Source: a virus (taxonomy: Duplodnaviria; Caudoviricetes). From it: 26,081 nt of DNA. Every line of letters starts with the position of its first letter. Positions within the stretch are counted from its first letter, which is position 1. Below the pieces are notes generated by a model. The model saw only the letters and a list, made by a program, of their open reading frames with translations. It searched no databases and was not told where the DNA came from. The position numbers were made by a program, and so were the translations under genes. This document shows positions 1 through 26,081 of the stretch, in pieces. The DNA lies in the IMG/VR virus record IMGVR_UViG_3300011335_000415, positions 1 to 26,081 of that record; one strand, written 5' to 3'.

Positions 1-273
1 ACATATTTCATGATAAGGATGGGTAGGATCTTGCCTTATTTTCCAAAGTCCCATTCTTGTATAAAACTCAAACTCATGCTTTCTTAACCAATGATGCAAA
101 AAATAATCTATTGTTGGCACAAATCTATCTCTAATGCTTACAATCTTGCCAGATCCAGTAGCCACTTCTTTAGTACCACTCATGCAGTCATCACAATAAG
201 CATAAGCTAAATCCATTAGCTTCTCTTCATCTATCTTTCTAAAATCCCTAGTAACATGCTCTCTTATTTCCAT
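1..273 (-). CDS. Probable terminase small subunit (partial, runs off window)
   Basis: Hand-translated ORF not in the track: ATG at 273, MEIREHVTRDFRKIDEEKLMDLAYAYCDDCMSGTKEVATGSGKIVSIRDRFVPTIDYFLHHWL..., open to base 1. The start overlaps the end of the GT2 gene. Function is inferred from loose resemblance to DNA-packaging small subunits and from position. Confidence 0.5.
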   Translation of the reverse strand, partial: MEIREHVTRDFRKIDEEKLMDLAYAYCDDCMSGTKEVATGSGKIVSIRDRFVPTIDYFLHHWLRKHEFEFYTRMGLWKIRQDPTHPYHEIC

Positions 274-863
274 ATCTTTAAATTTTTTGATCCGTTTCTA
301 TATGCTATCACATCATTAACATGCATATCCCAGTACTTATTTACTAGCTCATTCTTATCCCAGCCATATTCATTACCAGTAGCATGTGAGCCAATATGCT
401 CAGCTTTACAATTCATTACATAGTATGTATAAAATCCAGCTAAGTTGGCACGCTCGCAGTAGTCCAGGTCTATTGGCCCATATGGGAACATCTGCTCATT
501 AAATAGGCCAATCTTATCTACCACCTTCATACTCAGTAGCCAATTAGATATAATATGCTCACTTTGTAAAGTCTGCCTATTATGGTCCAGACTGCTTGCT
601 ACTATACCAGCTTTAGGATATCTCTGCAAAGCCTCTACCTTTTTAGCTAGCCAATTATCTGGCTCTTTAATGTCATTTGCTAAATAAGCTATCGCATCAT
701 ATTTATCTGCACTAGCTACATCAATAGCATGATTTAAAGCATTAGCTATTCCTTCTTTATCTATGGCTAGTAACTCTGCATCATACCCAGCGCACTCAAG
801 ATTTGCTTGCAAGATATCTAATGGCCTATTACCATATACTAAGCATGCGATTAATACTTTCAT
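264..863 (-). CDS. Glycosyltransferase, GT-A fold (GT2-like)
   Basis: GT2-type elements: GIANALNHAI, 'YLANDI' at the DxD position, KIGLFNEQMFPYGPIDLDYCERA, and a C-terminal H-I-G. Confidence 0.8.
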   Translation of the reverse strand: MKVLIACLVYGNRPLDILQANLECAGYDAELLAIDKEGIANALNHAIDVASADKYDAIAYLANDIKEPDNWLAKKVEALQRYPKAGIVASSLDHNRQTLQSEHIISNWLLSMKVVDKIGLFNEQMFPYGPIDLDYCERANLAGFYTYYVMNCKAEHIGSHATGNEYGWDKNELVNKYWDMHVNDVIAYRNGSKNLKIWK

Positions 864-867
864 ATCT

Positions 868-900
868 GTATTTATTTGTATTTATTCGTATTTATTCGTA
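868..900. repeat. Tandem 10-bp repeat (GTATTTATTY x3.3)
   Basis: gtatttattt gtatttattc gtatttattc gta, immediately upstream of the GT2 start codon. Confidence 0.8.
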
Positions 901-903
901 ATG

Positions 904-986
904 TGAGCCGATTATTTTACTTATTCGGCTCAAAGTAAAGTAATACCTTTACTGTATACCATAAATAGTAAAGATTTACCTTTACT
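904..986. repeat. Cluster of intergenic inverted repeats
   Basis: tgagccga-N13-tcggctca at 904-932, then two copies of agtaaag-NNNtac-ctttact at 934-953 and 967-986. Confidence 0.75.
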
Positions 987-1470
987 TTATTACATTCTCG
1001 CCTAGCCATTTTGCTGGATTGCCAGCATATTTCTGAAAAGGCTTAGTAATTAATCCTTTAGTTACAACTGCACCCATACCGATCATACATCCTGGCGCTA
1101 TCTCTTGCTTTTGATGGATCACTGCATTTAGTCCTATGTTACATTTAGGATGCACTATAGTATGCCCTCCGATCTTAGCGCCACATGATATCACGCTATT
1201 AGGACCTATAAATGCATCATGGCCTATATGCGCATGCTTTAATATCCATACATCATTGCCTATTGTGGTAGGTGATGTAGTACCAGCATCTATACTTACA
1301 AAGCCAGTGATCACACAATTATCCTTTATAACTACTGATCCTGGATCTTCATTCCCCCAGTATGCCTTATGCTCTGCTCTATCACCTATGATGCAGTATG
1401 GCCCAATGTAGATATTATCACCTAATTTAACATTTGGGTAAATAATCGCAGTCGGATGTATATAATTCAT
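982..1470 (-). CDS. Hexapeptide-repeat (left-handed beta-helix) acyltransferase, LpxA/NeuD-like
   Basis: IHPTAII..NVKLGDNIYIGPYCIIG, HAHIGHDAFIG, IGMGAVVTK and YAGNPAK motifs. Confidence 0.9.
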   Translation of the reverse strand: MNYIHPTAIIYPNVKLGDNIYIGPYCIIGDRAEHKAYWGNEDPGSVVIKDNCVITGFVSIDAGTTSPTTIGNDVWILKHAHIGHDAFIGPNSVISCGAKIGGHTIVHPKCNIGLNAVIHQKQEIAPGCMIGMGAVVTKGLITKPFQKYAGNPAKWLGENVIK

Positions 1471-1709
1471 AGCGCAATATTATCTTTAAATGTCTTGTAT
1501 ACATTAACTAAGAATGTACCCACGCATGCACCACATCTATTATTGTAGGTGTAGATAGGATCTGCTACTCTGTATACTTCAAGTAGCTCATTTTGTATCT
1601 CATGTGTAAATCCTACCAGCTCACCAGTCTTGATAAATAGATCATAAAAATGCTTATGCTTTAATAAGGTCTGCATATGCTTCTCTTCTAAGTTTACTAA
1701 TATGCTCAT
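1467..1709 (-). CDS. Hypothetical phage protein with CxxC (CGAC) motif
   Basis: ORF coupled to neighbours; its stop overlaps the acyltransferase ATG. Start is uncertain (ATG at 1709 or 1676; the track extends to 1745). Confidence 0.65.
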   Translation of the reverse strand: MSILVNLEEKHMQTLLKHKHFYDLFIKTGELVGFTHEIQNELLEVYRVADPIYTYNNRCGACVGTFLVNVYKTFKDNIAL

Positions 1710-2682
1710 AGTTATACTTTGTTTTGGCCCATTCAAAAAGATCATTTCCCATCTTGATCCTTTCTTCTGGATTGTTTATTAAATAGGTTAAATGTTTATA
1801 CCAGTCTTTTTGATTCTCTACCCATAGCACTGGTGCATCTGCATCCACACTATATGGCTCTACCTTACTCACTATGCATGGCACTCTCTTGCTTGCTGCC
1901 TCTAATATTTTTAGATTACTCTTGCATGCATGCCAGTCACTTTCTTGCAATGGGATCAGCATAATGTCTGCCTCCTCAAAATGGCTCATGTATGCATTTG
2001 GCAAAGTAGATGCAAGCTTCTTATTTGGCAGTCTGCCACCATCTGTGAACATGCTCCATAGCTTATCCCAGTACTCCTTACTTATTGGATCACTATCTGT
2101 ATAGCCACCTAGCACCATCTCTATGTTATCAAAGTGATGCAAGCGCTTCACTGGTCCTCTAAGCAGCTTGATATCATCCATATGAGTAGATCCACCACCC
2201 CAGAAGATACGCACCTTATCACTAGGCTTTTTATCCTCTGTGTATTGATGCTGGCCTAATGGTATGCAATTTGGTAGTATTACTACTGAATTATGATATT
2301 TTCTTAACTTCTGAGCTAGCCTCTCATTAGTGCATGTGATCAGATCAGCATTCTCTATGTTCTTTAGCACTCGCTCTCTTTGAGGTGCATAGAATTTATG
2401 CAATGGGTGATTATATGGCAGATCCCAGTCATCATCCATATCCATCACTACTTTGTAATGCTTTTTAACTTCTGCCCAGTTCTCATCAAATGGTGAGAAT
2501 CTATTAAATAGGAATATATCAAAGTCTCTCTCTTTGAGTATCTCTTCAGTAGGTACATTACATACATGATTATATGAATCTGGTAAGAAGGCTAAAGGCA
2601 GCATTACCCTATGCCATCCACATCCACTTACTTTCTGGCTAATTCCTAGCACTTGTATTATTTCTTTATCTGCCCTGGCCAC
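1654..2682 (-). CDS. Glycosyltransferase, GT-B fold (GT4-like)
   Basis: SGCGWHRV, VVMDMDDDW, ADLITCTNERLA, ILPNCI, IFWGGGSTH, and KSNLKILEAA..VPCIVS..EPY motifs. Start placed at GTG 2682, overlapping the upstream small gene; the track's 2751 start lies deep inside that gene. Confidence 0.85.
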   Translation of the reverse strand: MARADKEIIQVLGISQKVSGCGWHRVMLPLAFLPDSYNHVCNVPTEEILKERDFDIFLFNRFSPFDENWAEVKKHYKVVMDMDDDWDLPYNHPLHKFYAPQRERVLKNIENADLITCTNERLAQKLRKYHNSVVILPNCIPLGQHQYTEDKKPSDKVRIFWGGGSTHMDDIKLLRGPVKRLHHFDNIEMVLGGYTDSDPISKEYWDKLWSMFTDGGRLPNKKLASTLPNAYMSHFEEADIMLIPLQESDWHACKSNLKILEAASKRVPCIVSKVEPYSVDADAPVLWVENQKDWYKHLTYLINNPEERIKMGNDLFEWAKTKYNYEHISKLRREAYADLIKA

Positions 2683-2791
2683 GATATGTCTTTGGTTTTG
2701 GTGTATGTTTATTGTAGCTCTTTTGAGCTGATCCTTTTTTGCGCTTGCCAAAGCTAACTTTTCTAGCGTCTGATCCTTTTGCTTTTGCCAT
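2666..2791 (-). CDS. Small basic phage protein ending in YRGQGR (41 aa)
   Basis: Hand-translated: MAKAKGSDARKVSFGKRKKGSAQKSYNKHTPKPKTYRGQGR*. I recognise the K-rich peptide ending in YRGQG as a recurrent type of small phage gene. Confidence 0.75.
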   Translation of the reverse strand: MAKAKGSDARKVSFGKRKKGSAQKSYNKHTPKPKTYRGQGR

Positions 2792-2824
2792 ATATTATTT
2801 ATTTAGCACAATCTATTGTGCAGT

Positions 2825-3064
2825 TTACTTAATTTTTTGCCCAATGAATCCAGCACCGAAGATGATCGCCACAAACTGGCTCACCTCAAATGGTAGAAAA
2901 TAAAACACTACAGACATCCACACACTAAGGCATGTCACACAATCAAAAGGTTTAAGCCTTTGCTCAAATGGAATGTGCCATACCTTTTTTATAATATAAA
3001 CTATTTTGGCCACATTCACAAAGTAATAAGCAAAAAAGAATCCAGCTAATGCTATTGTTATCAT
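2825..3064 (-). CDS. Small membrane protein with CxxC (KPFDCVTCLSVW), DUF1360-like
   Basis: Hydrophobic segments flank a CxxCxxxW motif. Its ATG is the last 3 nt of the final array junction. Confidence 0.7.
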   Translation of the reverse strand: MITIALAGFFFAYYFVNVAKIVYIIKKVWHIPFEQRLKPFDCVTCLSVWMSVVFYFLPFEVSQFVAIIFGAGFIGQKIK

Positions 3065-3085
3065 AGGTTATTTGTTTTGGTTTAG

Positions 3086-3156
3086 TAGTCAGGACAGGAT
3101 TTGAACCTGTATCTACCATATCAATATGGGGGCGTTACCAATTACGCAACCTGACT
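3086..3156 (-). tRNA. tRNA-like element or pseudo-tRNA with a non-canonical anticodon arm
   Basis: Acceptor stem AGTCAGG/CCTGACT, D-arm GCGT-AATTGGTA-ACGC, T-arm ACAGG-TTCAAAT-CCTGT. The anticodon arm CCAT-ATTGAT-ATGG has a 6-nt loop, so no isotype can be assigned. No encoded CCA. Confidence 0.7.
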
Positions 3157-3160
3157 ATTT

Positions 3161-3269
3161 TGCTCGTCTTTCCGAGCAGTCAAAGTATTGTTGTTACGAG
3201 TGTACTTCAACCTCGTGTTCACTTTCTTTTAAACATATCCGTTGTGAACAATGGCGTTGATATGTCTTT
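3161..3269 (-). ncRNA. Candidate structured RNA (pseudoknot plus two hairpins)
   Basis: Minus strand: GACATATC/GATATGTT stem whose loop TGTTCAC is complementary to downstream GTGAACA; ACGAG/CTCGT hairpin; TGCTCG-GAAAGA-CGAGCA hairpin. Confidence 0.4.
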
Positions 3270-3271
3270 GC

Positions 3272-3291
3272 AGTCAGGACAGGATTTGAAC
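3272..3291 (-). repeat. Exact 20-bp duplicate of the 3' end of the tRNA-like element
   Basis: agtcaggacaggatttgaac at 3272-3291 is identical to 3087-3106. Confidence 0.9.
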
Positions 3292-3336
3292 TTTAAGTTC
3301 TAATGCTTGTTCATAAGGGATAAATTCTTTGTTCAT
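3274..3336 (-). pseudogene. Truncated cassette gene fused to the tRNA-like 3' fragment
   Basis: MNKEFIPYEQALELK-VQILS*. It starts at a perfect junction ATG, and the last codons and stop come from the duplicated T-loop/acceptor sequence. Confidence 0.6.
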
Positions 3337-3339
3337 AGG

Positions 3340-3762
3340 TTATTTGTTTTGGTTATAGGTTTGGTTGGTTTTTTCTATTGTATAAGGTGCAAAACCATCA
3401 CCAATTGGATTTAATTTATCAATAAGATTTTTAGCTTTTTCAAAAGTCATATTTATACCATACTGTTTTACAATCATTCCATAACAATCAAATATTGAAT
3501 ATTTATCATCATTGACTTCTTTTGTACTATAAACATCTTTATAATATTCCTCCCCATTATCAAAATCCATTCCTGTTTCTTTTGAATAGAAATAAGCATA
3601 ATCGCCATCTTCCCACGCTTTAACTATCTGCTCTTTTTCTTTTTCAAGTAATCTTTCTGCTGAAGCCTTAAAAATAGTTAATCTTGCAAACTCTTGACTT
3701 GTATATTCATTCTTTAAATTATCATTAATTATTTCAATTAATTCTTGCATTGCTGTTTTCAT
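3340..3762 (-). CDS. Hypothetical cassette protein (MKTAMQELIE...EKEKEQI...NQTYNQNK)
   Basis: 140-aa ORF bounded by junction repeats at both ends. Confidence 0.8.
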   Translation of the reverse strand: MKTAMQELIEIINDNLKNEYTSQEFARLTIFKASAERLLEKEKEQIVKAWEDGDYAYFYSKETGMDFDNGEEYYKDVYSTKEVNDDKYSIFDCYGMIVKQYGINMTFEKAKNLIDKLNPIGDGFAPYTIEKTNQTYNQNK

Positions 3763-4069
3763 GGGTTATTTTTTTTTGATAATAAGATAAATTTTTAACC
3801 ATATTTTGTAAATCTTGTCTATTATATGTATAAATTTTTATTTTAATTGTTCTATTATTTTCAAGTATATTTTTTATTTGATTGTAGAAAAATGGCAAAT
3901 CTTTATTGCCTCTAAAATTATTACACTCATTACAAACCCATACTAAATTTTCATGATAATTGTTCCCGCCTTTAGATAATGGCACAATGTGTTCTTTTGT
4001 TTTATAATTTTTTTCATCAAACAGTCTTTCACAATAACAACACCTTGTACTATTAAAATTAATTGCCAT
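3734..4069 (-). CDS. HNH endonuclease
   Basis: CCYC..TKEHIVPLSKGG.N..ENLVWVCNECNNFRG is the HNH motif with zinc ligands. Start placed at ATG 4069, one base after the upstream stop. Confidence 0.88.
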   Translation of the reverse strand: MAINFNSTRCCYCERLFDEKNYKTKEHIVPLSKGGNNYHENLVWVCNECNNFRGNKDLPFFYNQIKNILENNRTIKIKIYTYNRQDLQNMVKNLSYYQKKITHENSNARIN

Positions 4070-4070
4070 A

Positions 4071-4238
4071 TTAATAATCAAATATAAACGCCACTATATC
4101 TTGTTTCTTCCTATTTCTTTTGTAGGCAGCCATGCATTTTTTGCACTGGGTACATCTTCCACTTGACGCTTTTCTATCTACGGCAAAATCTGTCTTAGGT
4201 TTCTTAACCTTGCATTTCGTACACACTTGTTCTTTCAT
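4071..4238 (-). CDS. Small zinc-finger protein (55 aa)
   Basis: Hand-translated: MKEQVCTKCKVKKPKTDFAVDRKASSGRCTQCKKCMAAYKRNRKKQDIVAFIFDY*. Contains CxxC...CxxC and starts at a perfect junction ATG. Confidence 0.75.
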   Translation of the reverse strand: MKEQVCTKCKVKKPKTDFAVDRKASSGRCTQCKKCMAAYKRNRKKQDIVAFIFDY

Positions 4239-4241
4239 AGG

Positions 4242-4490
4242 TTATTTGTTTTGGTTAAGTATTTGTTCTTTTATCCATGAAGCACCACTTATAAACCCTC
4301 TTTGTTCTTCATCATAATACTCTCCTTTAGATATATTTTTTATCTCCTCATCACTTGGTAGTTCTATATAATTGCTTTTTACTATTCTTATAATTTCATC
4401 CATTTCACTTTCTAATAGAATTAGATTATGTTCATCTATAAAATGGTTAAAAAGTTTTTGATGAAAAGAATCTTCTGTATATAGTTTCAT
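4242..4490 (-). CDS. Hypothetical cassette protein, paralogue A (MKLYTE...IELPSDEEI...QILNQNK)
   Basis: 82-aa ORF between junctions; shares three identical DNA blocks with 4765-5001. Confidence 0.8.
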   Translation of the reverse strand: MKLYTEDSFHQKLFNHFIDEHNLILLESEMDEIIRIVKSNYIELPSDEEIKNISKGEYYDEEQRGFISGASWIKEQILNQNK

Positions 4491-4506
4491 ATGTTATTTG
4501 TTTTGG

Positions 4507-4671
4507 TTAATGCCATTTTACTGCAATAGCTTTTTGTGTTAAAATAAAATACGCTGCTTTAATTCTACTCCATAACCCAACCCTATTTAAAGGCTTTGCC
4601 ATATACCATTTTTTATCAATTTATTTACAAGGAAATTCTAAAAGTTCGTGTCTTTCGTAAATTGCTTTCAT
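4507..4671 (-). pseudogene. Small cassette gene interrupted by an in-frame TAA
   Basis: MKAIYERHELLEFPCK*IDKKWYMAKPLNRVGLWSRIKAAYFILTQKAIAVKWH*. The internal stop is at 4621-4623; otherwise the frame fills the whole interval between two junctions. Confidence 0.6.
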
Positions 4672-4674
4672 AGG

Positions 4675-4761
4675 TTATTTGTTTTTAAATTTTTCAGTAA
4701 TTCTACCTAATAAATACCCCATAATAAAGCACCACATATAAATAATTTGTTCTTTACTCAT
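4675..4761 (-). CDS. 28-aa predicted single-pass membrane peptide
   Basis: MSKEQIIYMWCFIMGYLLGRITEKFKNK*; both start and stop are supplied by junction repeats. Confidence 0.6.
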   Translation of the reverse strand: MSKEQIIYMWCFIMGYLLGRITEKFKNK

Positions 4762-4764
4762 ATT

Positions 4765-5001
4765 TTATTTGTTTTGGTTAAGTATTTGTTTTTTTACCCA
4801 TTTAGCACCATAAATTGCAGAACCACTATCTCCACCATATCCCCATTTAAAATACTTTTCTATCTCCTCATCACTTGGTAGTTCTATTGGTGTTTCTTGA
4901 GATAATAAATATTCATTAGTGAACATATATGTATCATCTTGTTTCTGCAACCTTGCTCTGCTAAGCATTATATCTACTTGTTCTTCTGTATATAGTTTCA
5001 T
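4765..5001 (-). CDS. Hypothetical cassette protein, paralogue B (MKLYTE...IELPSDEEI...QILNQNK)
   Basis: 78-aa ORF; its ATGA overlaps the sigma-like gene stop. Confidence 0.8.
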   Translation of the reverse strand: MKLYTEEQVDIMLSRARLQKQDDTYMFTNEYLLSQETPIELPSDEEIEKYFKWGYGGDSGSAIYGAKWVKKQILNQNK

Positions 5002-5540
5002 ATGTTATTTTTAGTGATACATAATGTTTTTAATTCTGCCCTGGTCTTACGAATAATATCTTTTACATGCTTCTCTGGTATATTATAAAACTCAGCCACT
5101 TTCTTGCACGATCTTACCTCCACATACTTAGTAAATAATATAGCCTCATGTGCATGCATCTCATCCTCTGCATGCTTATCATATAATCTTTGAGATGCTA
5201 TACTAGCAAATTTAGGATTTAATTCTGGTAATTTAGTCTGGCATCTTAAATATTCTATAGCCTTATCATAATCAGACTGCCTAAATTTTTTATAGAATCT
5301 ACTGGTAGAACTAAAGGCCATGTTAGTAATAATCTTTATAGAGAATCCTATAAGGCCATTAGAGTCAAAAATAGACTTGATTTTGTCACAATCATAAGAA
5401 AGTAAGGTCAAAGCCATTTCTTGCCTTAAATCATCTTGTAAATCTATAGGATGCACAGACTTGATCAGTCGGCATATCTCTGGATGTTTATAGATATACT
5501 CTATAATCTCATTACATGTACTCGGTTTGCTTTTTTCCAT
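4998..5540 (-). CDS. Sigma-70/ECF-like transcription factor
   Basis: Region-2-like DDLRQEMALTLL segment and C-terminal region-4 HTH SCKKVAEFYNIPEKHVKDIIRKTRAELK; size is typical of ECF sigma factors. Confidence 0.65.
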   Translation of the reverse strand: MEKSKPSTCNEIIEYIYKHPEICRLIKSVHPIDLQDDLRQEMALTLLSYDCDKIKSIFDSNGLIGFSIKIITNMAFSSTSRFYKKFRQSDYDKAIEYLRCQTKLPELNPKFASIASQRLYDKHAEDEMHAHEAILFTKYVEVRSCKKVAEFYNIPEKHVKDIIRKTRAELKTLCITKNNI

Positions 5541-5776
5541 TTTTTCCTATTTTGCTCATAATCAATTAGTTAATATATTTTCTGTACTTCTGTACTCGGT
5601 TTAGGCCTATAAAAATGAAAATGAAATTTGATTTTATCTTTTCTTTATGAAATATAAGAAATATTCTACTTTTTTTAGTAAACCGAGTACACGAGTACAT
5701 GATTTACTGATTTTCAATTAGTTATAGTGTACTCGGTTTGTTTTTAAACCGAGTACAACCGAGTACACCGAGTACA
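5517..5776. repeat. Iteron-like repeat cluster, putative replication origin
   Basis: Eight copies of the core CGAGTACA: reverse at 5517, 5591, 5728; forward at 5684, 5692, 5750, 5760, 5769. Five extend to AAACCGAGTACA. They flank an AT-rich stretch directly downstream of the primase-helicase. Confidence 0.75.
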
Positions 5777-5866
5777 TTATTTTAAAGTTACAACAAATTT
5801 AGTACCTTTCCATACAAATATACCACCTTTTGGATTAGCTTGTAGCCATTTCTCAAAAGCTACCAT
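5777..5866 (-). CDS. Possible 29-aa protein
   Basis: MVAFEKWLQANPKGGIFVWKGTKFVVTLK*; the start overlaps the primase stop and the ORF ends at the last iteron. Confidence 0.45.
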   Translation of the reverse strand: MVAFEKWLQANPKGGIFVWKGTKFVVTLK

Positions 5867-8348
5867 CGGATCTAGATAAGATTTTAAACTCATGTTTGTT
5901 ATTATTTTGTCTGTTTCTTCTTGTTTCTATAATATCTCCGAATAATTCAGAGGCAGTCTGGATAGCTTTCCTAAATCGCATCTGGCTATAATCTTTTTTC
6001 TCCATGTCATTTACATTAAGGAAGCTGGTATATTCTGCTCCAAACTCTCTCCACTGGTCTCTATTCAGATCATCATAATATGCTAGGAAATCTTCTCCAA
6101 AGTTTATTTTGATATTCTTTCTATTGATCTTATCACTATTCTCTATCACTGGTATGCCATTCTCCAGGTAGATTTGCACACACTCTACCATAAAATTGTA
6201 GAATCTATTCCACTCATCTCTATCCCAATCATTGAATAAAGCATTACCAAAATAATCTATAGGAGTATTCTTATGGTTAAAGAAGGTGCTAAATTCTATG
6301 ATCTTTACTCTTCGCTTGCCATGCCCACCAGAGTAGTTAATAGTGTAGTTAGTAGTGAAGCCAAACTTAGGCGCATCATTGTAATTGATGTATATCTCAT
6401 CCTTATTCTTTTTTTCTATGGTCACACCTTCAGTTATCTTAGAGTAGAATCCCTCAAAGTCTACATTTTTACGGCAGTCCTCTATCACTATAAGCTGAGT
6501 AGATAGCTCCACACGCTGGAAAGCAAAAGACTTATTTAAGTTAAAGTTTTTACCATCTATACTCACCAGGTTAATCAGCTTACCTATAGCCTTAAAGAAT
6601 ATACCCTTACCAGCTCCACCTCCTTCTGATTCATTCTCTGTCTCTTCTGCCAGGATCACTGCATAGGACTTAGTAGGATCTTTGTATGTATGCAGTAGAT
6701 AGCCTATTAATGATATACAATAAGCTACACGCTCTGGATCATCATTTGAGATCTTCTCAATGAATTTAGTGTACTGCACATAGTTAAAGTCTATATCATT
6801 CTCTATGTCTATATTAAAATCTATTACTTGATCTTTCCATACATGAGCGCCAATCTCACCATATTTAAGTAGCTCCTTTTTATTCTTTGTGATCTTTACT
6901 ACTCCATTTTTAAAAGGATAGTAGGCTGCATCTTTGGTGTGCTTAAGTAGGTTAAGCTTTATATTTGGCATAAATTCAAATAGAGACTTATTAAAGTATG
7001 CATCTGCTCCTTTGTATATTATCTCTCTAAGCTTACCTGGTGTGGTGCCATCAAATTGGCTAGGCAGTCCATCTATGTAGTTATTAATAAACTTTTTGAT
7101 TTGCTCTGTGTTAGTCTCAGATACAAATCCATCCTCTATCTTTATGAGCTTATAGTTCAGCTTATTATCATAGTAGTAGATATAGAAGCCACCATACTCT
7201 GATAGGAAGGATATAAACCTGGAGCGATCAATAGTCACTATACCTTTATCATTAACATTCCAAAATGTGAGGATCTTCTCAGATTTATCATTCTCTAAAT
7301 CATTCACTATCTCCTCAGCTTTATCTATGTCAATATTATGCCTGGAGGCTATATAAGCTGAGATGTTTCTAGCATCTAATCCTTCATCCTTTTTTTTTAT
7401 GTAGTCTCGCTTTATATTAGCAGATACTTTTGTACGCTGCTCACCATAGCCATCTTTAATTAATTGCTTTGCAGCTTCGCTAAAGTTATTATTATGCTCT
7501 AGTAGGGCATAGATAGCAAATGGCTTATAGCCTTTATTAGTCTCAAACTCTGTGCTAGTAGAGAATACTTTAAATAGTCCTAGGCCTCTGTGATAGTCTG
7601 CTGAGATGTGGCTATCAGTCTTGCCTGGGCGCTTTAGGAAATCTCGCTCACCTCTAGTCTCTATCCAGGTCCAGCCATGCTTCTCCAGTAATGCTACTAC
7701 ATCACATTTAGCATTGTAATCATCCCATGGTGTGAGGTTAAAATTATCACTATCTGTCACTACTTGAGCAGTGCGCACTTCTTTAATCACTTCATTAAAT
7801 GATCTACATATAGATAGGATAGACTCTCTTTGCTCTATGGTGATTACATTAATCTCAAACTCCTTCTCTTTTGTGTAGCCATCACTAGGAGGCGCTAGCA
7901 CATATCCACCCTCACCTCTAGTCTCTATGAGTACGATCTCTTTAGCATGAGGTGTATCTTTTAGCTCATCCTTTATAGCATGGCGCATGGCAAGCTTTTG
8001 ATTTCCTTCTACCACTTCGCATCTGTAGTAAAGGTGATAGCCTCCAGACTTAGTGCGTACGATATAAAGAAGAGGCAATAGATCGGTTAATGCCTCTTGG
8101 AGTCTGGTCCATAGATCACCAGTCACATCATATTTAAGATCCACATCTATTATCTCCAGTCCACCAGAGACTACACCACCTATGATGGCTATATTTTTGC
8201 AGCGCTCATTTGTGAACTGGGCCTTTAATGTTTGATCATCCATAATTTTAGACTGGTATTCAGTCCAGGGGAAAATGGCTCTTTTGTTATCTCCAATAGG
8301 GATAACACTAAAATTCTTGTTGGTGTAAAATTTGGCGGCTTTTAGCAT
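5853..8348 (-). CDS. Bifunctional primase/polymerase (Prim-Pol) fused to a P-loop helicase (SF3/D5-like)
   Basis: N-terminal SVIPI, LEIIDVD, RTKSGGYHLYY and IETRGEGGYVLAPPS; C-terminal Walker A GGGAGKG, Walker B LIVIED, and TTN...RR. Confidence 0.9.
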   Translation of the reverse strand: MLKAAKFYTNKNFSVIPIGDNKRAIFPWTEYQSKIMDDQTLKAQFTNERCKNIAIIGGVVSGGLEIIDVDLKYDVTGDLWTRLQEALTDLLPLLYIVRTKSGGYHLYYRCEVVEGNQKLAMRHAIKDELKDTPHAKEIVLIETRGEGGYVLAPPSDGYTKEKEFEINVITIEQRESILSICRSFNEVIKEVRTAQVVTDSDNFNLTPWDDYNAKCDVVALLEKHGWTWIETRGERDFLKRPGKTDSHISADYHRGLGLFKVFSTSTEFETNKGYKPFAIYALLEHNNNFSEAAKQLIKDGYGEQRTKVSANIKRDYIKKKDEGLDARNISAYIASRHNIDIDKAEEIVNDLENDKSEKILTFWNVNDKGIVTIDRSRFISFLSEYGGFYIYYYDNKLNYKLIKIEDGFVSETNTEQIKKFINNYIDGLPSQFDGTTPGKLREIIYKGADAYFNKSLFEFMPNIKLNLLKHTKDAAYYPFKNGVVKITKNKKELLKYGEIGAHVWKDQVIDFNIDIENDIDFNYVQYTKFIEKISNDDPERVAYCISLIGYLLHTYKDPTKSYAVILAEETENESEGGGAGKGIFFKAIGKLINLVSIDGKNFNLNKSFAFQRVELSTQLIVIEDCRKNVDFEGFYSKITEGVTIEKKNKDEIYINYNDAPKFGFTTNYTINYSGGHGKRRVKIIEFSTFFNHKNTPIDYFGNALFNDWDRDEWNRFYNFMVECVQIYLENGIPVIENSDKINRKNIKINFGEDFLAYYDDLNRDQWREFGAEYTSFLNVNDMEKKDYSQMRFRKAIQTASELFGDIIETRRNRQNNNKHEFKILSRSDGSF

Positions 8349-8351
8349 AAA

Positions 8352-8657
8352 TTAATCATTAAATTCTATGTTTAAAAATTCTGTTGGATCAATATCAAAT
8401 TTATCTAAAGCAAATCTGATTATTTGAAATTCTGCATATTTGCTAGGCTGAAATGTTACACCATTAAAAACTAAATCACCACTCTCATAAAATGGGAATA
8501 TTAATCTTAAAGCTGCATCATTAATTAAGCAATATTTATGATCAAGTCCTTGCTCTTTAGATTTTGTAATAAAATCAAGCAAAGTTTGTTCAGTAAATAA
8601 TTTTTTATAATTTTCTACTATTTCACTTTGCATTTTTAATAAATCATCATTTATCAT
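8352..8657 (-). CDS. Hypothetical protein
   Basis: 101-aa ORF packed between VRR-NUC (ATGA overlap) and the primase. Confidence 0.7.
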   Translation of the reverse strand: MINDDLLKMQSEIVENYKKLFTEQTLLDFITKSKEQGLDHKYCLINDAALRLIFPFYESGDLVFNGVTFQPSKYAEFQIIRFALDKFDIDPTEFLNIEFND

Positions 8658-8902
8658 ATATCTTGTATTTTATAAATTGTGCGCACTTCAAATCCATGCT
8701 CTTGTAATTGTTCGTGTCTATACTTTTGCAGTTCAGATAGCCTTCCTTTCTCAGTCTTACACTCTATAAAAAATGTCTTACCATCTTTGAGTAGCATAAG
8801 GTCTGGCATGCCATTTTTATTACATTGTATGATCTTGACTACAAGATAGCCTTTTAATTCAAAATGCTTAATGGCTTTACTTTGTATTATACTCTCTCTC
8901 AA
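8654..8902 (-). CDS. VRR-NUC domain nuclease (Holliday-junction resolvase-like)
   Basis: ESIIQSK...GMPDLML...FFIECK...GRLSELQKYRH is a PD-(D/E)XK VRR-NUC pattern. Likely start is TTG at 8902. Confidence 0.88.
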   Translation of the reverse strand: MRESIIQSKAIKHFELKGYLVVKIIQCNKNGMPDLMLLKDGKTFFIECKTEKGRLSELQKYRHEQLQEHGFEVRTIYKIQDI

Positions 8903-9017
8903 TTTCTTTAAGTTTTGTTTTAACTTCTTTAGCAAATTTGCTCTTTACCATAATAAACATGGCTTTCTTTTTTTCCTTCTCTGGTAACGGCTTGCGGCCT
9001 CTTGTTTCTTTTTTCAT
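8877..9017 (-). CDS. Small basic DNA-binding protein with RGRKP (AT-hook-like) motif, 46 aa
   Basis: MKKETRGRKPLPEKEKKKAMFIMVKSKFAKEVKTKLKEIEREYNTK*; first gene after the leftward promoter. Confidence 0.7.
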   Translation of the reverse strand: MKKETRGRKPLPEKEKKKAMFIMVKSKFAKEVKTKLKEIEREYNTK

Positions 9018-9038
9018 TTTAAAATATTTGATGAGCTA

Positions 9039-9046
9039 CAAATATA
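9039..9046 (-). promoter_or_regulatory. Bacteroidota-type -7 promoter element (leftward)
   Basis: TATATTTG on the minus strand matches TAnnTTTG, ~20 nt upstream of ATG 9017. Confidence 0.65.
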
Positions 9047-9094
9047 AATAAAAAAAAATTTAAAAAAAATATTTTTTTATTAAAAATATATTCC

Positions 9095-9102
9095 TATATT
9101 TG
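9095..9102 (+). promoter_or_regulatory. Bacteroidota-type -7 promoter element (rightward)
   Basis: TATATTTG ~35 nt upstream of ATG 9137, in the divergent intergenic region. Confidence 0.65.
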
Positions 9103-9136
9103 TTCTCGTAGTATAAAACAAACTACATTTTTAATT

Positions 9137-9727
9137 ATGGCATTAACAAAATCTGGAGGTTTAAATACAATGTACCTCTCCATTGCAGACGGCAATTTAG
9201 TACGCCAACACAAAGAAGCAAACCAGTTCACCACTCAGCGCATTACTAAGACTGGCAAAGTAGTGCATGAAGAATTTTTTAAAGAGCTTACTGGCAAGCT
9301 TACTGGAATCTCTACAAGAGAGAATGACTATGGAAAGCAATGGCAGCTTACATTTGTAGATGATGAGTCTACATTTGTAGTAAGCATTGGCTATTCTAGC
9401 AGATATGCTGCATCATTCTTAAAAGCATTACCTAATGTAAATTTGAACAAAGAATTTAGGTTAATGCCATGGGCAATGAAGGATAAAATAGATCCTACTA
9501 AGACTATCACTGGTATTACATTATATCAAAATGATGTGAAGATAGCACCTTATTACACAAAAGAGAATCCAAACGGATTACCTCAAATGCAAAAGATTAA
9601 GGTAAAAGGTAAGGAGCAATGGGATGATTCAGAGATGATGGCATTCCTAGAAAATATGGCTACTAGTATCTTTACTACATTGACGGCTACTGAGCTGGAG
9701 GATGATGATGATACTGCACCTTTTTAG
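9137..9727 (+). CDS. Probable single-stranded DNA-binding protein
   Basis: Acidic C-terminal tail ELEDDDDTAPF and a beta-rich core; located next to an exonuclease. Confidence 0.6.
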   Translation: MALTKSGGLNTMYLSIADGNLVRQHKEANQFTTQRITKTGKVVHEEFFKELTGKLTGISTRENDYGKQWQLTFVDDESTFVVSIGYSSRYAASFLKALPNVNLNKEFRLMPWAMKDKIDPTKTITGITLYQNDVKIAPYYTKENPNGLPQMQKIKVKGKEQWDDSEMMAFLENMATSIFTTLTATELEDDDDTAPF

Positions 9728-9798
9728 TTGGTGGTAAATAAGCACCAGTTAGCCTTCTGGATAAAAAGGCACTTTTTTACACCACAAAATATTTATAT

Positions 9799-9990
9799 AT
9801 GCCTAACAATTACAGAATAGAAAAAGATACAGATATCACAGATGGATATACAAGATACTTTTTGTATGTAGATGATAGATTTATCACTGGTACAGATACG
9901 CTTGAAAAAATTGAAGCTATCGCACAGAAAGTAAAAGATAATGGAGGTAGCCTTCATATTAAAGAAACTATAAAAGAATACACATGCTAG
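9799..9990 (+). CDS. Hypothetical protein
   Basis: 63-aa ORF in the operon; overlaps the next start. Confidence 0.7.
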   Translation: MPNNYRIEKDTDITDGYTRYFLYVDDRFITGTDTLEKIEAIAQKVKDNGGSLHIKETIKEYTC

Positions 9991-10730
9991 TAAAAACCAA
10001 ACCAAATCAGCTCACCTTTGTAGATGGTAGATTCTACACAGATGATAATGGCCAGCATTTCCCTAGTGCTACCACCATTTTAGAAGCTTATCCTAAGCCA
10101 TACCAGTTAATCCAATGGATGAAGGAAGTAGGTAGTAAAGCAGATGAGATTAGAGATAATGCTGGTAGAAGAGGATCTAATGTACACCAGCTTACAGAGG
10201 ATTATGATAATGGCCTAGAATGTAATCTATTAGATGAATTTGGCAAGCCTAAGTACTCATTAGAAGAATGGAACATGTTTGAGAGATATGTAGACTTTAG
10301 CAAGCTGCATAATCCAGAGCATCTAATGATAGAGCAGACATTTGTAAATGGCAAACTAGGCTTTGCTGGCACACTGGATAGGATCTGCAAGATTGATGGC
10401 AAAGTATATGTTTTAGATATTAAGACATCTAATGGCATCTATAATAGCTACTGGCTACAATTAGCAGCATATGAGCAGTTATATCTAAATGGTGTGATGC
10501 ATGCAGATAACATGCCAGATATTGATGGTGTGGCTATCTTATGGCTAAATGCTAAGACTAGGACCTATGGAAAAAATGGAGCAATCCAGGGACCAGGATG
10601 GCAGATGGTGACTAAAGATGATAGGACTAAAGACTGGGATTTATTCAAATCTGTGCAAAAGTTATGGCTAGCTGAGCATGAAGATGATAAGCCTAGAGAA
10701 TTTAGTTATCAATTATCTCATAAAAAGTAG
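9984..10730 (+). CDS. PD-(D/E)XK exonuclease (Cas4/RecB/lambda-exonuclease-like)
   Basis: PSATTIL, RGSNVH, E..F, AGTLDRI, VLDIKTS and LQLAAY motifs. Confidence 0.85.
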   Translation: MLVKTKPNQLTFVDGRFYTDDNGQHFPSATTILEAYPKPYQLIQWMKEVGSKADEIRDNAGRRGSNVHQLTEDYDNGLECNLLDEFGKPKYSLEEWNMFERYVDFSKLHNPEHLMIEQTFVNGKLGFAGTLDRICKIDGKVYVLDIKTSNGIYNSYWLQLAAYEQLYLNGVMHADNMPDIDGVAILWLNAKTRTYGKNGAIQGPGWQMVTKDDRTKDWDLFKSVQKLWLAEHEDDKPREFSYQLSHKK

Positions 10731-10742
10731 TAATTTTATCCC

Positions 10743-11474
10743 ATGGCTACCAAAAGAAAACGACTATACTTTGACATTGAGACAAGTCCAAATATCGGAT
10801 TCTTTTGGCAGTCTGGGTATAAATTAAATATTGGCTATCAAAACATTTTAAAGGAGCGAAGCATCATTTGCATCTGTTATAAATGGGAAGGAGATAAGGA
10901 GGTGCATGGATTGACCTGGGATAAGAAGCAAGATGATAAAAAAATGCTTCAAGATTTTATCAAAGTAGTAGATAGTGCAGATGAACTAGTAGGGCATAAT
11001 GGTGATAAGTTTGATTTGGCCTGGATACGCACTAGATGTTTATATCATGGCATTCAAATGTTCCCAAAATATACTACTATAGATACTTTAAAAGTAGCTA
11101 GATCAAAATTTAAATTTAATAGCAATAGGCTTAATTATATAGCAGACTTTTTAGGCATTGGGCAAAAGATCAAAACGGATTTTGATTTATGGAAAGATAT
11201 AGCATTAAAGAATGATGCTAAGGCTATGGATAAGATGGTGAAGTATTGCAAGATGGATGTAGTATTACTGGAGAAGGTCCACCAGCATCTAAGCACACAC
11301 ATAGATCATAAGACTCACTATGGTGTGAGATTTGGTGAGGATAGAGTCTCTTGCCCTAATTGTGGATCAGATGAATTAATAAAGCATGCATCAAGAGTAC
11401 TGGCATCTGGAACTAAAAAGATTGTCTATAAATGTAATACTTGTAATCATTACCATACTAAAACTGATAAATAG
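10743..11474 (+). CDS. RNase H-fold 3'-5' exonuclease with C-terminal zinc ribbon
   Basis: FDIET (Exo I), GHNGDKFD (Exo II), YCKMDV (Exo III), then CPNC...CNTC. Confidence 0.85.
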   Translation: MATKRKRLYFDIETSPNIGFFWQSGYKLNIGYQNILKERSIICICYKWEGDKEVHGLTWDKKQDDKKMLQDFIKVVDSADELVGHNGDKFDLAWIRTRCLYHGIQMFPKYTTIDTLKVARSKFKFNSNRLNYIADFLGIGQKIKTDFDLWKDIALKNDAKAMDKMVKYCKMDVVLLEKVHQHLSTHIDHKTHYGVRFGEDRVSCPNCGSDELIKHASRVLASGTKKIVYKCNTCNHYHTKTDK

Positions 11475-11705
11475 ATGATGGAGCTAGAGCCACAAGAAGT
11501 ACAAATAGGAGGCAATCATTATAAAAAATTAAAGATCCAGCCTACAGAATTTATACATGCAAATGAGATACCATTTATTGAAGGTAATATCATTAAGTAT
11601 GTGATCAGACATAGAGATAAGAATGGGATAGAAGATTTAAAAAAAGCAAAGCATTATATAGATTTATTAATCCAGTTTGAATATGAAAATACCAAAAAAC
11701 TTTAA
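11475..11705 (+). CDS. DUF3310 (SaV-like) protein
   Basis: QIGGNHYK, GNIIKYVIR, KNGIEDLKKAKHYID. Confidence 0.85.
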   Translation: MMELEPQEVQIGGNHYKKLKIQPTEFIHANEIPFIEGNIIKYVIRHRDKNGIEDLKKAKHYIDLLIQFEYENTKKL

Positions 11706-11874
11706 CAAGATGAAGGCGCATGAGCAAGAGGCATGGTTAATTAAAAAGTATACAGAGGTGGTGAATTTAGAGCAGCATATAAAAAAACTTTTAGCAATGG
11801 TGAGAGGTGGGCAAGCTATATTTTTCCCAGATAACATAGATAGGCCAGATGAGGCTATTTTAAAAGATGCATAA
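11683..11874 (+). CDS. Hypothetical protein
   Basis: ORF overlapping both neighbours; likely start MKIPKNF at 11683. Confidence 0.65.
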   Translation: MKIPKNFNKMKAHEQEAWLIKKYTEVVNLEQHIKKLLAMVRGGQAIFFPDNIDRPDEAILKDA

Positions 11875-12139
11875 GATTAAGATCATATACAGAAAGCTGG
11901 GCAGAGAGAAGGCCCATGGTATGGCATCCAGTGATGGCATTGTGGAGCTTGATGAGCGCTTGAAAGGAAAGAAGCATCTTGAGATTTTAATCCATGAGGT
12001 GCTACATTTATTATATCCTAGAAACTCTGAGAATACCATAGTAAAAAACTCAGTGACATTAACCAGGATATTATGGAAAGAAGGCTATAGAAGAATAGAT
12101 CAAAAAGAAGATGAGCCATTACAAGATGGCCAAATATAA
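11867..12139 (+). CDS. Small HExxH zinc metallopeptidase-like protein
   Basis: ILIHEVLH followed by a downstream E (minimal zincin pattern). Confidence 0.65.
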   Translation: MHKIKIIYRKLGREKAHGMASSDGIVELDERLKGKKHLEILIHEVLHLLYPRNSENTIVKNSVTLTRILWKEGYRRIDQKEDEPLQDGQI

Positions 12140-12202
12140 TACTGGATAACCTCTGACCAGTTTAATATGATGAGGTCTGGGAGGGAGAAAAAAATTTCAA
12201 AT

Positions 12203-12239
12203 AGGGGTGTTTGGTTATAAACGATCCCTCCCATTTTTT
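12203..12239 (+). terminator. Possible intrinsic terminator
   Basis: aggggtgttt-ggttat-aaacgatccct hairpin with one bulge, followed by ccca and T6. Confidence 0.35.
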
Positions 12240-12352
12240 AGAATTATATTTCCAATTTCGTAAAAATTGTTACTTTTTTATATAAAATAGTAACATGTTA
12301 GAAATATATTTCTCTTTTTTTATGTATAAAAAACTGGACTAATTCTGCAAAA

Positions 12353-13579
12353 ATGCAATTAAGGGATTATCAAGTAGATATATCTGAGCAAGCAGTGCAA
12401 ATCTTAAAAGAATTTGGCCTGGTGTATTTAGCCATGCAAGTACGCACTGGAAAGACTATCACCAGCTTGCACATTGCTAGTTTGATGGGTGCTAAAAAAG
12501 TATTATTTGTTACAAAGAAAAAAGCAATTTCTAGCATCCAGGATGATTATGATAATAGTAACTGCTTATATGATATTAATATTATTAACTATGAGTCTGT
12601 GCATAAAGCAGTGCAGAATTATAGCTTGATCATTATAGATGAGGCACATGCGCTAGGGCAGTATCCTATACCATCTGAGCGCACAAAAGAATTAAAAAAA
12701 ATTTGTGAAGGTAAGCCAGTGATATACTTATCTGGCACACCTAGTCCAGAGACTTATGCTCAGATGTATCACCAGTTCTGGGTAAGCAGTTATTCTCCAT
12801 TTAATGGTTATAAGAACTTCTACGCATGGCATAAGGAGTACGGCATACCAGCTAAAAAATATGTGTATAATAGGGAGCTAGCAGATTATAGCAAAGTGAA
12901 GCAAGAGCGCATCCAGTCTGAGATAGGCCATCTAATGCTCACTTATACTCAAGAGGAGGCTGGATTTGAGGGATTAGTACATGAGACTATACTATATGTG
13001 CCAATGTCTGATAAGGTGAAATGGGCAATAGATCGCATAAAGAAGGATAAGCTATTTAGGACCAAAGATGGCCAGGTGATACTTGCTGATACGGCAGTGA
13101 AGGAGATGCAGAAGATACACCAGATATGCTCTGGATCAGTCAAGACTGAGGATGGCAATGCAGTGATATTTGATGATACAAAGGCTAACTTTATAAAGGA
13201 GCGCTTTAAAGGCCAAAAGATAGCCATATTTTACAAGTACATAGCTGAGGGATTGCAGCTTAGAGTAACTTTTGCTGGCAAGATTATAGAAGATCCAATA
13301 GCTTTTAATGAGGCTACTGGTGATGTGGTATTCATATCTCAGATCCAATCTGGTAGAGAGGGGATAAATTTAAGCACTGCTGAGGCTTTAGTCATGTATA
13401 ATATTGATTTTTCGGCAGTTAGCTACTGGCAATCTAGGGCCAGGATGCAGACAAAGGATCGCACAGAGGCCTCTCAAGTATTCTGGGTATTCACCAGAGG
13501 AGGCATAGAGGAGCGCATTTTTGTGATGGTGCAGAATAAAAAAGACTACACTTTAAGCCACTTTAAAAAATTTATTTAA
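12353..13579 (+). CDS. Superfamily 2 (SNF2-like/DEAH) helicase
   Basis: LRDYQ, RTGKT, IIIDEAH, LSGTP, SGREGINL and QSRAR motifs. Confidence 0.9.
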   Translation: MQLRDYQVDISEQAVQILKEFGLVYLAMQVRTGKTITSLHIASLMGAKKVLFVTKKKAISSIQDDYDNSNCLYDINIINYESVHKAVQNYSLIIIDEAHALGQYPIPSERTKELKKICEGKPVIYLSGTPSPETYAQMYHQFWVSSYSPFNGYKNFYAWHKEYGIPAKKYVYNRELADYSKVKQERIQSEIGHLMLTYTQEEAGFEGLVHETILYVPMSDKVKWAIDRIKKDKLFRTKDGQVILADTAVKEMQKIHQICSGSVKTEDGNAVIFDDTKANFIKERFKGQKIAIFYKYIAEGLQLRVTFAGKIIEDPIAFNEATGDVVFISQIQSGREGINLSTAEALVMYNIDFSAVSYWQSRARMQTKDRTEASQVFWVFTRGGIEERIFVMVQNKKDYTLSHFKKFI

Positions 13580-13610
13580 AAAAATTTTTTTTTATTAAAT
13601 TAAAATACCT

Positions 13611-13618
13611 TAGCTTTG
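13611..13618 (+). promoter_or_regulatory. Bacteroidota-type -7 promoter element
   Basis: TAGCTTTG ~22 nt upstream of ATG 13641, preceded by A/T tracts similar to those at 9059-9090. Confidence 0.6.
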
Positions 13619-13640
13619 ATTTATCAAAACAAACAAAGCC

Positions 13641-13868
13641 ATGATATCATTATCTACAAAATTAGCAATCGGTTACAAATTTGAAGTAAAAGGTAACAAT
13701 TTTACAAAGTTAGTATGTAATAGAAATAGATTTATTGACATTACATTAGTAAATGATTTATACAATGTAAAGGCATATACTTTGAGAGGTGTAAATGAAA
13801 TTAAAGTATCAGAATTAAATTCTGTATTTGTAGAAAATTTACAAGAGGCAATTTTAAAAGTTTATTAA
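13641..13868 (+). CDS. Hypothetical protein (probable early gene)
   Basis: 75-aa ORF directly after a promoter motif. Confidence 0.7.
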   Translation: MISLSTKLAIGYKFEVKGNNFTKLVCNRNRFIDITLVNDLYNVKAYTLRGVNEIKVSELNSVFVENLQEAILKVY

Positions 13869-13936
13869 TATTCTTTGCGTTTAGGCAGCTATCGCCAATG
13901 GAACAAGCTGCATACTTTTTAATTTAATTTTTAATT

Positions 13937-14065
13937 ATGAACACGCTGAAAACACCACAACAAAAAGCCAATGAGCGCTACAGACAAGAAAGCATTAATC
14001 CTTTATACGCTGGTATAATAGTGATGGTAGCTTTATTAATCACTGCTTTAATTGAGAATTTATGA
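13937..14065 (+). CDS. 42-aa protein with C-terminal transmembrane segment
   Basis: MNTLKTPQQKANERYRQESINPLYAGIIVMVALLITALIENL*; ATGA-coupled to the next ORF. Confidence 0.6.
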   Translation: MNTLKTPQQKANERYRQESINPLYAGIIVMVALLITALIENL

Positions 14066-14178
14066 TCAAGACATTATTAGGATTTGCTAAGTTTTTCTTA
14101 GTAGCAGTGCCATTAGCACTCTTCTTGTATGTAACATTATTTTTAATCGCAAAAATGAAAGAATATGGCAAATCATAA
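14062..14178 (+). CDS. 38-aa membrane peptide
   Basis: MIKTLLGFAKFFLVAVPLALFLYVTLFLIAKMKEYGKS*; overlaps both neighbours. Confidence 0.55.
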   Translation: MIKTLLGFAKFFLVAVPLALFLYVTLFLIAKMKEYGKS

Positions 14179-14350
14179 AGCCTGGGTAGATTTACCCATA
14201 GTACACAAAATAGCTTTAGTAGGTAAGATCACGCATCTTTTACAAAACCAGTACCCATATTATTTAGAGATGCTGGACCTAATAGCTAAGGCAGAGGATG
14301 ATGGATTATTTAGTGATGTAGTAATTAATAACACCAATGAGCAAGTATAA
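14165..14350 (+). CDS. Hypothetical protein
   Basis: 61-aa ORF in the coupled plus-strand run. Confidence 0.65.
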   Translation: MANHKAWVDLPIVHKIALVGKITHLLQNQYPYYLEMLDLIAKAEDDGLFSDVVINNTNEQV

Positions 14351-14720
14351 AGAAGTATTAAAATATATCCAGCTATACACTGGATGCAGTGAGCATGCAT
14401 TAAAAAGAATAGATGCAATGCTACATGATAAAATAAATGTAGTGCCTAGAGTAGAGATAAAATATATAGAGACATTTGCTCGCAAAGGGATAGCACCAGA
14501 TTTAACACTTAAAGAATGGGCAGACAAATACTATAAGGATTTTAATACTAACTACAAAGAATTAACTAATAGATCCAGGAAAACGGATGTAGTAATAAAT
14601 CGCAATAGATTTTTAATAGCTGCTTATAAGGAAGGATATGGAGCTAGTGAACTGGGTAGATTTTTAGGATTTTGTCATGCAAGTATCTTACATGGACTGC
14701 ATGAGTCTAAGAAAAAGTAA
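14337..14720 (+). CDS. Protein with DnaA C-terminal-like helix-turn-helix
   Basis: SRKTDVVINR...GASELGRFLGFCHASILHG resembles the DnaA domain IV pattern (R...V.AR...IG..F..DHTTV.H). Confidence 0.65.
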   Translation: MSKYKEVLKYIQLYTGCSEHALKRIDAMLHDKINVVPRVEIKYIETFARKGIAPDLTLKEWADKYYKDFNTNYKELTNRSRKTDVVINRNRFLIAAYKEGYGASELGRFLGFCHASILHGLHESKKK

Positions 14721-15168
14721 TATACTTTCCCCCATCTAAAGCCTTTAAGATTTGATTTCTTAGAGGCTTTTTTGTTGTATAAGATACATGCACCCAGGCT
14801 GGGTTAGTATCTGTGCCATGTTCCCAGATAAGCTGATCAAATTGCAGCCTTTGCTTAATAAAATTAAATATATCAGCATTTGTGATATTATGGCTATGCC
14901 CATCCATGTCTATGTCTATGGCCTCACCTTTTGAATGCTGGCTATTTTTAGCAGCTCCTTTGATCAATGCACATACTTCTGGTGATCTAAAGCCAGAGGA
15001 GATATAAATAGGCGCTCTAAAATGATTACGGATAGGCTCAAAGATATTCTCTGCTAATGCCTTTAAATTCTCTATCTGCTCAGCATTAGGCATATTAGAT
15101 AGGCCAGCTCGCTTAGCAGACTCAGAGCGTATAAGCTCGCCTAAGGTTAGGTGTTCTGAGATGATCAA
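14707..15168 (-). CDS. Endolysin, peptidase M15A family
   Basis: ISSGFRS, SQHSKGEAIDI and WVHVSY zinc-peptidase motifs. Confidence 0.9.
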   Translation of the reverse strand: MIISEHLTLGELIRSESAKRAGLSNMPNAEQIENLKALAENIFEPIRNHFRAPIYISSGFRSPEVCALIKGAAKNSQHSKGEAIDIDMDGHSHNITNADIFNFIKQRLQFDQLIWEHGTDTNPAWVHVSYTTKKPLRNQILKALDGGKYITFS

Positions 15169-15617
15169 AATTTAAGCTTTATGATGATATATACCAAAAT
15201 GCCAATTATAGCCAAAATTAGCCACTTTTTGTACTGGTAGCTAGTATGAGTAGCATTATCTAAAGATGTCTTGTAAAACCTTAAAGAATCAGCCATGATG
15301 GCTAATCTTCTTGTATCTACTATGTAGCCAGTTTTTACCTCTACTACTTTCTTAGTTTTATAGATAGTCTTGCCAGCTTCTTTTAATGTTATAACATTAT
15401 TTATAGTATCAAATTTATAATTTATTGTTGTATCATTATTATAAATTGTGTCAGATATAGTGATAAAGCTAGTATCATTAGCGCATGGCCTAGTCTTTTC
15501 TAATTCTCTAAAGATGCGCTCAGATGCTGCTGGATTGGCTAAGATGGTGCGCTCTGCCTTTTTTATAGGATTGCACGCTAATAAGAATAATAAAAAAATA
15601 ATGCTATTTTTTCCCAT
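15165..15617 (-). CDS. Lipoprotein, probable spanin
   Basis: MGKNSIIFLLFLLAC lipobox plus a C-terminal transmembrane helix WLILAIIGILVYIII; lies between holin and endolysin. Confidence 0.6.
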   Translation of the reverse strand: MGKNSIIFLLFLLACNPIKKAERTILANPAASERIFRELEKTRPCANDTSFITISDTIYNNDTTINYKFDTINNVITLKEAGKTIYKTKKVVEVKTGYIVDTRRLAIMADSLRFYKTSLDNATHTSYQYKKWLILAIIGILVYIIIKLKF

Positions 15618-15798
15618 ATCTCGTATCATGAGGATTAAGATAATTGATGATAATAGGTAGGATAGCTATCACTGCTGCTGAGATAATATCTTGCATAGCA
15701 ATCTCATAGATATTCCCTTTAGCTATGATCATAGTAAGTATGCCAGTTAAGGCTACTTTAAGCCATGATCCCCATATACTATTTAAGAACTTCATCAT
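15604..15798 (-). CDS. Probable holin
   Basis: Two hydrophobic helices and C-terminal LNPHDTRYGKK; MMK start at 15798; in the lysis cassette. Confidence 0.65.
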   Translation of the reverse strand: MMKFLNSIWGSWLKVALTGILTMIIAKGNIYEIAMQDIISAAVIAILPIIINYLNPHDTRYGKK

Positions 15799-15973
15799 CT
15801 CTTTGTACTTTCTTTGTGGCATTGTAATAGTAACGGATGGCCATAATACCAGATACAATAGCAACCAGTCCAGCTATTAAAGTTACAATCGGCTGGATAG
15901 TGGTGATGCTAACTATTGCACCTAATACGCTGATCCCAGCTCCTAAGTCTGCCTGGCTGCTATTGTGTGTCAT
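15779..15973 (-). CDS. Small membrane protein, holin-like
   Basis: Two hydrophobic segments and a charged C-terminus, in the lysis cassette. Confidence 0.6.
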   Translation of the reverse strand: MTHNSSQADLGAGISVLGAIVSITTIQPIVTLIAGLVAIVSGIMAIRYYYNATKKVQRDDEVLK

Positions 15974-15975
15974 GG

Positions 15976-16146
15976 TTAATCTTCTTTTTTTAAGTCTACT
16001 ACTGGAGCATCTATAGGGCCTTCTTTAGGCGCTTGCTCTTGTTGCAATTTGCCAAAAAACTCTAATAATGGCAAGCCGATCTCAGTAGGGATCTTGTTAA
16101 TAAATGCTCTTAGCTCTGCTAAGTTTTGCTCTGATAATGTAATCAT
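15976..16146 (-). CDS. Hypothetical 56-aa protein
   Basis: Hand-translated: MITLSEQNLAELRAFINKIPTEIGLPLLEFFGKLQQEQAPKEGPIDAPVVDLKKED*; fills the gap after the tail fibre. Confidence 0.7.
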   Translation of the reverse strand: MITLSEQNLAELRAFINKIPTEIGLPLLEFFGKLQQEQAPKEGPIDAPVVDLKKED

Positions 16147-16161
16147 ATAATTAAATTTTTA

Positions 16162-16169
16162 CAAATTTA
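16162..16169 (-). promoter_or_regulatory. Possible -7 promoter element for the lysis genes
   Basis: TAAATTTG overlapping the tail-fibre stop, ~15 nt upstream of ATG 16146. Confidence 0.35.
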
Positions 16170-19100
16170 GGATTTATTTTCTAATGCAGTTACTTTAGCT
16201 GATAATTCTTGAATAGCAGCTACTAATACTGGTATTAATTCTGTATATTTTACACTTAAATATTCAGTATCATCATTCTCATCAAATGATTTAGATAAAT
16301 CTATTACTTGAGGGAATACTTTTTCTACATCTTGTGCGATTAAACCTAAATTATGTTTTTTTGTAGCATCAGATTTCCAGCTATAATCAACGGCTCTTAT
16401 ACTTGATAATTTTTCAATTGCATTATCAATCATTCCGTTAATATTCTTTAATCTTTCATCAGAAAATGTACTCCAAGAGGTTGAGCCATTAGGTAAATAA
16501 ACTCCAGTAGTTGAATTTGTTATTGTAATCCTTCCACTTGTCGCATAATTAGCTAAACTTAAATCATAACTTTGAAAAGATCCTGATATTTGATTACCCT
16601 GACCTAAATACCTACCCTCATCATTTACACCAAATGCTATAAATTGTTTTACATAAGCTGTTGTATTTACAACAAATTGGTAGTTAGATGCATTTGTTGT
16701 AGTGCCTATTAATACATTACCCCCATCCGTAATCCTCATACTTTCGGTATATCCAACATTATTAGACCTTCTAAATACCAATGTTTGGTTTGTAGCAGAA
16801 GCACTATTTATTGCATCAATATAACCATACCCTCCAGATGGGAATATATCTATATATTGAGTAGTATCAGCAGTTCTTCTTATTCTTAGATCCCCTACAA
16901 TATCCATTTTAGCAGCTGGCGAACTTGTTCCTATACCTACATTGCCACCTGTAAAATTAAAATTACCACCACTAATATCGTTTTTAAATGCAAGGTTAGT
17001 CCCATCGTGCTGAATATACCCCCATCTTGTACCGCCACCGCTGTTTGAAAATCTTATATAAGAAGTATTTTGTAAATCAACATACGAACCTTGTGATATG
17101 ATGTTACCACCAGCCGTTACACTACTTGAGAATGTAGCAGCACCAGTAGAGGAGATTGTTAAAGCAGGTGCGTTATTTGCATAAATAAACACAGATTTTG
17201 TAGAAGGTGCTAATAAATATAAATCAGTTGCATTTGCATAAATACCATCACTTTGTAATTCAGTATAAATACTACCAGAGCCAGTTCTTCTAACATTACC
17301 ACTAAACGTAGCACTCGTTCCACTCAATGCTCCAGTAAGTGAGGTAGTTCCATTTACTTTGAATTTAAAACCACTAGCTGTGGTATCTCCAATAGCTATA
17401 CCTGTACCATCATCATATATTAAGCTATCCCCTATTGTACTTGCACCAGTAAACTTAGGTAGGTAGTTTGTTGTACCAGTACCAGTCACTGGATTAGTTA
17501 AAGCATTTTGCTTGCTATTAAATGTAGTCCAGTCTGTGCTAGATAAGAATCCAGACTGAGAGCCAGATGCTTGCTTCACCTGGATAGTTGTACCAGATCC
17601 TATCACTGCATTAGATCCACCAGTGATGGTAAGCACTGAGCTTGTACTCTCTGTTAAATTGCCAAATGTTAAAGCAGACTGCTTAGCATTGAATGTACTC
17701 CAGTCTGTGCTACTTAATGCACCATTTGCAGATGCACTAGCCAATCCTAAAGATAGCTGCTGAGTAGATAAGCTCAAACCATTAGCAGTGCCTAATGTTA
17801 CTGCACTATGTCTAGCAGCAGTATTAGCAGCTACATCTGTGTTAGCACTTACTCTACCCTCTGTATAGTATAAATTTGTACCCTCTGCTAAATCAGTAGT
17901 ACTCTTTGCTGCAAATGCAGTATTAAATCTACTTGCAGTATAATATAAATTTGTAGATCCCTCTGTAACTTGATCTGTATTATAGTCACCACTAGCAGCA
18001 GTCACTGCACCAGTGCGGCCAAATACACTACTTACACCAGTTACTAAAGCACCTACATTACCATTTAATTTTTGAATAGCAGTTAGCACACTATCACTTG
18101 ATGTGATTGCACCAGCGCCACTTGTATATCCAGTTAATGTAGAGCCTATCGCTCTAGCATTTGTAAAGTATAAATTACCACTCTCAGTCACATCACTAGT
18201 CACTAAACTCACTGCACCAGTATAACCATTTACTGAACTTACTGCATCTGTATTATCTACCTTATCCCATGTAGATCCGTTAAATATAATCCAGTCACCT
18301 ACTTTCCAATCTGTGATACCATTGATATTAGTAGATCCAGCTACAGACACTATATAGTAGTGACCTTTTGTACCTACGCTAGATGTAATGCTAGGAGTAT
18401 TAGTGCTAGCATTCCATGTACCCTGGTACATCACTCCACCTACTAAAGCACTGATCTGATTTTGCACCTTACCAAATGCGCCTAAGATTGTATCAGTATC
18501 AGCGATTGTACCACCACCAGTCAAATTTAATCCAGTTAGGACCTTACCAGTTACTGCACTATTTACCAAACTAGGGTTAGCATATGTACCAGATAACTCA
18601 CCACCAGCAGCTATGCCACTTATAGTAGTTAAGTAAGTATTAGTATCATAGCTGATCACACCAGCAGTAGACTTAACAAAGCCAGTACCACCTAGAGCAG
18701 CTTGCTTATTATTAAATGTATTCCAGTTAGCGCTTGTAAGTAATCCAGTAGTGCTAGTTGATGCAGTAGGAATTGCAGTCTGAGATGCAGCAGTCACTAA
18801 ACCTTTTGCATTCACCTGGATAGTAGGTACACTTGTACTTGTACCATATGATCCTACATTACTATTTACACTAGCTAAAGTCATAGTAGCACCGCTACCA
18901 ATCACTGCGCCAGTTCCACCACTTACACTAATATCACTACTAGTTAAATTTCCAGTAGTAAGTGCAGCTTGTTTAGAATTAAATGTATTCCAATCAGTAC
19001 TACTTAAATATCCATTGCTAGATGTACCAGCTTGAGATATACTTACCACACCACTTACCTCACTAATTGGAGCAATAGCACTAATAGCATTATGTACTCT

Positions 19101-19535
19101 AGCATCTGTATAGTAAAGATTTGTACCCTCAGCTAAATTAGATGTACTCTTAGCTGCTAAAGCATTATCAAATCTTGTTTGTGTATAATATAAATTTGAT
19201 CCTTCTGTAACTTGAGATGTAGTATAATCACCAGTCTGTGCAGTTACTGCACCAGTTCTACCAAATACGCTAGTCACTGGATTATCTTCTGAGCTATTCA
19301 CCCACGCTGATCCATTATATTTTAACACTTGCCCACTCGCTGGAGCAGCAATAGTTACACCGCTTAATTGATCTAATGTATAATCTCCCTCTTGAGCTAC
19401 CACATTGCCTACTCTACCAAACACTGAGTACACATTATTAGGCAAAGGATAAGCACCAGTTTGTACCTGGATATTAACTATATTATTAGTTACATTTACC
19501 TCTATTATCTGATCTGTTACATTTACTATCTCCAT
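16167..19535 (-). CDS. Tail fibre with C-terminal intramolecular chaperone (peptidase S74)
   Basis: G/S/T-rich repetitive shaft, GNVGIGT repeats, SDERLKNI...GLIAQDVEKVFP...YTELIPVLVAAIQEL and a terminal coiled coil. Confidence 0.9.
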   Translation of the reverse strand: MEIVNVTDQIIEVNVTNNIVNIQVQTGAYPLPNNVYSVFGRVGNVVAQEGDYTLDQLSGVTIAAPASGQVLKYNGSAWVNSSEDNPVTSVFGRTGAVTAQTGDYTTSQVTEGSNLYYTQTRFDNALAAKSTSNLAEGTNLYYTDARVHNAISAIAPISEVSGVVSISQAGTSSNGYLSSTDWNTFNSKQAALTTGNLTSSDISVSGGTGAVIGSGATMTLASVNSNVGSYGTSTSVPTIQVNAKGLVTAASQTAIPTASTSTTGLLTSANWNTFNNKQAALGGTGFVKSTAGVISYDTNTYLTTISGIAAGGELSGTYANPSLVNSAVTGKVLTGLNLTGGGTIADTDTILGAFGKVQNQISALVGGVMYQGTWNASTNTPSITSSVGTKGHYYIVSVAGSTNINGITDWKVGDWIIFNGSTWDKVDNTDAVSSVNGYTGAVSLVTSDVTESGNLYFTNARAIGSTLTGYTSGAGAITSSDSVLTAIQKLNGNVGALVTGVSSVFGRTGAVTAASGDYNTDQVTEGSTNLYYTASRFNTAFAAKSTTDLAEGTNLYYTEGRVSANTDVAANTAARHSAVTLGTANGLSLSTQQLSLGLASASANGALSSTDWSTFNAKQSALTFGNLTESTSSVLTITGGSNAVIGSGTTIQVKQASGSQSGFLSSTDWTTFNSKQNALTNPVTGTGTTNYLPKFTGASTIGDSLIYDDGTGIAIGDTTASGFKFKVNGTTSLTGALSGTSATFSGNVRRTGSGSIYTELQSDGIYANATDLYLLAPSTKSVFIYANNAPALTISSTGAATFSSSVTAGGNIISQGSYVDLQNTSYIRFSNSGGGTRWGYIQHDGTNLAFKNDISGGNFNFTGGNVGIGTSSPAAKMDIVGDLRIRRTADTTQYIDIFPSGGYGYIDAINSASATNQTLVFRRSNNVGYTESMRITDGGNVLIGTTTNASNYQFVVNTTAYVKQFIAFGVNDEGRYLGQGNQISGSFQSYDLSLANYATSGRITITNSTTGVYLPNGSTSWSTFSDERLKNINGMIDNAIEKLSSIRAVDYSWKSDATKKHNLGLIAQDVEKVFPQVIDLSKSFDENDDTEYLSVKYTELIPVLVAAIQELSAKVTALENKS

Positions 19536-19906
19536 TATGGCTTAGTTATATCTTCTTGAACAAAAAATGTACCCCAAATATATGTCTTAACCTCTCCACT
19601 AGGGAAATGCACATTCATATCATATACATAAGATCCAGCAGCAATATCTACTACTTTATTCAATGTGATCTGATTTGTATCTACACCACCTATTGAGATA
19701 GTTCCTTCTGTAGTGCTTAATGTTAAGGCAGCAGTAGGCGCATCTGCGCTAGTCCTAACTTGTACCACTATAGTACAACCAGTTAAATCTATAGGGGTAG
19801 TATCTGCTAAAAGCGCAAAAGTTTGCGCCCAGCTATCATTCCTCCATATCTTAATATTATATTGCGCTGGCCTTAAATCAGCGCTTGTACTTGTATTGCA
19901 GCTCAT
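19535..19906 (-). CDS. Tail-fibre adaptor / BppU-N-like beta-sandwich protein
   Basis: PIDLTGCT..QVR, G.YVYDM, TYIWGTF.V..DIT pattern; directly upstream of the fibre gene. Confidence 0.55.
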   Translation of the reverse strand: MSCNTSTSADLRPAQYNIKIWRNDSWAQTFALLADTTPIDLTGCTIVVQVRTSADAPTAALTLSTTEGTISIGGVDTNQITLNKVVDIAAGSYVYDMNVHFPSGEVKTYIWGTFFVQEDITKP

Positions 19907-19924
19907 GATTATATATATATTTTT

Positions 19925-20359
19925 TTAGTTAGTAGGCATGTCACATGCATCAAAATCAGAATAAGTAGTCATTTGAAAGGTTACCTCTACACCACTCAAA
20001 TAGTCCTCAAATTTATCTAAGATCACATTATAGGTAATATTATCATCAATAGTCCATGGATTTGCACCATTCCTTAACTTGCTGATTATATCTGCACACA
20101 CTTGCAATCTATCACTAGCCACATCTGCCTCAAATTCAGCCTCCATTCCAGCTTTATCTAAAAACCATAATGTAACGCTATATACTTGCTCTCTGCCTAC
20201 ATTTAGGCTACCACTATTAATGGCAAAGCAAGAGATAGGATAGGTAGGCTGATTATCTACAAATATCCATTCTCTTGGAGTCGCATTTTTTACGCTGCTG
20301 ATCATTGCATGAGATTCCAGCAATGTTCTTAGCTCCTTTATTACTTGATTGTAAGTCAT
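19925..20359 (-). CDS. Probable head-tail joining / tail-terminator-like protein
   Basis: 144-aa ORF in the morphogenesis operon; function inferred from size and position. Confidence 0.5.
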   Translation of the reverse strand: MTYNQVIKELRTLLESHAMISSVKNATPREWIFVDNQPTYPISCFAINSGSLNVGREQVYSVTLWFLDKAGMEAEFEADVASDRLQVCADIISKLRNGANPWTIDDNITYNVILDKFEDYLSGVEVTFQMTTYSDFDACDMPTN

Positions 20360-20394
20360 AAAATTTCTGCTTTACTTTGTCTAAAAATTCCCTT

Positions 20395-20964
20395 TTATAA
20401 CTTCTTGATTTCACATGGGTAGTCATAATTAGATACTATTCGTTTACCTTTACGGCCTAAAAATATAGGAGATGTATAAGCTTGCATTTGTGGAGCTATT
20501 GTGTCAAGCTCCATCACTCCAGATAAATACTGAGGATAGTCTTGCTGATTTGCTCTTAAAAAGTCTATTAATCTTTGCTTATAAAACTCACCATTTGATA
20601 TATATCTTCTCTCTAATAATTCAAGCTGGCCTTTTGATGGGGCATTACTCTCCTCACTAGTCTTTTGAAATACTCCCTTACTGAAAAAGTGAAAGCTTGT
20701 TAATGTTACAAGTTCACCCATAGTAAACCATAATAAGGTGTCTGCTATGTAGTTATTCATTAAGTCTAGCTCTTGCAAGTTTAGATCATCATTATCTACA
20801 CCAGCTTGCAATCTATTATAAAGATTAGATCCTAATGCTGGTAAGATGTATTTATCTTGAGCCAATTTTATCACTGGCTTTAATTGCTTACCATCAATGC
20901 CAGGACTTATAGCAGTTCTGCTTTTTATAAAATCCTCATTGATAAAATTGATATTTAAGCTCAT
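20395..20964 (-). CDS. Probable head-tail adaptor (neck) protein
   Basis: Helical 189-aa protein (AQDKYILPALGSNLYNRL) directly after the portal. Confidence 0.55.
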   Translation of the reverse strand: MSLNINFINEDFIKSRTAISPGIDGKQLKPVIKLAQDKYILPALGSNLYNRLQAGVDNDDLNLQELDLMNNYIADTLLWFTMGELVTLTSFHFFSKGVFQKTSEESNAPSKGQLELLERRYISNGEFYKQRLIDFLRANQQDYPQYLSGVMELDTIAPQMQAYTSPIFLGRKGKRIVSNYDYPCEIKKL

Positions 20965-20968
20965 GTTA

Positions 20969-22954
20969 CTATTTTTTTCTTGTTACTATTTTAACTTCCC
21001 ATCTATGTCTGCAATATGGTCTGTGAGTACCATCTGGCTGAGTAAACCATCCACCTCTTCTATCCCATACTGAGTAGCCTAAGCGCTCGCTAATATTCTC
21101 TATGTCTGCTCTGCTCCATAGCTTAGTCTCTGCAAGCTTTAGCATCCTAGCACAGAAAGGTCTATTTTTATCATCCTTTGGCCCAGCATAAGTATATCTT
21201 AATAGGACCTCAGTAGTGGTAGCCTTATCACCTCCTGGGATCTTAACCAATGGTTTAACCAGTTTGCTTACTAAAGGCTTGTATTTTGGATTTAAGATAT
21301 TTAACTCAGTACCTATAATCTTCAAATATCCTTCAGCTTCTAAAGCAGATATAGCAGTATTAATTACTTCTACATCTCTATTTAATACTTTAGCCAGTAC
21401 CTCTGGTGTGATTCTTTTATCTTTACTTGTTAAGTCTAAGATATTTGCCTTTAACTTATCCAGCTCAGCATCAGCGAAAAAATGGAAATCTTTTGCTTCA
21501 TGAGTACTCACCACCTCAAAATCTTCTACATTATCACCACACGCTGCAAACTCTCCTATTAGCACATCATCTTGCATGGCGCTAAATGCCTCCTCAGTCT
21601 TAGGATCATCATCAATACCTAAAAAGGTATTCACATCTGCATCACTAAATCCAAAGCCACTTTTTAGCATTAGGCTAGCTTGCTGCTTATTAATCTTACC
21701 AGATCCAAACTGGCGCACTATACGCATTACATTCTGATATTGTCTACCAGTCAAATTCTTAATAGCATCATTAGCTTCTGCCATTGGAGTAGCTTGAGGC
21801 ACTCCACTAGCTGGCGCACTAGCCATATCTGGCTGCAAACCTAGCTTCTCTCTAATCTCATCTCTAGTCATATTAGCAGACATAATAGCCTCGCTAAATT
21901 CAAAGCTTAGAGGCTCTACTGGTACTATTTTCCACTCACCAGCTATACCAGCCATATTCATTAACTTTGTGAAAGTCTTTTCATGCTCTTGCTGGCGCTC
22001 GTTTACATAAGTATTTTGAAATATCTGATAAGCATCTCTGATCTCATTTCTTGCTCCTAATTGGCCCTCAGTCTTGATACCGAATAAAGTAGGACTAGTC
22101 ACCTGGTGGCAAGCAAAAATCTCTTGCTGGATCAGATTATTAATATTAGTAAAATCTTCTTTTGTTAAGTTTGTATCACCTAGATCCACAATATCCACTG
22201 CATTCTCCCTAGAAGGATTAAATGCAATTACCACTCTATCCCCATCATGATTAGCAAACTTCTTTTTTAAATCCATCTCCACCTCTGCTTGCTCCTCTTC
22301 TTGAGGTAAGCCATTGTTAAAATTGATAAGCTTAGTAGCTACAAAGTTTTTCTTAGCATTACCTAAAATATGTCTACTTACCTGGATATCACTCTCAATA
22401 TAATTAAGGCCCTGGAAATAGCTAGGCAAAGGATATACATCTGATTTAGGATTGTATTGCTTTACAAATAAAATCTGAGCGCCTTTCTTATTGTTAGGAT
22501 CAAACGCTGGATATTCTCTAGGCTTCTCTTTAAAGTCTGATTTGCTCCAGTCATCTTTAACATAGAAAGTTCTCATATCCTTAGATACTCTTACCTTCTG
22601 AAATTCAATGTGATATACATCTGCTATATTGCCTAATGTATTATAGATTACTTGCAAATAAAATCCACCATGTAGCTCATCATCTAAGATAGAGCGCTTC
22701 ATGATCTGATTCCAGCTTTCACCTTTTGTATTAGCTGCTTTTGGTACACCTTCAAAACCCTTACCATAGATGTAGTTAAGCTTACCTTTAATGATTGCTC
22801 CATGCTTTGGAGATTCACCATAAAGGCTAATAAGATAATTAGAGTAGTCATTCTTTGCACCAAACTCTACATAGTTGCGCCCTTTCTTCTCTTCAAAGAT
22901 TGGCTGCTCTGCCTGGTCAAATTCTACCCTTACAAATTGATATTTACTGCTCAC
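20969..22954 (-). CDS. Portal protein with C-terminal extension (HTH plus MuF-like domain)
   Basis: SPKHGAII..K, YPLPSY, IFACHQVTSPTLFGI..GQLG portal-type motifs; tail YAGPKD..RPFC...GG...CRHRW. Likely start is GTG at 22954. Confidence 0.8.
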   Translation of the reverse strand: MSSKYQFVRVEFDQAEQPIFEEKKGRNYVEFGAKNDYSNYLISLYGESPKHGAIIKGKLNYIYGKGFEGVPKAANTKGESWNQIMKRSILDDELHGGFYLQVIYNTLGNIADVYHIEFQKVRVSKDMRTFYVKDDWSKSDFKEKPREYPAFDPNNKKGAQILFVKQYNPKSDVYPLPSYFQGLNYIESDIQVSRHILGNAKKNFVATKLINFNNGLPQEEEQAEVEMDLKKKFANHDGDRVVIAFNPSRENAVDIVDLGDTNLTKEDFTNINNLIQQEIFACHQVTSPTLFGIKTEGQLGARNEIRDAYQIFQNTYVNERQQEHEKTFTKLMNMAGIAGEWKIVPVEPLSFEFSEAIMSANMTRDEIREKLGLQPDMASAPASGVPQATPMAEANDAIKNLTGRQYQNVMRIVRQFGSGKINKQQASLMLKSGFGFSDADVNTFLGIDDDPKTEEAFSAMQDDVLIGEFAACGDNVEDFEVVSTHEAKDFHFFADAELDKLKANILDLTSKDKRITPEVLAKVLNRDVEVINTAISALEAEGYLKIIGTELNILNPKYKPLVSKLVKPLVKIPGGDKATTTEVLLRYTYAGPKDDKNRPFCARMLKLAETKLWSRADIENISERLGYSVWDRRGGWFTQPDGTHRPYCRHRWEVKIVTRKK

Positions 22955-23318
22955 AATTATATGATTTAAATTCGTTACAATTTCCAGCATATTCTACTGG
23001 TGTGTCTATGCAGGCTTCATGCAAATACATAAAGCCTTCCTCTACTACATTCCCACTCAATGTCTCATCCACATTTGTGGCACTAGCTTGCTCTCTAATC
23101 TTGTATCTCCAGGTGCCAGGCTCGCTTCTATTAAATTTAACTTTAGGTACAAGTACTTTTTGATACCTATTATCTGTGCTTATATTCGTTCCTACAAATT
23201 TAACTATTTTATCATTAGCACTGGTGAAAATGAATAAATATTTTGGATTAGTCAATGTAGCCAATTCTAGGCCAGTGAAAATAATATTTTGATCTACTCC
23301 TTTTGTGATATGTATCAT
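22944..23318 (-). CDS. Hypothetical structural protein
   Basis: 124-aa beta-rich ORF in the morphogenesis operon. Confidence 0.65.
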   Translation of the reverse strand: MIHITKGVDQNIIFTGLELATLTNPKYLFIFTSANDKIVKFVGTNISTDNRYQKVLVPKVKFNRSEPGTWRYKIREQASATNVDETLSGNVVEEGFMYLHEACIDTPVEYAGNCNEFKSYNCEQ

Positions 23319-23331
23319 CTTCTATAAATTT

Positions 23332-23361
23332 AAAAACCCTACCCACTTCTAGTAGGTAGGG
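23332..23361 (-). terminator. Intrinsic terminator
   Basis: Minus strand CCCTACCTACT-AGA-AGTGGGTAGGG (one G-T pair) followed by T5. Confidence 0.75.
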
Positions 23362-23394
23362 CATAATAAATAACTGCTTTTACTAATAAAAAGA

Positions 23395-23913
23395 TTAACC
23401 AGCAGTCTCAAGCGCTGCACCTACACTAGCGCTTACTTGTAAGAAATCATCTGGCTCTACACCAGTCAAAGTAATATTGTATCCGTTACGATCACCAGCA
23501 GCAGTACCAGATCCACTTTCAGTAGATGCTAAGTATAAACCTCTAGCCTTTCCGTACATTCTATAATTGCCATCCATATCTAAAGTTACTACCATTAACT
23601 TATTTTTTGCTAATGTTCTCACGATATTTGCAGTAGTGCTATCTCTCTTATTAAGAGGTAATACAACCTGGTGAGTATAGAAAATAGATCCGTTCTCTTC
23701 AGATGCAGTAGCATTAGAAGATGTATTTGCAGTTGCTCTAGGCACTTCAAATTTATAAAAACGCTTACCAGTTACTTTAGTGATACCAGTTACTAAACCA
23801 CTCACCTCAGCAATGCTGGAAATGTTGCCAAACTCAGCAACATATACGGCAGTCACACCACCGATATTCTCTCGGCAATCAATTGAATAGCCACTTGTTA
23901 TTGCACATGCCAT
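23395..23913 (-). CDS. Major tail-tube-like or capsid-associated structural protein
   Basis: MAC.ITSG...C..NIGG, ENGSIFYT and GTAAGDRNGYNITLTG.E motifs; directly after the capsid gene and has its own terminator. Confidence 0.6.
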   Translation of the reverse strand: MACAITSGYSIDCRENIGGVTAVYVAEFGNISSIAEVSGLVTGITKVTGKRFYKFEVPRATANTSSNATASEENGSIFYTHQVVLPLNKRDSTTANIVRTLAKNKLMVVTLDMDGNYRMYGKARGLYLASTESGSGTAAGDRNGYNITLTGVEPDDFLQVSASVGAALETAG

Positions 23914-23927
23914 GTTAAAAAAAGTTT

Positions 23928-23960
23928 AAAAAAAAGGTGGTGTTTTTTTCACCACCCTTT
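23928..23960 (-). terminator. Intrinsic terminator after major capsid gene
   Basis: Minus strand GGTGGTG-AAAAAAA-CACCACC followed by T8. Confidence 0.8.
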
Positions 23961-23977
23961 CTTGATTAATATTTAGA

Positions 23978-24937
23978 TTAGATTGTAGATTTGAACTTCA
24001 CACACATTTGTGTATAAGCTACACCTACTCCTAATTTGAATGCTACTCTGTATCTTACCTCATTGAAATCTTGAGAATACCAGATTTTGTAGTTTTCCTC
24101 TTCTGCTTCTAAATCAAAAGCCATAGCGATATTTGATAAAGTTGTAGCATAGATATCACCAGTACCATTCAACCCGTTTACTGCTACTAATTCTACATTA
24201 GTACCTGGGATTATGAATGTTTGAGCTGCTTGAGCATCTACTTTATAATTGTATAAGTTTAAAGCTTGATAAGCTAATACTGCTAATCTGTATGTATCAT
24301 TACCTACAAATACTTTTAAATCATCTGCATCTACGATCTCTACTGGAACTGCCTTATAAACTGCATTCAATACACTTACTACATTAGAAGCAGTGATTTG
24401 AGAGATAGGGCCACCAGAAACATAACCAGATACATTCGCATTTACTGGAGATCCAGCATCAATGATTTTCATTAAACCATCAAAACGCTTCAAGTTCTCA
24501 GAAGAACTATCTGTGTCACCTTGCCATAAACCAATCTCTAATTGCTTAGCGATCATCTTATTTTTTTGCTCAGTGAATTTTGTAGAAAATTCTGCCCATC
24601 CGAAATCTTCATAAGTAGATCCAGCTTTTAAAGCTTCTTGAGTAAAGTAAGCTTCAAAATCTTTAGTACAGATTGCTTCTTCTACTTTAATTTTACCTAC
24701 TGCGATAGTAGCTTGAGAGATAGTAGTAGTACCACTTGCATTCCATCCACAAGCATCAGCTTGGAAGTTAGCTAATGTAGCTAATTTAGGTACTGCTACG
24801 CTTGATTTAGTCTTAGGTAATAAGATACCACCAGACTTGATCAAAGATTGTGTTTTAGCAGAGAATACTGCTTCAGTCAATAAAGGCGCAATGTCTTGTT
24901 TGGTATACGCACTTATTCCAGAAAATGATAATGCCAT
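23978..24937 (-). CDS. Major capsid protein
   Basis: 319 aa, follows protease and scaffold, strongly biased codon use and a downstream terminator; LWQGD and FDGL motifs. Confidence 0.8.
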   Translation of the reverse strand: MALSFSGISAYTKQDIAPLLTEAVFSAKTQSLIKSGGILLPKTKSSVAVPKLATLANFQADACGWNASGTTTISQATIAVGKIKVEEAICTKDFEAYFTQEALKAGSTYEDFGWAEFSTKFTEQKNKMIAKQLEIGLWQGDTDSSSENLKRFDGLMKIIDAGSPVNANVSGYVSGGPISQITASNVVSVLNAVYKAVPVEIVDADDLKVFVGNDTYRLAVLAYQALNLYNYKVDAQAAQTFIIPGTNVELVAVNGLNGTGDIYATTLSNIAMAFDLEAEEENYKIWYSQDFNEVRYRVAFKLGVGVAYTQMCVKFKSTI

Positions 24938-24953
24938 TTTATTTAATTTTTAA

Positions 24954-25553
24954 TTATGAACAAATTGATTTTGAAAATTCAGCAAATTCTGCTCTAGCAT
25001 CTTTTTTATCAGTTGCAAAAGCATTACTTGTTTTTACACTAGCATCTGCATTAGCTTGAGGTGCTTCTACAAGCATCTTGCTGATCTGCATTAAGCCTTC
25101 TATAACTTTGTTAGCTTGAGTAAGCTTGCCTTCGTACTGAGCAAATTTCTCTTCGTACGCTGCAAATTTCTCATTAGTAGCTGATTCAAAAGCAGCAAAT
25201 TTTGCGCTCATATCTTCTACTACTGGTGTCTCTGTTTCTACTTCAGTCTCAGTAGCTGCTGGCTTAATCTCCGTGATTGCGCCATTATCACCTACTACGA
25301 TTACAGATCCATCTTCTAACATATGCTCTCCTACTGGAGCTGGAGCGCCAGCGATAGTAACTATACCACCTACTGCTAACTCAGTTACTTCTACGATAGT
25401 ACCATCCTTTAACTTAGCCTCCATCATTTTTACTGGAGCTGCTTCTGGTGTACCAGAAACTTCTGGCATGGTTTCAGCAAAAGTCTCTTCGCCCTTTACC
25501 AATTCGCTAAAGAATTGTTGTACTTGGCTTAAAATTGTTTGTGCATCTTTCAT
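24954..25553 (-). CDS. Scaffold-like head protein
   Basis: Acidic, APAPVGEHMLEDGSVIVV motif and a coiled-coil C-terminal half; lies between protease and capsid. Confidence 0.6.
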   Translation of the reverse strand: MKDAQTILSQVQQFFSELVKGEETFAETMPEVSGTPEAAPVKMMEAKLKDGTIVEVTELAVGGIVTIAGAPAPVGEHMLEDGSVIVVGDNGAITEIKPAATETEVETETPVVEDMSAKFAAFESATNEKFAAYEEKFAQYEGKLTQANKVIEGLMQISKMLVEAPQANADASVKTSNAFATDKKDARAEFAEFSKSICS

Positions 25554-25574
25554 ATTGAATATATATTAAATTGT

Positions 25575-26081
25575 TTATAAAGGTACTTTTAGTAATAATG
25601 CTAGCTCCTCTAGCTTTTGCTCAGCGTATGATTTCTCTCTATTATCTGGTAGAGCATAATCAAAAAATCCTTCCACGCTAAAGCCTTTTACTTTGCCATC
25701 TTTGATTAATTGCCATGCTTGAGGATTCTCTACATAGAATGAGCCAAACCAGCTACCATCCTTAGCATCTTCAAATCCCTCCATAGGTAGAATGCCTCTG
25801 GATCTATCTACTATAAAACTCTCAAACATCACCAGGCCATCTAATTGCATGTTACTATCATGCATCAAGTTTACATTTTGCTGATAGCCTTTTTTAGCAA
25901 ACTTGATAGATATATCCTTAATTGTCTCTGGCTTAAAGATCACATAATGCTCACCAAATTTGCTATTATTTCTATATATAGGCTCATCTGCTAACATTAT
26001 AGGTCCAGATATAATATGCTTATCTTCATCCTGGATAGCAAAAGCAGCTTTTTCTGTAGGTGCAAAATGCTGCTCCCAGAT
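25575..26081 (-). CDS. Prohead serine protease, XkdF-like (5'-partial)
   Basis: Frame open to the window end (IWEQHF...KHIISGPIMLADEPIYR); VNLMH, ESFI, GSWF and GKVKGFSVEG motifs. Confidence 0.85.
   Translation of the reverse strand: MWEQHFAPTEKAAFAIQDEDKHIISGPIMLADEPIYRNNSKFGEHYVIFKPETIKDISIKFAKKGYQQNVNLMHDSNMQLDGLVMFESFIVDRSRGILPMEGFEDAKDGSWFGSFYVENPQAWQLIKDGKVKGFSVEGFFDYALPDNREKSYAEQKLEELALLLKVPL

Follow-up and report, generated by a model that had tools for sequence, protein, structure and literature searches.

A 21-bp sequence was found to serve as a stop/start joint in many aquatic phages. Genes and half-genes are re-paired at this joint, in our judgement probably by general short-homology recombination between co-infecting phages and not by a dedicated recombinase. 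It was followed up from the window, the whole stretch of 26,081 nucleotides analysed here, which belongs to an uncultured phage of ~36 kb whose host is probably a member of the Bacteroidota. No cultured representative was found: none of 50,697 phage records matched the cargo protein, and the sole match of the junction, 26 nt in Flavobacterium elemo phages (E 0.2), was judged uninformative. The array, its two conserved flanks and the joints within its genes are as follows, with the basis of each assignment in brackets.

4998..5540, minus strand: sigma-like gene, conserved upstream flank (relatives; weak Sigma70_r4 match only)
4999..5019, minus strand: Junction 1, with 6 mismatches; it overlaps the sigma-like gene at its end (motif match)
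4765..5001, minus strand: cassette for a 78-aa MKLYTE-family protein (ORF; family searches)
4864..4887, minus strand: internal joint ELPSDEE in the 78-aa gene (repeat comparison, linkage)
4759..4779, minus strand: Junction 2, 2 mismatches, NQNK-stop (motif match)
4675..4761, minus strand: cassette for a 28-aa hydrophobic peptide without family match (ORF; family searches)
4669..4689, minus strand: Junction 3, 4 mismatches, KNK-stop (motif match)
4507..4671, minus strand: 54-codon gene broken by an in-frame TAA (ORF)
4488..4508, minus strand: Junction 4, 1 mismatch; the upstream gene stops at its first base (motif match)
4242..4490, minus strand: cassette for an 82-aa MKLYTE-family protein (ORF)
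4344..4367, minus strand: the ELPSDEE joint again, within the 82-aa paralogue (repeat comparison)
4236..4256, minus strand: Junction 5, exact, NQNK-stop (motif match)
4071..4238, minus strand: 55-aa four-cysteine zinc-finger-like protein (resembles N-terminal domains of phage endonucleases)
3734..4069, minus strand: HNH-domain protein (domain match)
3760..3780, minus strand: Junction 6, 4 mismatches; an A-run shifts the stop out of the HNH frame (motif match)
3340..3762, minus strand: cassette for a 140-aa helical protein of the MKTAMQEL family (family search)
3625..3649, minus strand: internal joint LEKEKEQI in the MKTAMQEL-family gene, a half-gene swap site (linkage)
3334..3354, minus strand: Junction 7, exact; it ends the 140-aa gene with NQNK-stop and gives the truncated gene its ATG (motif match)
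3274..3336, minus strand: truncated MNKEFIPYEQALELKELGF-family gene, fused to a tRNA-like 3' half (ORF and RNA comparison)
3257..3291, minus strand: second tRNA-like element, 3' half only (T arm and acceptor strand; repeat comparison)
3085..3156, minus strand: tRNA-like element with a 4-nt loop replacing the anticodon loop (RF00005, 49.2 bits; ARAGORN)
3062..3082, minus strand: Junction 8, exact, untranslated, source of the ATG for the conserved 79-aa gene downstream (motif match)
2825..3064, minus strand: gene of a 79-aa membrane-like protein, conserved downstream flank (relatives)

All eight copies named in the original prediction, three of them exact, are present on the minus strand, and no copy with up to 3 mismatches lies elsewhere in the window, as had been claimed. 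Using this cutoff, five copies were counted versus 0.01 expected (100 shuffles). The copies with 4 and 6 mismatches are weak, and their position alone makes them convincing. Junction 1 shares 29 identical bp with Junction 4 plus its downstream bases. Typically the joint supplies the last four codons and the stop of one gene, followed by the start codon of the next. The gene ends ascribed to it were found as described (NQNK-stop from the copies at 4759, 4236 and 3334, KNK-stop from 4669), the copies at 3062 and 4488 are indeed kept without being translated in that frame, and the zinc-finger/HNH boundary is motif-free. The ATG-to-ATG spacings of 240, 90, 181, 252, 476, 426 and 272 bp agree with the proposed unit sizes of ~90 to ~480 bp.

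The cargo had been called mostly unrelated, which is correct apart from the paralogues at 4765-5001 and 4242-4490. Two units are broken: 4507-4671 by its in-frame stop, with a distal part matching positions 26-54 of 58 of phrog_21988, and 3274-3336 by truncation and fusion to the tRNA half. At another locus (L013) a 65% identical HNH gene carries the exact joint at its start and the joint core at its end. Of 84 genes taken to represent those behind the joint, 15 matched a PHROG (6 of them named) and 7 a Pfam family. A viral fold search with the cargo gave no match at E<=0.001, the best rows being uncharacterised proteins of uncultured phages. The MKTAMQEL family comprises 4,500 clusters at 50% identity, and no Pfam family was common to 60 of its members.

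Comparing relatives across the slot between the flanks, as the prediction had proposed, gene content was found to vary. The slot holds 1.9 kb in the window versus nothing (3) or one small insert (2) in the five closest relatives, which have 91-92% sigma identity. In the two filled ones (L126 and L128) the insert ends in the joint, at the same junction as 3062..3082 of the window. In a wider survey of 70 loci with strains resampled, 44 slots were empty and 26 filled, and the joint core preceded the downstream ATG in 10 of the 26 filled versus 1 of the 44 empty ones. As the core is missing directly before the downstream gene in the other 16 filled slots, and only 13 of 70 MKLYTE-family genes sit behind the joint, it is neither necessary for filling nor the sole route. 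Of the two labels given earlier to genes bordering the slot, “sigma-like” rests on a Sigma70_r4 match that was found but is weak, and “DUF1360-like” found no Pfam match at E<=0.01.

Linkage is broken at the joint. Counted on assembled contigs, 125 of 128 informative pairs from 250 junctions shared one flank only, compared to 12 of 269 pairs at twelve core-gene sites; this comparison is not matched, since the junctions were retrieved by motif and the core controls drawn from relatives. A set of 214 junctions yielded 211 pairings, and more than one partner was seen for 24 of 24 recurring downstream and 22 of 24 recurring upstream modules. In 54 of 66 pairs, shared identity stopped at most 4 nt from the joint; in 31 of 34 it stopped within the joint or no more than 4 nt beyond the ATG. 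Contig links between joint copies, with sides of <31 nt, were not taken as deletions. The original prediction of shared breakpoints with variable cassettes was thereby largely borne out: content varies at the slot, breaks map to the repeat, and near-identical modules occur in other contigs. As genes and half-genes re-pair exactly at the 21-mer, it is likely a shared swap point. The prediction had missed that half-genes are often what is exchanged, and that many phage types have the joint in common. The LEKEKEQI and ELPSDEE joints, unrelated in sequence to the 21-mer, break linkage alike (54 of 55 and 19 of 19 pairs sharing one flank only), and the half-gene at 3332-3647 is 97% identical to another locus (L409) from joint to joint and unrelated beyond. 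Among joint variants, positions 1-5 track the upstream module and 16-18 mostly the downstream one, position 9 varies in both classes, and differences at positions 6-8 and 10-15 are found in <=5% of all pairs. This would place crossovers in the central core, and is also compatible with a fixed point plus mutation.

Mixed pairings of this kind might arise as chimeras where metagenome assemblies meet a short shared repeat. In public runs, depth does spike and contigs do break at each joint, a contig from another study breaks within Junction 4, and the junction at 4236-4256 is unbridged on its upstream side among the contigs listed. We nevertheless regard chimeras as a very improbable explanation. 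One contig, probably from the window's source data, spans 2600-4258 with three junctions and no difference, and a second study contains exact pieces over 4488 (4323-4635) and 4759 (4695-4845). Identical filled slots were found again in separate assemblies (L150/L151/L154, L140/L141, L129/L130), and filled alleles are present in complete genomes with terminal repeats. Part of the interval 4259-4440 is uncovered in the likely source run, which proves nothing.

The suggested search of phage and metagenome assemblies recovered the 21-mer from hundreds of fragments of uncultured aquatic phages. The exact sequence was found in ~260 IMG/VR stretches from different phage types, differing in core modules and genome size, versus 8 stretches in the prokaryote genomes of GTDB (596 Gb); it is therefore no host consensus. 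Complete relatives hold 0-3 copies each. Both counts disagree with a common translation-initiation context, the observation that the prediction had named as speaking against itself. Its claim of conservation at the nucleotide level was upheld: the exact core is kept in 81 of 135 synonymous-pattern matches, though AAC makes up 11-20% of Asn codons, and of 178 exact copies, 54 have no open frame of 25 codons ending in them. The spacer CCT accompanies 58 of the 81 exact cores versus 4 of the 54 others.

The motif might still be kept mainly as a translation signal, for reinitiation or coupling or for the binding of a protein from phage or host, with swapping as a by-product. The A-run at -14 to -11 agrees with the initiation profile of F. 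johnsoniae and is the favoured pattern in Flavobacterium, the joint has no Shine-Dalgarno sequence and no structure, it is retained where untranslated, and in a Draconibacterium assembly one chromosomal acyl-CoA dehydrogenase gene starts with the exact 21-mer. However, the joint has C at -3 and T at -6, where the profile favours A, and the core genes of the window lack it. Together with the scarcity in complete relatives and in prokaryote genomes, and with joints inside coding regions that are equally frozen, this makes a role mainly as a translation signal unlikely in our view. By eye, the Bacteroidota -7 promoter box was matched on neither strand of the joint.

The absence of an integrase, stated in the original prediction, was confirmed: PF00589 was found in 0 of 5 records of the phage group (4 complete), with the control positive in 14 of 14. 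The same records contained no tyrosine or serine recombinase, no reverse transcriptase (PF00078) and no Red-beta/RecT, ERF or Rad52/Sak annealase (searched with PF04404, PF04098 and PF03837). No recombinase or reverse transcriptase was detected in the 90 of 97 clusters of joint neighbours that were scanned, and of 88 other loci, 5 have an ERF gene close to the joint. One candidate helper lies outside the array:

9137..9727, plus strand: predicted OB-fold SSB with an acidic tail (weak fold matches)

This protein gave no fold match at E<=0.001, and the Atlas returned unnamed clusters only. A relationship to the PhiC31 synapse was rejected, its top Z of 5.0 being tied with OB-fold SSBs and reflecting a common fold. 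The SSB-like protein, the exonuclease and the VRR-NUC had been put forward as machinery; the first looks like a plain OB-fold SSB, and nothing links the three to swapping.

A dedicated site-specific recombinase of phage or host, so far unrecognised, could act on the 21-mer via circular cassettes, as an integron integrase acts on attC. The near-invariant core would suit such an enzyme, L126 compared with L125 resembles a single circle crossover at ATGA, and many genes of these phages belong to no family. We consider it improbable. The four complete relatives encode no known recombinase, five of five joints folded as DNA were unstructured (z 0.3-0.8) without attC-like or terminator stem-loop, and the joint has no dyad symmetry. 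Furthermore, sequence-unrelated joints behave alike, at least three crossover registers were seen when relatives were compared at the slot, and the same cargo elsewhere sits behind a different joint that contains a Shine-Dalgarno sequence. The integron likeness drawn in the original prediction is weakened, with no attC-like hairpin, several unrelated joints and no single crossover point evident.

That unrelated joints behave alike in the absence of an integrase, resolvase, reverse transcriptase or known annealase speaks for recombination by short homology rather than for an enzyme of the integron type. Crossing over within the joint would always leave the stop in frame and the start region intact, A-rich, without structure and without a Shine-Dalgarno sequence, and recombinants should therefore be viable. 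Modules bearing the commonest joint would move most, and repeated exchange may hold the joint letter-perfect. First entry into an empty slot might use shorter matches, such as ATGA or, where the sigma-like gene ends, a match of 11 of 12. Host RecA, the annealase of a co-infecting phage, or the exonuclease and SSB of the window phage are candidate enzymes. Several points speak against short-homology recombination: 21 bp is short, entry at ATGA implies 4-bp matches, and the phage group, with no ERF, Rad52/Sak or RecT found in its 5 records, lacks in cis the kind of enzyme that would be most likely.

A constant frame with exchangeable content was also found in RNA. The element at 3085-3156 has acceptor, D and T arms and lacks the canonical 7-nt anticodon loop, and ARAGORN calls no anticodon in its 4-nt loop. 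It belongs to a large phage RNA family with a near-invariant shell and a variable centre (120 different centres among 138), often with several members per contig. In this RNA stretch Rfam detected tRNA alone, the hairpins at 3157-3256 giving no credible match. T4 species 1 RNA and T5 RNA1 are anticodon-less tRNA-shaped phage RNAs. They likewise have a tRNA shell with the anticodon region replaced; the present family differs in that one near-invariant shell carries many centres.

Several known systems resemble the array. Integron cassettes are short, promoterless, same-strand genes in tandem with a repeat at each border, mobilised through IntI, attI and attC. Arrays of mobile single-gene cassettes with border repeats that vary between relatives are common to both; the window differs by the lack of an integrase and attC-like hairpin, by a coding repeat and by the exchange of half-genes. 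Boundary sequences of lambdoid phages were reportedly described by Clark et al. in 2001. Linker-guided modular exchange goes back to Botstein and Campbell, as told in the Discussion of PMC2839356. In both, conserved short border sequences place a module and keep its expression; they are described for large functional modules of related lambdoid phages, versus single mini-genes and half-genes with one near-invariant joint in many lineages here. The closest known system is the PeSL shuffling of the T4-type phages RB49 and phi1 (Arbiol et al. 2010, PMC2839356), and the principle thus has published precedent. PeSL cassettes are intergenic promoter plus terminator units of one phage clade, with mini-circles shown. 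As in the window, ORFans are gained, lost and replaced at a short conserved repeat within variable regions, no integrase was found, short-homology recombination was proposed and integrons served for comparison. In contrast, the present joint is 21 bp long, overlaps coding sequence, is hairpin-free, is documented in assembled sequence, occurs in many phage types and is accompanied by further joints inside genes. Mosaicism driven by Rad52-like recombinases, homology-driven and RecA-independent (De Paepe et al. 2014, PMC3945230), also shuffles genes and leaves homology at mosaic borders; the window phage group differs from it in having no such annealase gene in its 5 records. In the papers searched, no description of the joint and neither its scale nor its dual-coding form was found.

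How phages gain and reorder tiny accessory genes is an old question, to which both illegitimate recombination and linker-guided exchange have long been offered as answers. In the present case one coding joint common to different phage types is a mapped breakpoint over hundreds of loci. As further joints within genes act alongside it, proteins are assembled from halves that can be swapped, and a large unannotated protein family, that of the 4,500 clusters, is defined as a combinatorial library. Such joints break metagenome assemblies, which should be taken as a warning. More speculatively, and with considerable doubt on our part, unrelated freshwater phages may share a community-wide assembly grammar, in which a few letter-perfect joints at gene borders, within genes and in the tRNA-shaped shell generate small effector proteins and RNAs by the thousand, as combinatorial libraries. 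These would probably be directed against host defences, with Shine-Dalgarno-free and Shine-Dalgarno “dialects” re-fitting cargo to different ribosomes. With a 21-bp substrate at hand, linker-guided exchange becomes directly testable.

The 21-bp stop-start repeat expected at the gene borders (the joint) was recovered by a scan of the window. Five copies with at most three mismatches lie on the minus strand, all within 3062-4779, against an expectation of 0.01, and the remaining borders carry three weaker copies (4, 4 and 6 mismatches). The array fills a slot between a sigma-like gene upstream and a 79-aa gene downstream, and holds the following cargo.

Cargo of the array (window positions 3062-5019)
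minus strand, paralogous pair of genes for 78 and 82 aa (MKLYTE family)
minus strand, gene for a 28-aa hydrophobic peptide
minus strand, 54-codon gene with an in-frame stop inside
minus strand, zinc-finger-like gene and HNH gene
minus strand, gene for a 140-aa helical protein (MKTAMQEL family)
minus strand, gene truncated and fused to one half of a tRNA-like element
3085-3156, minus strand, complete tRNA-like element

A single contig, probably the source data, covers 2600-4258 without differences. Two further junctions were crossed by exact pieces from a second study; the upstream side of the 4236-4256 junction found no bridging piece among the matches listed. Conservation at the nucleotide level, as originally noted, was borne out: the near-invariant core was exact in 81 of 135 matches to the synonymous pattern, although AAC accounts for 11-20% of the window's Asn codons, and 54 of 178 exact joint copies did not terminate a long open frame. 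A CCT spacer accompanied the core in 58/81 matches with, versus 4/54 without, the exact form.

The exact 21-mer occurred in approximately 260 IMG/VR stretches, 123 of them among the matches listed; there, 15 of 80 contigs exceeded 45 kb, the largest reaching 287 kb. Proteins of the relative G002 were matched by just 23 of 88 six-kb joint loci, at ≥70% in three. Neighbouring genes included DnaB, replication initiators, terminases, ERF and methylases, with no integrase in the 90 of 97 clusters scanned. Genes behind the joint were short (median 69 aa; ≤120 aa in 159/173), diverse (84 clusters among 157) and in family searches mostly of unknown function. The alternative named beforehand, a common translation-initiation context, did not hold: as the motif was found in only 8 stretches (5 contigs) of prokaryote genomes and in 0, 1, 2 or 3 copies in complete relatives, the joint is not a general start context. 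In a Draconibacterium assembly, one exact copy lies at the start of a chromosomal gene for acyl-CoA dehydrogenase (L332, 1858-3003). In a single case, a gene for the Thoeris inhibitor Tad3 (PF25185) was located about 600 bp from a joint of a 287-kb phage (L009, 1736-2383), a weak hint at anti-defence neighbourhoods.

Breakpoints fell at the repeat, as predicted. The 214 distinct junctions yielded 211 pairings, and 24/24 recurring downstream and 22/24 recurring upstream modules had several partners. After removal of near-duplicates, 125 of 128 informative junction pairs shared one side only, versus 12/269 at twelve core sites; since junctions were fetched by motif and core controls from relatives, this contrast is indicative, not matched. 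Identity shared by module pairs ended at the joint in 54/66 and 31/34 pairs. Pieces of the window's own array recurred elsewhere: 3332-3647, running from an internal joint to the 21-mer, was 97% identical to contig L409 but showed no relation to it past either end, and 4341-4504 matched exactly a contig of another study, which diverges inside the joint. In L013, an HNH gene 65% identical to that of the window has joints on both borders.

Slot content varied among relatives: of 70 loci (sigma identity ≥60%), 44 were empty, and the 26 filled ones comprised 18 distinct forms. The joint core preceded the downstream ATG in 10/26 filled versus 1/44 empty slots; the other 16 filled slots end differently, therefore other joints exist. 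In L124, L125 and L127 merely 10 bp separate the flanking genes, and an estuary contig also carries the empty allele. L126 holds one cassette with an exact joint at its end and only ATGA shared at its left border; L128 shows joint-cargo-joint, the left border lying within an 11-of-12 match at the sigma-like gene end; in L148 and L153 donor core meets recipient inside AAC. The 1.9-kb array of the window was found in none of the relatives; the likely source run contains a second contig, with an MKLYTE-type tail and a joint running directly into the 79-aa gene.

At two constant blocks inside cargo genes, linkage was broken equally (54/55 and 19/19 pairs one-sided). Among 62 MKTAMQEL-family proteins, the same N halves occurred with different C halves and vice versa; this family (4,500 representatives at 50% identity, no Pfam family found) is predicted to fold as a helical hairpin. 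Of 70 MKLYTE-family genes, fetched by protein and not by motif, 13 had the 21-mer upstream and at least 22 ended in a different joint, a GGAGGT Shine-Dalgarno plus ATGA overlap. This second dialect (C-termini QGGNK, QGGEQ; L353, L359, L362, L377 and other loci) hints at exchange between phages with different initiation rules. Constant ends and variable interior are also the design of the tRNA-like element. Its 3' end occurred in approximately 1,400 IMG/VR stretches; both ends were present at 139/154 sites, with a spacing of 50-189 nt; of 138 centres, 120 were distinct, and the joint core followed in only 4/153. Such tRNA-shaped RNAs (window 3085-3156, minus; L421-L556) form a large phage family with a near-invariant acceptor/D/T shell and hypervariable centre, rarely encoding CCA and often present several per contig. 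Between the two tRNA-like pieces, 3157-3256 (minus) contains three or four hairpins without Rfam match (281-nt region, fold z -2.75).

A Bacteroidota host is inferred from the sequence, because the putative capsid protein has its sole cultured matches in Nonlabens phages (24%), one Sediminibacterium MAG contig holds four of the eight prokaryotic motif stretches, and gene starts in the window are A/T-rich without Shine-Dalgarno sequences. The record (26 kb, 74% complete) shares approximately 80-90% DNA identity across much of its length with three complete relatives (35.6-36.1 kb), which carry terminase, portal-like and prohead-protease genes. Immediately downstream of the slot lies a glycosyltransferase, hexapeptide acyltransferase and GT2 cluster (264-2604, minus). 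Between primase and sigma-like gene, non-coding 5551-5780 repeats 8-10 bp words in both orientations, a possible replication origin. A repetitive 1122-aa tail-fibre-like protein with C-terminal chaperone domain (16167-19535, minus) is mosaic across the three complete relatives. Two similar AT-rich 47-nt intergenic blocks (9043-9101, 13564-13616) precede plus-strand gene groups and are possible promoters.

The absence of an integrase noted beforehand was confirmed: profile searches of five records of the phage group, four of them complete, found no tyrosine recombinase, serine recombinase or RT. Folding revealed no hairpin in the joint. The suggested likeness to integrons was not supported, and the array is not an integron. 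Compared to PeSL, the cassette-shuffling repeat of T4-type phages as described in PMC2839356, shuffling works alike, but the joint lacks the stem-loop. General short-homology recombination probably drives the exchange, given that more than one joint is in use and these are unrelated, that crossovers fell in several registers, that variant linkage is graded along the motif, and that neither a hairpin nor a tyrosine or serine recombinase or RT was found. Against it counts that no ERF, Sak or RecT genes were found in this phage group; a 196-aa protein is predicted, from weak matches, to be an OB-fold SSB. A crossover within the joint would recreate the stop together with a start region in which positions -14 to -11 are A. 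According to PMC6847099, A at these positions is enriched in F. johnsoniae start regions, although the favoured bases at -3 and -6 differ from those of the joint. Positive feedback would account for the frozen joint sequence. No prior description of the joint was found in the openly accessible articles searched.

Overall, the joint system is real and well supported. As joint or cargo family also occupy other genome slots in relatives (L135, 10025-10862; L146, 2299; L127, 2652-2852), the sigma-like slot is not the only hot spot but one among several, and the broken cassettes of the array suggest turnover with part of the cargo only weakly selected.
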